Positions 1-64,000 of a DNA stretch of 64,000 nt are shown here, in pieces. The position numbers and the translations under genes were made by a program. This stretch comes from an uncultured Desulfobacter sp. GTDB taxonomy: Bacteria; Desulfobacterota; Desulfobacteria; Desulfobacterales; Desulfobacteraceae. The notes under the pieces were generated by a model. The model searched no databases. It was not told the DNA's origin and saw only the letters and a list, made by a program, of their open reading frames with translations. Position 1 is the first letter of the stretch; every line of letters begins with the position of its first letter. The DNA lies in the NCBI GenBank assembly GCA_963665095.1, contig OY762069.1, forward strand, positions 3,168,001-3,232,000, given 5' to 3'.

Positions 1-196
1 TCCAGCTTTTGCCCTGTCTTTTTGCCTTTCTGGTCATCGCGACCCTGGCTGCCTCAATCTGCCTTGCATTTACGTATCCGCATTCCACGGCCTGCAGTCC
101 AAAATCTCCAAAACTCAAGGTATTCCCACGATTAGGAGTGCCTTTGGTTCTGCCACGGAACTGTTTACGGTATTTAATATTTCTAGGACTCAGCAT
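1..196 (-). CDS. rplP: 50S ribosomal protein L16 (N-terminal part, runs off window)
   Basis: Manual translation [19 protein letters not shown]...[11 protein letters not shown]; follows rpsC. Confidence 0.95.
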
Positions 197-219
197 CTGC
201 TACTTTCTCCTTATTGCAT

Positions 220-873
220 CTAATTGGTTGCCAGAGTCTGTTCACCAGGGCTTAAGACCTCACCCTTGAAAATAAACACCTTGATACCAATGGTACCATA
301 GGTGGTTTTGGCTTCAATGAATCCGTAATCAACATCTGCCCGAAGTGTGTGCAGAGGGATCCGGCCTTCCTTGTACCATTCGGTCCTAGCCATTTCAGCG
401 CCGCCTAGTCGACCAGAACAGATTATTTTAATACCTTTTGCTCCAAATCTCATGGCCGAGGAGACACTTCTTTTCATTGCTCTTCTAAAGGCAATCCGTT
501 TTTCGAGCTGGCTGGCAATATTTTCTGCCACCAGTTGTGCGTCGGTTTCAGGTCTTCTGACCTCTTTGATATCAATCAGAACATCAGGTTGGAGCATCTT
601 TTCAAGCTCTTGTTTCAGCAGCGCAATTTCAGCACCCTTTTTACCAATAATAATACCGGGTCTAGCAGCGAATACTCTGAGCCGGATCTGTTTTGAAAAT
701 CGCTCAATTTCTATCTTGGAAATCCCAGCATGGTACAGCTTATTTTTCAAGAATTTTCTGACCTTGAAATCTTCTTCGACAAAGTTTGCATAATCTTTGT
801 CAGCATACCACCTGGAATCCCATGTTCTGATGATGCCTAATCTTAGCCCGGTAGGATTTACTTTCTGGCCCAA
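220..873 (-). CDS. rpsC: 30S ribosomal protein S3 (TTG start)
   Basis: [24 protein letters not shown] motifs; S10 operon order. Confidence 0.98.
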
Positions 874-889
874 GCCTTTTCCTCCTTGT

Positions 890-1225
890 TTAGACGATTT
901 CTTCTACAATCACGGTTATATGACTGGTTCTTTTCAAAATACGGGCAGCTCTTCCCCTTGCCCGCGGCCTGAACCGTTTCATGGACGGACCATGATCAAC
1001 AATCACGTTTTTCACTACCAGTTTATCAACATCCATATCATTGTTGTGCTCGGCATTGGCGATGGCAGACTGCAGAGTCTTGTACATGATGCCTGCCGCT
1101 TTCAACGGCATGAACTTCAATAATGTCAACGCCTGCTCGGCGTTTTTGCCTTTGATTTCGCTGATGGGCAGCCGAAGCTTAAACGGAGAGATTCTTGTAT
1201 ATCTTGTAGTCGCTTTAACTTCCAT
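890..1225 (-). CDS. rplV: 50S ribosomal protein L22
   Basis: [17 protein letters not shown] motifs. Confidence 0.98.
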
Positions 1226-1253
1226 TTTAAAATTCCCTTTAAATCATGACAGA

Positions 1254-1529
1254 TTACCGTTTGGCTTTCTTATCTGCGGCATGACCCCAATATGTTCTTG
1301 TAGGTGAAAATTCACCAAGCTTATGCCCCACCATATTTTCCGTTACAAATACGGGAATAAATTTTTTCCCGTTGTGGACGGCAAACGTAACACCAACCAT
1401 TTCCGGCAAAACAGTGGATCGACGAGACCAGGTTTTAATAACTTTATTGCTGTTGGACTTCTGGGCATCCAGAGTTTTTTTCAAAAGCTCCGGCGCGATA
1501 TAGGGTCCTTTTTTTAATGATCTTGGCAT
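1254..1529 (-). CDS. rpsS: 30S ribosomal protein S19
   Basis: [20 protein letters not shown]. Confidence 0.98.
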
Positions 1530-1539
1530 AATTAATCAC

Positions 1540-2373
1540 CTATTTCCTTTTAGCCCTTCTTTTTACAATATACTGATCCGTCCTGGCATTATTCCGGGTT
1601 CTCTTACCCTTGGCAGGCACACCCCAGGGAGAACAGGGTTGACGGCCACCGGAAGACCGGCCTTCGCCACCACCCATGGGATGATCAACAGGATTCATTG
1701 CCACACCGCGAACAGAGGGTCTTTTACCCATCCACCGGCTGCGCCCTGCCTTACCGATAGACACATCGCTGTGTTTCTCATTGCCCACACGGCCAACCGT
1801 TGCTTTGCACTTCAGATGAATCATGCGTACTTCGCCGGAAGGAAGCAACACCTGGGCATATGTACCCTCTTTTGCCATTAAACGAGCGTATCCGCCGGCG
1901 CTTCTGACGATCTGACCGCCCTTATTCTGCTTGAGTTCAATATTATGAATTCTGGTACCTGTCGGGATGTTTTCCAACGGAAGACAATTGCCTGGTTTAA
2001 TATCGGCCTGAGGACCGGTTTCAAGGATGTCTCCGATTTTAACATCCAGGGGAGCCAGGATATATCTTTTTTCACCATCAGCATAAGTTAAAAGTGCTAT
2101 CCGAGCTGATCTGTTAGGATCATATTCAATGGCACTAACTTTAGCTGGGATACCATCTTTATCACGTTTGAAATCAATAATGCGGTATTTTTTCTTTGCG
2201 CCACCACCTCTGTGTTTAGCTGTAATTCTACCGTAAGAGTTCCGGCCGGACCGTTTGTTCAGATTTTTGGTCAGGTTACGTTCAGGTTGAGTTTTTGTAA
2301 TTTCTTCAAAAGAAAGGTACTCCTGAGCGCGTCTTCCCGGAGATGTCGGCTTGGTCTTAACTATTGTTGACAT
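1540..2373 (-). CDS. rplB: 50S ribosomal protein L2
   Basis: [31 protein letters not shown]. Confidence 0.99.
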
Positions 2374-2385
2374 ATTAATACCTCT

Positions 2386-2673
2386 TTACACACCTTCAAA
2401 AAAATCAATTCGTTGTCCGGGCATCAGAGTGACAATGGCCTTCTTCCAGTCGCTTTTCTTCCCGATAATCCTGCCGCGCTGTTTGACCTTACCTTTAACC
2501 TGTACGGTTCTAACCTGCTTGACCCGTGCATTGAACGCCTTTTCAACAGCATTTTTTATTTCTACCCGGTTGGCCTGCTTTGCAACTTTGAATGTTATTT
2601 GATTACAAAGCTCTTTTTGAAGGGTCGTTTTTTCAGTGACCACAGGTCCTCTGAGGATGTCATATTCTTTCAT
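2386..2673 (-). CDS. rplW: 50S ribosomal protein L23
   Basis: [14 protein letters not shown]. Confidence 0.97.
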
Positions 2674-2674
2674 A

Positions 2675-3295
2675 TTAGCTCAGCCTCCCCTTGATGTTTT
2701 CAATGCTTGATTCAACTATAAGAAGGTTTTTAAACTTTAGAATATCGTAGACATTGAGGCCTTGGGTTTTGATTACTTTAACATCCGGAATATTTCTGGA
2801 GGACAAAGCAAGTTTTGTATCATCAGCATCTGAAACGATCAGAAGATCATTGAGTTTCAGGACAGAAAGAATTTCTGTCAGTGCCTTGGTCTTAATTTCT
2901 TCAAGCTCAAGCGTATCAATCACGAAAATTTGGCTTTCCAAAGCTTTGGCGCTAAGGGCCATTTTAAGTGCCAGCTTTCTTACCTTTTTTGGCACTTTGA
3001 TGTCATAGGATCTAGGGTTAGGACCAAAAATAACCCCGCCGCCTTTTCTCAGCGGAGACTTGATACTACCGGCTCTGGCGTTGCCGGTTCCTTTCTGCCT
3101 GAATAATTTTTTCGTAGAACCTGCAACCATACCTCTGGTCTTAGACGCAGCAGTCCCCTCCCGTTTTGCAACGAGCTGGGACCGAACGACTTCGTGAAGA
3201 ACACTTGTTTTGACCGGTATGCTGAAAATTTCGTCAGGCAGATCTGTCTCAGACACTCTTACGCCTGCACTGTTTAATACATCTACAGCAGCCAT
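2675..3295 (-). CDS. rplD: 50S ribosomal protein L4
   Basis: [22 protein letters not shown]. Confidence 0.98.
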
Positions 3296-3419
3296 TATTC
3301 TTCCTCTTCAATTTTGATCGACTATGCATCACTGCGAAGTATTTGCAATACCCATAGCCGCGTTTTGTCTTCTACAACTCTGACGTAGTACACCTAAAGG
3401 TGCCTAAAAAACGTAATCC

Positions 3420-4052
3420 TTACGATTTTACATCAGTTTTACGCACTTCAATAACCCCTGTTTTAAAGCCTGGTACAGCACCTTTTACAAGAAGAAGGTT
3501 ATCGTCATGTTTGATATCGACAATTGTCAGATTTTTAACCGTAACTTTATCCACACCTTTATGACCGGGCAGTCTTTTACCCTTTATGACTTTTGCCGGC
3601 CATGCAGAGTTACCTATGGAACCTGGTTTTCTGTGGTTTCTGTTACCATGGGTTTCAGGTCCGCGAGAAAATCCATGCCGTTTAATGGTACCTTGAAAGC
3701 CCCGGCCTTTGGAAATTCCTGTTACAGAGACCTTGTCTCCGATTGAGAACATATTGATATCAATTGTCGCGCCTGCTTCAATGTCTTCAATTTTGTCCTG
3801 TCGGAATTCTTTTAAAACTCTGAAACCTTTGTCCGATGTTTTTTTCAGATGTCCTGCAATGGGCTTATTCAACCGCTCGACCGGTTTTTCATCAAACCCA
3901 AGCTGCAAAGCTGTGTACCCGTCTGAAATTTGTGTTTTTATCTGAGTTACAACACAAGGGCCAACCTGCAGCACGGTAACAGGAACGAGCTGTCCATCGG
4001 AGGTAAACACATTGGTCATCCCGATTTTTTTTCCAAGCAATCCACTCATCAT
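3420..4052 (-). CDS. rplC: 50S ribosomal protein L3
   Basis: GKKIGMT, SKGRGFQGTIKRHGF. Confidence 0.98.
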   Translation of the reverse strand: MMSGLLGKKIGMTNVFTSDGQLVPVTVLQVGPCVVTQIKTQISDGYTALQLGFDEKPVERLNKPIAGHLKKTSDKGFRVLKEFRQDKIEDIEAGATIDINMFSIGDKVSVTGISKGRGFQGTIKRHGFSRGPETHGNRNHRKPGSIGNSAWPAKVIKGKRLPGHKGVDKVTVKNLTIVDIKHDDNLLLVKGAVPGFKTGVIEVRKTDVKS

Positions 4053-4076
4053 AGCATTAAAGTCCCTGTTATTGCG

Positions 4077-4385
4077 CTATAGCTTAATTTCGACATCCAC
4101 ACCAGGGGACAGGTCAAGCTTCATCAACGCATCCACTGTTTGCTGTGTAGGCTCAAGGATATCCATCATTCTTTTGTGCGTTCTGATTTCAAACTGCTCA
4201 CGAGATTTTTTATTCACATGAGGGGAACGCAGCACAGTAAATTTATTGATTCTTGTCGGAAGAGGAACCGGCCCCACAATTCTGGCGCCGGTTTTCCTTG
4301 CCGTATCAACAATATCTACTGAAGACTGATCAAGCAGCTTATGATCATAAGCTTTGAGCCTAATTCTTATTTTAGTCTTCAACAT
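4077..4385 (-). CDS. rpsJ: 30S ribosomal protein S10
   Basis: [29 protein letters not shown]. Confidence 0.99.
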
Positions 4386-4400
4386 TATAATTGTTCTTTC

Positions 4401-5594
4401 TTATTCTACAATTTCACCAACAACACCAGCGCCAACAGTACGGCCGCCTTCACGGATAGCAAAACGCAGCTCTTTTTCCATGGCGATGGGGTTAATCAGC
4501 TCAACGTTAATAGTTGCGTTATCACCAGGCATGATCATTTCAACGCCCTCATCCAATGTCAGAACACCTGTAATGTCAGTGGTTCTGAAAAAGAACTGGG
4601 GTCTGTAGCCAGTGAAGAAAGGAGTATGACGTCCGCCCTCTTCCTTGCTCAATGCATACATTTCAGCTTTGAACTTGGTATGAGGTGTAATGGTACCCGG
4701 CTTGCAAACAACCTGGCCGCGCTCAACCTGATCACGTTTGGTTCCTCTCAAAAGCAGGCCAACGTTATCACCAGCCTGACCCTCGTCCAGAAGTTTTCTA
4801 AACATCTCAACGCCGGTACAAACGGTTTTAGCAGTATCTCTGATCCCAACAATTTCGATTTCATCGCCGGTTTTAACAATACCACGCTCAATACGACCTG
4901 TTACAACAGTTCCTCGACCTGAAATAGAGAACACGTCTTCAATTGGCATCAGGAAGGGTTTGGCGGTATCTCTTTCGGGCTCCGGAACATACGAATCAAG
5001 AACATTAAGAAGCTCAAAAACTGGTTTGGCTTCTTCGGCATCGACATCGTCGCATTCAAGTGCTTTAAGGGCCGAACCACGGATGATGGGTGTTTCGTCA
5101 CCAGGGAATTCATAAGTATCTAGCAGTTCCTGTAGTTCCATTTCAACCAGCTCAATAAGCTCTTCATCATCAACCATGTCGCATTTGTTCAAAAACACAA
5201 CAATTTTGGGAACGCCGACCTGACGGGCAAGCAGAATGTGCTCACGAGTCTGAGGCATGGGACCGTCATCAGCAGACACAACAAGAATCGCGCCGTCCAT
5301 CTGAGCAGCACCGGTGATCATGTTTTTGATATAGTCAGCATGGCCCGGACAGTCAACATGTGCGTAGTGGCGCGCATCGGTTTCATATTCGACATGGGCA
5401 GTCGCGATGGTAATACCACGTTCTCTTTCTTCAGGCGCCTTGTCGATTTCATCAAAGGGAACATAGGTCCCCTGGCCCTTCAATCCGGCAAGCTTGGTGA
5501 TTGCCGCGGTCAGAGTAGTTTTCCCATGATCGATATGACCGATAGTACCAATGTTTACATGCGGTTTGGTCCGCTCAAATTTCTCCTTAGCCAT
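4401..5594 (-). CDS. tuf: Elongation factor Tu
   Basis: [22 protein letters not shown]-protein motifs; [13 protein letters not shown]. Confidence 0.99.
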
Positions 5595-5641
5595 CTTCTC
5601 TATTCCTCCTGTGGAATGTTTTCAAAGATATTTTTTAAATA

Positions 5642-6109
5642 TTACCACCTAAAATGAGCGAATGCTTTATTTGCTTCAGCCATTTTATGCGTATCTTCTT
5701 TCTTTTTGATTGCACCACCACGCTCGTTATAAGCATCCATCACCTCAGCAGCAAGCTTATTCGCAAAACCCTTTTCAGAACGGTTTCTGCTGAAGTTGAT
5801 AAGCCACCTGAAAGCCAAAGCCATCTGACGGCCGGGTTTAATATCTGTGGGCACCTGATAGGTTGACCCGCCAATCCTTCTAGACTTCACTTCAACAGAA
5901 GGCTTAATATTATCAATTGCCTTTTTAAACACATTCAATGCAGGCTCGCCAACTTTGTCTTCAGCGATCATCAATGCATTGGCCACTACTTTCCGGGCAG
6001 CATTTTTCTTGCCGTCTTTCATAACACAGTTGATAAACTTTGCTGCAAGTTTTTCTTCCTGTGTGGCATCCTTAATAAAACCTTCTTTAAACACTATTTT
6101 TTCTGCCAT
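5642..6109 (-). CDS. rpsG: 30S ribosomal protein S7 (divergent N-terminus)
   Basis: VEVKSRRIGGSTYQVP, MAEANKAFAHFRW. Confidence 0.97.
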   Translation of the reverse strand: MAEKIVFKEGFIKDATQEEKLAAKFINCVMKDGKKNAARKVVANALMIAEDKVGEPALNVFKKAIDNIKPSVEVKSRRIGGSTYQVPTDIKPGRQMALAFRWLINFSRNRSEKGFANKLAAEVMDAYNERGGAIKKKEDTHKMAEANKAFAHFRW

Positions 6110-6162
6110 CTCAAAAGTCCACCAAATTTATATTCCATTAAAATGAATACATATTCCTATGA

Positions 6163-6534
6163 TCACTTGGGACGCTTGGCTCCGTATTTCGAACGCCCCT
6201 GACGCCGATCATCCACACCCAGGGTATCCAGCGCACCCCTGACGATGTGATACCGCACACCTGGAAGGTCCTTTACCCTGCCACCCCTGACCAGAACAAC
6301 GGAGTGCTCCTGAAGATTATGCCCCATACCCGGGATATAGGCAGCGACTTCCATTCCGGTGGTCAAACGTACCCTAGCAACTTTACGCAGGGCTGAGTTC
6401 GGTTTTTTAGGAGTAGAAGTATAGACCCTGGTGCAAACACCTCGTTTTTGCGGACCACCCTTTAAAGCAGGTGTATTTACCTTCTTTTCAGATTTTTTTC
6501 TACCTTTTCTCACCAATTGATTAATGGTCGGCAT
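6163..6534 (-). CDS. rpsL: 30S ribosomal protein S12
   Basis: [29 protein letters not shown]; start moved to the ATG at 6534. Confidence 0.98.
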
Positions 6535-6593
6535 ATCTCTCCACACGCTCCTTCATCAAACGTAATAAGTCGTCATACACGACAAAATATTCA

Positions 6594-6622
6594 ATCCTAC
6601 GTTTACTTTTTTAAAATGTCAA
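6594..6622 (-). promoter_or_regulatory. Sigma70-type promoter for rpsL-rpsG-tuf-S10
   Basis: TTGACA-17 nt-TAGGAT on minus strand between rpoC and rpsL. Confidence 0.7.
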
Positions 6623-6639
6623 TAATTATTTAATTTTTC

Positions 6640-9600
6640 TTAGACTTCAGCCACCTGACCATACCCAACTTCAATATTCCGATATCCTGGAAAACCTGTA
6701 CCTGCAGGAATTAGGCGGCCCATTACAACGTTTTCTTTTAACCCCTTAAGGCTGTCATATTTCCCTTCAATTGCTGCGAGTGTTAAAACTTTAGTCGTCT
6801 CCTGGAAGGATGCTGCTGACAGAAAACTATCTGTAGATAAAGAGGCTTTGGTAATACCCAGAATGAGAGGCTCGCCTTTAGCAGGTTCACCACCCTCCAT
6901 AGCCACCTTTCGATTGGTTTCCTCAAACAAAATCCGGTCAACCTGTTCATCCGGAATGAAATTCGTATCTCCAGTGGAAACGACCTTTACCCTCCGCATC
7001 ATCTGTCGGATAACCACTTCGATGTGCTTGTCGTTGATGCGCACACCTTGAAGCCTGTATACTTCCTGCACCTCATCAACGAGGTATTTGGCCAGGGCAA
7101 CCTCACCTTTTATATTCATGATATCCTGGGGATTTGCAGACCCTGCAATCAAAGGATCGCCTGCCTTCACATAGTCTCCGTCATATACAGATACATGCTG
7201 TCCTTTAGGGATAGAATATTCTTTTGCCTCTCCGACATCAGAGGGTTTTATAATCACTTTCTGCCGCCCCTTAGTTCCTTTGGCGACAGAGACATAGCCG
7301 TCAATTTCCGTCAGTACTGCCGGATCTTTAGGCTTTCTCACCTCAAAAAGCTCAGCAACTCTTGGCAAACCGCCTGTGATATCCTTAGTTTTTGTGGTTG
7401 CCCTGGGCAACTTCGCGATAACATCGCCCGCCATTATTGCATCATCCTCATCCACCGTGAGAATCGCGTTTACCGGGAGATAATACCTGGCAGGAGTTTT
7501 TGAATTGGGCAGCTTTACGGCCTTTCCCTCTTTATCCTTAACCGTGATTCTTGGCCGAACCTCAATGTCCTTACTTTCAGTAATGGTTCGTGACACCTTG
7601 CCGGTAACCGGGTCTATCTGTTCCTGCACTGTATTGCCCACAAGAATATCTGCAAATCGGACCCGTCCAGATACTTCCGTTATAATTGGCGTGGTAAACG
7701 GATCCCATGAAGCAATAATATCTCCCGGCTCTATGGCCTGCCCGTCTTTCACATGCAAGGTTGCACCATAAATTACATTTTCTTTGGCACGCTCTCTGCC
7801 CTCTTCACCCACAATTGTGATACCACCACCTTTCCGGTTCATCACTATAACATCGCCTTGGGCAGAGGTGACCATCTGGATATCTTCATTAAATTTTAAA
7901 ATTCCACCTACTCGCGCCTTAATCTCTGCCACCTCAACTTTTCGGGAGGCTGTTCCGCCAATATGAAAGGTACGCATAGTCAACTGGGTTCCTGGCTCGC
8001 CAATAGACTGGGCTGCAACTATACCTATGGCTTGGCCAATCTCGACAGTAGCGCCATGGGCAAGGTCACGACCATAGCATCTTGAACAAACACCATGCTT
8101 TGAATTGCAGGTCAAAACCGATCTAATTTTAACCTTTTGAACGCCGGCCGCCTCGATTTTGGCGACATGCGTTTCATTAAGTTCCGTATCCGATGCTACA
8201 ATAAATTCATCTGAATAGGGATCCCGAATATCTTCCTGGGTTACCCTGCCAAGAATACGCTCTCCAAGGGTCTGGATGATCTCGCCACCTTCATACAGGG
8301 CTTCAACTTCAATGCCATTAATAGTCCCGCAATCCTTCTCAACAATAGTGCAATCCTGACCAACATCGGCGAGACGACGTGTTAAATACCCGGAATTTGC
8401 CGTTTTAAGGGCAGTATCTGCCAGGCCTTTACGAGCACCGTGAGTGGATATAAAATACTGAAGCACAGAAAGCCCCTCACGAAAGCATGCTGTGATCGGA
8501 TTTTCAATAATTTCCCCGGATGGCTTGGCCATAAGCCCACGCATACCAGCCAGCTGACGCATCTGATCTTTAGAACCACGGGCTCCCGAGTCAGCCATAA
8601 CATATACCGCATTAAGCACTTCCCTGGCGTCTGCACCATCTTTTCTGGGCGGATTTTTCATCACCTCCATCATGGCGTTGGCGATGTCATCCGTAGCCTG
8701 AGCCCAAATATCGACTACCTTGTTATATTTTTCTCCCTGGGTAATTAACCCTTCAGAATATTGATTTTTTATATCTTCAATATTTTTTTCGGCTTTGGCA
8801 ACAAGATCCCATTTGCTCTCTGGAATAATCATATCGTCTATACAGATTGACAGGCCGCCAAGGGTTGAATTTTTATACCCGATATCTTTTAGCCGATCTG
8901 ACAGGATTACGGTCTCTTTAAGGCCGATGTTCCTGTATGCATAGTCAATCAGTTTAACTATGGACCCTTTGTCCATCAGTTTGTTTACCAGGGAAAACGG
9001 TAGCGTAGAGTTCCTTTCGTCCACTTTAAAAATGGTATACTTTTCTCCCACCATCCGTATATCTGTGAACTGATCTTTTTTAAGGCCATACAGCTGTTCA
9101 ACAACCACATCAGAGACCTGAAAAATATTTTTAAATTCTTTCCTTGTCAAAACGCCGGTTTTACCACGGGTTTTCTTTATTTCCTCATCGCCATATTTTT
9201 CAAGAGCAGCATCAAAGTCTCCCCCGGCCTCCAACTCTTCAAGTGCCGCCTCTGCATCTTCATAGCTCTCGGTACGGATACGGCTCATGTCAAGAAGCAC
9301 ATCCCCAGGTATAGTCTCCCAAAGAAGAATCCGACCACAGGTGGTATCATAAATGACATCATCGATACGAACCTTAATTTTTGCATGAATATCCAGTGCC
9401 CCGTTATCAAAGGCATAACGGACCTCTTCAATGCTGGAAAAGGTTATCCCCTCTCCTTCCATACCTGATACCGCCCGAGTCATATAATAAATACCTAAAA
9501 CAATATCCTGGGTAGGCACGATAATAGGCTGACCATTGGCAGGAGAAAGAATATTATTTGTTGACAGCATCATAACCCGCGCTTCAAGCTGTGATTCCAG

Positions 9601-11022
9601 GGAAAGCGGCACATGGACCGCCATCTGGTCACCGTCAAAGTCAGCATTAAATGCAGGGCATACCAGTGGATGCAATTGGATGGCCTTGCCTTCAATCAGC
9701 ACTGGTTCGAACGCCTGAAATCCAAGCCGGTGAAGTGTCGGAGCCCTGTTAAGCATCACCGGATACTCCTTGACCACAGCCTCAAGTGCATCCCAAACCT
9801 CGGTCTCTTCGCGCTCAACCATTTTTTTGGCACTCTTTACTGTTGAAACAAGACCTTTTTGTTCAAGATAATTATAGATAAAGGGTTTAAACAGTTCCAG
9901 CGCCATTTTCTTGGGAATGCCGCACTGATGAAGCCGCAGTTCAGAGCCAACGGTAATAACGGTACGCCCGGAATAATCCACACGTTTTCCAAGAAGATTC
10001 TGACGGAAGCGCCCCTGCTTGCCCTTCAGCGTGTCAGACAACGATTTTAAGGGACGTTTGTTCGTACCTGTCACAACACGGCCATGACGCCCATTGTCAA
10101 AAAGTACATCCACAGCTTCCTGCAACATCCGCTTTTCATTTCTGACAATAATATCAGGTGCATTAAGATCAACCAGTCGCTTAAGGCGGTTGTTGCGATT
10201 AAGTACTCGGCGATACAGATCGTTCAAATCGGAGGTGGCAAATCGCCCCCCCTCAAGAGGAACTAAAGGTCGCAAATCCGGCGGCAAAATTGGGCAAGCA
10301 GTTAAAATCATTCTGGAAGGTTCAATACCTGATGTCAGAAACGCGTCTATCACCTTCATACGTTTGGCCATTTTCTGCTGTTTAGCCTGCGATTTGGTCA
10401 GGCTGATCTCTTCTTTAAGCTCATCATGGACCGCCTGAAGATCTATTTCCTCTAACAGTATCAAAATGGCTTCCGCACCGATTCCGGCGACAAAACTTTC
10501 TTCACCAAATGCTTCGATGGCTTCATAATATTGATCATCTGACAGCAGTTGCATTTTTTTTAACCCCGTATCCTTAGGGTCGATCACAATATATGAATCA
10601 AAATACAACACCTTTTCAAGATTTTTTAAGGTCAGATCAAGCACATTGCCGATCTTAGAAGGCAGGCTTTTAAGAAACCAAATATGAGAAACTGGAGAGG
10701 CCAGTTCAATGTGGGCCATACGCTCACGCCGAACCTTGGACTGAATCACCTCAACACCACATTTTTCGCAAACCACACCCCGGTGCTTCATGCGTTTGTA
10801 TTTACCGCAGTTGCACTCATAATCCTTGGTCGGCCCAAAAACCTTAGCGCAGAATAGACCATCACGTTCCGGCTTAAACGTTCGATAATTTATAGTCTCA
10901 GGTTTTTTTATCTCTCCGTAGGACCATTCTCTTATCTGATCTGAAGATGCCAGGCTGATCTGAACGCCCTGGTAATTTTGGGGGTCTTTGGGTTTTGCGA
11001 AGAAATCATAAATATTGTCCAA
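6640..11022 (-). CDS. rpoC: RNA polymerase beta-prime subunit with ~99-aa lineage insertion
   Basis: [12 protein letters not shown] catalytic motif, Zn-finger Cys motifs, 1460 aa; TTG start. Confidence 0.99.
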
Positions 11023-11032
11023 TGTCTTCTCC

Positions 11033-14000
11033 TTATTTGCTGCCTTCTATAAGATTCATATCCAGCCCCAGAGCGTTGAGCTCTTTAATCAGAACCCTGA
11101 AAGATTCGGGCATTCCAGGTTCAAGGACGTTCTGGCCTTTTACAATTTTCTCATACATACGGGTCCTACCAGTCATATCATCAGATTTCACCGTCAAGAA
11201 CTCCTGAAGTGCATGAGCCGCACCATAAGCTTCCATGGCCCAAACTTCCATTTCACCCAGTCTCTGGCCGCCAAACTGGGCCTTACCACCCAGAGGTTGC
11301 TGAGTGACCAAAGAATACGGCCCGATGGATCTGGCATGAAGTTTGTCATCGACCAGATGGTGGAGCTTAAGCATGTACATGGTGCCCACTGTAACCGGCT
11401 TGTCAAAAGGCCTTCCGGTACGGCCGTCATAGAGAACGGACTGGCCTGAAGGGTCACTGTCTGACATCTCAATCAGCTCCTTGATCTCTTCCTCGGTCGC
11501 CCCGTCAAAAACAGGTGTAGCAGTGTGTACGCCTTTTCTGTAAAGCGTGGCAAATTCCACCAGCTTTTCTTCATCCATGGCGTCAATATCACGAACAATA
11601 ACATCGTCAACCAAACCTTCTCGCTGCTTCCGGGTCAGGGAAAATACCTGCTTCACTTTATCCCGCAACGCATCAAGCCGCTTTTCTTCCAGCATGTCAT
11701 CAATCTGCTGCCCCAGTGCATAAGCAGCACGTCCCAGATGAATCTCAAGGATCTGACCGACATTCATACGGGAGGGAACACCCAAGGGGTTCAGTACCAT
11801 ATCAACAGGACGGCCGTCTGCAAAATAAGGAAGGTCTTCAACCCTTAAAATTCTGGACACAACACCCTTATTTCCGTGCCGGCCGGCCATTTTGTCACCA
11901 ACGGAAAGCACCCGTTCCATTGCAACGGAAATTTTGATTAACTTTAGAACACCCGGCGGCAGATCATCGCCTTTTTCAAATCTTGATACCTGACGGTTGA
12001 AATGCTCCCTGGCCTTTGTAATCTGGTCCTGAGCCTGCTCCAGTATCACCTGAACTTTCTCAGTTAGTACGGCATCTTCAACGGCGACATTCACCAGAAC
12101 TGAAATCGGTACTTTGGCAAATAGCCCAGTCGTTACTTTTGTGCCAGCTTGAGCCAAAACTTTGCCATTACGATCCAGATCACTGAGAAGTTCATGTCCG
12201 CTAAGCAGAGTCTCCACTTTTTCTCGACCAACTTCTGAAATAATCTTTATTTCATCATCCCGGTCTTTTTCAAAACGCTCAATCTCTTCGTCCTCTATTT
12301 GCCGAGTTCTGTCGTCCTTAGGCAGACCACGCCGTGAGAACACCTTGGCATCAATGACTTTTCCATGCACGCCGGGTGGCACACAAAGGGAGGTATCTTT
12401 TACGTCACCGGCCTTTTCACCAAAAATAGCCCGAAGCAATTTTTCTTCTGGAGAAAGTTGAGTTTCACCTTTAGGTGTAATTTTTCCAACCAGAATATCG
12501 CCAGGTTTAACCTCGGCACCTAAGCGTATAATCCCGCTGTCATCCAGATTTTTTAATGCCTCTTCTCCTACATTGGGAATATCCCGGGTAATCTCCTCCT
12601 TACCCAGTTTGGTGTCACGGGCCAGAACTTCAAATTCCTCAACATGAACCGAAGTGTAGACCCCGTCCTTAACCAGGCGCTCAGACACCAAAATGGAATC
12701 CTCATAATTGTACCCGTCCCAGGGCATGAAGGCAACGGTGACATTTTTTCCAAGCGCCAGCTCACCCAGTTCTGTTGATGGGCCGTCTGCTATGACTTGC
12801 CCCTTTTTAACATACTCATTTTTTTCAACAATGGGCCTGTGGTTAAAGCAGGTGTTCTGGTTGGAACGGACAAATTTGGTGCAGTTATATATAGATACAG
12901 CTTTGGTAAATTTAGGATCCTCACTGTCATCATTCCGAACAACGATACGTTTAGAATCCACGTCCACAACCACCCCGTCACATTCGGCAACAATGGTAAC
13001 ACCGGAATCTCGGGCCACAACCGCTTCCATTCCTGTTCCCACCAGCGGTGCTTCACTCTGGATCAGTGGTACAGCCTGACGTTGCATGTTAGAGCCCATC
13101 AGTGCCCTGTTGGCATCATCATTTTCAAGAAACGGAATCAGGGAAGCAGATACCGATACCAGCTGATTTGGGGACACATCCATAAACTTAATCTCTTCAG
13201 GGGCCACCATTTCAAATTCACCGGCCACCCTGGCAGAGACTGTGGGATTAACAAAATTACCGTCCGCATCAAGAGGTGCGTTGGCCTGAGCAATGGGATG
13301 ATCCTTTTCCTCAAAGGCACTTAAATGCTGAATTTTTTTACTTGCATTGCCTTCATTTACTAACCGGAACGGGGTCTCAATAAATCCGAAATCATTCACC
13401 CTGGCGTAAGTACATAAGGAGACAATCAGCCCAATGTTAGGACCTTCAGGGGTCTCAATTGGGCAAATTCTTCCGTAATGGGAGGGATGAACGTCACGTA
13501 CCTCAAACCCCGCGCGTTCACGAGTCAAACCGCCGGGACCCAATGCTGACAAACGCCGCTTATGGGTAGTTTCAGATAAAGGATTCGTCTGGTCCATGAA
13601 CTGCGACAATTGCGAGGTGCCAAAAAATTCCCTTACTACAGCGGAAACAGGTTTAGGATTGATCAGATCATGGGGCATCATGGCATCCACTTCTTGCATA
13701 CTCATCTTTTCCTTGATGGCACGTTCCATGCGTACAAGGCCAATGCGGTAGTGGTTTTCCAAAAGTTCACCGACGGCTCTAACCCTGCGGTTGCCAAGGT
13801 GATCAATGTCGTCAACCTGCCCCTGGGTATCTTTGAGTTCAATAAGGGTAGCAGCAGTCAGGAGCACATCCTCTTTTCTCAAAGTTTTTACATCAATTTT
13901 TGTATTAACCCCAAGGCGATGATTCATTTTCAGGCGGCCCACCTTTGATAAATCATAATACGCCTGGCGAAAAAACAAATGGTCAATGAAATCCTGGGCG

Positions 14001-15160
14001 ACTTCAATGGTTGCAGGATTACCAGGCCGTAACCGCCTGTAGATATCCATTAAAGCTTCTTCTTTGGACTCAATCTTATCAGACACCAGGGTCTTTCTCA
14101 TGGAATCTGAACTACGGGAGTCCACATAAAGAATCTGAAATTCATTGATTTGATTTTCTTCAAGCAACTCAAAAGTGTCTTCAGCAATGGTGTCACCGGC
14201 TTTAAACAGAAGTTTTCCCTCATCCCCGATGACGTAGCTTGTAGCAAACCCTTTACCAATAAGCTCTTCATCAGATATAGGAATAAAATCTAAATTTTCA
14301 TCTGCAAGTTGTTTCAATGCTCTTTTAGTAAAAATTCTGCCGGCTTTAACTACAACCTCGCCAGACACAGGGGATTTAATATCATAGCCCGCCCTTTGAC
14401 GGACAAGGTTACCCGGAATGAACTCCCTAAAAAACGAACCGTTCTTGCGGATAATTGTTTCCTTGGTATAGAAAAAATCCAGAATATCTTCACCAGTATA
14501 TCCAAAAGCTTTAAATAGGATGGACACAGGAAATTTACGCCGACGATCGATGCGGATGTATACTATATCTTTTGCATCAATCTCCATGTCAATCCATGAC
14601 CCGCGCACAGGAATAATTCGGGCATTGTATATAATCTTGCCCGTGGAGTAATTTTTCCCTTTGTCATGATCAAAAAAAACACCCGAAGACCGGTGCAACT
14701 GGGATACCACCGCACGTTCCGTTCCGTTGATAATAAAGGTCCCTCTTGGGGTCATCAACGGAATGGTGCCAAAATAAATCTCCTGTTCTTTAATGTCCCT
14801 GATGGTGGACACGTCTGTGTCCTTATCATGGTCATAGACGACAAGCCGAACCCTGATGTTAACCGGAATGTCATAGGTCATTCCACGGCTGATGCATTCC
14901 TGCATGGAATGCTTGGTTTCCCCAAAGGAATAGGAGACGTATTCAAGGGATGAGGTATCTGTAAAATCCTTGATGGGAAATACAGATTTAAAAACAGCAT
15001 GCAACCCCTTCTCCTCTCTGTCCTGAGGAGGGACGTCCCTTTGAAGGAACCCTTCAAAGGAATCCCTTTGCATCCCGATCAGATCCGGGATATCTATAAT
15101 TTTTCGTTTACTGCCAAACTCTTTTCTAATACGCTTGTTCGTCAAAAGACTTCCGGTCAT
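11033..15160 (-). CDS. rpoB: RNA polymerase beta subunit
   Basis: [34 protein letters not shown]; start placed at ATG 15160 behind GGAG. Confidence 0.99.
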
Positions 15161-15270
15161 GATATCTCCCAATGTGAGTTTTTCCAACCGTAAAAGCGGA
15201 GACATGGCACTGGCCTTGCCCCCGCATATAGTTTGTGCACAAACAGCATGTACCGATCAGCTATGCAAAA

Positions 15271-15663
15271 CTATTTTACAGACACCTGAGCGCCGGCGCT
15301 CTCAAGCTGTTCTTTAATTTTTTCTGCTTCTTCTTTGGTAACGCCTTCTTTAACAGCTTTGGGGGCCTCCTCTACGAGTGCTTTGGCTTCTTTGAGGCCT
15401 AATCCTGTAATAGCCCTGACTTCCTTAATGACGTTAATCTTTTTATCTCCGATGGTTTCAAGAATTACGTCAAACTCAGTTTTTTCCTCAGCGGCCGCTG
15501 CGCCTGCATCGCCGGCCGCAGGCATTGCTCCGGCAGCAAAAGCAACAGGTGCAGCTGCAGAAACACCAAATTTATCTTCAAGTTCTTTAACTAGTTCGGA
15601 CAATTCAAGAACACTCATGTTCGCTATAAATTCAATAACATCATCTTTTGTGATATCAGCCAT
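15271..15663 (-). CDS. rplL: 50S ribosomal protein L7/L12
   Basis: Ala-rich hinge, [16 protein letters not shown]. Confidence 0.98.
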
Positions 15664-15731
15664 TTTTATTCTCCTGAATGATACGAGTCATCAAATATCG
15701 TATTTAATCTAAAGTTTTGGTTTTAATTAAC

Positions 15732-16256
15732 TTATGCTGCGTCTTTTTGATCTTTAACAGCATTAAGCACATTGAGAAAAGATCTGGGTACGCCAGACAG
15801 TACATTGACCAGATTAGTAGGTACTGCATTGAGCGTGTATACCAATTTAGCCAGCAGCTCTTCTTTGGACGGCATCTTAGCCAGCTGTTTGACTTCGTCT
15901 TCGGTTAACAGCTTTCCGCCAAGAGCTCCACCTTTAAGCTCAAGTTTATCGTTATTTTTCAGAAAATCGACAATAACCTTGGCCGGTGCCACCGGATCAT
16001 CCTGGGAAATGATGATCGCATTAGGTCCCTTAAAAAGATCTGTCAACACCTCAGAGGCCGTTTCTTTTACGGCGAGTCTCATCAAGGTGTTTTTAACAAC
16101 CTCCATTTGCGCACCGGCATCACGAAGTTTAGCACGAAGTTCAGTCACCTGAGATACAGTCAATCCCTTATAATCTACTAAAATAGAGATTTCCGCCTCG
16201 GCGAGCTGCTTTGTAAGCTTTCCAACCAGTTCTTTTTTTTGAGATATGTTCAGCAT
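15732..16256 (-). CDS. rplJ: 50S ribosomal protein L10
   Basis: DYKGLTV, VVKNTL; position between rplA and rplL. Confidence 0.97.
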   Translation of the reverse strand: MLNISQKKELVGKLTKQLAEAEISILVDYKGLTVSQVTELRAKLRDAGAQMEVVKNTLMRLAVKETASEVLTDLFKGPNAIIISQDDPVAPAKVIVDFLKNNDKLELKGGALGGKLLTEDEVKQLAKMPSKEELLAKLVYTLNAVPTNLVNVLSGVPRSFLNVLNAVKDQKDAA

Positions 16257-16317
16257 TTTTTACACCTCCTTCCTTAAAAAATAGTGTCGAAGGTGCCAAC
16301 GAAACCAAAACAAAATT

Positions 16318-16395
16318 TATTTTCTGTCTCGGCAGGCCGGCAAATCCGATTATGCATAAAAAATATGCACCTACTGTCTATGACAGGCTGAGGTA
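16318..16395 (-). promoter_or_regulatory. Probable L10 leader (autoregulatory RNA element)
   Basis: Minus strand AGACAGTAGG...CCTGCCGAGA paired motif in the rplA-rplJ spacer, resembling known L10 leaders; boundaries approximate. Confidence 0.65.
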
Positions 16396-16431
16396 TGCCT
16401 GAAAAATCAGACAAACCTTTATTAAATCAAC

Positions 16432-17124
16432 TTATTTGATCAACAGGGGATCGACCTTGATGCCAGGCCCCATGGTTGATGAAACGCTGATTGATTTCAT
16501 ATAAGTCCCTTTACTTGCTGCAGGCTTGAGTGAAACAATTTTATCAAGAAAGGCAGTTACATTTTCAAATAACTTTTCAGCGCCAAAGGAAACTTTTCCA
16601 ACAGGAACATGCACAATACCAGCTTTTTCAACCCTGAAATCAATTTTACCGGCTTTGAGTTCATTTATTGCCTTTGCCAGCTCAAAAGTTACGGTGCCTG
16701 TTTTTGCGTTAGGCATAAGGCCTCTAGGGCCAAGGATACGACCAAGCTTCCCGACTGTCCCCATCATATCTGGGGTAGCGATTGCCTTATCGAATCCAAA
16801 CCAGCCGTCTTTGATTTTTTCAACAACTTCATCAGTTGCAATAAAATCCGCCCCGGCATCTAGCGCTTCCTGTTCTTTCTCCCCCTTGGCAAAAACCAGA
16901 ACTTTCACTTCTTTACCCAACCCGTTAGGCAAAACAACAGTGCCACGGACCATCTGATCTGCATGCCTCGGGTCCACCCCTAATCTTACGGCAACATCTA
17001 CAGTTTCGTCAAATTTTGCATAACTGGAAGAAACAGCAATTTCCAGGGCATCTTTAGGCCCATACTGAAGGGTTCTATCAACCTTTTTCAGTGCTTCGTT
17101 GTGTTTTTTACTCCGCTTAGGCAT
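16432..17124 (-). CDS. rplA: 50S ribosomal protein L1
   Basis: [29 protein letters not shown]. Confidence 0.98.
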
Positions 17125-17148
17125 TTTTATCACTCTTATACTTTAAAG

Positions 17149-17571
17149 TTAAACGACTTCTATTCCCATACTCTTAGCTGTACCTTCGATAATTCTAACG
17201 GCAGCATCTATATTTGAAGCATTTAGATCTTCTTTTTTAGTCTGGGCAATCTCAATGACCTGATCCTTGGTTACCTTACCTACCTTCTCCCGGTTAGGTT
17301 CCCCAGAACCCTTGGCTATCTTGGCTGCAGCCAGCAGTAATCTTGATGCAGGTGGAGTTTTGGTAATAAAAGAAAAAGACCTGTCCTGGTATACGGTGAT
17401 GACAACCGGAATAATCTGGCCGGCATCATTGGTAGTCTTGGCATTAAACGCCTTGCAGAAATCCATGATATTAACCCCGTGCTGCCCAAGTGCCGGACCA
17501 ATGGGAGGTGACGGATTAGCTTTACCTGCTTCAACTTGAAGCTTAATTTGCGTCATTACTTTTTTTGCCAT
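17149..17571 (-). CDS. rplK: 50S ribosomal protein L11
   Basis: [21 protein letters not shown]. Confidence 0.98.
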
Positions 17572-17606
17572 TTTAATACTCCTGAAACTCTTAATTCTTA
17601 ATCCGG

Positions 17607-18137
17607 TTATATCTTGGTAACCTGTATAAAGTTCAGCTCGACCGGAGTCGCCCGACCAAAAATACTGACCAGAACCTTTACCTTTTCCTTGTCTGGAGAG
17701 ACCTCTTCCACAGTGCCGTTAAAATTGGAAAAAGGCCCGTCCACCACCCGAACTTCATCACCTGGCTCAAAATAATACTTAGGCTGAGGTCTGTCTTTAC
17801 CCTGCTCCATCTTATCTATGATGCTCTGAGCTTCTTTGTCTGATATGTGAGCAGGTTTATTTTTACCGCCAAGAAAACCAGTCACCTTTGCTGTGGAACT
17901 GACAATATGCCATGTCTCATTATCCAAATGCATGCGAACAAGAATGTATCCTGGATAAAATTTTCTGGAAGATTGTCTTTTTTTTCCATCAACCAACTCA
18001 ATGACATTTTCTGTAGGAATTAGGATGTCCCCGAATTTTTCCGGGTGCTTAGAACCCTGAATCTTCTCTTCCAGAGCAAGCTTTACTTTTTGTTCATGAC
18101 CCGAATAAACGTGTACGACATACCATCTTAAAGACAT
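17607..18137 (-). CDS. nusG: Transcription factor NusG
   Basis: [12 protein letters not shown] domain, KOW motif [14 protein letters not shown]. Confidence 0.98.
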
Positions 18138-18157
18138 CTTAAATTTTTCCTTGAGTT

Positions 18158-18508
18158 TTAAGTAAGAACAACCTGGACAAGTTTAGAAAGGCTGTAATCA
18201 AAAACTCCCAGAAATGCAGCAACTATAAATACAAAAATAATTACGACTACAGTCGTTCCAGTTGTCTGCTTTCTCGTCGGCCAGACAACCTTTCTTAATT
18301 CGACTTTTACTTCCCGGAAGAATTCTGTTGTTCTGGAAAAAATATTTCCCACCCCCGGCTCTGTTACCGACTTCTCAGGCTTTGCTGACTTGACAACAGG
18401 CGAAGGCTTTGCCAGAGACGCCGATTTTACAGAATCGGAAGCATCAATTGTTTCAGATAATTTTTTCCGTTTTTCCCCTTGGGGCCTTTTTTTCTGTAAT
18501 CTTGACAT
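18158..18508 (-). CDS. secE: Preprotein translocase SecE with basic N-terminal extension
   Basis: ELRKVVWPT followed by one transmembrane helix; upstream of nusG. Confidence 0.95.
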   Translation of the reverse strand: MSRLQKKRPQGEKRKKLSETIDASDSVKSASLAKPSPVVKSAKPEKSVTEPGVGNIFSRTTEFFREVKVELRKVVWPTRKQTTGTTVVVIIFVFIVAAFLGVFDYSLSKLVQVVLT

Positions 18509-18564
18509 ATTCCACCGATTAGTTACCTCCTGACCGATATCTATCAGGCAGGAGGTTTATTAAG

Positions 18565-18641
18565 TGGCAGGTCAGGAGGGAGTCGAACCCCCAACAGCCG
18601 GATTTGGAGTCCGGAGCTCTGCCAATTGGAGCTACTGACCT
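18565..18641 (-). tRNA. tRNA-Trp (CCA)
   Basis: Cloverleaf AGGTCAG...CTGACCT-G-CCA, anticodon loop CTCCAAA. Confidence 0.97.
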
Positions 18642-18651
18642 GCAGGACAAC

Positions 18652-18810
18652 CTATTTTATTTTTGTTTCTTTGTGGACCAGATGTTTATTACAAAATTTA
18701 CAGTATTTTTTAAACTCTATCTTGTCCGGAGTTTTTCGTTTATTTTTGGTCGTCGTATAATTTTTTCTCTTGCACTCTGTACACGCAAGAGCAATAAGGA
18801 CTCTGTCCAC
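18652..18810 (-). CDS. rpmG: 50S ribosomal protein L33 (zinc-ribbon form, GTG start)
   Basis: LACTEC...NYTTTKN...KYCKFC; GAGGGG upstream of GTG. Confidence 0.95.
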
Positions 18811-18931
18811 TTTAAACCCCTCAACATTATTATTCAAATTGTAATACTGTCACTATATATCATAGTAGCAGGCAGAAGTAAAAATTGCTTATTTTATTTA
18901 TAACCGCACAGATAGACAACTTAATATATAA

Positions 18932-19008
18932 TGGAGCCCATGACCAGAATCGAACTGGTGAACCTCTTCCTTACCAAGGAAGCGCTCTACCGACTGAGCT
19001 ACATGGGC
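18932..19008 (-). tRNA. tRNA-Thr (GGT)
   Basis: GCCCATG...CATGGGC-T-CCA, anticodon loop TTGGTAA. Confidence 0.97.
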
Positions 19009-19052
19009 CTATACGCCATCTAATCTGTTAAGCATATGAAGAAGACTGTGAA

Positions 19053-19128
19053 TGGAGCGGGAGACGAGGTTCGAACTCGCGACATTCAGCTTGGAAGGCT
19101 GAAGCTCTACCAACTGAGCTACTCCCGC
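19053..19128 (-). tRNA. tRNA-Gly (TCC)
   Basis: GCGGGAG...CTCCCGC-T-CCA, anticodon loop CTTCCAA. Confidence 0.97.
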
Positions 19129-19212
19129 TTATGATCAGACTAAAATTAGTCAATCAACCAAACCGACCATGTAGTCCCAGCAATCTATCAATAAGATCTT
19201 CTACATATGTTT

Positions 19213-19297
19213 TGGTGGTGGGGGGAGGATTTGAACCTCCGAAGGCTGAGCCGTCAGATTTACAGTCTGATCCCTTTGACCACTCGGGAACCCCACC
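19213..19297 (-). tRNA. tRNA-Tyr (GTA)
   Basis: 85 nt with long variable arm, anticodon loop CTGTAAA, CCA end. Confidence 0.97.
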
Positions 19298-19309
19298 CAA
19301 GCTAATTAC

Positions 19310-19385
19310 TGGAGCCGATACCCCGAATCGAACGGAGGACATTCTCATTACAAGTGAGATGCTCTACCAACTGAGCTATATCGGC
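19310..19385 (-). tRNA. tRNA-Thr (TGT)
   Basis: GCCGATA...TATCGGC-T-CCA, anticodon loop CTTGTAA. Confidence 0.96.
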
Positions 19386-19423
19386 AAATCCTTGCTACGA
19401 CACTTCCGTAACAAAACCGCGTG

Positions 19424-19452
19424 AATATATCAGAAGATTTTTCCCATAGCAA
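19424..19452 (-). promoter_or_regulatory. Sigma70-type promoter of the tRNA cluster
   Basis: TTGCTA-17 nt-TATATT followed by GC-rich CACGCGG; A/T tract upstream. Confidence 0.6.
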
Positions 19453-19520
19453 CCTTTTTTTTTAAAAAGAATTACCCAATAACAAAAATTGAATATCTTT
19501 ATCATATTATGGATCGAAAG

Positions 19521-19930
19521 TTGATACACTCGTAAAAAGTCAGAGCCCACAACGAGCCTGAATTTTTGAATTTACAGATCAGTTTTGACCATATGATTAA
19601 AATTACTTAACATGTTAAAATTGTTTTGTATTCCCAATTTCTCTTTGACATTAAAAAAGCTGCGTATTGCTGCCAGAAACAACTCCCCTAAGTCTCCTTT
19701 ATGCAAGCTGAGCGACTTCTGGGCATTAGCATCTCTCAAGAGATTGATCCCCGCTGTACCTAACCACGAGCCCACTGCCTGGAGGCCTTGAAATTTTTAT
19801 CGTTTCACCCCGGTTTGTCGATCATATTCGGACATTGTCGCTTCCACGCCAGCTCGCCCACTGATATCTATCTTTAAATTCATCTGTCTGTTCATAAGCT
19901 ATTCTTAGGGCAACCCTTACAGACTTAGCC
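19521..19930 (-). pseudogene. Degraded C-terminal fragment of a DDE transposase (IS1182/IS5-like) with probable IS end
   Basis: Manual translation EQTDEFKDRYQW/RAGVEATMSEYDRQTGVKR*..G..AV..GINLLR with one frameshift and one stop. Confidence 0.7.
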
Positions 19931-20003
19931 GTTTATATATTGTTGGCCTATTTTCCCTCGGTTTTACCGGCAATCTTTCAGTTGAGGGCAGCCCATTCAT
20001 ATA

Positions 20004-20297
20004 TTATCGGGGAAACCTTGGGGAATCCGTCCTGAAAACCAGGGCATACCCTTTCGGGCAGATCATGGTCAGCCCATCTGCCGAATAAAAATTTTCAACA
20101 TAGGCAGGCATCTCAAAAAGACTACGGATTCCAGCGGACGGTTTTTGGGCTTCAATCCTTATGAGTTGTTCCATGGTGACTCCCAACAAGATCTGAGAGT
20201 AATCATAACTTGGCTTTTTTTCAGTTAGATTTCCTTGAGCAGGTCTTTTTTTTGTGTTTTTTGCCATCTTGTTCCAGTGGGGATATCTCTTTTTCAA
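20004..20297 (-). CDS. Hypothetical protein (start uncertain)
   Basis: 97-aa ORF in an otherwise unassigned AT-rich spacer; no recognisable motif. Confidence 0.35.
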   Translation of the reverse strand: MKKRYPHWNKMAKNTKKRPAQGNLTEKKPSYDYSQILLGVTMEQLIRIEAQKPSAGIRSLFEMPAYVENFYSADGLTMICPKGYALVFRTDSPRFPR

Positions 20298-20647
20298 TTG
20301 TTTTATTATAATACGTCTGATATTTTCTGTGCCTAAAGCCCTCTATTTCTGTGTATATTTTTTGATTTGATCATTAAAAATCACACGGTTACGCAATTTT
20401 TTTTAAAAAAACATATTGAAATTAAAACAAATTCAATTTATCTAACTTTGTATAATTGTTTTCAACACCTTTTGTAAACCAAATAGATATAATCTATATT
20501 ATTTTAAAACTTTTCATCTACATTTTTTTATGTTAATTATTTCAAAACGTACTAACTATAATAGTTCCACGAATATTTATTGACATTCCACGTAATCTTA
20601 ACTATCGAATGTATATGAATTTTTTACAGCTAGCGACAAGGAGAAAA

Positions 20648-22453
20648 ATGAATACTCACAAACTGGCTGCGCTTATCTTTATTTTGTTTTTGATCTCTGG
20701 TTGCCAGCAAGCTCAAATGACCGCACAAAAGCCCGTTTCCGACCAAACTTTGAATTCGGAAGATGCCTCATATGGAAACGTATCATCATTATCCGCTATC
20801 GAACATAAAGCGATCCCTACAGACACCCGAGAGGGATTAAGCCTCAATTGTGACATACAGGCAAATCAGAACGTAAATAATGCTGTTGCCCCAGATCAAA
20901 ACAATATAGATCAGGCTCTTGAATTGTGTACCATAGCCCAAAAATCATGGGAAGAAGGAGAATTAGAAGAGGCACTATCGAGCCTGGATGCCGCCTATGC
21001 ACTAATTATAGAAATTGATCCTTCTGAAAACCCTGAAGTCAGCCAGCAGAAAGAGGACATTCGTTACCTTATATCCAAACGTGTTCTTGAAATTTATGCA
21101 TCACGCCAAATTATTGTCACTGGCCAACATGAAGAAATTCCCATCACATTAAATTCACACGTAAATGCCGAAATCAAACGTCTTACTGGCCCTGAACGTA
21201 ACTTCTTTATCCGATCATTGAATCGCTCCTGTCGATACCGGCCATATATTGTTCAAGAACTGAAAAAGGCCGGACTTCCCGAAGAAATCTCCTGGCTGCC
21301 TTTAATCGAAAGCGGCTTTAGAACAACAGCGCTGTCTTCGGCAAGAGCGCTCGGCCTATGGCAGTTTATCTCATCAACCGGTCATAAATTCGGACTTAAT
21401 CGCAACTACTATATTGACGAACGAATGGATCCGGAGAAAGCCACCCAGGCTGCTATTTCCTACTTTAAGGAGTTACACAATCTATTTGGAGACTGGACCA
21501 CGGCCTTAGCTGCATATAATTGCGGTGAATACCGTGTGCTCAAAACTATCCGCCGGCAAAAAATTAACTATCTGGACAATTTTTGGGATCTGTATCAAAA
21601 CCTCCCAAGAGAAACCGCAAGGTATGTACCAAGATTCCTGGCAACCATTCATATCGTTAGAAATCTGGATAAATACAATATTACCATGGATGCGCCCCTA
21701 AAACCCATTGAATACAAATCTTTTAATATTAAAAAACAAGTCCGGCTAAGCGAAATTGCAAAAGCACTTCATATCGAGACCAGCATACTTACAGATCTCA
21801 ACCCGGAACTCCGGCACAAAGTAGTACCACCTGATTCTTACTCCATTAAAATTCCGGTGGAGTATTCGGATCAATTCACAGCCCAGTTAGAGGCTATCAA
21901 AACCACCTATCGCCAAGGCCCATCCTATGCTTACTACCGTGTTCGAAGAGGGGATACGCTTTCGGGTATTGCCGGCAAATTTCACACATCTGTGCGTGCT
22001 ATTTCCCAATGTAATAATATATCCAGAAACAGTTGCATCATGACCGGCAAGCTTTTGAAAATTCCCAGTTCAAATTACCGGAAGGTGGCCACACATTCAG
22101 ACGCGGCCTCTCAATTAACCAGTCTTCCTTCTGGGGAAAAGATTACCTATAAGGTATGTAAAGGAGACAACCTGTGGCTGATTGCTAAAAAGTTTTCTAC
22201 AACAACCAGGCAGATTATGCATCAAAACAATTTATCCAATACCAATCTGAACATTGGACAATGCCTGAAAATTGTCGTCGGAAATACCGATCTCAGCCCT
22301 GCAAAAAAAACCGCTACGTACAAAGTCAGATCCGGAGACAGCCCCTTTATTATAGCAAAAAAACATAATATGAGCCTTGACCGACTACTGGCTTTAAACC
22401 ATTTAAATAAACGAAGCAAAATATATCCGGGCCAGGACCTGATAGTGGAATAA
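20648..22453 (+). CDS. MltD-like lytic transglycosylase lipoprotein with three LysM domains
   Basis: Lipobox LISGC; IESG, ALGLWQF, AAYNCG SLT motifs; three YxVxxGD LysM repeats; AGGAG before ATG 20648. Confidence 0.92.
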   Translation: MNTHKLAALIFILFLISGCQQAQMTAQKPVSDQTLNSEDASYGNVSSLSAIEHKAIPTDTREGLSLNCDIQANQNVNNAVAPDQNNIDQALELCTIAQKSWEEGELEEALSSLDAAYALIIEIDPSENPEVSQQKEDIRYLISKRVLEIYASRQIIVTGQHEEIPITLNSHVNAEIKRLTGPERNFFIRSLNRSCRYRPYIVQELKKAGLPEEISWLPLIESGFRTTALSSARALGLWQFISSTGHKFGLNRNYYIDERMDPEKATQAAISYFKELHNLFGDWTTALAAYNCGEYRVLKTIRRQKINYLDNFWDLYQNLPRETARYVPRFLATIHIVRNLDKYNITMDAPLKPIEYKSFNIKKQVRLSEIAKALHIETSILTDLNPELRHKVVPPDSYSIKIPVEYSDQFTAQLEAIKTTYRQGPSYAYYRVRRGDTLSGIAGKFHTSVRAISQCNNISRNSCIMTGKLLKIPSSNYRKVATHSDAASQLTSLPSGEKITYKVCKGDNLWLIAKKFSTTTRQIMHQNNLSNTNLNIGQCLKIVVGNTDLSPAKKTATYKVRSGDSPFIIAKKHNMSLDRLLALNHLNKRSKIYPGQDLIVE

Positions 22454-22576
22454 CCTGTTTTTAAAAATCAACTCACTCAATTTAATTTTTAGCTTGCCTT
22501 AACATATTTAATTAATATATAAGAACGGATTGTTTCATGGGCAGATTACGGATTTTTTTACGTGAAAAGCCCCAAG

Positions 22577-22651
22577 GCCCCCGTAGCTCAGTGGATAGAG
22601 CATAGGATTCCTAATCCTTGAGCGCAAGTTCGATTCTTGCCGGGGGCACCA
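22577..22651 (+). tRNA. tRNA-Arg (CCT)
   Basis: GCCCCCG...CGGGGGC-A-CCA, anticodon loop TTCCTAA. Confidence 0.95.
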
Positions 22652-22718
22652 CTAATTTAGGGTCATTATCTTTATATAAATACAATACCTGCAGCATTAT
22701 CGCCGCAAATGATATAAT

Positions 22719-23948
22719 ATGCCGGATGCGTTAAAAAAACCTGAACTTCTGGCACCTGCCGGAAATTTTGAAAAGCTTGAAATTGCAGTTCATTATGGGG
22801 CAGATGCTGTTTACCTGGCCGGAAAGGATTTCAGTTTAAGGAGTCTTTCAGGCAATTTCACTGACCGCGAATTAGAGCAGGCTATACATTATGCCCGGAA
22901 ACATAGTGTAAAAGTCTATCTTGCCTGTAATATCTACTCCCGGAATGATGAACAGGGAGATATTGAAACATTTCTGGAAAACGTCGGAAAAATTAATCCC
23001 CATGCCGTTATAATATCTGATCCTGGCATCATTATGAAAGCCAGACAGATTATCCCTCAAATAGATATTCATTTGAGTACCCAGGCCAATACCACAAATT
23101 ACAATGCAGTTGAATTTTGGGCACAGTCAGGTGTAAAACGAGTCAACCTGGCCAGGGAACTCTCCCTAGAAGAGATTAAAACCATAACATCCTGCACCCA
23201 TATTGAGACTGAAACTTTTGTTCACGGAGCCATGTGTATTTCCTATTCAGGCAGGTGCCTGCTGAGCAATTTTTTAAGTGGCAGGGACAGCAATCGAGGC
23301 CTGTGCAGCCATCCATGCCGGTGGAAATATGCCGTTGTTGAAGAATTCAGGCCAAATGATTTTTTACCCGTCAGCGAAGACAGTCGCGGCACTTACATTT
23401 TCAACTCAAAAGACATGTGCCTGATTGATCATATTCCCGAATTGATACGTGCAGGAATATCTTCTTTAAAAATAGAGGGAAGGATGAAAGGCATCAACTA
23501 TCTCGGGTCCGTGGTCAAAACATACCGCTGCGCCATTGACTCTTTCATGGCAAATCCAGAAAAATATATAGTTCGACCGGAATGGCACTCGGAACTTTAT
23601 CAGGTTTACCACAGACCCTATTGCACAGGATTTTATTTTGACCACCCGGATGACGTGTCTAAAAATTCGCTTAACAGTCATAATGAACATGAAGGTAAAA
23701 TTCATAGTTTTATCGGTAAAATCATTGAGCGTAGAAGCGAAACCCTGTATTTGATTGAAATCAGAAATAAAATGATACCGGGAGATCAAATAGAGATACT
23801 AAGCCCAAAAGGCTCTGCGCAAAAAGCATTCGTCGCCTCTCTGACGAATGAAAACGGTGAAGTTATTGATAATGCGAAACCCAATACCCGCGTTGTTGCA
23901 AACATTCCCCTAACCGTTTACCCCAACGATATCGTACGCAAAATATAG
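22719..23948 (+). CDS. Peptidase U32 family protein (TrhP/YegQ-like tRNA hydroxylation protein)
   Basis: PELLAPAG, HGAMCISYSGRC, NRGLCSHPCR, SLKIEGRMK. Confidence 0.92.
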   Translation: MPDALKKPELLAPAGNFEKLEIAVHYGADAVYLAGKDFSLRSLSGNFTDRELEQAIHYARKHSVKVYLACNIYSRNDEQGDIETFLENVGKINPHAVIISDPGIIMKARQIIPQIDIHLSTQANTTNYNAVEFWAQSGVKRVNLARELSLEEIKTITSCTHIETETFVHGAMCISYSGRCLLSNFLSGRDSNRGLCSHPCRWKYAVVEEFRPNDFLPVSEDSRGTYIFNSKDMCLIDHIPELIRAGISSLKIEGRMKGINYLGSVVKTYRCAIDSFMANPEKYIVRPEWHSELYQVYHRPYCTGFYFDHPDDVSKNSLNSHNEHEGKIHSFIGKIIERRSETLYLIEIRNKMIPGDQIEILSPKGSAQKAFVASLTNENGEVIDNAKPNTRVVANIPLTVYPNDIVRKI

Positions 23949-23970
23949 ATAAATTTTAGGCATCTTTAAT

Positions 23971-23999
23971 TTGACATTAGGTAATATCTTCTGTAGATT
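23971..23999 (+). promoter_or_regulatory. Sigma70-type promoter of the che cluster
   Basis: TTGACA-17 nt-TAGATT, 53 nt before cheA. Confidence 0.6.
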
Positions 24000-24052
24000 A
24001 TTTAGCATCAAAGGTATAATTCATCCCATGACATTCTTTCAGGAGCGTTAAT

Positions 24053-27000
24053 ATGTTTGAAGACGACGAAACCCTACAGATGTATATTGAAGAATCTTTG
24101 GACCATCTGGCAGACATTGAAAGTGATTTATTGACGATCGAAGAGGGCGGTGCAAACATCGACCTTGACCTAGTCAATAATGTTTTCAGAGCTGCCCACT
24201 CCGTCAAGGGAGGGGCCGGATTCATGGGGCTGACGACCATCAAGGATCTGGCGCACCATCTGGAAAACGTACTGGGAATGATCCGAAATAATGAATTAAT
24301 TCCGGATTCAGGAAAAATCAGCATATTGCTTAAAGGTTTTGACGAACTTGAAAACCTATTGAACAATATTCAAACCAGCAATGAAGTGGATATTTCCGCC
24401 CATGTGCAGGCTCTGGAGAACATTACCACTGCAGGGGCTGCAGCGGCACCAGCCCTGGATACGACGTCACAGCTGCAGGAATCAGCCCAGGCCATAGCCA
24501 TGGCAGACATCACCCTTGAAGACGGAAGAAAATTTCAGCAGGTTCCGGTACATGAGCTTGATACCTGCAAGGCAGAAGGAAAAAACCTGTTTCTTGTTGA
24601 GTACGATCTGATTGGCGATCTTCACGAACAATCCAAAAAGCCGCAGGATGTTTTAACCAATCTAACCAAAACCGGCACCATTATAGAAACAAGAACAGAT
24701 ACGACCAGTGCAGGCACCCTGGATGACTCAGGTATGCCAAAGGATTTTCCGTTTCAGGTGCTTTTCGCCTCCATCATTGAGCATGACATGGCAGAGACGC
24801 TGTTTGGCGTCTCCAACCGGTTTATCCATGTAATTACAGATGAAATGATCTCCCCTGCCACAGAACCCTTAGCTGAATATCCACCACCTCTGCCCAAGGC
24901 AAAAGTAGTGGAAGCGGCAGCGGAACAGCCCGTGGCCCAACCGGCAGCTGTAGTTGTGCAGCCGGCGCCTCAAGTTCAGACGGCAACTGTGGCAGCCCCA
25001 AAGGTTCAACCTGCTGCCAAGGAAACACTGGAAACCAAGGCGCAAGACAAGGATATCGCTCTTGGAAGCAAGCCCCAGACATCTTTACGGGTTAATGTTG
25101 GGCTGCTTGATACCCTGATGAATCTGGCCGGCGAGCTGGTTTTAAGCCGAAACCAGCTTCTCCAGGGCATCAACTCTTCCAACGTAAAAGCCACAGAGCT
25201 GTCCAGTCAGCGAATTGACATGATCACGTCCGAACTCCAGGAAGCAATCATGCGTACCCGGATGCAGCCCATTGCAAATATTTTAAATAAGTTCACCCGG
25301 GTGGTCCGCGATTTATCACAGCAGCTTGGCAAATCAATAGAGCTGGAAATTGAAGGTAAAGATGTCGAACTGGACAAGACCATTCTTGAGTCCATTAACG
25401 ATCCTTTAACCCATCTTGTCAGGAACTCCGTTGACCACGGCATTGAAACACCTATGGAAAGAGAGCAGATGGGCAAAAAAGGAACAGGAACCATTGTTCT
25501 TAAAGCGTTCCATGATGCCGGTCAGGTCAATATCATGATCTCAGATGATGGCCGTGGTCTGGATCCAACCAAAATTGCCGCGTCAGCCATCGGAAAGGGC
25601 CTGATCTCCGAGGCCCGGGCTGAAGAGATGACTGACAAGCAGAAAATGGAACTTATTTTTCTGCCTGGTTTTTCCACTGCCGCAGAAATTACGGATGTGT
25701 CCGGCCGTGGGGTGGGCATGGATGTGGTAGTAACCAATATTGAGGCATTGGGCGGTATTATTGAACTGGATTCCACTCCAGGAGAAGGCACGGATATTCA
25801 AATTAAGCTGCCCTTAACCCTGGCAATTATTCCAAGCCAGATTACCTCTGTGGGCAATGAACGCTATGCAGTCCCCCAGGTCAACCTTAACGAGCTGCTC
25901 AGGATTCCAGCCAGCCAGATTAAAGAAAAAATTGAAAAAGTCGGTGACGCTGATGTTGTCAGACTCAGAGGCGAGCTGCTTCCCCTTCTGAACCTGGCGG
26001 ATATGCTTGGTATCCAAAGGACGTTTATCGATCCTAAAACCGGTGCTATAAAGGAAGACCGAAGGGTTAACATGGCTGACCGACGGTCAAAGGTCCACCA
26101 AACAGCTGAAGAAGCACAATATGCCGAACTTACTGAGGAAGAAACTATTCAAAGAGAAAAGCAGGACCGGCGCTATCGCTCATCATCAGCCATTAACATT
26201 GCGGTGGTTTCAGCAGGCGCCTTTAAATATGGTCTTGTTGTGGATCAGCTCCATGATTCTGAAGAGATCGTTGTTAAACCAGTGGGACGCCATCTGAAAA
26301 AATGCACTGCCTATGCCGGGGCCACGATTATGGGCGACGGCAAGGTGGCACTCATTCTTGATATTTCAAATCTCGCTCAAATGGCAGAACTGTCTGCCGT
26401 TGCCGAAGCTACTCAGAATGCCCGGGCAGCAGAGGAAGAAGATGAAGCCAATGCAGATAAAGTTGCCCTGCTGACATTCAAAAATGGTGCAAATGAACAC
26501 TTTGCAGCGGCTTTGAGTATTGTAGAACGGATTGAACGAATCCGGACCTCTGACATTGAACAGATCGGTGGTCGCAAGGTTGTTCAGTATCGTGGCGGTT
26601 CCCTTCCCCTTTACGAATTATCCCAGGTGGCACAGGTGGACCAGTTGCCGCAGCGCGATCAGCAGGAAGTTATTGTCTTTAAAGTCAAAGACAGGGAGCT
26701 TGGACTTATGGTCACGCCACCTGTGGATGCACTGGAAGTAGTGCTTAATATTGACAGCACCACGCTTAAGCAGCCTGCCGTCAGTGGCTCTATGATTATC
26801 AATGAACACACCACCCTTCTGATTGATATTTTTGAGATGGTCAAAATATTAAATCCGGATTGGTTTGATGCAGAAGCCAAGGCAGCTGCCAGCATGGCCG
26901 AAGACGGCGGAAAAATTATCCTGTTTGCAGAAGATTCTGCCTTTTTCAGGAATCAGGTCAAACAATTTATGGAAGAGGACGGGTTTAACGTCATTGAAGC

Positions 27001-27277
27001 GGAAGACGGCTTAGTTGCCTGGGAACTGTTAAAGGAGCGCGTTGAAGAAATTGACCTGGTTGTCACGGATCTGGAAATGCCCAATATGGACGGATTTGAA
27101 TTCACAAAACGGATAAAAAGCGATCCCCAGTACTCTCATCTCTCAGTTATTGCCCTGACATCCCTGGCCAGTGAAGCGCATATTGAAAAGGGCCGGTCTG
27201 TGGGAATAGACGAATATGAGATCAAGCTTGACAGGGAGCGGTTGATGGCGGTTATCAGACAATATATGAATCTTTAA
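24053..27277 (+). CDS. cheA: Hybrid CheA (HPt, kinase, two CheW-like domains, C-terminal receiver)
   Basis: FRAAHSVKG, HLVRNSVDHG, GRGVGMDVV; receiver FAEDS...TDLEMP. Confidence 0.96.
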   Translation: MFEDDETLQMYIEESLDHLADIESDLLTIEEGGANIDLDLVNNVFRAAHSVKGGAGFMGLTTIKDLAHHLENVLGMIRNNELIPDSGKISILLKGFDELENLLNNIQTSNEVDISAHVQALENITTAGAAAAPALDTTSQLQESAQAIAMADITLEDGRKFQQVPVHELDTCKAEGKNLFLVEYDLIGDLHEQSKKPQDVLTNLTKTGTIIETRTDTTSAGTLDDSGMPKDFPFQVLFASIIEHDMAETLFGVSNRFIHVITDEMISPATEPLAEYPPPLPKAKVVEAAAEQPVAQPAAVVVQPAPQVQTATVAAPKVQPAAKETLETKAQDKDIALGSKPQTSLRVNVGLLDTLMNLAGELVLSRNQLLQGINSSNVKATELSSQRIDMITSELQEAIMRTRMQPIANILNKFTRVVRDLSQQLGKSIELEIEGKDVELDKTILESINDPLTHLVRNSVDHGIETPMEREQMGKKGTGTIVLKAFHDAGQVNIMISDDGRGLDPTKIAASAIGKGLISEARAEEMTDKQKMELIFLPGFSTAAEITDVSGRGVGMDVVVTNIEALGGIIELDSTPGEGTDIQIKLPLTLAIIPSQITSVGNERYAVPQVNLNELLRIPASQIKEKIEKVGDADVVRLRGELLPLLNLADMLGIQRTFIDPKTGAIKEDRRVNMADRRSKVHQTAEEAQYAELTEEETIQREKQDRRYRSSSAINIAVVSAGAFKYGLVVDQLHDSEEIVVKPVGRHLKKCTAYAGATIMGDGKVALILDISNLAQMAELSAVAEATQNARAAEEEDEANADKVALLTFKNGANEHFAAALSIVERIERIRTSDIEQIGGRKVVQYRGGSLPLYELSQVAQVDQLPQRDQQEVIVFKVKDRELGLMVTPPVDALEVVLNIDSTTLKQPAVSGSMIINEHTTLLIDIFEMVKILNPDWFDAEAKAAASMAEDGGKIILFAEDSAFFRNQVKQFMEEDGFNVIEAEDGLVAWELLKERVEEIDLVVTDLEMPNMDGFEFTKRIKSDPQYSHLSVIALTSLASEAHIEKGRSVGIDEYEIKLDRERLMAVIRQYMNL

Positions 27278-27316
27278 TCTGTCCAGGAAAAGATAAGACC
27301 TGTTAAGGAGACTGAC

Positions 27317-27766
27317 ATGAAAAAAAAGACCAAAGAGACCACATCCACGGATCTTGAATTTTCCACCTTTTATGTGGGTGGAGCCATTTGCGGGATAAAC
27401 ATATTAAACATCCAGGAAATCAACAAACATTTTGAAATCACACAAGTACCCCAGTCTTCGGATTACGTTAAAGGTATTTTGAATCTGAGGGGCAGAATTG
27501 TAACGATCATTGATCTTGGCAAAAAACTGGGGCTTGCGCCGGTCTCATCCAGTAAAGACAATAGGAACATTATCGTCAACTCAGAGGATGAACATATCGG
27601 TCTTCTGGTAGATGCCATATCTGATGTGGTCATCACCCAAAAAGAAGATATTGAACCGGCTCCTGCCAATATAGGCGGCGTAAAAGGAAAATTTTTTCAA
27701 GGTGTACTAAAAACCAAGGATAAGCTGATTGGCCTGCTTGATATTGATGAGGTGCTCAAAGAATAA
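27317..27766 (+). CDS. cheW: Chemotaxis coupling protein CheW
   Basis: GILNLRGRIVTIIDL, GLLVDAI. Confidence 0.95.
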   Translation: MKKKTKETTSTDLEFSTFYVGGAICGINILNIQEINKHFEITQVPQSSDYVKGILNLRGRIVTIIDLGKKLGLAPVSSSKDNRNIIVNSEDEHIGLLVDAISDVVITQKEDIEPAPANIGGVKGKFFQGVLKTKDKLIGLLDIDEVLKE

Positions 27767-28866
27767 TGAACACCATTAAAGCGCTGGTAGTTGATGATAC
27801 TATTGTTTATAGGAAAATTGTGAGTGATGTTCTCAATGGAATGCCCGGCATTGAAGTTGTAGGAACAGCCAATAACGGAAAAATTGCTCTATCAAAAATC
27901 AGAACTCTAAAGCCAGACTTGGTCAGCCTGGACATTGAAATGCCAGAAATGAACGGTATTGAAGTGCTTCAGGAATTGAAGAACATGGAAAATCCGCCGC
28001 TGGTGATCATGGTATCTACCCTGACCCAGCAGGGTGGAGAGATGACCATTAAAGCTTTGGAACTTGGAGCATTTGACTTTCTTCCAAAGCCTGAAGAAGG
28101 CAGAATGGCTGACAATATGCTCAAAGTTAAAAAAGCCCTTGATCCCATTGTCCTGCATGTCAAACGCCACAGATTGGGTATGACCAGTCCTTCAAAGCTG
28201 ACGAGGACGGTCGCGCCACCTGCCTCAAAATTAAAAAGCACTGAAATGCAGCCCTTTGTCCGGACTGCCCCGAAACCGGCCGGAATCAAAACCAGATCTG
28301 AAATCATTGGGATCGGCATTTCTACAGGCGGCCCGAATGCATTGACTACAATGATTCCCATGCTGCCTAAAAATTTAAAAGCACCGGTACTAATAGTTCA
28401 GCATATGCCGCCCATTTTTACCGCATCCCTTGCAGCCAGTTTGGATAAAAAATCGGCTCTTGAGGTCAGAGAAGCCAAAGATGGAGATACCATTGAACCA
28501 GGAAAAGTGCTCATCGCCCCAGGTGGAAAACAGATGAAAATTGTTGCCGGAGCTGACGGTCTGACCAGAAAAATAAAAATTACTGACGACCCACCTGAAA
28601 ATTCATGCAAGCCGTCAGCAGACTATCTGTTTCGCTCCATTGCCCAGCATTATGTCGGCAGATCCACAGGTGTTATTATGACCGGTATGGGTTCTGATGG
28701 ATCCAAGGGGCTTGTCCAGATGAAAAAAAACGGCAGTTTTATTATTGCGCAGGATGAAAAAACATGCACGGTCTTTGGTATGCCCAAAGAACCAATAGAA
28801 TCCGGAATCGTTGATGTGATAGCCCCTTTGGAGAAAATTGCAGATGAAATCGTTAAAACCGTTTAA
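27766..28866 (+). CDS. cheB: Chemotaxis methylesterase CheB (receiver plus methylesterase)
   Basis: GISTGGP, VQHMP, MTGMGSDG. Confidence 0.96.
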   Translation: MNTIKALVVDDTIVYRKIVSDVLNGMPGIEVVGTANNGKIALSKIRTLKPDLVSLDIEMPEMNGIEVLQELKNMENPPLVIMVSTLTQQGGEMTIKALELGAFDFLPKPEEGRMADNMLKVKKALDPIVLHVKRHRLGMTSPSKLTRTVAPPASKLKSTEMQPFVRTAPKPAGIKTRSEIIGIGISTGGPNALTTMIPMLPKNLKAPVLIVQHMPPIFTASLAASLDKKSALEVREAKDGDTIEPGKVLIAPGGKQMKIVAGADGLTRKIKITDDPPENSCKPSADYLFRSIAQHYVGRSTGVIMTGMGSDGSKGLVQMKKNGSFIIAQDEKTCTVFGMPKEPIESGIVDVIAPLEKIADEIVKTV

Positions 28867-28899
28867 CCTGGAACTAAACGCTTCACCAAGACAACACTT

Positions 28900-29742
28900 A
28901 TGAATAAAATCAGAGTTACTCCGGAAGAATTTAGAACATTTGCTAAATATATTTTGGAGATATCAGGAATTGCACTGGATGTGGGAAAGGAATACCTTCT
29001 GGAAACCCGCCTTCACCCTTTGCTCTCAAAATATGAGTGCAATTCTTATATGGATTTGCTCAATAAATCCAAGCGCAGTTTTAATAAGGATCTGGAAAGT
29101 GAAATTATTGATGCCATTTCCACCAATGAGACCTATTTTTTCAGAGACAAATCACCTTTTAAACTGCTGCAGCACAAAATACTTCCTGACCTGATAGACA
29201 GGCGGTCCAAAAAAAGTTTCGGCAAACCCACCATACGGTTATGGAGTGCAGCGAACTCAACTGGGCAGGAGATATATAGCCTTGCCATGACCCTGCTTGA
29301 AATGGGCATCAATCTGGGAAAATACAACATCCGCATGCTTGGTACGGATATCTCAGATGCAGCCATTGCCAAGGCAAGCTACGGGGAATACAACAAATTT
29401 GAAGTGGCACGGGGACTTGATCCAAACCGCCTGAATAAATACTTTTTACCCAAAGGGGACAAATACAAGATTAAAGATGAACTTCGGGCCATGGTCCAGT
29501 TCAAAAAAATGAACCTGATGAAACCGTTTATGGGTATCGGCAAATTCGATATTGTACTTTGCCGGAACGTAATGATTTATTTCACCAGTGAAGACCGCCG
29601 AAAAATTTATTCGAACATAGCAAAAGTATTGGAACCTGACGGCTATCTATTAATCGGATCAACAGAATCTTTGGTAAATGATACAGATCTTTTTGCATCC
29701 CAAAGATACCTGAACTCTGTATTTTATCAGTTTAAAGCATAA
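28900..29742 (+). CDS. cheR: Chemotaxis methyltransferase CheR
   Basis: STNETYFFRD, WSAANSTGQE, CRNVMIYF. Confidence 0.96.
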   Translation: MNKIRVTPEEFRTFAKYILEISGIALDVGKEYLLETRLHPLLSKYECNSYMDLLNKSKRSFNKDLESEIIDAISTNETYFFRDKSPFKLLQHKILPDLIDRRSKKSFGKPTIRLWSAANSTGQEIYSLAMTLLEMGINLGKYNIRMLGTDISDAAIAKASYGEYNKFEVARGLDPNRLNKYFLPKGDKYKIKDELRAMVQFKKMNLMKPFMGIGKFDIVLCRNVMIYFTSEDRRKIYSNIAKVLEPDGYLLIGSTESLVNDTDLFASQRYLNSVFYQFKA

Positions 29743-29754
29743 CGGAGTATATTC

Positions 29755-31428
29755 ATGGGCAGTATTAATGCTAAAGACTTTATAAATGAACTGGTTTTCT
29801 GCCTGAATGAAAAAGATGTGGTTAAAGCAAAAGCATTGCTCCAGTTTGCATCGGATTCCAATGTGGATGCCCAAGTGCAGAAACTTGCCCTGGCAGAACT
29901 GGCAAAAGGGCCTGAAAAGGTTGTTTTCCCGCTACTTGAATACCTTACCAAAATTGATATTTCCAACAAAGAGATCCAGGAAGGGCTTTACGACCTGATT
30001 CTGGATAAAGCCTACGGCAATACAAGCCTGGTTATCGAATATATTTTAAACAATGAAAAAAAGACCCGGATTCAATTTATTCGTGCTGCCGGAGATCTGT
30101 TTCTCGAAGATACCATTCCCGCATTAGTCCGGGTGATCCAGAACGAAACCGATATAGAAATCCTGATACCAGCCATTAATGCTTTAGGGGTATTCCGTAA
30201 ACCCGAACATATCGAACTATTTACTTCGTTCATTAAGCATCCGGACCAGACTGTCCTGAGGTCTGCCATTTTTGCCATCAGTGCCGTACCCAATCCCAAG
30301 GCGGCAGATACCCTGATGGGTTTTTTGTGTGAGGACGAAATCATTGATAAGCTGATAGTTCAGGCTCTGGCTGACAAGCAGGATCTTTATGACCTGGAGA
30401 AAATGACAGCGCTGCTGTCATCCCCTATCACCATTGTCAGGGATACCGCCATAGATGAACTGATCTCCATGGGCCAAAAAGCAACACCGCTGCTTACTCG
30501 GGCATTTCAGAATGCAGAAGCCGATTATATGGTGCACCTGATCACAACGCTTGGATATATCGCAGATCAGGCAGCTATTCAGCCTATTATGGATATCATT
30601 AATACGCAGCCCAAGGATGCCAACATCCGACAGGCAGCATATGAAGCCATGGAAAGAATACCATCTCCCCGTACAGCCATCTGCCTGGTTCAAGGCCTTC
30701 AGGATCCTGAAGAAGCAGTGCGTATGAGTGCTGCCAGGGCCATTGACAGTAATCTATCCAAGCCCCTGATTGCCGGACTAAAAAATATTGTCCGGGACAA
30801 ATCGCCAGATGCCCAAAAAACAGTTGCAGCCCTTATTGACACAGAAGCAACCAATATCTTTAGTTTTTTAATGGGTGAAGATTCATTTAAAGAACTGGCT
30901 TCAAATCATATTAAGGAAAAAGCTGCACCTGCAGTACGCAAGGCATTTGTAAAAACAATGGCATCCATCGGCCAGGCAGAATTTGCCAAAGACATTGCTG
31001 CCGGAGTCCAGGACAGCAAAGAGGAACAACCATCTGAAGTAAAAATTGTTGTGGTGGATGATTCCAAAATGATGCTCAAGCTTTACCAGAACAAATTATC
31101 TGCTTTAGGCTTTGAGTGTGAGACCTACGACCGTCCTGAAGATGCAATAAAAAGAATATTGTCAGGAGATACTGATCTGGTTATAACCGATCTGAACATG
31201 CCCAACATCAGTGGACTCGAACTTACTGTAGAGATCCGGCGAAAATTCACCCGGACTGATCTTCCCATTCTGATGATCACCACCCAGAGTGATTTTGTAG
31301 AAGAGAAGGGCGGTGATATTGATGTAAGTGAAGCCATACTTAAAAAATCAGGCATTAATATCATTTTACATAAACCTTTTTCCGAAAACGATTTCAAGGA
31401 TTCTGTCTTAAAACTGTTACCTACCTGA
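29755..31428 (+). CDS. HEAT-repeat protein with C-terminal receiver domain
   Basis: Repeated helical units such as VRMSAARAI; receiver VVDDS, TDLNMP, KPF. Confidence 0.85.
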   Translation: MGSINAKDFINELVFCLNEKDVVKAKALLQFASDSNVDAQVQKLALAELAKGPEKVVFPLLEYLTKIDISNKEIQEGLYDLILDKAYGNTSLVIEYILNNEKKTRIQFIRAAGDLFLEDTIPALVRVIQNETDIEILIPAINALGVFRKPEHIELFTSFIKHPDQTVLRSAIFAISAVPNPKAADTLMGFLCEDEIIDKLIVQALADKQDLYDLEKMTALLSSPITIVRDTAIDELISMGQKATPLLTRAFQNAEADYMVHLITTLGYIADQAAIQPIMDIINTQPKDANIRQAAYEAMERIPSPRTAICLVQGLQDPEEAVRMSAARAIDSNLSKPLIAGLKNIVRDKSPDAQKTVAALIDTEATNIFSFLMGEDSFKELASNHIKEKAAPAVRKAFVKTMASIGQAEFAKDIAAGVQDSKEEQPSEVKIVVVDDSKMMLKLYQNKLSALGFECETYDRPEDAIKRILSGDTDLVITDLNMPNISGLELTVEIRRKFTRTDLPILMITTQSDFVEEKGGDIDVSEAILKKSGINIILHKPFSENDFKDSVLKLLPT

Positions 31429-31651
31429 TGCAAAGCAGAATCTCTTTCCTACGAGGCTGCCATTTAACATTTTGATATACCCAGGGATTTAAACGTGGTA
31501 TATATCCACCCCGAACCAGGGGAGGAGATCATGCCCGGATCTTATAACCGGGAATTGGGAAACGGTAAGGTCCAGGCCATGATATTCGGAAACAAATATC
31601 CCATAAGTTAAAAACAAACAAATGTAGATGCTTCATAATAATGGAAATCTA

Positions 31652-32110
31652 ATGATACGAAAAGCCCTCATAGATGATGTTCACGCCATTCATGCCCTGC
31701 TTGGATATTATGCAAATAAAGGAGAGTTGCTAGGCAGACCTTTAAGCAACCTGTACGACCATCTTCGGGATTTTTGGGTACATGAAGATGAGGATTCTGG
31801 AAAGATAACCGGCTGTGCGGCCCTGGCTTTCTGCTGGGAGGATATCGCAGAAATCCGATCTGTAGCGGTACATGCAGACATTCAGGGTATCGGCATAGGG
31901 TCCGCTCTGACTGAACGGTGCATCCAGGAAGCTTTCTATTTCAAGATAAAAACCCTGTTCACACTGACCTACCGGCCCGATTTTTTCGCCCGGTTTGGGT
32001 TCAGGATTACGGATAAGGAAAACCTGCCCATGGTTAAAGTCTGGGCCGGATGCCTGGACTGTGTAAAATTTCCGGACTGCGACGAAATTGCCATGATCAA
32101 AACGCTGTAG
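31652..32110 (+). CDS. GNAT N-acetyltransferase (short ArgA-like amino-acid acetyltransferase)
   Basis: AEIRSVAV, QGIGIG, LFTLTY, C-terminal CxxC...CDE. Confidence 0.85.
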   Translation: MIRKALIDDVHAIHALLGYYANKGELLGRPLSNLYDHLRDFWVHEDEDSGKITGCAALAFCWEDIAEIRSVAVHADIQGIGIGSALTERCIQEAFYFKIKTLFTLTYRPDFFARFGFRITDKENLPMVKVWAGCLDCVKFPDCDEIAMIKTL

Positions 32111-32116
32111 CCGGTC

Positions 32117-33172
32117 CTAGGCATAAATCATTTTGCAGGGTATGGGTGCATGCCGCAACACTCCGGGTTTTGGCAGGATCTGCTCATCTGCCACGGTCAG
32201 CCAGTTGGTATCAGGATTCAGCTCTCTTAAACGCCCCCCCTCAGAAGGCATGGAGTGACTGGTATAATCATACCGGGTATTGAGGATACAGATATAATAC
32301 TTACCATGCCGAGCCACCACATAGTTGTTGGTAAAAGTACTCTGGGGAATTTCCGCCTGCTGGGACAGGGATCTGACCTGATCCACCACAAGTTTTACCA
32401 GAATTGATTTAGATACCCCGCTCTCATCAATACGCAACAGATTGCGCGATTCACTGGAAGAGACATAAACCGTAGTAATCGAGTCAAGCTGCCTGAAGTA
32501 CTGGGCAGCAACAATGGCGGCGGTTCTTCGTCCGCCAGCCATCACCGGCACCCCGTAATACTCAAATAGCTTTTTTTGCATATTTTCCGCATACTTATCT
32601 CCTTTTTCATAAAGATCTTTGGAGATATAACGCAAAGACTTGGCAAGGTCTTCAGATGCATCCGCAATGGGCCAGTCCACCCTGACATGAAAATGGGTCA
32701 GAGCGTACTGGGCTTTTGTACGTGAATTTTTCTGAACCAGGAGGGCATAATCCACGGGCAGCAGTGTTTTGAGAAACGAAAAAAAATCGTCTGTTTCAAA
32801 GTATTTCAAATTCCGGTTGTAATTTTCTACATCAGGAAAATGTTTGTGCCGTAAAAGATTGGTCTTTGTTGTTTTATTAACATCAAAATACCTGATATAC
32901 TTTTTATGTTTCTTATTGATGGAATCTTCACAAAAAATAATCAGAAAGGAATTCTGGGCTTCAAACTCCACAGAAGGTATCCTTGCCCTTGGTTTGAGTT
33001 CTCTTAGCTCCACAAATGGGTACGGGGTCCGAAGACGTAAGAAATTATTATAGGAGCCCACAAGGGAGTAATCCAGGACAAATTGATCCAGTTCATCTCT
33101 TAATACCTGATAATAGGACCGCCGCAACCGGTCCTCTCTGCTCAGTGCATGCCGTGATTTGCAGAATTTCAC
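32117..33172 (-). CDS. Hypothetical protein of unknown function
   Basis: 351-aa ORF directly downstream of pgk on the same strand. Confidence 0.8.
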   Translation of the reverse strand: MKFCKSRHALSREDRLRRSYYQVLRDELDQFVLDYSLVGSYNNFLRLRTPYPFVELRELKPRARIPSVEFEAQNSFLIIFCEDSINKKHKKYIRYFDVNKTTKTNLLRHKHFPDVENYNRNLKYFETDDFFSFLKTLLPVDYALLVQKNSRTKAQYALTHFHVRVDWPIADASEDLAKSLRYISKDLYEKGDKYAENMQKKLFEYYGVPVMAGGRRTAAIVAAQYFRQLDSITTVYVSSSESRNLLRIDESGVSKSILVKLVVDQVRSLSQQAEIPQSTFTNNYVVARHGKYYICILNTRYDYTSHSMPSEGGRLRELNPDTNWLTVADEQILPKPGVLRHAPIPCKMIYA

Positions 33173-33199
33173 CTGACGTCCTTTCTGGCTGGTTTTGAA

Positions 33200-34375
33200 T
33201 TATTCCAGTGCTGCCACACCGGGAAGCACCTTCCCTTCCATCATATGCAGGAAAGCGCCGCCTCCCGTGGAAATATAGCTGACCTTTTCCGTAATACCGC
33301 ATTTTTTGGCTGCAAGCCCTGTATCACCGCCTCCCACAATGGAAAATGCATCCGATCCGGCAATGGCATCGGCAACTACCTTTGTGCCGGCAGCAAAACG
33401 ATCCATTTCAAACACACCCATGGGGCCATTCCAAACAATGGTACCGGCATCTGCCACAGCCATGGCATATGCTTTTGCACTCTCGGGACCGATATCCAGA
33501 GCCATCCAGTTGTCCGGAATCTCATCCAGGGACACCGTGCGGGTATCAGCATCCTTATCAAACCGGTCTGCCACAACAAGATCAGTGGGCAAAAGCAGTT
33601 TAATACCTTTACTTTCCGCCTGGGCCAGGATGTCTGACGCTGTAGACATCAGATCACTTTCAATCATGGAACCTTTAGTATCCACGCCTTTGGCAGCCAG
33701 AAAGGTATTGGCCATGGCACCACCGATAAGCATGCAGTCGACAAACTTGAGCATATTCTCAAGGGCAGCCAGTTTACTGGAGACTTTTGCCCCTCCGATG
33801 ACGACGGTAAGCGGCTTTTTGGGATGTTCCACGGAATCGTAATATGAACGAACCTCTTTTTCGAGCAGAAACCCCGCCACCGCCTCCTTTGCAAACCGGG
33901 TAATGCCGGTCACTGAAGCCTGATCCCGATGGGACACGGCAAAGGCGTTATTGACATAAATATCGCAAAGTTCGGCAAGGGATCTGGCAAAGTCAGGGTC
34001 ATTTTTCTTTTCTTCAGAATAGAACCGTAAATTTTCGAGCATTATAATCTGACCGGGCTTTAACTCATCCACGCGCTTCTGCACCTCGTCCCCTATGCAG
34101 TCATTCACAAATGCGACCTCAGTATCTAGAAGTTCGGACAGACGCACAGCAGCCGGTCGCAGACTGAACGTTTCATCCCGCCCGCCCTTGGGCCGCCCCA
34201 AGTGGGATGCCAGTATCAGTTTGGCACCTTTCTCAATAAGGTAGGTGATCAGATCCAGTGTGGCCCTGATCCGGTTATCATCCGTAATATTTCCGGCGTC
34301 ATCCATGGGCAGGTTATAGTCCACCCGAATGAACATTTTTTTCCCGCTCACCTCAATATCTCGAACAGATTTCAT
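33200..34375 (-). CDS. pgk: Phosphoglycerate kinase
   Basis: RVDYNLP, SHLGRP, LENLRF, STGGGA. Confidence 0.98.
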   Translation of the reverse strand: MKSVRDIEVSGKKMFIRVDYNLPMDDAGNITDDNRIRATLDLITYLIEKGAKLILASHLGRPKGGRDETFSLRPAAVRLSELLDTEVAFVNDCIGDEVQKRVDELKPGQIIMLENLRFYSEEKKNDPDFARSLAELCDIYVNNAFAVSHRDQASVTGITRFAKEAVAGFLLEKEVRSYYDSVEHPKKPLTVVIGGAKVSSKLAALENMLKFVDCMLIGGAMANTFLAAKGVDTKGSMIESDLMSTASDILAQAESKGIKLLLPTDLVVADRFDKDADTRTVSLDEIPDNWMALDIGPESAKAYAMAVADAGTIVWNGPMGVFEMDRFAAGTKVVADAIAGSDAFSIVGGGDTGLAAKKCGITEKVSYISTGGGAFLHMMEGKVLPGVAALE

Positions 34376-34676
34376 ATTTCCTCCTTAAAAATTATAAATC
34401 GTCCTGACATTACTGCCTGGCAGATTTATAACACGGTTTGAAAGAGAGCCTGTTTGGCCGGTGGACCCTCTCATTTCAAATATGACTCATCCAAAAGCTG
34501 GATTTTTTCCATTGGATTCTTGCTAACACAGAATAGACTGGAAACATGTACCTCCGGGGTCAGAACCCTTAAAGAATTCGCCGAAAACACATGATAACAC
34601 AATACGTGAACTCAATACGATTTTCAATAGTTTTGCTGAACCATACAAAAGCCAAATCAAACCAGTGGGTCACCTA

Positions 34677-34979
34677 CTACTTTTTCATCTTCAGGGTGCG
34701 ACGGTGAGCCTGTTTTTTGCGAGACCAGCGTTCCAGAAAGGAGATACTCCCTGCTTTTTCCGAACGTTCAATCACCTCTTCCTCAACCCGGACCCCGTCC
34801 TTTGTCCCCATGGCCGCTCTAAGGCATTTTGTTTTCACCGGACAGTGATAAAAACACGTTTCAGGCGTCTCCCTGAGCCCTTTGGGCCCCATGGGGAACA
34901 CTTTTTCAAGATTGCCAAAACAATCAGGCAGGTTGTCATTGCTGCCTTCCTCCCGGCTGTTGTTCTCACGGCTGCTCAT
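34677..34979 (-). CDS. Small Cys-containing hypothetical protein
   Basis: Four Cys (CFG...CFYHC...C), basic tail; start overlaps radC end. Confidence 0.7.
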   Translation of the reverse strand: MSSRENNSREEGSNDNLPDCFGNLEKVFPMGPKGLRETPETCFYHCPVKTKCLRAAMGTKDGVRVEEEVIERSEKAGSISFLERWSRKKQAHRRTLKMKK

Positions 34980-35697
34980 TATTGATCTGATCAAACTCCC
35001 TTTGAAAACGGGGCATCAGCCCCTGTGCTGCAAAACTGTAATACCCCTGGCTTCCGGTGATGATATGGTCATGCACATTGATCCCTGCAAACTTTAACGC
35101 AAAAAACAGAGTCCTGGTAATGCGGATATCCTGGACAGAAGGAGTGATCTCCCCGGATGGATGGTTATGGGCAAACACCACAGACGCTGCATTATGAGCA
35201 AGGCAGCGGGAAAGAACTTCCCTTGGATAAACAGCTGACGCTGTCAGAGTGCCGGTAAAAAGAATTTCCGATACCAGCACACGATTTTTGGCATCCAGAA
35301 AAATTCCTAAAAAATTTTCCCGGGTTTTGTAGCCGATGGCCTGATTTAAAAATGTGATCAGGCTGTCCGGGTCTTTTACCACATCCCTTTGAACCAGACG
35401 GGTTTCAAGGTACCGGTCTGCCACAGCCTTAATCAGATGTATGCCAAAGCTGTTGGCAGGTCCCACACCCTTTATCCGGCATAACGCCCCGGTATCTGCC
35501 TCCAGAACCCGGGGAAGCGTTTTAAATTCTTCAAGCAGATCTTTGGCAGCCTGTTTTGTATCTTTTCGTGGTGTATTAATATGCAGCAACAGTTCCAGAA
35601 CCTCATAGTCCTGGAACCCTGAAAGCCCGGCCTGAAGGAACCGTTCCTTTAATCGCTGCCGGTGCCCTGCCCCTTTATTCGTCGTCTCCCGGTTCAT
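34966..35697 (-). CDS. radC: RadC/JAB domain protein
   Basis: [10 protein letters not shown], HhH KGVG, VYPRE, HNHPSG...D, DHII; ATG at 35697 overlaps gyrA end. Confidence 0.93.
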
Positions 35698-38218
35698 CCA
35701 CGTCGCTGTCCATTTCCGGATCATCAGACATGTCAGGATCCTGATCGTCCAAAACATCAGGGAGGTCCTGCAGGTCTGTATCCTCTTCAGGGTCGCGGTC
35801 ATCCTCAGGCAGGCGGGCAATCCCGATAAGGGCTTCGCCGCTGACCAGGTTAATGAGCCGGACACCCTGGGTATTTCTGGAGATCACATTGATGCCGCCG
35901 ATATCGGTGCGGATCAGTTTTCCCTTGTCTGTAACCATCATAAGTTCGTCATTGTCATCCACCAGAGCCAGGGCCACCATCTTGCCATTGCGTTTGGATG
36001 TTTTAATTGAAAAAACACCTTTTCCACCCCGGGACTGGCTTCTGTACTCATCAATGCGGGAACGCTTTCCATAACCGTTCTCCGTCACTGTCAAGAGGGT
36101 GTCTTCCTCGCCCAGAATCTCCATGCCAACGACCCGGGAACCCTCTTCGATACGCATACCCCGGACACCCATGGACCCTCGCCCCACTTCCCGCACTTCA
36201 CTTTCATGGAACCGGATCACTTTGCCGCCTTCAGAACCCAGGAAGATCTCCTGGTTGCCATCGGTAATCCTTGCGGCAATCAACTCATCCCCTTCAGCCA
36301 GCCTGACACCGATAAGGCCGCCTGCTCTGGGACGGGAATAGGCCATGAGATCCGTCTTTTTTACCCTGCCGGCCTTGGTGGCCATGATAACATAACGATT
36401 TTCGGTGAACTCATCCACAGTGAGTACAGTGGCCAGTTTTTCGCCCTCGTCAAAATTAAGCAGGTTGACAATGGCCTTGCCAAGGGAGGAGCGGCCTGCC
36501 ATGGGCAACTCATACACCTTGGACTGGTACACCTTGCCTAAATTGGTAATAAACAAAAAGGTCGCATGGGTAGACGCCACAAACAGATGCTCCACAAAAT
36601 CATCGGATTTTGTGCCCATGGCAGTTTTTCCCTTTCCGCCCCGGTGCTGGCTGACATAAAGCGACACAGGGTTGCGCTTGATGTATCCGGAGCGGGTCAC
36701 CGTCACCACCATATCCTCTTCGGCAATCAGATCTTCAATGGAGATCTCTGCCGTGCTCTCAATAATACGGGTGCGCCTGTCATCCCCGAACTCTTCATGC
36801 AGTTGTGTCAGTTCCTCCTTGATCAAACCTTTCACCACAGTTTCAGATCCCAGAATCTCTTTGAACCAGGCAATGTCCTTTAGCAGGTCCTGGTATTCGA
36901 TCTCTATTTTTTCACGTTCCAGTCCGGTGAGCCGCTGCAGCCGCATATCCAGAATAGCCTGGGCCTGAATTTCGGTCAGGTCAAAGGTATTCATCAGCCC
37001 GGTTCTGGCTTCCTCCGGCGATTGGGACGCCCGGATCAGGGCCACCACCTCATCAAGGTTATCCAGAGCCACCTTCAACCCTTCCAGGATATGGGCGCGC
37101 TCTTCAGCCTTGCGCAGATCATACCTTGTACGCCGGATAATCACATTGATCCGGTGGGCAATGAAATGGTTCAAAATCTCCTTCAGAGACAGCAGTTCAG
37201 GACGGTTATTGACCACGGCCAGAAAAATAATGCCAAAACTGGTCTGCATGTTCGTGTGCTTATACAACTGGTTGATTATCACCTCGGCAATCTGATCCCG
37301 CTTGAGTCCTACAGCGACACGCATGCCCTGGCGGTCGGATTCATCCCGGACATAGGAGACCCCTGTGATAACCTTGTCACGAACCAGCTCCGCAATCTTT
37401 TCCACCAGCTTGGCCTTGTTTACCTGGTAGGGCAATTCCGTGACCACGATGGTTTCCTGACTGTTTTTCTTATTTTCCTCCACCTCAACCTTGGCCCGAA
37501 GCGTGATAATGCCCCGGCCCGTATCATAGGCTTCAAAAATGCCCTTGGTTCCGTAGATATGACCGTAGGTAGGAAAATCAGGACCAGGAATATAAGACAT
37601 CAGCGCCCGTGTATCCATATCTGGATTATCGATCAACGATTTGAGCCCCTCAATGACCTCGTTGATATTATGGGGGGGAATATTGGTGGTCATGCCCACA
37701 GCAATGCCCGATGATCCGTTGACCAGAAGGGCCGGGAACTTGGTGGGAAGGACCGACGGCTCGTCCAGGGTTTCATCGTAGTTAGGGAGGAACTCCACAG
37801 TCTCTTTCTCAAGATCGGCCAGCATCTGGTGAGAAAGCTTGCGCATACGGATTTCAGTATAACGCATGGCAGCCGGTGAATCCCCGTCCACGGACCCGAA
37901 GTTACCCTGGCCGTCCACAAGCATGTACCGCAATGAAAAATCCTGGGCCATTCGGACAATGGTGTCATATACGGCAGAGTCGCCATGGGGATGATATTTA
38001 CCAATAACATCACCCACAATACGGGCGGACTTCTTATAGGGTTTGTTCCAGTCATTACGCAGCTGCTGCATGGCATACAGCACCCGCCGGTGAACCGGCT
38101 TCAAACCATCCCGGACATCAGGCAGGGCCCGACCGATAATGACACTCATGGCATACTCGAGATAGGACTGACGCATCTCCTTCTCGATACTGGTCACATT
38201 GCTTTCGTTTTGAATCAT
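35675..38218 (-). CDS. gyrA: DNA gyrase subunit A
   Basis: [14 protein letters not shown], GyrA box QHRGGKG, acidic tail. Confidence 0.98.
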
Positions 38219-38339
38219 CCTGAACTTAATGCTCCCGATTTAAATTTCTTTTTATGTACAAAAAATAAATATCTTTATTTACAGACAAACGGTGTCTGAC
38301 AATTTCTACTGCCCGGCCCAGCTTTTTAAAAAGGCCGAA

Positions 38340-39449
38340 TCACTTATCTATTTCATTCCAGGGCAGCTGACCTTTGTCCGGTTCCACCATGGCCTGAAAG
38401 CTTGAAAAATAAATATCAGCAAGCGTTAAAAACAAGGTGGCAATCAAAGGCCCGTAAATAATGCCTAAAATACCATACACCTTTAACCCGCCGATAATGG
38501 AAAAGAACACGATGAGCGGATGCATGGCCACCCGGTCCCCCACCACTTTGGGCTTGAAAATATACTCAATTCCCCACGACAGAATTGCATAAAAAACAAC
38601 AATGAAAATGCCTGTTCCAATGCTGCCTTTCAACAGAAAAAACAGGGCCGTGGGTAACAACACCACACCGATTCCAACAATGGGGAGAAAAGCTAAAAAC
38701 CCCATGACAACCCCCCATAAAAACGGGGAATTCAAATCCAGGAACCAGAACACCAAGCCCCCTGCCACCCCTTGAATCAGTCCGCCCAGGCCGTTGCCGA
38801 TGAGAACGGCACCAGCCATGTGGTTGAACTTTTCAAACAGTTTGCGGTCATGCTCATCCTTGAGCGGAGACAGGTCAAACAGATACTGCATAAACCGTTC
38901 ACCATCCATGAACATGTAAAAGACCACAATCAGCATCAGGCAGAAATAAAACACCAGATTTAACAGGTTGGAGGTAATAAACCTGGCCTGTTGAAACAGG
39001 GAAAACCCTAAATTTTTACCCACTTCGGTCAAGGGATCCACAAGTTCCCGCCAGGAGACCTGTGTATCAATACCGGCACTGGCTAAGAATTCGTTAATCC
39101 GCTCCAGGGCCCGGGTACTTTCCAGAAGATTGATCAGGTGGTTGGAGAACACGGCATCCCTGGCCATATTGTAAAGTCCCAGGGCTTCCCTGGAAAGAAT
39201 GCCCACAAAAAAGACCACCGGAATAAACACAATAAAAAACACAGCCAGGCAGGTGAGTACAGAAGCGACTCTTGTGGGCATAAAACCGGCCTGCCATTTA
39301 AACATGGGCTTGAAAATACCCGTAATGACGACGCCAAGAATAAGACTGGCAAAAAACGGGGTAATCAGTTTCCCCACAAGGAAAATGGCTATGCAAAACA
39401 GGGCCAGAAAAAAAAAGAATACTGCCCTTTGAAAAATATTCTGCTCCAA
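38340..39449 (-). CDS. AI-2E family transporter (TTG start)
   Basis: Multi-pass membrane protein; FLPIVG, KPKVVG, HPL...GG...G..G.IYGP. Confidence 0.9.
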   Translation of the reverse strand: MEQNIFQRAVFFFFLALFCIAIFLVGKLITPFFASLILGVVITGIFKPMFKWQAGFMPTRVASVLTCLAVFFIVFIPVVFFVGILSREALGLYNMARDAVFSNHLINLLESTRALERINEFLASAGIDTQVSWRELVDPLTEVGKNLGFSLFQQARFITSNLLNLVFYFCLMLIVVFYMFMDGERFMQYLFDLSPLKDEHDRKLFEKFNHMAGAVLIGNGLGGLIQGVAGGLVFWFLDLNSPFLWGVVMGFLAFLPIVGIGVVLLPTALFFLLKGSIGTGIFIVVFYAILSWGIEYIFKPKVVGDRVAMHPLIVFFSIIGGLKVYGILGIIYGPLIATLFLTLADIYFSSFQAMVEPDKGQLPWNEIDK

Positions 39450-39563
39450 ATAATGCCCACCTGGTGACCAAAGAGACTAAAAACAAGGTAAAGCCGCAAC
39501 ATGCAGAAGGGCTCCCCTCCTGCACAGGTGCGGCTTTATCTTAAAATGACGATATGCCCGGTG

Positions 39564-39719
39564 TTAACTGCTGATAATCCCCAGGGCAGCCAGCACCAGC
39601 AACACTTCCCAGACAATGACCTGGGTAAAGCTTCCAAAAAAATGGTAAACAATGCCACCGCCGACAATAGCCGGCACTGCCGTGTAAATCAGTATGCCCA
39701 GTTTGCGTGGAATATCCAT
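39564..39719 (-). CDS. Small two-helix membrane protein (51 aa, below ORF-track cutoff)
   Basis: MDIPRKLGILIYTAVPAIVGGGIVYHFFGSFTQVIVWEVLLVLAALGIISS; GAGGTG ribosome site. Confidence 0.7.
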   Translation of the reverse strand: MDIPRKLGILIYTAVPAIVGGGIVYHFFGSFTQVIVWEVLLVLAALGIISS

Positions 39720-39850
39720 GGTTTCACACCTCTTTTTTCAATTCAATTTCAATCAGTTATATCGCTAAAAAACCGCTTAAATTCTTACCATTTTACAGCC
39801 GTTAAGTAAAGGCTAACATAGCATAAATTCTTTCTTTTTACCGCTCAGCC

Positions 39851-41137
39851 CTATCGTTCAATAATCATGGCCATACCCATGCCGCCGCCAATGCACATGG
39901 TGATCAGACCGGTATTGTAGTCCTTTCTTTTCATGTGGTGGATGGCGGTGACCATCTGCCGGGCGCCGGTGCAGCCAATGGGATGTCCCAGGGAGATGCC
40001 TGAGCCAAGCTCATTGGGTTTTTCCACGGGGATATCCAGTTCTCTCATGCAGCCAATGGCCTGGGATGCAAAGGCTTCGTTCAGTTCGATCATATCGATA
40101 TCGGACATGGCCATGCCGGTCTGTTTGAGTACCCGCTTTACGGCTGGAATCGGCCCTAAACCCATGTATGCCGGATCAAGTCCGCCGGAGGCAAACCCTT
40201 TCACCTTTGCCAGTACCTCAAGCCCCAGCTCCCTGGCACGGTCTGCAGTCATCATCAGCACTGCAGCCGCCCCGTCATTAATCCCCGAGGCATTACCGGC
40301 GGTGACAGAGCCGTCCTTCCTGAAAGCCGGACGCAGTTTGGCCAGTTTTTCCATGCTGGTCTCCATGGGCCGCTCATCCTTGTCCACAATAATATCACCC
40401 TTACGGCTTTTAATAACCACCGGCACGATCTCCTGATCAAAGGTGCCGTCATGCACCGCACCAAAAGCCCGGGTGTGGCTCAAAAGCGCCAGTTCATCCT
40501 GCTCCTGCCTGGTAATGCCGTATTTTTCTACAATATTTTCTGCGGTCTGCCCCATGTGGTAGCCGTAAAATATTTCGTACAGACCATCGTATACCATAAG
40601 GTCATGAACCGGCCCCTGCCCGGTCAGTTCCATGCGGTGCCCCCATCTGGCCTTAAGCAGGGCCATGGGTGCATTGCTCATGCTCTCCTGGCCACCGGCC
40701 AAAATAACTTCAGCCTGGCCCGCCATGATGGCCTGGGCACCTAAGGCAATGGCTTTCAGCCCGGAACCGCAGATCTTATTAATCGTTGTGGCCGGCGTGG
40801 TGCGGCTGATACCGGAACTGATCATGGCCTGACGCGCCGTGTTCTGGCCCTGGCCCGCCTGGAGCACATTGCCCATGATCACTTCGTCCACATATATATC
40901 TTTCAGGTCATCAGCGTAGTCATAGCCGGATTTTTCAATGTCAATCATGCCCTGGTCTTTCAGGGACTGGGGGGTGAATTCGTCATTGCACGGATCCTGG
41001 ACCGGTTTAAGGCCGACGCGTTTGAAGACCTCTTTCATCACATATGTGCCCAACTCCACCACCGGTACACTTTTCAATGAGCCGCCAAAGGACCCCACAG
41101 CCGTTCTGGCACCGCTTACGATTACAACTTCTTGCAT
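39851..41137 (-). CDS. Acetyl-CoA C-acyltransferase (thiolase)
   Basis: NKICGSG, NEAFA, GHPIG, CIGGG. Confidence 0.96.
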   Translation of the reverse strand: MQEVVIVSGARTAVGSFGGSLKSVPVVELGTYVMKEVFKRVGLKPVQDPCNDEFTPQSLKDQGMIDIEKSGYDYADDLKDIYVDEVIMGNVLQAGQGQNTARQAMISSGISRTTPATTINKICGSGLKAIALGAQAIMAGQAEVILAGGQESMSNAPMALLKARWGHRMELTGQGPVHDLMVYDGLYEIFYGYHMGQTAENIVEKYGITRQEQDELALLSHTRAFGAVHDGTFDQEIVPVVIKSRKGDIIVDKDERPMETSMEKLAKLRPAFRKDGSVTAGNASGINDGAAAVLMMTADRARELGLEVLAKVKGFASGGLDPAYMGLGPIPAVKRVLKQTGMAMSDIDMIELNEAFASQAIGCMRELDIPVEKPNELGSGISLGHPIGCTGARQMVTAIHHMKRKDYNTGLITMCIGGGMGMAMIIER

Positions 41138-41260
41138 AGCATCCTCCAAATATGATTACCAAAATTTGATTGTTCCCAAACCACAGATTAGATATGCTTC
41201 AATAAAAAGAAAGCTCGGATTTCCATAACAAAATGGATACTAAAACACAAGGGAAACTCT

Positions 41261-42049
41261 ATGTGCCTGATCCTGTTCGATATTGACACATCAAAGGAAT
41301 TTAAACTGACACTAGCAGCCAACCGGGATGAATATTTTGACCGGCCCACCAGCCCCATGGCATTCTGGGAAGATGCCCCGCAGATTCTTGCAGGACGTGA
41401 TCTCAAAGCACTTGGCACCTGGTTTGGTGTCAGCAGAAACGGGCGGTTTGCCGCGTTAACCAATTTCCGGGATTTAACCCAGATAAAAACCAATGCCCCG
41501 TCCAGGGGAGAAATCATTCCACAGGCTCTGGAATTTAAAGGGCCTGTACCAACCTTTCTTGTAGAACTCCATAAAAAAGCGGACCAGTACAGTGGCTTTA
41601 ATCTGCTGACAGGTGAGGCCAAAGGCCCTTTCTTCTGGTATTCCAATCAGGACGGAAAAATTTTTGAGATACCCCCGGGCGTCCACGGATTGAGCAACCA
41701 TCTGCTGGACACCCCATGGCCCAAGGTCGCCAGGGGCATGAAAAACTTAAATTTGATTATAGAAAAGGAAAATGCAGATAAAAAAGCAGGGCCGGATGAG
41801 GCTTTTTTTGATCTTTTGTCCGATCGCACCCGGCCTGAGGACCATCTGCTGCCCGATACAGGTGTCGGTCTTGAATGGGAGAGAATTTTATCCCCGCTTT
41901 TTGTGTCAAGCAGCGTTTATGGTACCCGCAGTTCAACATTGATGCGGATTGACGCAAACGGGACCATCCGGGTCAGGGAACGGACTTACCCTTTAGTAAA
42001 TACAGATCTTCCTGAGGATCGCGAATTTATTGTGACACCCGGCTCTTGA
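41261..42049 (+). CDS. NRDE/TANGO2 family protein
   Basis: MCL start, ANRDE, GTW, YGTRSST. Confidence 0.93.
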   Translation: MCLILFDIDTSKEFKLTLAANRDEYFDRPTSPMAFWEDAPQILAGRDLKALGTWFGVSRNGRFAALTNFRDLTQIKTNAPSRGEIIPQALEFKGPVPTFLVELHKKADQYSGFNLLTGEAKGPFFWYSNQDGKIFEIPPGVHGLSNHLLDTPWPKVARGMKNLNLIIEKENADKKAGPDEAFFDLLSDRTRPEDHLLPDTGVGLEWERILSPLFVSSSVYGTRSSTLMRIDANGTIRVRERTYPLVNTDLPEDREFIVTPGS

Positions 42050-42092
42050 AAAATCTGAGGCCGGACATTTAAGACATTGGAAAAATAAGGCA

Positions 42093-44129
42093 TTAGAAAA
42101 ATTTTGTAAGCCGATTGCCCGGACTGATGTCGGGGCAACGGGATGTGCCGGGGGCAGTAACCTCATCCACAAGCAGGGCAATATCTTTGACCACACTCTC
42201 ACTGTCCAGCGCGGTCATGCCGTCGCCGAGCATGGTCATGCAGAAGGGACAGGCTGACGCCACAACGCCGGCCCCGGTATCAGCGGCCTGGCGGCTTCGA
42301 ACAACGTTGATCCGTTCACCTAAAGTCTCTTCCATAAACATGCGGCCGCCGCCGGCACCGCAGCACATGGCAAGATTTTTGTTATCAGCCATCTCCACAA
42401 GTGTTCCGGAACCATTGATGGCGTCCAGCACCTTGCGGGGAGATTCATAGATATCATTCCACCGGCCCAGATAGCAGGAGTCATGAAATGTCAGGATCTG
42501 TGCCAGATCGCCTGTAATCGTGAGTTTGTTGTTTTCAATCAGCTCACAGATAAAATCCACATGGGAGACCACCTTAAAATCAGCACCATATTCCGGATAT
42601 TCATTTTTAAGGGTGTTATAACAGTGGGGGCATCCGGTCAGGATCCTGTTGAACCGGTAGTTGTTCAGCGCCTCAACGTTTTCAGCAATCATCATCTGTG
42701 CCAGATACTCATTTCCGCACCGTTTTGCCATATCTCCGTTACACCTTTCTTCACTGCCCAGAATAGCAAAATCAACCCCTGCTTTCTTAAGAAGGGAGGC
42801 AATGGCTTTGGACGTTTTAATGGCCTTATCGTCAAAGGAGCCGGCACAGCCCACAAACCAGAGGATATCGGTCTCTTTCCTGTCAGCCATGAGCGGGACC
42901 TCCAGATCCCTGCACCAGTCAGCCCTGGCATCCGCACTGAACCCCCAGGGATTGGACTGGTTTTCAAGGTTGTTGAAGGTGTCCATCAGTTCGGCTGGAA
43001 ATTCCGCATGGGTAAGAACCAGGGCCCGGCGGATCTCCACCACCTTGGACACATGCTCAATGGTGGCAGGACAGACATTCTGACAGCCGCCGCAGGTGGT
43101 GCAGGCCCACAGTTCATCCTGTCCGATGGCTTCAAACAGGCTGGCCTCCGGATCATTCTGGGCAATATTGCCCAGGGTGTATATCATCTTCATGGGAGAT
43201 AACGGCTTGCCGGTGTTGAATGCCGGGCAGACATCCTGGCAGCGCATGCACGCGGTGCAGGCATCGGTGTCAAAAATATCTTTCCAGGTGAGTTCCGAAA
43301 GATTTGTGGCGCCAAAGGACTCCGCCTCTTCATCCTCAAGATCCAGGATAGACAGTTTGGCTCTAGGTTCAAGGTTTTCAAACACATAGTTCAGGAAGGT
43401 CATTATGATATGTTTTAAACGTGTAAACGGGATCAGCGCAAAAAAACCTGCCACAAGCACCATATGCGTCCACCAGAAAACCATGTGAAAACCGCGCAGG
43501 CCAGATTCGGTCATACCGGCAAAAGGCTGGGCAAACAGCAGCCCCACAGGCGACCAGTGACCAAGGGGGGTCCCAAGCTCCGTGGCTGCTATCCGGGTGC
43601 CCTCCACCAGGAACCCGGTCAAAAGAATCCCCATCAGCACGCCGTGTGCCGCAGAATCGGCAGAAGTCACAGGCAGCCCGTCCGCAGCTGTATAGCGGCG
43701 GACCAGAAGCCATGCCAGCATGGTCAGGCAGACAAGCCCTGCCACATCAAGTGCAAAGGAAAAAACCAGATAAAAGGGGCCGGTAAGAAATTTTACGCCC
43801 AAAAAAAGCGCTGTGAAATCCGCCTGCAGGAACACCAGGACCGTTCCAAGAAGCAGCACAGCAAAACCCCAGAAAAACAGGCCGTGGACCAGACCGTTTC
43901 CCGGCTTTCTCACCACTTTTTTCTGCAGAAACGCATTGGCCAGCGCTTTATATATCCGCTTGTCAAGCAGATCATTTCTCTGAAGGGGTCGTCCCTGGTT
44001 ATACATTTGAACGCGCTGTAACATATATTTGACCATCACACCGATGGCCAGAAGGGCCAACACATACATGGGGATCAGGGTAAAAGGGCCATGTCCCACA
44101 TTCCAGTAAAGTTCCCGGGTTAATTCCAT
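42093..44129 (-). CDS. Membrane-anchored Fe-S oxidoreductase (NarI-like membrane domain, two 4Fe-4S motifs, CCG domains; HdrD/FadF-like)
   Basis: CTACMRCQDVCP, CTTCGGCQNVCP, HDSCYLGR, CCGAGGG. Confidence 0.9.
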   Translation of the reverse strand: MELTRELYWNVGHGPFTLIPMYVLALLAIGVMVKYMLQRVQMYNQGRPLQRNDLLDKRIYKALANAFLQKKVVRKPGNGLVHGLFFWGFAVLLLGTVLVFLQADFTALFLGVKFLTGPFYLVFSFALDVAGLVCLTMLAWLLVRRYTAADGLPVTSADSAAHGVLMGILLTGFLVEGTRIAATELGTPLGHWSPVGLLFAQPFAGMTESGLRGFHMVFWWTHMVLVAGFFALIPFTRLKHIIMTFLNYVFENLEPRAKLSILDLEDEEAESFGATNLSELTWKDIFDTDACTACMRCQDVCPAFNTGKPLSPMKMIYTLGNIAQNDPEASLFEAIGQDELWACTTCGGCQNVCPATIEHVSKVVEIRRALVLTHAEFPAELMDTFNNLENQSNPWGFSADARADWCRDLEVPLMADRKETDILWFVGCAGSFDDKAIKTSKAIASLLKKAGVDFAILGSEERCNGDMAKRCGNEYLAQMMIAENVEALNNYRFNRILTGCPHCYNTLKNEYPEYGADFKVVSHVDFICELIENNKLTITGDLAQILTFHDSCYLGRWNDIYESPRKVLDAINGSGTLVEMADNKNLAMCCGAGGGRMFMEETLGERINVVRSRQAADTGAGVVASACPFCMTMLGDGMTALDSESVVKDIALLVDEVTAPGTSRCPDISPGNRLTKFF

Positions 44130-44341
44130 TGCTCTCTCCAGTTTAAATCAAAACGGACAGAAGGCTTACAAAAAATGCGTCCTGTCCGGTGTCAGCCGCT
44201 TCAGGCGTGGTCCTGTCTGAACTGCGGTTGACATTATCACAAAAACAGAAAGGTTTTACATAAAAAACCAATCTTTGTCACGTTTTTTCAAACCAAAGAG
44301 TCCTGTGATATAAACCCGTTGTAAACAGCAGTGGTTCTTTT

Positions 44342-44779
44342 TCAAACAGGGATACCACCCAGAGCCCCGCCCCCTTTTTTTGAAGGAATTTTGAGATTGA
44401 GCTCCTCAATTTTCTGCTTGATCATTTTTAAATTAAACGGCTTGATGAGGTAGTCATTGCATCCGGCCTGAACACAGGTGATAACCACGCTGCGTTCGGA
44501 TTGGCTGGTAACCATCAGTATTTTTGCACGGTTTTTTTCAGCCACTTTTTTTTCTTCCTCCAGCGACCTGATCTCCCAGAGCGTTTCCATGCCATCCATC
44601 CCCGGCATCATGACATCCAGTGTAATCAGGTCAAACGGCACCCAGTTTGCCCAGGCCTCTTTAAAAGCGTCCAGGGCCGCCTGTCCGGAGTCCACAGCCT
44701 GGCAATCCCCCAATGATGACATGATCTTCTGCAGCTTGGACCGGCTCACCAGCTCGTCATCAGCAATTAAAATCCTCAT
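44342..44779 (-). CDS. Single-domain response regulator
   Basis: IADD, LDVMMPGMDG, T and KPF. Confidence 0.92.
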   Translation of the reverse strand: MRILIADDELVSRSKLQKIMSSLGDCQAVDSGQAALDAFKEAWANWVPFDLITLDVMMPGMDGMETLWEIRSLEEEKKVAEKNRAKILMVTSQSERSVVITCVQAGCNDYLIKPFNLKMIKQKIEELNLKIPSKKGGGALGGIPV

Positions 44780-44790
44780 GAAATCCCCCT

Positions 44791-47700
44791 TTATTGTAAT
44801 GGGCCTGATGATATGGACTTAACAAAATCTGACAGGCGGGCAAGCTCACTTTCAAGACGGTCCAGCAGCCCCTCCCCGTCATAAAAAACTTTGGCAGACG
44901 CCGCCTGTTCAAGCTGATAGCTTGCGGCAAACAGGTCCTGGGCAATGAGATTGGCGGCGGCCCCTTTAATGGAATGCGATTCTCTCATAATGGTGTCGGT
45001 GTCATTATCCTGCAGGGCCTGGCGCATTAATTTTACCTGTTTTTCAGCGTTTGCCAGAAACCCTGTGATCACCTCCAGCAGAAACGCCTCATCACTGCCA
45101 AACTCTTCAAGGGCTTTTCGATAATCCAGGGGCTGGTCACCATGGATCAGGCCATGGTCCTTAACCATGGCGCCGTCCTGGCTTTCAGCGTCTGCCTCCA
45201 GAGCCGCTTCGGTCGGGCCTGTTTCTTCTGGAGAGGTCCAGCGCCGGACCATTTCCAGCAGGTCCTTGCGTTTTAATGGTTTGGTGATAAAATCATCCAT
45301 TCCCGCGGCCAGGCATTTCTCCCGGTATCCTCTTAAGGCATGCGCTGTCATTGCAATGATGGGAACGGAAACACCCTTTGCCGTCTGTGTTTCAAAATTA
45401 CGGATGGCATCCGTGGCCTGGTACCCGTCCATTTCCGGCATCTGAATATCCATCAGAACAATATCATAGGCATTGTTTTTAAAGGCCTCCACCGCCTGTC
45501 TCCCGTTTTCAGCCAGATCCACGGAACACCCGGCACTTCTCAGATGGCTTAGGGCAATTTCCTGGTTGGTGGGATAGTCTTCCACCAAAAGTATCCTGGC
45601 CGTCTGCCGCCGGGCTTCCAACAGTGTGTGCCGGGTAACCAGCCGGGTCTCCTCAAAACGCGATTTGGGCGGGAATCCCATGATGGCCTGGATGGCGTTA
45701 TACAGCTCGCTTTTGCGGACAGGTTTGGTCAGGTACCCCTGGATGCCGATTTCTCTGCACGCCTTGCCATCCCCCCGTCGCCCCACCGAAGACAGAATCA
45801 GAATCGGTACGGATCCTATCCCGGGGGTTGTCCTGATATCCCGGGCCAGGTCCAGCCCGCTTTGCCCCGGCATTTGATAGTCTGCGAGAATGAGATCGTA
45901 AGGCGCGTCCAAAGCAAGGGCCTCAATCATTTGGGCAAGTGCCAGCCGGGAATCCTCAATTTCAGAAGGAACAGATCCCCAGTGCTTGAGATACTCTTTC
46001 AGAATAAACCGGTTGCTGGGCATATTGCTGACAATTAAAACCTTCAGCCCGTCCAGGCTGACAACCTTTTTAGCCGCCTTTTTATCCTGTTTCGCCTTAA
46101 CGCGCTGGAAAAATACGTTAAAACTGAATGTACTTCCCTTTCCCTCAACACTGTCGAGCGTAATCCGCCCCCCCATGATTTCAACCAGCTGCTTGCAAAT
46201 GGTGATGCCAAGGCCGGTGCCGCCGTATTTTCTGGTGGTGGAACCGTCCACCTGGGTAAAACTGTCAAAAATAGTATGTTGTTTGTCCGGTGAGATACCA
46301 ATACCTGTATCCGTGACAGAGCATCGAATTTCTATGTCACCGCCCTTCTCCACACCAGTCTCCACCTTCAAAAAAATCTCCCCCTCGTGGGTAAATTTCA
46401 CTGCGTTTCCCGTCAGGTTCAACAAAATCTGCCGCAGCCGCCCGGGATCGCCAATGACGCTCTCCGGCATATCGTTGGAGATAAAGGTGACCACCTCCAG
46501 CCCCTTTCGTTCCGCCTGCCAGGTAAGACTGCAGGCCAGATCCTCCACCAGCACCCGAATATTGAAAGGGATCATTTCAAGTTCCAGCATGCCGGCCTCA
46601 ATCTTTGAAAAATCAAGAATGTCGTTTACAATTCTTAACAGGGAATCCGCCTCTGTGCTGATGACCTGGATGGTATTCCGGGCCTGGTAGTTCAAATCAC
46701 TGTCCATGGCCAGCTCCGCCATCCCGATAATCCCGTTTAACGGTGTGCGGATCTCGTGGCTCATGTTGGCCAGGAAATCACCTTTGGCTTTGCTGGCCGC
46801 CTCTGCCATCACCGTTGCCTTTTTGAGTTCCTCATTGGACTGCTTGAGTTCAAAGGTCCGGTCCTCCACCCGCTGCTCAAGTTCAAGATGAATCTGCTGA
46901 AGCGCTTCTTCTGCTTTTTTCCGCTCCTCAATCTCCTGGGTCAGTTTTTGATTTGTTCTGACCTGATCCGCCATCAGCCGGGATTTTGTTTTGTCCGCTG
47001 CTGACAAAGAGACCGCCATTTCATTAAAAGAACGCGCCAGTCTGCCGATCTCGTCCCAAGAATAAACATTAATGTGCTGGTCCAGTTCCCCCTGGCGAAT
47101 GGCTTCAGCGCCTCGGGTAAGACGCTGCAGCGGCTGAAGCATCCGGAAAATATAAAAACTGAGCACCAGCAACAGCAGCAGGTCAAGGGCCGCCGTGGAT
47201 ATGAACAGGATACGCTTGTTTTCCTTTACCACACGTTCAATCAACCCCCATGTCTGTTCGTTGAAATGAGTGACAGTTTCCATCTGCCGGGTGATGCTTT
47301 TTTCGATATTGGTCTTTGAGACCATGGCGGCCTTGTGAAAATCTTTTACATTGGCACCCAGTGTCACATACCCGAATCCCAGCCCGGACTGCCCATATTG
47401 TCCGGTATAATAGGGAATGGCGGCATAGGTGGTCAGTTTCCAAAGCCCGCTCCAAAAAATCAGAAAGGAGCCGGAACCACCCTTCTGCGCCCCCCTGATC
47501 CACCCCTGGCACTGGGGCGCCATATCCAGCACTTTACAGCACAGCGGAATCCGGCCGGATTGGATCTGTTCCCGGGCTGGTTTTTTCTTAAAGCTGAAAT
47601 CCCTGAAAGGCGGAAGATTCTGGATAAAATCATCCAGCACTAAGCCGCTTTTCATATATTCATCATAGGTCTGCTGGCTCAGCCAGCCCGGCACTTTTCT

Positions 47701-48756
47701 GCCGGTGTCAGGATCAAACCCGTATATAAAAAAATCCCGGGGATGCGAAATACACTGCCCCTGATTATCCCACAGCCAGGCATAATTCCCGGAACCGGCA
47801 TCAGAGATATCTGAGAACCGCTCTTCAGTGGGGACCACATGATCCGTGAATTCCATGATATGGGTATGGTCCAGGGCCATTGTCACGTACCCTGTTTTTA
47901 CCCCCTTCTCGTCATATACCGGCGTTGCCCACCGGACAATTCCTTCAAACCGCTTTCCACCTGGATTTTCCTTGCCCGCGTACGCGCTTTCAGGTGCAAT
48001 GTCAACGCCCTGGGAAGTGAGCTCAAGCCAGCCCGGTGTATAGGCGCCAATCACATTGGAGACATAAATATCCCCCTGCCCCAGGGTCCCCAGGGTCTGA
48101 AAATAATCCTCCGCCCGGCAATAGGTGTTTCTTTTATCGCTGATGTCTCTCAAATCAGTGGAAATCTTTCCGTCAGTAATTTTAATCTGCTCTTTGCCGG
48201 TAAGATCCACCAGGGTGATCTCCCGGTATAAGGGCCGCAACTCGGTTTTAAATCCCAGCGGGGGACAATTTCGCCACGACTTTTTATTGTCAGGATTTTC
48301 CCACTCAACAGGGGGCTGTTCAGGGGGGCGGGTATTCCGTGGCCAGGGTCCGGGGATCACAACCTGTCGTTGATGAAGCCTGTACACCAGTTGATACGCC
48401 TTTGGCTCAGGCCGCATGCATGCCAGCGTAAGAAGGTCCTGATCTCTTTCATAAAGAAAATCCGCCAGCCGCATCGCCAGTTCCTGGGTCCTTAACTCAA
48501 TGGCCTCTGTGGATTTCTCATCCAGCCCCCGCACACTGTCCTTAATAGCTGATTCGCTGATTTGCTTTTCTGAGAACAGGTAGCTTTTACCCATCTCTTC
48601 AACCCGCTGGATAATCTGGGCATCGGTATTTTCTAATTTTCTACTGACAGCCTGATATAACAGGAACAGATGGGCGATCAATAAAATGGTTACCAAAATA
48701 ATAACTTTGGAAAGTAACCTTAATCGGATCTTGCGTTTTTGTACATCAATGACCAT
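44791..48756 (-). CDS. Hybrid sensor histidine kinase (extracytoplasmic sensor, HAMP, HisKA, HATPase, two receivers, HPt)
   Basis: MSHEIRTPLN, GGTGLG, two receiver domains, HSIKGAA. Confidence 0.95.
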   Translation of the reverse strand: MVIDVQKRKIRLRLLSKVIILVTILLIAHLFLLYQAVSRKLENTDAQIIQRVEEMGKSYLFSEKQISESAIKDSVRGLDEKSTEAIELRTQELAMRLADFLYERDQDLLTLACMRPEPKAYQLVYRLHQRQVVIPGPWPRNTRPPEQPPVEWENPDNKKSWRNCPPLGFKTELRPLYREITLVDLTGKEQIKITDGKISTDLRDISDKRNTYCRAEDYFQTLGTLGQGDIYVSNVIGAYTPGWLELTSQGVDIAPESAYAGKENPGGKRFEGIVRWATPVYDEKGVKTGYVTMALDHTHIMEFTDHVVPTEERFSDISDAGSGNYAWLWDNQGQCISHPRDFFIYGFDPDTGRKVPGWLSQQTYDEYMKSGLVLDDFIQNLPPFRDFSFKKKPAREQIQSGRIPLCCKVLDMAPQCQGWIRGAQKGGSGSFLIFWSGLWKLTTYAAIPYYTGQYGQSGLGFGYVTLGANVKDFHKAAMVSKTNIEKSITRQMETVTHFNEQTWGLIERVVKENKRILFISTAALDLLLLLVLSFYIFRMLQPLQRLTRGAEAIRQGELDQHINVYSWDEIGRLARSFNEMAVSLSAADKTKSRLMADQVRTNQKLTQEIEERKKAEEALQQIHLELEQRVEDRTFELKQSNEELKKATVMAEAASKAKGDFLANMSHEIRTPLNGIIGMAELAMDSDLNYQARNTIQVISTEADSLLRIVNDILDFSKIEAGMLELEMIPFNIRVLVEDLACSLTWQAERKGLEVVTFISNDMPESVIGDPGRLRQILLNLTGNAVKFTHEGEIFLKVETGVEKGGDIEIRCSVTDTGIGISPDKQHTIFDSFTQVDGSTTRKYGGTGLGITICKQLVEIMGGRITLDSVEGKGSTFSFNVFFQRVKAKQDKKAAKKVVSLDGLKVLIVSNMPSNRFILKEYLKHWGSVPSEIEDSRLALAQMIEALALDAPYDLILADYQMPGQSGLDLARDIRTTPGIGSVPILILSSVGRRGDGKACREIGIQGYLTKPVRKSELYNAIQAIMGFPPKSRFEETRLVTRHTLLEARRQTARILLVEDYPTNQEIALSHLRSAGCSVDLAENGRQAVEAFKNNAYDIVLMDIQMPEMDGYQATDAIRNFETQTAKGVSVPIIAMTAHALRGYREKCLAAGMDDFITKPLKRKDLLEMVRRWTSPEETGPTEAALEADAESQDGAMVKDHGLIHGDQPLDYRKALEEFGSDEAFLLEVITGFLANAEKQVKLMRQALQDNDTDTIMRESHSIKGAAANLIAQDLFAASYQLEQAASAKVFYDGEGLLDRLESELARLSDFVKSISSGPLQ

Positions 48757-48802
48757 AGGAAAACATATATCCTTTTGTTTCGGGAATTCTTAACTTTGGG
48801 TT

Positions 48803-48840
48803 TCTGATACTAAGTATAGAATCTGATACTAAGTATAGAA
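48803..48840. repeat. Perfect tandem duplication of a 19-bp unit
   Basis: TCTGATACTAAGTATAGAA x2. Confidence 0.9.
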
Positions 48841-48963
48841 TAAGTTGCGATTTTTACAAGGCACGCATAAAAACGGATTCCGGCCAATGTCCGGCATCGT
48901 AATAATCATGGTGATCCGGCAGGAATTATTTTGCAAAATGTGATAGGGAATACGGGATGTTAC

Positions 48964-50295
48964 CTAATTTCGTTCCTTTGCGCTCTGCTTAATAGCCAGC
49001 CACGCCTCAAGTCGCTGTTTCACGGTTCGCTCATATCCTCTGGATGTGGGAAAATAGAATCGTGCTTCTGCAAGTTCTTCCGGCAGATAGGACTGGGGCG
49101 CATACCCGTCTTTGTAGTCATGGGCGTATTTGTATCCGCTGCCGTACCCCATCTGTTTCATCAGTTTTGTGGGCGCGTTGCGGATGTGCATGGGGACCGG
49201 GAGGGACCCGTGCTTTTTGACCGCCTCCTGAATCTGGTGCTGGGCCGCATAGACGGCATTGCTTTTAGGGGCTGTGGCAAGATAGACAGCCGCCTGGTAC
49301 AAGGACCCGTCGCCCTCGGGCCTGCCAAGTCTGCGAAAGGAGGCATCTGCCGCCATCACCATGGTCAGGGCGCCGGGATCGGCAAGCCCGACATCCTCGG
49401 TGGCCAGCCGGATCATCCTGCGAAGGATATAGATAGGATCATCCCCTGCGGCCAGCATCCGCTCCATCCAGTACATGGCCCCATCCGGGTCACTTCCCCG
49501 AAGGCTTTTGATGAAGGCGGAAATCAGGTTAAAATGCTCCTCCCCGGCCTTATCATGCCGCAGGGCTTTTTTAGCGGCCATGGCCTCGATATCTGCCACA
49601 TCCAGAGGCGCGCTGCCTTTCCGGTTCAGCACACAGGTCTCAAGGCTGGTCAGGGCAAACCGGGCATCTCCATCTGACACGGCAGCAATGTAAGCAAACG
49701 CCTCCGGCGTCAGGGTCTCCAAAGCAAGGCCCAACCCTTTATCTGAATCTGTCAAACCCCTCTTTAAAATCCTGACCAGGGCATCATCACTCAAACTTTT
49801 CAGGGTAAAGACCCGGCATCGGGACACAAGGGCCGGATTGACCTCAAAGGAGGGGTTTTCCGTGGTGGCACCAATCAGGGTGATCAGGCCGTTTTCCACA
49901 TGGAAAAGAAAGGCATCCTGCTGGGATTTATTAAACCGGTGAATTTCGTCCACGAAAAGCAGGGTCCGCTTCCGGTGAAGCCGCTGCCGCTCCTTGGCCT
50001 GCTCAATAATCTGTCTGACCTCTTTAACCCCGGACAGCACTGCAGAAATGGTCACGCACTCGTTTTTTGTCTGTTTGGCAATCACATTGGCCAAAGTGGT
50101 TTTCCCGCATCCGGGTGGGCCCCACAGGATCATGGAAAATACCCGGTCATTGGACACGGTCTGTTCGAGCAAAGAGCCCTTGGCCGTAATATGCTCCTGG
50201 CCCATGACCTCTTCGAGACGTTCGGGTCGCATGCGGTCCGCTAAAGGGGCGGTTTTGTGAATGTCCTGCCCGGATGTCTGGTCAAACAGGTCCAT
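48964..50295 (-). CDS. rarA: Replication-associated recombination protein A (MgsA)
   Basis: [34 protein letters not shown]. Confidence 0.96.
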
Positions 50296-51758
50296 TAGAA
50301 TGCGTTCTTCCGGTCCCGTTCACGTTTTTTGCGGCTCTGTTCCTTGCGCTGCTTGGCCCGCTTGTCTGTGATCTTTTGCTTTTTGGCCTGGATGCGCCGG
50401 AACTCTTTGGTGTTACCGGTAAATTCCATTTTCCCGGTTTTTTCCCGGAAATAGAGCTTGATGGGGGTCAGGGTCAACGGCACCATCTGGCGCAGCTGGT
50501 TGACAAGGTAGCGTTTATAAGAGAAGTGAACCGCATTGGGATAGTTGACAAAACAGACAAAGGTGGGTGGTTTGACTGCCACCTGGGAGGAATAAAAAAA
50601 CTTAAGCCTGCGCCCCTTGTGCAAAGAGGGCTCCTCCCGGTAGACCGCATCCTCAACGATCCGGTTCACCATGCCGGTGTTCACGCGGTGGCTGTACTCC
50701 TTGAACACCTTTTCCACTTCATCAAAAATCTTGTGGCAGCGCTGGCCGGTCTTGGCGGAGATGGTGATGGCCGGGGCAAAAGATAAAAACCGGGCCTTGT
50801 CCCGCAGTTCTTTCATAAAAGCCTGCTGACCCTTTTCCGATTTGTCCACAAGATCCCATTTATTGAGCAGAAAAATGGCGCCGCACCCTCTTTTTTCCGC
50901 ATACCCTGCAATGGTGACATCCTGTTCCGTGATCCCTTCGGAACAGTCAATGAGAATCAGGGCCACATCACAGTCTTCCATGCTGTCCAGGGCCTTGATT
51001 ACGGAAAACTTTTCAAGCTTGTCCTTGACCTTGCCCTTGCGGCGGATCCCGGCCGTATCCTTTAATACAAAGGTGCGGTCCTTGCGGGTAACAGTAAGCT
51101 CAATGGCATCCCGTGTGGTCCCGGCCGCTTCATTGACCACCACGCGCTGCTCACCGAAAAGCCGGTTGGCAAGAGAGGATTTCCCCACATTGGGCCGGCC
51201 GATAATGGCAATGCGGATGGGGGCGTTGTCATCATCTTCGCCTTCAGCCAGATCATCAGACTCAGGAAAATCCGCCACCAGATCGGAAAGAAAGTCCCCT
51301 ACCCCCAGGCCATGCTCGGCAGAGACTTTGTAAAACCGGTCCACGCCCAGGGTAAAAAATTCGCCCAGGTCATGTTCCTGCTGCTGCAGGCTTTCAATCT
51401 TATTGATCAGGTAAAACACCTGTTTTTCCGTCCGGCGCAGGATATCGGCAAGCTCCCGGTCATAGGGGGAGAGCCCGGCCCGGCCGTCCAGAATAAATAC
51501 CAGGGCATCGGCCTGGTCCACGGCGGCCAGCAGCTGGTCCTTAATCTGGGAGGCAAAGGTGTCGTCATCCGTGCTTAAAAAGCCGCCGGTATCCACCAGG
51601 GTAAACGCCTTATCATCCCACAGCGCATCGGCATACTGCCGGTCCCGGGTGACACCGGGCATATCATCCACCAGGGCCTGACGGGACCGTGTAATCCTGT
51701 TAAACAGGGTGGATTTTCCAACATTGGGCCGGCCCACAAGGGCCACAACCGGTTTCAT
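50295..51758 (-). CDS. der: Ribosome biogenesis GTPase Der
   Basis: Two GRPNVGKS G-domains and KH-like C-terminal domain. Confidence 0.97.
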   Translation of the reverse strand: MKPVVALVGRPNVGKSTLFNRITRSRQALVDDMPGVTRDRQYADALWDDKAFTLVDTGGFLSTDDDTFASQIKDQLLAAVDQADALVFILDGRAGLSPYDRELADILRRTEKQVFYLINKIESLQQQEHDLGEFFTLGVDRFYKVSAEHGLGVGDFLSDLVADFPESDDLAEGEDDDNAPIRIAIIGRPNVGKSSLANRLFGEQRVVVNEAAGTTRDAIELTVTRKDRTFVLKDTAGIRRKGKVKDKLEKFSVIKALDSMEDCDVALILIDCSEGITEQDVTIAGYAEKRGCGAIFLLNKWDLVDKSEKGQQAFMKELRDKARFLSFAPAITISAKTGQRCHKIFDEVEKVFKEYSHRVNTGMVNRIVEDAVYREEPSLHKGRRLKFFYSSQVAVKPPTFVCFVNYPNAVHFSYKRYLVNQLRQMVPLTLTPIKLYFREKTGKMEFTGNTKEFRRIQAKKQKITDKRAKQRKEQSRKKRERDRKNAF

Positions 51759-51856
51759 ATCTGCATCTCCCGGACATCTTGAATGGGGTTAATAAATCCG
51801 GGTATTATACACCAATGAACCAATTTAATGAATATGGGAAATTTGTATAATAATAT

Positions 51857-52219
51857 TTGAACTGCCTGCAGATCATGCCTGAGACATTTGAAGAGATTAA
51901 ATATAAAAATGCATCAATAAAGGGGTCTTCCCAGCAGCCGAAATGGAATATAGCCGCCGGTATCTGCTATGACCGTGCCATCTGGAAAATCTGGAAGGCC
52001 AAAAGGCCGTTTACAGATAAACTTGGCTTTATGTTCGGTTCCTACAATGCCGGTAAAGGCAATATTCTTAAAGCCCAGAAGCTTGCGGAAAAAAACGGCA
52101 TGAACCCCAACCTGTGGGGCTCAATAAAAAAAACACTGCCGAAGGTAACAGGCAGCCACAGTAAAGAAACCATTGGATACGTGGATAAAATTAACAAGGT
52201 AAAAGAGGTCTTAAAATAA
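51857..52219 (+). pseudogene. 5'-truncated SLT-family lytic transglycosylase fragment
   Basis: Begins at LQIMPETF, retains NIAAG, SYNAG, ETIGYV; the catalytic ES motif and signal peptide are absent. Confidence 0.7.
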
Positions 52220-52530
52220 TGGAAGCAGGCATCATTATTGCCAATTTTTTATATGCCGTATTCGGGGCGATCCTTACGCTGATCTTTATGCTGGCAGGGT
52301 TCAAACTCTTTGACCGCATGACCCCGTTTGACACATCAAAACAATTGTCCGACAATAATATTGCCGTGGGCATTGTTGTCGGTTCCATTTTCATTGGGCT
52401 TGGTATTGCCGTGGGGCTTGTTATCGGCATGGGGCTTTTGTACTTTTATTGCGGGCCAAATCACAATGCCCCCCGTCACCCCATGGCTGTGATACAGACC
52501 AGACCATCGCACATCGCATTTTTTTCGTAA
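52219..52530 (+). CDS. DUF350-like small membrane protein with probably non-native C-terminal tail
   Basis: FDRMTPF...NNIAVGIV motif between two hydrophobic helices; tail overlaps the convergent gene. Confidence 0.7.
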   Translation: MEAGIIIANFLYAVFGAILTLIFMLAGFKLFDRMTPFDTSKQLSDNNIAVGIVVGSIFIGLGIAVGLVIGMGLLYFYCGPNHNAPRHPMAVIQTRPSHIAFFS

Positions 52531-52952
52531 CTTCCTGTCAGGTAGACCTTGTCAGCCGGCCTGGCATATCGGATGTAAAAATGAAAGTCCCGAAGCCTGG
52601 AATAAAAGTGGGAAAACACCAGCTTATCGGTTTCCAGATTGACCCGGCATTGATTGAGCAGGTGAAAGACACCTGCGGCATGATGAACCATCAGATAAAA
52701 ACAGGCAGCTGACAGGTATTTGCAGTTTATCTGTCTGTACAGTTCCGGATAAAATCTGGAGACATAGAGGCTGTCTGAAAAAACTTCATGGGAAACGATC
52801 AGCGCTTTTGAAATCTGTATTCCTGTCTGCCTGTCGCAAAGAAAATATTCCATACAGGTGTCATCCCTGGAAAAGGTGAGTATATAACGATTGTTCAGTT
52901 TGGGAATCTGCTGACTTAAAAAATCATTGTTTTCGGTTTCTGCTATGATCAT
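52476..52952 (-). CDS. Hypothetical protein (possibly divergent GNAT fold)
   Basis: 158-aa ORF from ATG 52952 with GAGG upstream, 13 nt after the preceding gene. Confidence 0.65.
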   Translation of the reverse strand: MIIAETENNDFLSQQIPKLNNRYILTFSRDDTCMEYFLCDRQTGIQISKALIVSHEVFSDSLYVSRFYPELYRQINCKYLSAACFYLMVHHAAGVFHLLNQCRVNLETDKLVFSHFYSRLRDFHFYIRYARPADKVYLTGSYEKNAMCDGLVCITAMG

Positions 52953-52965
52953 TTTAAACGTCCTC

Positions 52966-54156
52966 TTAACCCTGCCTGGGAATTCGGCACAGGCATGAAT
53001 CCCCGTTGAAACCAAATTGTTCATACCATTTACGCAGCACATTGAAGTCCCTGTTCGAACCGTTGTCGTCAGGGCTGATAGCGGGATTCACACTGAGTCG
53101 GACATTAAAACAGTCGGCTTTCCGGCACAACTCCAGAAGCATCAGTGTACCGTTGCCACTTTTGAGAACAAAGGCCTTCAGATAATGGATGTGCACGGTT
53201 TTATTCGGGGAAACGACTTCATTCAAGGCGATGGCGCCAATGGGTATTCCATAAACATTTTGAAACACAAACGAATGGATCTGTGAATGGTTTTCAGCAG
53301 AATCATGCCCGGCAAGACGGCTTATGTACTTCCCATAAAAATAATCAATGTATTCCTGTTCCCGGGTTACAAATACCGCCTGGTCAGGCCTATCTGAATG
53401 CCCCCCTGAAAACAGATTATTATCAGCGGATTGTCCCTGTGACGATTCAATCTTCAACGAAGTATTTACATTTAAGATATCCTGCCCTGAAAGCCACAAC
53501 GGCAAGGGATTGGTTGTTTTCAGGCAGTTGAAGACCGCCTGTGTCATTTCAAATGGAGTCGTCTCAAGTTTCAGCTGCCTGCCAAAATCAGCAAAAAGCG
53601 ATCTGGAGGATTCAAATACAAGGTTTCTGGCAGATGAGGCTTCAATTTCATCGTCAAATGTTCCGGAATCAAAAATCTTTTTACAAAGAGATGAATCCAT
53701 GCTGTTCCATGCACGGCAGATAAAAGGACGGACCGGATAAATGCTGCACATCCCGTTTTCCAAGAAAATACAGGGCAGTTCATTCTTGATTAAAAAAAGG
53801 CTGCTAAGGGATTTTTCCCGAGTTCGTTGAAGTCGCTGGTCAATTCTGTCCATGAGCAGGAAAATTTGCTTTCCTGTAAAACAGTCACTGAGAAAGGACA
53901 GGATAAACAAGGTTTCAATGGGCAGCACATGTATCTGGGAATGGCAGCAGTAACTGCAACCTGGTCCACATGCCACCCCAGGGCTTTGATTCGAACTTTC
54001 AAGGGCGTCAACAATATCATGGGAATATGCCATGACGTCTTTTAAGACGTTAAGCACCGCGTTATTGATAAAACTGTTGTAAATTTTCTCCCGGAACTGG
54101 TCTGCCAGAATATCTTTGAATGGATTCCGGCATGAATCGCCCATGATTGCTGTCAT
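52966..54156 (-). CDS. YkgJ/UPF0153-like Cys-cluster protein fused to a GNAT-like C-terminal domain
   Basis: CGPGCSYCC, CIFL...CSIYPVRPFICR; C-terminal GNGT..L..L and LRKWYEQFGF. Confidence 0.75.
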   Translation of the reverse strand: MTAIMGDSCRNPFKDILADQFREKIYNSFINNAVLNVLKDVMAYSHDIVDALESSNQSPGVACGPGCSYCCHSQIHVLPIETLFILSFLSDCFTGKQIFLLMDRIDQRLQRTREKSLSSLFLIKNELPCIFLENGMCSIYPVRPFICRAWNSMDSSLCKKIFDSGTFDDEIEASSARNLVFESSRSLFADFGRQLKLETTPFEMTQAVFNCLKTTNPLPLWLSGQDILNVNTSLKIESSQGQSADNNLFSGGHSDRPDQAVFVTREQEYIDYFYGKYISRLAGHDSAENHSQIHSFVFQNVYGIPIGAIALNEVVSPNKTVHIHYLKAFVLKSGNGTLMLLELCRKADCFNVRLSVNPAISPDDNGSNRDFNVLRKWYEQFGFNGDSCLCRIPRQG

Positions 54157-54314
54157 ACACCCTCTCCAATGTAAGACAGAGAGGATTCTGTAGCTAACCA
54201 AAAGGCTATCTGAGCTTACTCAATGATTAATGATAAAACCCGACGGCAGACCATAGAAAATTACACCCTGCGTCAATACATCATTCCATAAGCATATAGA
54301 CCTTCTGGGGGATA

Positions 54315-54408
54315 AAAACAATTACCCGACAACAATATTTCAGTGGGCATTGTGGCTGGCGCCCTTTTCATTGGGCCTGGTATTGCCCTGGGGCTTTTCA
54401 TCGGCATG
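54315..54408 (+). repeat. Diverged second copy of the DUF350 gene 3' end (pairs with 52338-52431)
   Basis: Ungapped 94-bp alignment, 79/94 identical by manual count. Confidence 0.9.
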
Positions 54409-54446
54409 ATGAGAGACAGCCCCAGGTTTCCCCTTTATCTTCGCGA

Positions 54447-55628
54447 TTACAATTGCCCCACCGCATCTGAAAGCTTTTTGATGGCAATTTCAATGGTGGC
54501 TTCATCAATCATGGTGTAGTTCAGCCGCATGGTCCCGACGCCCTTTGAAGGATCTGTATAGAAAAACCTTCCCGGCACAAAGGCCACACCGTTTTCAACG
54601 GCTTTTTCATACAAAACCAGCTCATCCAGCCCCTTTGGGCCTGTAACCCATAAAAACATGCCCCCCTGGGACGGGGCACAGATAAAATCTTTGGGCATGA
54701 ATTTCTCCAAGGCCGCCTGCATGGCTTTCTGCCTGGGCCGGTATAGATCAATGATCTTTGGCAGGTGGGCCTCAAGATATCCCCCTTCCAGATAAACAGC
54801 TGCCAGGGCCTGGTTAAAGGTGGAGGTGTGAAGATCCACCCCCTGCTTGACCAGCACCAGCCACTGCCGCAAAAATGCCGGTGCCGCGTAAAAGCCGATG
54901 CGAAGCCCCGGGGCAAACACCTTGGAGAGAGTGGAGACATAAATAACATTGTCCGGGGCCAGGGTTTTGATGGCCGGTACCGCCTGGCCCTGGTAACGAA
55001 GGGAAGAGTACGGATCATCCTCCACAAGCAGGGCATTGTACTTTTCAATAATGCCTGCAATCTGCTGCCGCCGCTCTAAAGGCAGGGTCCGGCCCGTGGG
55101 ATTCTGGAACGTGGGAACCAGATAAATCAGTTTGATCTTATGATTCTTCAAGGTCTCTTCCAGGGACTCTGGAATCAGGCCGAAGTCGTCCGTCTCCATG
55201 GATATGTACTCGGGCTCATAAGGGTTAAAAGCGGAGATAGCCCCAAGATAGGTGGGAGACTCCATGGCAACCTTATCCCCTTTGGAGATCAAAAGTTTGC
55301 CCAGGGCATCCAGGGTCCCCTGGGACCCGGAGGTGATATTGACTTCATCAGGTGGGGCTGTAATCCCGCGTTGTCCCAGAAGGCAGCTCACCTGTTCACG
55401 CAAAGGCAAAAACCCTTCGGTAAGATCATACTGGAAAGCTCCAGACTGATACTTTGCCAGCACCTTTTCCACCAGCACCCCAAAAAGGTCCATGGGAAAA
55501 CTTTGCGGGGAGGGAATCCCACCTGCAAGGGAAATGATCCCCGGCTTTGATACCACTTTTAAAATTTCCCGGATGGCATTGGTCTGCATAAGCCGGGTTC
55601 GGTCTGCCAGAAACGACTGATAATCCAT
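54447..55628 (-). CDS. PLP-dependent aminotransferase class I (LysN/MocR-type domain)
   Basis: SLAGGIP, FQNPTG, EDDPY, TLSK...PGLRIG; start placed at ATG 55628. Confidence 0.93.
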   Translation of the reverse strand: MDYQSFLADRTRLMQTNAIREILKVVSKPGIISLAGGIPSPQSFPMDLFGVLVEKVLAKYQSGAFQYDLTEGFLPLREQVSCLLGQRGITAPPDEVNITSGSQGTLDALGKLLISKGDKVAMESPTYLGAISAFNPYEPEYISMETDDFGLIPESLEETLKNHKIKLIYLVPTFQNPTGRTLPLERRQQIAGIIEKYNALLVEDDPYSSLRYQGQAVPAIKTLAPDNVIYVSTLSKVFAPGLRIGFYAAPAFLRQWLVLVKQGVDLHTSTFNQALAAVYLEGGYLEAHLPKIIDLYRPRQKAMQAALEKFMPKDFICAPSQGGMFLWVTGPKGLDELVLYEKAVENGVAFVPGRFFYTDPSKGVGTMRLNYTMIDEATIEIAIKKLSDAVGQL

Positions 55629-55870
55629 TTTTATTTCCTTTTCATCCTGCAAAGCGGCAAAACCCCAAACGCTGCATGCCACCACCTTTACAAATCTTTG
55701 ACCAAAATAACAGCCCGCCCATTTCTTTAACAGATACAGAATCAAAATATTCCAACCATAACAGATTCGCAGGAAAGGGGTCAGGTATTGAATTATCAGT
55801 TTCTGGGAAGTTAGGGCCAAATCTTGATTAGAAGCTATCTCAAAATAAATATTTTAGTTCAACCCGTTGC

Positions 55871-56068
55871 GGGCCATTCGCCTGCCGTTCGCTGAAATCC
55901 GTTTGCACAAGTTCTAAATTTGCTTCGCTAAACTGCAAAAACTGCGGTCCAGTTGGTCCTCAAACAGTTGTAAGCATAGCTTCTCTTCGAGCGCAGTTCT
56001 TCACGCTACGCGGCATTAAGAACTTGTAGCAAACGAATCCCTGACGCTCTCTTGCAGGCGAATGACCC
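55871..56068. repeat. Long imperfect hairpin element (~200 bp)
   Basis: GGGCCATTCGCCTGC / GCAGGCGAATGACCC and CGTTTGCACAAGTTCT / AGAACTTGTAGCAAACG nested arms. Confidence 0.8.
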
Positions 56069-56109
56069 TCCACTAGGCTATGATAATAGACCCGTAACTG
56101 ATAAATCGG

Positions 56110-56287
56110 TCCGGCGGTTGGGCAGGCTATTGTGGAGCATTAAGCTTGATTTTTACAGCCTTTTGTGAAGTGCAGTGGTTAAAAGAAAAAGTTGTCTGAC
56201 CGAAGGGAGTTCTTTTTCTTCAACGGAACGGAACTTAAAGGCTGTTAAAATCTTTGCGTGCGGAACAACAGGCTGACCAACGCCGGA
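56110..56287. repeat. Long imperfect hairpin element (~180 bp)
   Basis: TCCGGCG-GTTGG / CCAA-CGCCGGA, GATTTTTACAGCCTTT / AAAGGCTGTTAAAATC, AGAAAAAG / CTTTTTCT nested arms. Confidence 0.8.
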
Positions 56288-56307
56288 GTTGCGGAGGGGA
56301 ATAATAA

Positions 56308-56355
56308 GGGGGGGGGGGGGGGGGGGCAGGTCTTGAATTACAAGACCTGCCCCCC
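56308..56355. repeat. G19 tract merging into a perfect 15-bp inverted repeat
   Basis: GGGGGGCAGGTCTTG-AATTA-CAAGACCTGCCCCCC. Confidence 0.85.
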
Positions 56356-56374
56356 ATTTTTTATGTCCGAAAGG

Positions 56375-56695
56375 TCATATTTTTATTTTATGTCGGTTTC
56401 GCCATAAAACAACGTCTGAATTAGAATTCCTGACAAACAGCGCAAACTCCTCGGGAGATAAGACCTCTTTGTAATCAACCCTTTTTTTCCCGGCACCAGA
56501 CCTTGCATTGCCGCCGGATTCAGGCTCACCATCAATATATTCCACTGCAATACCCCAGAACGAATTTTCCCCTGCGACCACAAACTCCCGCTGGACATGA
56601 ACGACCCGATGTTGCCGCAAAAACAGGTTCAGGCCTTCCTCTCCGGGCTCCGGGTCCATTGTTCCCACTTTGAAAAATTTGTATTGCACTGTCAT
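56375..56695 (-). pseudogene. Truncated HRDC-domain DGR accessory-like protein
   Basis: QYKFF..LNLFLRQHRVVHVQREF..W...VEY..VDYKEVLSPEEFALF, then abrupt AT-rich sequence where the HRDC helices should be. Confidence 0.7.
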
Positions 56696-56762
56696 ACCGC
56701 GCCACCTTCGCAAACCGAAAAGGAACTGCCTTGCTCCCGCCTTTCTGATAATCCCCACCACC

Positions 56763-56822
56763 GGCCCGTGACGATCATTTCAAGCCTGCTCCGCAACGGC
56801 CGTGAAATGATCGACACGGGCC
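56763..56822. promoter_or_regulatory. 20-bp inverted repeat downstream of the putative DGR variable region
   Basis: GGCCCGTGACGATCATTTCA / TGAAATGATCGACACGGGCC (one mismatch), 18 nt past the stop codon. Confidence 0.7.
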
Positions 56823-56840
56823 TCCCTGCCTTGCCCTGAC

Positions 56841-58922
56841 TCACTTGTGACCTGGGAGGACAAGCCGAAACCCGTAGCCGCAGTACCGCCCAGACGGGTC
56901 GAACCCGCCGCGGTTGCCACAACGCACGCCCCCGGGCCCGTCGTACCAGGAGCCGCCGCGCAACACCCGGCTCGATCCCGAAGTAATAACAGGATTGTTG
57001 CGACTGTGTTTTGAATAGGCGTGTTTATCATATGCATCCCGGCACCACTCCCAAACATTGCCGCTCATGTCATAAAGACCAAGACCGTTGGGTGATTTTG
57101 TCCCTACATGTTGGGTTTTGCCTCCGCTGTTATCTCTATACCAGGCCACACTGCCTGCACTGCTGCCTCCTGAATACTTCTGCCTTTTGCCCCTGCTTCT
57201 GGCTGCATACTCCCACTGGGCTTCCGTGGGCAGGGAAAACCTCTTGCCGGTCTGCTGTGTAAGCTTGTTTATAAACCCCTGGGCATCATGCCAGCTTACT
57301 AGTTCCACCGGCCTGCGGTCCCCATTAAAATACGACGGGCTACTGCCTGTTACCTTGCGGTACTGGGCCTGGGTCACCTCGTATTTACCCATCCAGAAAC
57401 CGCCTACGCACACTTCGTGCACAGGCTTTTCATCATAGTCTCCGTCACCAAAGGTGTCACCCATATCAAAACATCCGCCCGGCACCCACACAAACTCCAT
57501 GCCTGTGACAGGTTCGGTCCAGGTGGCACCGGGTTCAGGATGCCTCGGGGCAGGCGGAGCTACCGAAACAGGAGGTTGCGCGGGTGCTATCACAGCAGTT
57601 TTTTTCAGATGCACGGCAATAGTTTTATCCTCGCCCTGCCCCACCTCCGTCCAGAGGCTTTGGCTGTCATACCCCGAAGCCAGGAGCCGCACATGGTATT
57701 TACCCGGAGCAAGCTCTATTCCCCGGTGATATTTTTCCCGGATGTTCATGATTTTGACGACCGCATCCCCGGGGACGGTATCCACCGTCAGGCTGCCGTT
57801 GACCGGTCTTGCTTCGGCCAGCAGCACATTGACGTCCCTGGACCGGCCGGAACGAAAGGTGTAGGTCCTTTCGTAATTGCCGTAGCCCTGGCTTGTGACG
57901 GTAATCCTGTGATCGCCCGGGGCAATCTCGTAATCCCTTAAGGGTGTCTTTCCCACAAACCGGCCGTCCACCAGGACATCGGCTCCGGCCACGTTGGCCT
58001 CAACCGACAGCCAGGAGCCTTTCTTTGCCGCAGGGGGCGCCGGAATATCCGGTTCCGGACCGGGACCGCCGGCCATGATAAAAACAAATTCACCACCCTG
58101 GTCTCCTGTGCTTTTAATCGGACGACACATGGGGGTCTGGTCTGAATTGTTTGCCACAATACGTGCAAAGCCCGTGTACAGTTCCTGGGTCGAAAGATAG
58201 GGCTTGCTGTTTTTCTTAAGTGCTTTGAGCAGCTGATAGGCAAAGATGCTGTGGCCCCCTGTGCCGCTGTCCGAAACCGGGGTAAAATTGCCCGAGGTCA
58301 TGCCCCACCGGCTCTTTTCATTGAACAGCTCCAGGTAGTATTTATCCGTGATCACCGGAGGTAGCGCCCTTGCCTTGCCGAACAGGGTGCCGGAATAGCA
58401 GGAGTCAGAAATAAGAAGGACATGCCGGGCCTTCATGCCGGCAATCAGCTTTTGGGTCAGTACATTATCCAGATAGGAGAACGAATCCCCCTGCCCGGCA
58501 TCCCACGGGATCCACCACCCACCATCGGTGAGCCGGTCATAATCCCCGTGCCCGGCAAAATAGATCAGCACGGAATCCTCCGGCTTTGCCTTGCTCACAA
58601 GCGTTCGTAAGGCGTCATAGATCCCTTTTTTTGAAGCACTTTGATTGATCAGTATTGTTACCTTGAACCCGTATTTATTCTTCAGCAGAATCTCCATCTC
58701 ATTAACATCGTTCACCGGGGTGTCAAGATCCGGGATACCCGGGTCTTTGTAGTTGTTAATGCCCACAAGCAGGGCGTGGTAAGTCCCGACACGGCCGCCG
58801 CCATGTTTCAGGTCGGAAATTATTTTAACGGCACGGGCATTGTCCTGGGAGGCATATCCGGCCGGAACCGCAACCAGGAGCAATAGACAAATCTGAACAA
58901 GAAGTGTTGCAGTTGTTTTCAT
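56841..58922 (-). CDS. Exported caspase (peptidase C14)-PEGA-FGE/C-type-lectin protein; putative DGR target
   Basis: Signal peptide; YFAGHG and SDSCYSG dyad; VDGRFVGKTP PEGA; LPTEAQWEYAAR, GLYDMSGNVWEWC, RVLRGGSW...GFRL. Confidence 0.92.
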   Translation of the reverse strand: MKTTATLLVQICLLLLVAVPAGYASQDNARAVKIISDLKHGGGRVGTYHALLVGINNYKDPGIPDLDTPVNDVNEMEILLKNKYGFKVTILINQSASKKGIYDALRTLVSKAKPEDSVLIYFAGHGDYDRLTDGGWWIPWDAGQGDSFSYLDNVLTQKLIAGMKARHVLLISDSCYSGTLFGKARALPPVITDKYYLELFNEKSRWGMTSGNFTPVSDSGTGGHSIFAYQLLKALKKNSKPYLSTQELYTGFARIVANNSDQTPMCRPIKSTGDQGGEFVFIMAGGPGPEPDIPAPPAAKKGSWLSVEANVAGADVLVDGRFVGKTPLRDYEIAPGDHRITVTSQGYGNYERTYTFRSGRSRDVNVLLAEARPVNGSLTVDTVPGDAVVKIMNIREKYHRGIELAPGKYHVRLLASGYDSQSLWTEVGQGEDKTIAVHLKKTAVIAPAQPPVSVAPPAPRHPEPGATWTEPVTGMEFVWVPGGCFDMGDTFGDGDYDEKPVHEVCVGGFWMGKYEVTQAQYRKVTGSSPSYFNGDRRPVELVSWHDAQGFINKLTQQTGKRFSLPTEAQWEYAARSRGKRQKYSGGSSAGSVAWYRDNSGGKTQHVGTKSPNGLGLYDMSGNVWEWCRDAYDKHAYSKHSRNNPVITSGSSRVLRGGSWYDGPGGVRCGNRGGFDPSGRYCGYGFRLVLPGHK

Positions 58923-59034
58923 TGCTGACAATCCATATCGAAAATTGAACGGGTTATGGTTAACACACAAGACTCTTCTGAAATATATACAGACATATAG
59001 AAATGATGCTCTCTTTTCAACCCTGTTTCTCGAA

Positions 59035-59145
59035 TTCCGGGGACAGGAGTTCCGGGGACAGTATATCCATTAGAGCGAGTTCCGGAGCGAGTTCCGGGGA
59101 CAGTATATCCATTAGTGATTTAATATGTATGCTGTCCCCCCGAAT
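59035..59145. repeat. Cluster of TTCCGGGGACAG repeats closed by an inverted copy
   Basis: Three direct TTCCGGGGACAG copies, one partial, then CTGTCCCCCGAATT. Confidence 0.85.
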
Positions 59146-59151
59146 TAAAAA

Positions 59152-59388
59152 TTACAACTCATCGCCTTTTACAGGTTCACGGTCGGTGACTTTATTTAAT
59201 ATTGCTTCCATATCATTAATGTCAGCTCTTTCTGTACGACTTTTTAAATAATCTTCTGTCATAATAGCCGAAATTTTTTCAGCTATAGCAGATGAAATAA
59301 GCTGATTAATTGATACACCTTCAATTTTAGCGATTTCACGTATATGGCGGTGAATTGACTCCGGTAGTCTTAGACTTAATGCGCCCAT
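59152..59388 (-). CDS. Ribbon-helix-helix antitoxin (HicB-like)
   Basis: LSLRLPESIH...EGVSINQLI; overlaps the end of the PIN gene. Confidence 0.85.
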   Translation of the reverse strand: MGALSLRLPESIHRHIREIAKIEGVSINQLISSAIAEKISAIMTEDYLKSRTERADINDMEAILNKVTDREPVKGDEL

Positions 59389-59795
59389 TGTATTTCCTCC
59401 AGTAATTGTTTAGGCTCAGTAACTTTGACTCCAAATTGTTCGCTGCCTTTAAAGTCTTTAATATTGAAAGTGGTAATTAGATTAACATTTGAAGCAACAG
59501 CCAATTCAAGCACATGGTCATCTTTGGGGTTTGACAAAAAAGGGCGCCATAGATAGTGGATTTTATGAAATGAAGCCAATTTGCATATATTATCTAAAAA
59601 TGAATCAATTTCACTGTTCGAAAATCCAAGTTTTTTGCTGTTTCTTTTCAGAACATCTTCATATTCAAATAGTAATGCAACCGATAGCACAGGCTCGACT
59701 TTGTGTTGTGTAATAGCACGCAAAACCTGATGCGATGCCCCATTTTTTGAATAAAGCCCTGCAAATAAAATATTTGTATCAAGAACCGCTTGAAT
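59376..59795 (-). CDS. PIN-domain toxin; no canonical start codon ahead of the DTN motif
   Basis: In-frame IQAVLDTNILFAG upstream of the TTG in the ORF track; EY, PKDD, TFNIKDF motifs. Confidence 0.8.
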   Translation of the reverse strand: MQAVLDTNILFAGLYSKNGASHQVLRAITQHKVEPVLSVALLFEYEDVLKRNSKKLGFSNSEIDSFLDNICKLASFHKIHYLWRPFLSNPKDDHVLELAVASNVNLITTFNIKDFKGSEQFGVKVTEPKQLLEEIQWAH

Positions 59796-59830
59796 TTTGA
59801 CACCCCCATTTTATTGGAATCAAATATATA

Positions 59831-59861
59831 ATACCATATACGGTATCGTTTATTGTGTCAA
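59831..59861 (-). promoter_or_regulatory. Promoter and palindromic operator of the PIN-antitoxin operon
   Basis: TTGACA-17 nt-TATGGT overlapped by ATACC-N6-GGTAT. Confidence 0.55.
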
Positions 59862-59928
59862 GCTGTACTTCTTTTTGCGAACGGGTAACTCAGCCGACCG
59901 GGGCATATAGCCGAGCAGGTTGTCGGTC

Positions 59929-59962
59929 GTTCCGGGGACCAGTATACCCATTAGTGATTTAA
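59929..59962 (+). repeat. Direct repeat of 59091-59123
   Basis: GTTCCGGGGACCAGTATACCCATTAGTGATTTAA versus GTTCCGGGGACAGTATATCCATTAGTGATTTAA. Confidence 0.9.
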
Positions 59963-60125
59963 GTTGACCTTACCTTGTCTTGAATGATAGGGACAGTTTT
60001 ATTACTTTTACTTGTGACCTCAAGGCCTTTTTATCCATGCGTCGCGCGAAAATATGTTTAAAATTTTCATATTTTGCCGTATATTATCTGTAGTGCAGAT
60101 GTCAATACAATATTAGGAAGATATC

Positions 60126-60386
60126 ATGGCAAGAACAGCAACCATACAAACCCGTGTTGACCCAACGGTAAAACACAATGCACAGATCATATTAAAAAAA
60201 TTAAATATTTCCATGTCAGAAGCCATTTCGATGTACCTGTCTCAAATCACTTTACATAACGGCATACCATTTGAGATAAAGCTGCCCAATGATGTCACTG
60301 AAACAGTATTACTGAATTCGGAAAAAGGGATTGATCTTCATCAGGTTGAATCTGTTGATGATTTATTTCAGGATCTTGACAGTTGA
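60126..60386 (+). CDS. RelB/DinJ family antitoxin
   Basis: IQTRVD..VK..A..IL..L.ISMSEAI...L.QI....GIPF. Confidence 0.9.
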   Translation: MARTATIQTRVDPTVKHNAQIILKKLNISMSEAISMYLSQITLHNGIPFEIKLPNDVTETVLLNSEKGIDLHQVESVDDLFQDLDS

Positions 60387-60649
60387 ATATCCATTATACA
60401 ACTCAATTTAAAAAAGATTACAAAAGGCTCAAAAGACAGAACAAAGACATTTCAAAACTGAAAACGGTTATCGAGAAACTCTCCTCCGGCAAATTGCTGC
60501 CACCAGTTTACCGTGATCACCCCCTTTCTGGAAATTGGAAAAATCACCGTGATTGTCACATCGAACCTGACTGGCTTTTAATTTACCGAATCACCGCTGG
60601 GAACTTATACCTCGAAAGAACCGGATCGCACTCTGAACTGTTCCAATAA
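60383..60649 (+). CDS. YafQ family mRNA interferase toxin (TTG start)
   Basis: TQFKKDYK, DHPLSGNW, RDCHIEPDWLLIY, RTGSHSELF. Confidence 0.93.
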   Translation: MNIHYTTQFKKDYKRLKRQNKDISKLKTVIEKLSSGKLLPPVYRDHPLSGNWKNHRDCHIEPDWLLIYRITAGNLYLERTGSHSELFQ

Positions 60650-60807
60650 CAATATCCTGAATGCACTGAATGCAAATACGAAAATCACCGGTCCGGCCGG
60701 GATCTCATACAGGGACCTTCACCCGAATTCCTTGGAGAAGCCTTGCCTGTTCCATTGACATTTACCTTTCAATCCGCTTCAATGGCCGGGAAAAAGGAGG
60801 CAGTATC

Positions 60808-61692
60808 ATGGCGGCAAAAGACTTAAGACAGCTCGGTCCTTCAACCTGGGTCATGGAAGGGCCTACCAATATTGGATTTATCAACACTGAAGAGGGTGTA
60901 TTTCTTGTGGACAGCGGCAACGGTAAAGAGGCCGGCCGGCAGATCAATAAAATGTTAAAGAAAATGGAATGGACCCTTTGCGGGGTGATCAACACCCATT
61001 CCAATGCGGATCATATCGGCGGCAATGATTATCTGCAGCGCAACCTTTCCTGTAAAATTTATGCACCGGCGGTTGAAGCGGCATTTACTGAACATCCGGA
61101 GCTTGAGACGGCGTTTTTGTGGGGCGGCAAACCGGTCAAGGATCTGGAAAACCGCTTTTTCAAAGCTGTTCCTTCCCGGGTGGACCATATTCTGACAGAA
61201 AAAAGCCAGGTGGCAGAAGGCCTGACCCTGCATGTGCTGGACGGCCATTTTTTCAACATGATGGGGATTGAAACCTGTGACCAGGTGCTGTTCCTTGCAG
61301 ATGCGCTTTTCGGCTGCAAGGTGCTTGAAAAATACCGGCTGCCCTTTATTTATGATGTCGGGGCGTTCAAGGCGTCCATTGCCCGGATCCAGGCCCTGCC
61401 CGCCACCTGGTATGTTCCTTCCCACGGAAGTATCAGATCAGATATTCAGGAGCTGGCCCAGGCCAACCTTTCTGTGGTAGAGAACCTTGAAACAGATATT
61501 TTGGAAATAGTGACCCGGGCCGCCCATTATGACCATATTTTAAAGGCTGTCTGCGACCGGTACGGAATCACGCTGGACTATGGACAGTACGCCCTGGTAG
61601 GCTCCACAATCCGGTCGTTCCTGTCATACCTGTACAACGAGGAGAAGCTGACCTATTATTTTGAGGACAACTTGCTATACTGGAAATCGTGA
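60808..61692 (+). CDS. MBL-fold metallo-hydrolase
   Basis: THSNADHIGG, GH, PSHG; AGGAGG before ATG 60808. Confidence 0.88.
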   Translation: MAAKDLRQLGPSTWVMEGPTNIGFINTEEGVFLVDSGNGKEAGRQINKMLKKMEWTLCGVINTHSNADHIGGNDYLQRNLSCKIYAPAVEAAFTEHPELETAFLWGGKPVKDLENRFFKAVPSRVDHILTEKSQVAEGLTLHVLDGHFFNMMGIETCDQVLFLADALFGCKVLEKYRLPFIYDVGAFKASIARIQALPATWYVPSHGSIRSDIQELAQANLSVVENLETDILEIVTRAAHYDHILKAVCDRYGITLDYGQYALVGSTIRSFLSYLYNEEKLTYYFEDNLLYWKS

Positions 61693-61780
61693 CGAGGGGG
61701 ATCCCACAAACAAACTTTTTCCATAACTTTCATCCCCGTCCAATCCCGGCTTGATTCATGCCTAAGGACTACAGATGAAA

Positions 61781-61909
61781 TAAGTTGATCAAAATTGCGC
61801 CGAGCTTTGGCTCATATACAAGGCGCATGAAAGGTCTAATAGCAGGCCTATTCGGCCTTTTATGCAACGCCGTAGATGAGCCAAAGGGCAAGTAATTTTG
61901 GTCAAGTTA
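61781..61909. repeat. Long imperfect hairpin element (~130 bp)
   Basis: TTGATCAAAATTGC / GTAATTTTGGTCAA and CTTTGGCTCATATAC / GTAGATGAGCCAAAG arms. Confidence 0.8.
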
Positions 61910-62119
61910 TAAAATTTGTAGTCCTAAGTTAAACTCAGATGCAATCCATGCGGAAGACCGGTCAATAAACGCCTTGTTGCGGGATGACACATCAATGGAC
62001 TCATTAAGATGGTACTCAAGCATCATCTTTGAGGTATGTGCATGGGTCCACAGTTCGGCAGCCGTATAAAACTGAAACGGTTCCGGGCGCTCATTTATTT
62101 TTTTTATCTGTTCAAACAT
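61907..62119 (-). pseudogene. N-terminal fragment of a class I SAM-dependent methyltransferase-like gene
   Basis: LWT..H.SK.ML..HL......SR...FID.S..WI resembles the N-terminus of such enzymes; stops before the GxG motif. Confidence 0.6.
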
Positions 62120-62192
62120 ATCTTTCTCCCGGTGCGTTGTCCTGATGCCTGTCCATCCGATAATTGGGGAAAGGGCAAACACAATTTAAATT

Positions 62193-62996
62193 TCAGGATT
62201 CTTTTTCAAAAAAGATGACTTCACCGTCATCAGGGATATAGGTTTTTGCCAGCAAACCGTTTTTTTCCAACTCCCGGGCCAGCTGTGCCCGGGTGGTTGG
62301 GCAGTGATTCAGGGCTTCCAGATGATTGGCCAGTACTTTGCCCGGCGCGGTCCGGACAAACCGGATCAGTTCATCCACGGGCATGAGAATCGGACGACTG
62401 ACATCCAGGGTTGCGGTACCGGCGGCCATAATGGAGACATCCGGTTTAAGCTCTGACAACACACGCGCTACATGGCTGGTATATACCGTATCACCACTGA
62501 TATAGACTGAAGGCGCATCCGGCAGGGCAAGAAAATACCCTGCACCGTTTGCCATGAATCTGTGAATCCAGCTGTGCCCGTGCCGGGCAGGCACGGCTGT
62601 GATCGCTCCGCCCAAAAAGGAAGCCGGTTGCCAGAATTCCAGCCCTGTTTCAACGCGTAACCCGTATTTTCTTAATACGGTGGCATCCCGGGCAAGGGTT
62701 GTCACCGGTATCTGTCTGTCACAAAGAAACTTCTGGCCGGCTGCATCAAGATGGTCGGTATGCTGCAGGGCTTTGATCCCCCATTTCTGGCTGTGGGTAA
62801 TCAGGCAGTGGGTCACCTTGTCAAGGATAGTGTCTGCACCGAGAGGTAAATCCTTTAATGGATTTCTCAACGGTTTAAAACGAAAATAGGAAAATGGCGG
62901 GATAGAACCTTCAGGCCCCAGCATGGGGTCCACAAGTATGACTTGTTCATGTGATTCAATTACACAGGTGGCGCTTCTTAACTGGTGTATTTTCAT
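62193..62996 (-). CDS. MBL-fold metallo-hydrolase (UlaG-like)
   Basis: LVDPML, TH...HTDHLD, ARHG, SGDT, NHLEA. Confidence 0.88.
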   Translation of the reverse strand: MKIHQLRSATCVIESHEQVILVDPMLGPEGSIPPFSYFRFKPLRNPLKDLPLGADTILDKVTHCLITHSQKWGIKALQHTDHLDAAGQKFLCDRQIPVTTLARDATVLRKYGLRVETGLEFWQPASFLGGAITAVPARHGHSWIHRFMANGAGYFLALPDAPSVYISGDTVYTSHVARVLSELKPDVSIMAAGTATLDVSRPILMPVDELIRFVRTAPGKVLANHLEALNHCPTTRAQLARELEKNGLLAKTYIPDDGEVIFFEKES

Positions 62997-63145
62997 ACGA
63001 TCACCCTTTTTTGAGCATCCGTTAACGATCAATTGGCGTGTGTCTCTATTGTTGTCATCTATTCTCCTGCCTTGACGAATATCTTGAAATTGTTGATATT
63101 GTAAATTCATTAAAATTTCAATTATCAATTTGATTAGGATAAAAC

Positions 63146-63577
63146 GTGACCTGCAACCTCACTACATTCCAGGACCTCTTTGTAGGGCAGAAAGCATCCC
63201 TGACAAAAACGGTCACTGAAAAGGATCTGGACCATTTCATTGCCATTACCGGGGATACAAACCCGCTCCATGTCGACGATGCCTTTGCCCGGCAGACCTT
63301 TTTCGGCCAAAGAATCGCCCATGGCATGTTGTCGGCATCCCTGTTTTCAACTTTGGTGGGAATGCATATCCCTGGTATTGGCGCCATATACAAAAAACAG
63401 ACCCTGGAGTTTCTGCGCCCTGTTTTTATTGGTGATGTTTTGTGTGCATGGTTTGAAATTGTGGCAATTGACCGGGAAAAGGAAGAAATCCTCATTAAAA
63501 GCTGGATTGAAAATCAGGAGGGTCTGGTCGTAATTCAGGGAGAGACAGTGGCCAGTCTATTGAGAGGATTAACATAA
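63146..63577 (+). CDS. MaoC family dehydratase
   Basis: TGDTNPLHVD, RIAHGML, FLRPVFIGD. Confidence 0.92.
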   Translation: MTCNLTTFQDLFVGQKASLTKTVTEKDLDHFIAITGDTNPLHVDDAFARQTFFGQRIAHGMLSASLFSTLVGMHIPGIGAIYKKQTLEFLRPVFIGDVLCAWFEIVAIDREKEEILIKSWIENQEGLVVIQGETVASLLRGLT

Positions 63578-63723
63578 AAATTTCCGGGTACGGTATTTTC
63601 ACTGGAAGCAGGATGACTGAAAAATTTTTTCTGGCAGAAACTTCATGAATTAGATATATCTCAAGTTAAATTTCATTTCTAATTGGGTTTGAGACCTATA
63701 ACTTTCTGAATATAGGGGTCAGC

Positions 63724-64000
63724 ATGAAAATATCAGATTCCGTCTGCGCTCTTTTTATCTGTCTTTTATCTGTCACCTGTTTGTTCCCGGTCATATCCCA
63801 TGCCGCGAAAAATCCTGTGGCAGGAGAAATTGTTAATCAAAATAAGGTCACCAATGTCAGAAAGGCCGGCACAAACGAAAGCCTGCCTGCAGCTGCCAAT
63901 ATGTCATTATTCAGTGGAGACGCGGTCATAACAGGGCCAAAGGGCTGGGCTGCTGTCCTGTTGTCAGACGAAACCCTTGTGCAGGTCAACCGCAATACGA
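63724..64000 (+). CDS. Exported FecR-domain protein (partial, runs off window)
   Basis: Signal peptide then LFSGDAVITGPKGWAAVLLSDETLVQVNRNT. Confidence 0.75.
   Translation, partial: MKISDSVCALFICLLSVTCLFPVISHAAKNPVAGEIVNQNKVTNVRKAGTNESLPAAANMSLFSGDAVITGPKGWAAVLLSDETLVQVNRNT

Follow-up and report, generated by a model that had tools for sequence, protein, structure and literature searches.

A parvulin-fold domain inserted into the RNA polymerase beta-prime subunit of Desulfobacterales

Between two segments of the RNA polymerase beta-prime subunit that are contiguous in E. coli, a gene from an uncultured Desulfobacter sp. encodes about a hundred additional residues, which raises the question of what this segment is, how it came to be there and what it might do on the polymerase. 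The gene lies in a window of 64,000 nucleotides (the whole stretch of DNA that was analysed; GCA_963665095.1, OY762069.1:3168001-3232000), and coordinates are counted from the first nucleotide of that stretch. It is rpoC, located on the minus strand at 6640..11022, with a TTG start codon and a product of 1460 residues, as identified from the list of open reading frames, the translation and Pfam. All five RNA_pol_Rpb1 domains (1-5) are found by Pfam in the product with E-values between 5e-79 and 5e-19, and domain 3 (pore 1), which spans residues 490-731, is split by the insert. The rpoB gene is located on the same strand (11033-15205), and rpsL, rpsG, tuf, rpsJ and rplC come after rpoB-rpoC in the window. 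A sequence-only reading of this DNA had described about 99 extra residues between flanks that are contiguous in E. coli-type beta-prime, and this description proved exact: the insert occupies 9007..9303 and the protein strings quoted are present, to which we add that the strand, previously unstated, is minus. The inserted domain comprises residues 574-672 (99 amino acids). It is preceded by a conserved flank (residues 563-573; 9304..9336, minus strand) that corresponds to E. coli beta-prime 574-584 by translation and BLASTP, and it is followed by the conserved flank TLPFSLVN (residues 673-680; 8983..9006, minus strand), which corresponds to E. coli L587-N593 by BLASTP.

The position of the insert can be defined closely by comparison with the annotated E. 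coli RpoC. In the BLASTP alignment the E. coli flanks read GRAILWMIVP584 and L587PYSIVN, and just K585-G586 lie between them where the window has 99-100 residues, so that the net gain relative to E. coli amounts to ~97-99 residues, in frame and bordered by the equivalents of P584 and L587. In the scheme given in Table 2 of PMC11515920, the site falls where the bacteria-specific domain bD4 of beta-prime adjoins the second half of the universal uD3/pore-1 domain. The TLPFSLVN flank runs into a helix that carries the equivalent of E. coli K598 (K685 in the window's protein) and residues of ppGpp site 1, and our reading of the alignment finds the equivalents of K598, K615, I619 and D622 all present. 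In E. coli, beta-prime K598 and K599 lie 6-10 A from DksA and head a helix, K598-K615, which runs from the side of the secondary channel that contacts DksA and reaches ppGpp site 1 where beta-prime meets omega (PMC7676912). Because the insertion point is only 12 residues upstream of the K598 equivalent along the chain, we infer that the domain projects from the pore-1 region, on the surface of the polymerase close to the secondary channel.

The sequence-only reading had also recognized a rotamase pattern in the extra residues and had proposed a captured parvulin/PpiC-type fold within beta-prime. Taken singly, the window's sequence is a borderline match to the Pfam rotamase families: Rotamase_2 (PF13145) reaches 27.1 bits, just over its cut-off of 27.0 (E 7.8e-6; 26.8 bits with a longer piece), and Rotamase (PF00639) reaches 21.6 bits, just under its cut-off of 21.7. 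Its single-sequence search of the PDB is similarly weak, with an ABC-transporter binding protein ranked first (E 0.018) and parvulins at E-values of 0.03-0.5. The assignment left borderline by this one sequence is settled by its orthologs, as 14 inserts taken from different families match Rotamase in 11 cases (best E 2.7e-12), Rotamase_2 in nine and Rotamase_3 (PF13616) in eight. A profile built from these 14 inserts and their flanks retrieves PrsA, SurA and other parvulins from the PDB (best E 2.1e-9), and a profile of 99 inserts devoid of flanks matches 21 distinct solved sequences at E<=1e-5, all of them parvulins. The top match of the latter profile is the PPIase domain of Bacillus subtilis PrsA (1zk6; E 4.4e-15), aligned over profile positions 6-91 of 99, and SurA is matched at E 8e-13. 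As judged from these comparisons, the likeness of the insert to rotamases is beyond chance.

Structure prediction leads to the same family. An AlphaFold2 (AF2) model of the insert computed from the 99-sequence alignment (pLDDT 87.7, pTM 0.73) contains strands at insert positions 3-11, 48-52, 83-85 and 88-98 and helices at 14-25, 30-37, 40-45, 54-61 and 65-72. The resulting order, b-a-a-a-b-a-a-b-b, is that of the parvulin fold, in which a four-stranded sheet is combined with helices. When the model was compared with the PDB using Foldseek, all 50 rows among the matches listed were parvulin domains with a probability of 1.00 and TMq values of 0.62-0.79; they include YacD, BB0108, PrsA, Par14, PpiD, SurA, Pin1 and NmPin. 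An earlier AF2 model based on 14 sequences with flanks (pLDDT 68.7), since superseded by the 99-sequence model, gave the same Foldseek result. Parvulin matches, whose absence from profile and structural searches would have spoken against the original proposal, are therefore found by both approaches, and the 99-residue insert is a parvulin/PpiC-type homolog with a parvulin fold.

To which organisms this domain is confined was determined by sampling genomes at increasing phylogenetic distance. The order to which the window belongs was recognized as Desulfobacterales from the source names of close proteins (Desulfobacter postgatei, Desulfotignum, Desulfobacula, Desulfobacterium and Desulfamplus). 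In a first draw, a 117-residue piece found matches in 22 of 24 further genomes from the genus and in 12 of 16 other families; the two same-genus genomes that gave no match to this piece are both fragmented assemblies. In a sample of the order, a 351-residue query that crosses the site matched rpoC in 117 of 121 genomes, and the insert is present in ~112 of these 117, by our count of the rows listed in 105 as a continuous match and in seven as pieces that still cover the insert positions. Outside the order, a match spanning the site occurs in none of 143 genomes of the phylum, among the matches listed, and the four outgroups whose sequences were compared have 0-4 residues there. In these samples the insert is restricted to one order. 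Among RNA polymerases of solved structure, none of the 60 beta-prime sequences listed at E<=1e-20 matches across the insert, their best stretches stopping at or before query position 128 and, in two printed alignments, restarting at 224-225. The insert accordingly has the features of a lineage-specific insertion, being in frame, located between conserved segments and found in one lineage only.

Within the order the domain has been lost several times. Four genomes of the sample (G031, G100, G088 and G044) are without it, and a fifth (G064) retains a short remnant of 24 residues by alignment. A class-level draw returned the same order only, and what it added to the distribution was a loss within a genus, as G150 has six residues at the site whereas its congeners G046, G120 and G149 carry the full domain. 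We placed these cases on a quick maximum-likelihood tree computed from 247 retained flanking columns without the insert; it has SH-aLRT support only and many open forks. In this tree G031 and G100 lie at the unresolved base of the order, a position compatible with their divergence before the insert was gained. The remaining four, G088, G044, G150 and G064, are nested inside the insert-bearing clade (support 98 and 90), which implies at least three losses of the whole domain and one partial deletion, with one of the losses occurring within a single genus. Where it is present, the insert is exactly 99 residues long in 77 of 110 sequences, and secondary insertions lengthen it to 107-128 residues in several lineages. 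Its median identity to the window's copy is 26%, as compared to 67% for the flanks, and its G+C content (0.43) is near that of the rest of the gene (0.46); both values indicate that the insert is old and fast-evolving rather than recent.

We then asked whether the domain carries the residues required for prolyl isomerization. The catalytic tetrad of parvulins, defined by work on Pin1 and Par14, consists of His, Cys/Asp, Thr/Ser and His, and alignments to PrsA and Par14 assign the first His to insert position 8 and the second to position 90. By loop spacing, the PrsA Asp (the Pin1 Cys) falls at position 40, which is Glu in the window and Ser in most orthologs, and a conserved Asp-Lys pair is located at positions 42-43. 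The window has R581 at the first His position (9280..9282, minus strand; alignment to Par14 and PrsA), E613-E614-I615 in the Cys/Asp loop (9178..9186, minus strand; alignments and column counts), V658 at the Thr/Ser position and T663 at the second His position (9034..9036, minus strand; alignments and column counts). I615 occupies position 42, where 61 of 110 orthologs have Asp. None of the tetrad residues is therefore found at its column (R581, E613/I615, V658, T663), and the window's domain is presumably catalytically inactive. The same combination, R-I-V-T, occurs in all 11 sequences of the window's genus, and the His, Asp and His are also absent from all 10 sequences of other genera in its family, so that the family as a whole (21/21) shows Arg at the first His, a variable residue at the Asp, and Thr, Asn or another residue at the second His.

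The picture differs elsewhere in the order. Over 110 inserts, the first His column contains His in 66 and Arg in 25, and the second contains His in 71 and Thr in 14. Among the 89 inserts from other families, both His are kept in 59, the first His, Asp42 and the second His together in 48, and all three are lost in eight. Outside the window's family these columns are conserved at 0.80 (second His), 0.74 (first His) and 0.69 (Asp42), as compared to a mean of 0.47. The statement of the sequence-only reading that both catalytic His are replaced consequently stands for the window and its family but does not extend to the clade. Both His are present in all six of the earliest-branching insert-bearing lineages, and Asp42 in five of them, which indicates that both His were intact when the domain was captured. 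Decay followed repeatedly, in one case at the root of the window's family; at least 23 changes in the both-His state, with the domain itself kept, are counted on the tree, which is poorly resolved.

Conservation of a different kind is seen on the surface of the domain. Column conservation and the alignment with Par14 identify residues 625-636 (9115..9150, minus strand), which form the beta2-alpha4 segment, as nearly invariant within the window's family. Two residues of this segment, F630 and F634, align with a Met and a Phe of Par14 that follow the GxLG loop; they are invariant in the family and conserved at 0.81 and 0.83, respectively, in other families. They may be the counterparts of the Met and Phe in the proline pocket of parvulins, a role described in the literature on Pin1 and Par14. 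The near invariance of F630, F634 and the surrounding segment suggests that the former substrate groove is still retained in the window's family. It can further be argued that the fold and length of the insert are under selection, as 77 of 110 inserts have the same length, F92 of the insert is invariant and nearly all sampled genomes of the order retain the domain despite its low sequence identity.

On balance, we lean towards the view that the window's insert is a non-catalytic peptide-binding or docking module on the surface of the polymerase, predicted to sit beside the secondary channel. The replacement of the catalytic residues makes a non-catalytic role likely, and the docking reading combines three observations: a fold and length that appear to be selected, catalytic residues that are gone in the family and often decaying elsewhere, and a groove that is conserved. 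The ligand of the groove would be a peptide, contributed by a partner protein or by some stretch of the polymerase. Candidate partners would be factors that act through the secondary channel, of which the genome encodes one GreA and, as DksA/TraR-type open reading frames, five members of the DksA/TraR family. Counting against a docking role, the complete loss of the insert on at least three occasions indicates that it is dispensable in some backgrounds.

The alternative that survives best is that the domain binds nothing and has accreted for structural or neutral reasons, serving as a spacer in the pore-1 region or stabilising it, and that it persists because precise excision is rare. Its rapid evolution relative to the flanks would fit this explanation, as would the secondary insertions of 8-29 residues that several lineages tolerate, the repeated decay of the catalytic residues, and the fact that at least three clean losses and one reduction to 24 residues did occur. 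Nevertheless, the fixed length of 99 residues in most inserts, the maintenance of the fold over more than 80 family codes and ~112 of 117 genomes, and a surface segment (625-636) that is nearly invariant in the family though unneeded for the core speak against it, and we consider this explanation possible but doubtful.

A second line of reasoning starts from the families that retain the active site. The conserved His, Asp and His columns outside the window's family could mean, counter to the docking reading, that catalysis matters in most of the order, in which case the family of the window may stand apart or have taken on a different function. In the boldest form of this argument, an ancestor of the Desulfobacterales fused an active prolyl isomerase to its polymerase at the mouth of the secondary channel; the domain would still be a working enzyme in the families with His, Asp and His, isomerizing a proline of a transcription factor, a sigma factor or the polymerase, and the window's family would represent a later switch to pure binding. 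We regard this scenario as rather improbable. If true, it would constitute a bacterial, covalently tethered counterpart of the control that Ess1/Pin1 exerts over RNA polymerase II.

More improbable still is that the insert acts as a functional prolyl isomerase or foldase anchored on the polymerase, with beta-prime or beta as its substrate in cis while the enzyme is assembled, or with sigma factors, transcription factors or nascent proteins as substrates in trans. Both His are retained in 59 of 89 inserts from other families and in all six early lineages, in columns conserved well over the mean, which speaks for this reading; a structural role has also been reported for the two His of parvulins, however, and their retention is no proof of catalysis. 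In addition, the residue that is spaced like the PrsA Asp or Pin1 Cys is Ser in most orthologs, the conserved Asp lying two residues later, and the window's domain, like the 21 sequences of its family, has other residues in place of both His, the Asp and the Thr/Ser. Also in favour of an isomerase, RpoB and RpoC form aggregates in an E. coli strain devoid of six cytoplasmic PPIases, and beta and beta-prime are recovered together with PpiB on purification (PMC7353009), so that both subunits behave as PPIase clients. Taken together, a tethered isomerase appears unlikely in the window and plausible in the His-retaining families.

Finally, a misassembly, an intein, a mobile element or the recent arrival of foreign DNA has a negligible probability of accounting for the insert, as nothing other than its slightly lower G+C content speaks for any of these, and conservation across independent assemblies rules out misassembly, intein and mobile element alike: the insert is in frame and free of stops in a complete 6.9-Mb single-contig genome, recurs at this position in over 100 independent genomes, shows no intein or nuclease signature in Pfam and resembles the rest of the gene in composition.

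The donor of the domain was sought in the same genome and beyond it. Three other parvulin proteins are encoded in the genome, a PpiD-like protein (638 residues), a SurA-like protein (320 residues) and a PrsA-like lipoprotein (304 residues). The best of them scores 38 bits against the insert profile (E 8.8e-9), a likeness of the kind shared by the family in general, and none of the three stands out as the donor. A profile search of 1.84 billion representatives also found no close stand-alone relative. Its seven best single-stretch matches are RpoC fragments from the same clade, and the best remaining matches are multi-parvulin proteins whose scores are summed over several domains. This search showed no full-length RpoC, and it reveals neither a parvulin-bearing RpoC outside the order nor a close stand-alone donor.

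Among known systems, the insert is most closely comparable to the parvulin domains of PrsA, SurA and PpiD, to which it is homologous by profile and with which it shares the fold, the order of elements and a size of ~90-100 residues. The parvulin domain of E. coli PpiD (2kgj, a Foldseek match) is without catalytic residues, like the window's copy, and so is the first parvulin domain of SurA. Unlike these proteins, which are free-standing or reside in the envelope, the insert sits inside cytoplasmic beta-prime. Its segment after the GxLG loop is 5-6 residues longer, and in the window the His, Asp, Thr and His are all replaced. A functional parallel is offered by Ess1/Pin1, a separate and active enzyme whose substrates are the C-terminal Ser-Pro repeats of RNA polymerase II; parvulins of this phospho-specific type carry an N-terminal WW domain and a basic phosphate-binding loop. 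In both cases a parvulin-type domain is tied to the largest subunit of the polymerase, but the insert is built covalently into beta-prime, has no repeat substrate in the subunit and, in the window, has no catalytic residues. It also has no WW domain, as Pfam finds no match to one and beta-prime sequence adjoins the single 99-residue domain directly on both sides. Pin1 ranks under PrsA and SurA in the profile and fold searches.

Lineage-specific inserts shape the regulation of bacterial RNA polymerases, as exemplified by SI3 of E. coli. The parvulin insert resembles the lineage-specific insertions of beta and beta-prime (E. coli SI3, or beta-prime In6, in the trigger loop, and the BEAN and HABAS insertions of PMC11515920) in being in frame, domain-sized and located in a surface loop between universally conserved segments, as well as in being confined to one lineage, vertically inherited and occasionally lost. 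It is unlike the SBHM/HABAS (barrel-sandwich hybrid) and BBM2/BEAN classes in that its fold is that of a parvulin and its site is different. The insertion types named in the consulted portions of the PMC11515920 survey are HABAS, BEAN and sLC only, and neither a parvulin-type insert nor a Desulfo lineage appears in these portions of its text and spreadsheet supplement; the insert likewise goes unmentioned in the available parts of PMC13114784 and PMC3417386. The sequence-only reading had known of no description of this insert, and our search of the full-text papers available agrees in finding none, while an earlier catalogue such as Lane and Darst 2010 or Iyer et al. 2004 may list an unassigned insertion at the same site. 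The insert behaves as a lineage-specific beta-prime insertion with a different fold and site. As the surveyed insertions fall into very few fold classes, a chaperone/isomerase fold in beta-prime, adjacent to the helix that connects the secondary channel with ppGpp site 1, would represent a new one. The clade constitutes a natural experiment, in which families with intact and decayed active sites and clean natural deletions, one of them within a genus, make the function of the domain directly testable, and the insert provides a sharp molecular marker for the Desulfobacterales, a large order of sulfate reducers.

The parvulin domain inserted in RpoC has been cleanly lost in one species (rpoC piece L107, G150:C14:23698-24456), where six residues are left at the insertion site, whereas it is kept in three congeners of that species (L108, L109 and L045), and the genus offers a natural deletion that is suited to comparative work. 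In one nested lineage (L103, G064:C40:53671-54498), the site is filled by a 24-residue acidic stretch, which appears to be what is left of the domain after part of it was deleted. The domain has also acquired sequence of its own, as additional insertions of 8-29 residues, some of them acidic or of low complexity, are present within it in L101, L102, L126, L092, L098, L114, L028 and L115. These secondary insertions are mostly positioned after the first helices and occur in several lineages, among them genera of the family to which the window belongs. Two open frames around the rpoC match, of 2433 aa in G177:C159 and 2297 aa in G309:C6, far exceed the usual 1360-1530 aa; they could reflect either a fusion of beta to beta-prime or a further large insertion.

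On the minus strand of the window, tuf (4401-5594) comes immediately after rpsL (6163-6546) and rpsG (5642-6109). In rpsL/rpsG/tuf operons, fusA usually lies between rpsG and tuf; it is absent from this interval here (window 4401-6546), and the two genes are separated by only ~47 bases.

The window's own genome (G000) encodes one GreA, as well as five ORFs of 126-170 aa in which the DksA/TraR zinc finger scores above the Pfam cut-off (contig C1, at positions 5715393, 5226491, 3855247, 578982 and 4871146). Together, these proteins constitute a large set of putative secondary-channel factors, the type of protein considered as a candidate partner of the parvulin insert.

Follow-up and report, generated by a model that had tools for sequence, protein, structure and literature searches.

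An adenine-poor gene end and a truncated HRDC gene as the probable remnant of a diversity-generating retroelement in an uncultured Desulfobacter

The 3' end of a caspase-FGE gene in an uncultured Desulfobacter sp. was in all probability (roughly 0.9) diversified in cis by a diversity-generating retroelement (DGR) of HRDC type, from which a deletion of about 1.5 kb from inside the HRDC gene then took a template-like copy and likely the reverse transcriptase (RT), leaving a tip that is likely frozen. The window, by which is meant the whole stretch of 64,000 nucleotides that was analysed, carries the features collected in Table 1. A preliminary description of this DNA had proposed that the gene end was diversified by a DGR, and the adenine-poor variable region (VR), the hairpin, the remnant of an HRDC gene and the differences between alleles in template-adenine columns agree with this. 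As an RT, a template and an intact HRDC gene were searched for in the genome and not found, the locus is described here as a degenerate DGR and not as a functional one.

Table 1. Coordinates of the features at the locus (positions are those of the window)
Feature	Position	Strand	Remarks
DGR target gene	56841..58922	-	693 aa from ATG; open frame extends to TTG at 58970; from the ORF list
Peptidase_C14 (caspase-like) domain	58125..58778	-	PF00656, E 3.8e-20, 73 bits against a cut-off of 21.4
PEGA domain	57816..58010	-	PF08308, E 1.1e-17
FGE-type C-type-lectin domain (FGE-sulfatase)	56859..57497	-	PF03781, E 6.6e-45
Variable region (VR)	56856..56969	-	adenine-depleted; template non-A consensus bases kept, template adenines lost
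Constant 3' end of VR, likely homing/IMH segment	56844..56877	-	copy also in template-like DNA of long-form contigs
Long inverted repeat (hairpin/cruciform)	56763..56822	.	begins 19 nt past the target stop codon
5' half (89 codons) of HRDC accessory gene	56429..56695	-	HRDC domain missing; frame continues through unrelated sequence, stop at 56375
Deletion junction, about 1,500 nt removed	56423..56428	.	rest of HRDC gene, template-like VR copy and probably the RT gene gone

The target gene and its variable region

The reading frame of the target gene is intact, and its 693-residue form is present in the protein collection as P0001. The matches to Peptidase_C14, PEGA and FGE-sulfatase each lie above their Pfam cut-offs, the N-terminus resembles a signal peptide when judged by eye, and His125 within an HG motif and Cys175 within a DSC motif are what we take to be a caspase-like His-Cys dyad. 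The best match in the PDB is TvpA, the DGR variable protein of Treponema denticola (2y3c, E 6.5e-35), and the best true FGE is far weaker (E 2.7e-18). Catalytic FGE (SUMF1/FGE) has a cysteine pair after the RGGS motif; the residues after GGSW in the target are YDGPGGVRC. The possibility that the target is itself a catalytic formylglycine-generating enzyme was considered and rejected, as alignments to true FGEs stop at RGGS and their scores are far below that of TvpA. Tentatively, and at a little under even odds, the domain content may be that of a caspase-like protease that is exported and uses its lectin-fold tip to bind a surface ligand, selecting what is cleaved or when. In the protein cluster look-up the target is a singleton, and a homologue search with its FGE domain returned mostly multi-FGE proteins and no close alleles. 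The region just upstream of the gene (59376-60649) contains a gene with a PIN domain and a RelB/YafQ toxin-antitoxin pair.

The preliminary description had counted 7 adenines on the coding strand of the 114 nt from 56969 to 56856, and both this count and the translation were reproduced; its statement that the codons between GGSW and GFR are mostly NNC also holds, with 14 of the 24 (58%) ending in C. Upstream in the same gene, 35 overlapping segments of 114 nt contain 17-42 adenines each, and with the upstream adenine fraction of 0.246 the binomial probability of seven or fewer in the VR is 2e-7. Across 2,495 long ORFs of the genome, seven or fewer adenines occur in 3 of 34,589 in-frame 114-nt segments and in 1 of 2,495 segments at gene 3' ends, presumably that of the target gene itself. 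The VR peptide could be encoded with a minimum of 7 adenines, which is the number observed, against 14.2 expected from the codon usage of the genome, and the amino-acid composition therefore covers only part of the adenine poverty. Two FGE genes of the same genome that have no DGR context, used as controls, hold 30 and 32 adenines over the equivalent segment.

A consensus of 24 adenine and 44 non-adenine columns was derived from 16 templates of intact cassettes, and the window VR keeps 41 of the 44 non-A bases and 5 of the 24 adenines. The VRs of cassettes with their own template, which helped to define the consensus, keep 35-44 of the 44 non-A bases, and the non-DGR control, of two genes only, keeps 31 and 32. 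Compared pairwise, four related VRs differ at 11-17 of the 24 adenine columns and at 5-10 of the 44 non-A columns. In codon 17 of 38, one base of the window VR in a non-A column departs from three related VRs, a sign of drift. The segment 56969-56856 is the VR of a decayed HRDC-type DGR, and its constant 3' end would likely act as the IMH segment.

Hairpin, HRDC remnant and the two forms of the locus

The hairpin that follows the gene folds as DNA with -28.2 kcal/mol (z -5.57), a value that 0 of 200 shuffles matched, and similar hairpins follow the targets of two same-genus relatives (G020 and G023) and of the paralogue ending at C1:4697712 in the same genome. Downstream of it is a short ORF with no Pfam match, of which 82 of 87 residues (94%) are identical to P0002, a full-length HRDC protein of 161 aa with PF00570. 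This identity ends at the codon finishing at 56429 and the sequence beyond is unrelated, so the ORF is the 5' half of a DGR accessory HRDC gene; an intact copy of that gene was not found at the locus, only its first 89 codons. A search with the ORF led to a complete DGR in a Bacteroidales MAG, with FGE target, HRDC gene, RT and template in this order. Queried with P0002, the viral contigs gave no match and 400 other genomes of the order none above 57% identity.

All or part of the stretch is contained in 16 sequencing runs from five studies, and four of the 16, one from each of four studies, were examined as contigs only. RNA is not listed as containing the stretch, which has no bearing on expression. 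In run X12, nucleotides 1-446 of contig 9 correspond to window 56874-56429 and nucleotides 1947-2357 to window 56422-56000, with 1,500 nt of extra DNA in between. Since the identity to P0002 stops at 56429, exactly where this contig leaves the window to rejoin it at 56422, about 1.5 kb is read as deleted at the HRDC break. Contigs with extra DNA at this place (the long form) were seen in runs X7 and X12, from two studies; contig 9 of X12 spans the break, and contig 23 of X7 has 1,200 nt of the extra DNA. Within the extra DNA of both runs there is a second copy of the two VR ends (56844-56877, and about 33 nt from 56946), with joints from 56422 to 56844 (side of 34 nt) and from 56877 to 56946 at the depths of the long-form contigs (contig 23 in X7, contig 9 in X12). 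Such a two-ended match would fit the look of a template whose adenine-rich middle does not align.

The long-form contigs are shallow metagenome unitigs of depth 5-8, in which gene body, VR and junction are phased within one contig at most. Downstream of the junction 1 of 411 letters differs from the window, against about 3-5% in the HRDC and hairpin part upstream, an asymmetry that hints at a mosaic history. Because of the 3-5% difference these contigs are regarded as relatives of the window's locus and not as its direct ancestor.

The short, deleted form was found in the two other studies. In X4 (depth 126) it is one contig of 866 nt, identical to the window over VR and junction; alternative letters are not listed for its VR, though contigs of this kind drop rare variants. 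In X10 (depth 392) a contig crosses the same junction without a gap, and this main contig differs from the window at 21 positions in 618 nt. Among the 13 differences listed, 11 are in the VR, and 10 of these 11 fall in the 24 template-adenine columns and affect codon positions 1-2 in every case; for the listed differences the probability of this concentration is 3e-7, or 4e-6 when restricted to variable codons. Between the VR and 56361 (480 nt) only two differences are listed, and upstream of 56978 the contig changes over to another FGE body. The simplest account of the X10 allele is that recombination placed a second target, of the same template family, beside the junction. Two 130-nt contigs of depth 3 in X12, both over 56845-56970 with 20 and 18 differences, form a bubble confined to the VR, a pattern suggestive of two tips within one sample, although a pair of strains or of paralogues would give the same picture. 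The FGE bodies before this VR family also vary over 56978-57700: that of X7 is about 97% like the window's, that of X12 is 42 nt longer in the FGE domain and in this resembles the paralogue at C1:6447823-6449597, and that of X10 diverges at 56978.

Adenine-specific retrohoming is an established mechanism for the Bordetella element. By analogy with it, the long form would be a working cassette of target, hairpin, HRDC gene, RT and template, whose template RNA would be reverse-transcribed with adenine-specific errors and whose cDNA would take the place of the VR, with the constant 3' end and the hairpin as guides. The RT is placed in the 1.5 kb, which would contain it, on the basis of size and of the order target-hairpin-HRDC-RT-template in relatives; in the intact cassette of the same-genus genome G020, 1,397 nt separate the equivalent HRDC codon from the end of the template. 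The short form would be the derived state, produced by deletion, with a tip that could no longer be rewritten.

The surroundings of the junction have some further features. Positions 56424-56429 are the 6-nt palindrome GAATTC, and at 56308-56330 the minus strand has a long C run (G on the plus strand) next to a short inverted repeat; the run is 11 nt shorter in X10. A non-coding repeat at 55861-56298 recurs across the genome in more than 10 partial copies of 76-98% identity. Three copies (C1:6447223-6447692, 5024126-5024344 and 4695152-4695204) lie close upstream of the other remnants of caspase-target genes. The repeat was not seen in the fetched loci of other genomes and has no Rfam match over threshold, and it is possibly a MITE-like element travelling with these genes. 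The single Rfam match over 55700-59500 was far below its gathering score and was taken as chance.

Machinery in this genome and cassettes in relatives

The genome is a single contig of 6.9 Mb, 97.4% complete and without N. A DGR-clade RT was not found in it: the 13 RVT_1 matches are read as group II intron type and several are fragments, the best identity to a DGR RT is 30%, and the best score on a profile of 26 DGR RT sequences is 137 bits, against 381-531 for the profile members. No template was detected in this genome by permissive blastn, by an adenine-aware scan of both strands with four queries or by an Asn-rich motif, all of which returned paralogous VRs only. The preliminary description had suggested that template and RT are either lost or act in trans from elsewhere. 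As neither a DGR RT nor a template exists in this one-contig assembly, loss is supported and action in trans from another place in the genome is not. Loss is also favoured by the hairpin, the truncated HRDC gene and the breakpoint at 56429/56422, none of which had been mentioned, in addition to the long-form contigs. The template-like copy that was to be sought by permissive blastn is thus lacking in this genome, and a second VR-like copy is present in the contigs of X7 and X12.

DGR remnants lie at four loci of this genome and belong to two template families. A full-length paralogue of the target (C1:4695280-4697712) has a VR that fits the G020 template family, with 16 of 29 mismatches at template adenines. 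Compared with the G020 template, its VR (C1:4697551-4697712) contains a tandem duplication of 21 nt, and the copies read LSFMGFR and GSYVGFR; they appear to resemble two differently mutated versions of one template stretch, and the duplication may record a retrohoming slip or unequal recombination between two VR alleles. At C1:6447823-6449597 there is a frameshifted caspase-FGE paralogue with a VR of the window's family and no hairpin behind it. At C1:5024580-5025090 roughly the first 200 nt of a caspase-target gene are fused to a truncated G020-type HRDC gene, the second one in this genome, which has 81% nucleotide identity to G020 over 278 nt and is cut nearly where the window's HRDC gene is. 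By eye, a toxin-antitoxin-like pair is located downstream of this remnant.

A DGR RT query gave matches at E <= 1e-40 in 14 of 160 other genomes of the family and in 3 of 24 in the genus. With the HRDC remnant as the query, 10 of the 160 genomes were matched, yielding 12 HRDC loci. Six of these, in five genomes (G020, G008, G070, G124 and, twice, G088), are intact with full RT and template, and their templates mismatch the VR mostly at adenines. Two (G002, G006) have a template together with a broken RT, one has a truncated HRDC gene and no RT (G131), and three are broken or at a contig edge (G133 twice, G069); this mix of states indicates that cassette decay is common in the family. At the level of the order, an RT is beside the HRDC gene in all 14 loci examined and a template in 13 of the 14. 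Tandem targets, with several per template, occur in G088, G002 and G060.

No cognate template was found among those fetched, the best having 22 and 20 non-A mismatches in 114 nt. At the DNA level, searching 61 relatives and 161 family genomes recovered related VRs with no RT nearby (G023, G006) and no cognate template. A degenerate VR pattern matched twice in 401 genomes of the order, a sample that G023 and G006 lie outside, and both matches are in the window's own genome; it gave none in the viral contigs and one in the metagenome contigs. This last match was rejected as the cognate locus, as it is an FGE gene with no HRDC gene, RT or repeat in 7 kb (L056). Both of the related VRs come from the same genus and are of the window's family. 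In G006 (L011:1600-1780) the gene is a pseudogene with a stop in the GGSW motif and a 1-nt loss, and in G023 (L010:1577-2302) the same hairpin is present and the 5' part of the gene and the HRDC gene are lost; neither has an RT nearby.

Alternative explanations and published systems

An ordinary Gly/Arg-rich FGE-like end with no DGR history would explain some of the adenine poverty, as RGGSW and GFR can be encoded without adenine and the peptide by itself brings the expected number down from about 28 to 14.2. It does not explain a count at the minimum possible beside 30 and 32 in the control FGE genes, and composition has no bearing on the HRDC remnant, the hairpin, the template-like copy or the differences in adenine columns; the HRDC and template context refutes this explanation, which is hardly credible. 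VR and template are repeats able to confuse assemblers, and intact forms are present in related populations, so that the 1.5-kb gap might be a misassembly in an organism with an intact DGR. The junction, however, lies inside the HRDC gene and not between VR and template repeats, and the contigs of X4 and X10, at depths of 126 and 392, cross it without a gap, by which this extremely improbable account is largely refuted. It is also highly improbable that diversification of the target continues in trans, with RT and template located elsewhere, such as on a replicon absent from the assembly. The hairpin and reading frame are intact, X10 has the same deletion yet a different VR, and remote targets are known in HRDC-type DGRs according to Wu et al. 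(PMC5758913). Against this stand the lack of a DGR RT and template in the single contig and the X4 contig with no other VR letters listed, although contigs drop rare variants; the X10 VR may moreover have arrived with its different FGE body upstream of 56978.

That retrohoming has ceased and the tip or gene body is instead swapped by homologous recombination, between paralogous targets of one template family or with intact-cassette cells, is compatible with the loss of template and RT by deletion, and we consider it possible but rather unlikely. The same junction is found with two VRs and two FGE bodies (window and X4 as opposed to X10) and only two listed differences in 480 nt, the X12 body is longer in the manner of the C1:6447823-6449597 paralogue while the X7 body is close to the window's, and tandem targets with one common template exist in G088, G002 and G060. 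On the other hand, the unitigs phase body, VR and junction no further than one contig, and X10 would be accounted for just as well, without any ongoing exchange, if tandem targets had undergone a single old deletion between them. A bolder version, which is improbable, is that short-form lineages renew their tips from intact-cassette cells by recombination via the constant VR end and the hairpin. That two gene bodies and two adenine-patterned tips share one junction would then be the trace of tip uptake, and a minority of mutator cells would supply tip diversity to non-mutators.

Under the reading of a cis-acting DGR lost by deletion, the intact and deleted forms of one cassette in public samples provide a base-resolved before and after of a DGR switch-off, and the notion of mutating and then locking the result by deleting the mutator becomes testable on real populations. 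DGR surveys that require RT and template will undercount diversified genes, since such a rule finds no DGR in this genome, which nonetheless has remnants of two template families at four loci. The type of system, degenerate loci and caspase-CLec targets are already known, and the gain is a clean example with no new mechanism, in which the breakpoint is unusually well defined.

HRDC-type DGRs are described as 'Architecture C' by Wu et al. (PMC5758913), who count 14 among 372 with the Treponema element as the prototype. The present locus resembles these and TvpA in its FGE-type CLec target with a C-terminal GGSW...GFR VR, its HRDC gene and the same order of parts in relatives. It is unlike Architecture C in that the HRDC gene is halved and RT and template are absent from this genome, making it a remnant and not a working element, and unlike TvpA in that the target has caspase-like and PEGA domains outside the TvpA match. 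For Thiohalocapsa PB-PSB1, Doré et al. (PMC10907252) report degenerate DGR loci with machinery missing, structural variants of DGR 3 and 7 within that population whose RT and TR are intact, N-terminal domains swapped on a common VR end, and caspase-like effector domains. Missing machinery, intact variants in related samples, domain swapping and a caspase-like target are all shared with the locus described here. According to the same source each class in PB-PSB1 still has one complete locus, which makes action in trans possible there; in contrast, this genome is without any DGR RT, and the remnants of both its template families are dead.

Cyanobacterial DGR variable proteins with an N-terminal orthocaspase and a C-terminal CLec have been reported (PMC7517822), and the target is like them in joining a caspase-like peptidase to a hypervariable CLec. 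It differs in belonging to another lineage and in its signal-peptide-like N-terminus, PEGA domain and HRDC-type cassette. Closer to Desulfobacter, DGRs with several VRs have been tabulated for Desulfobacter postgatei and a Desulfobacterium (PMC3521204). In the DGR of the Bordetella phage BPP-1 an inverted repeat is described just downstream of the VR (PMC3240598), and the hairpin here likewise follows the VR; unlike the 24 bp of BPP-1, it spans 60 nt with an interrupted stem of 19 bp, and its role is putative.
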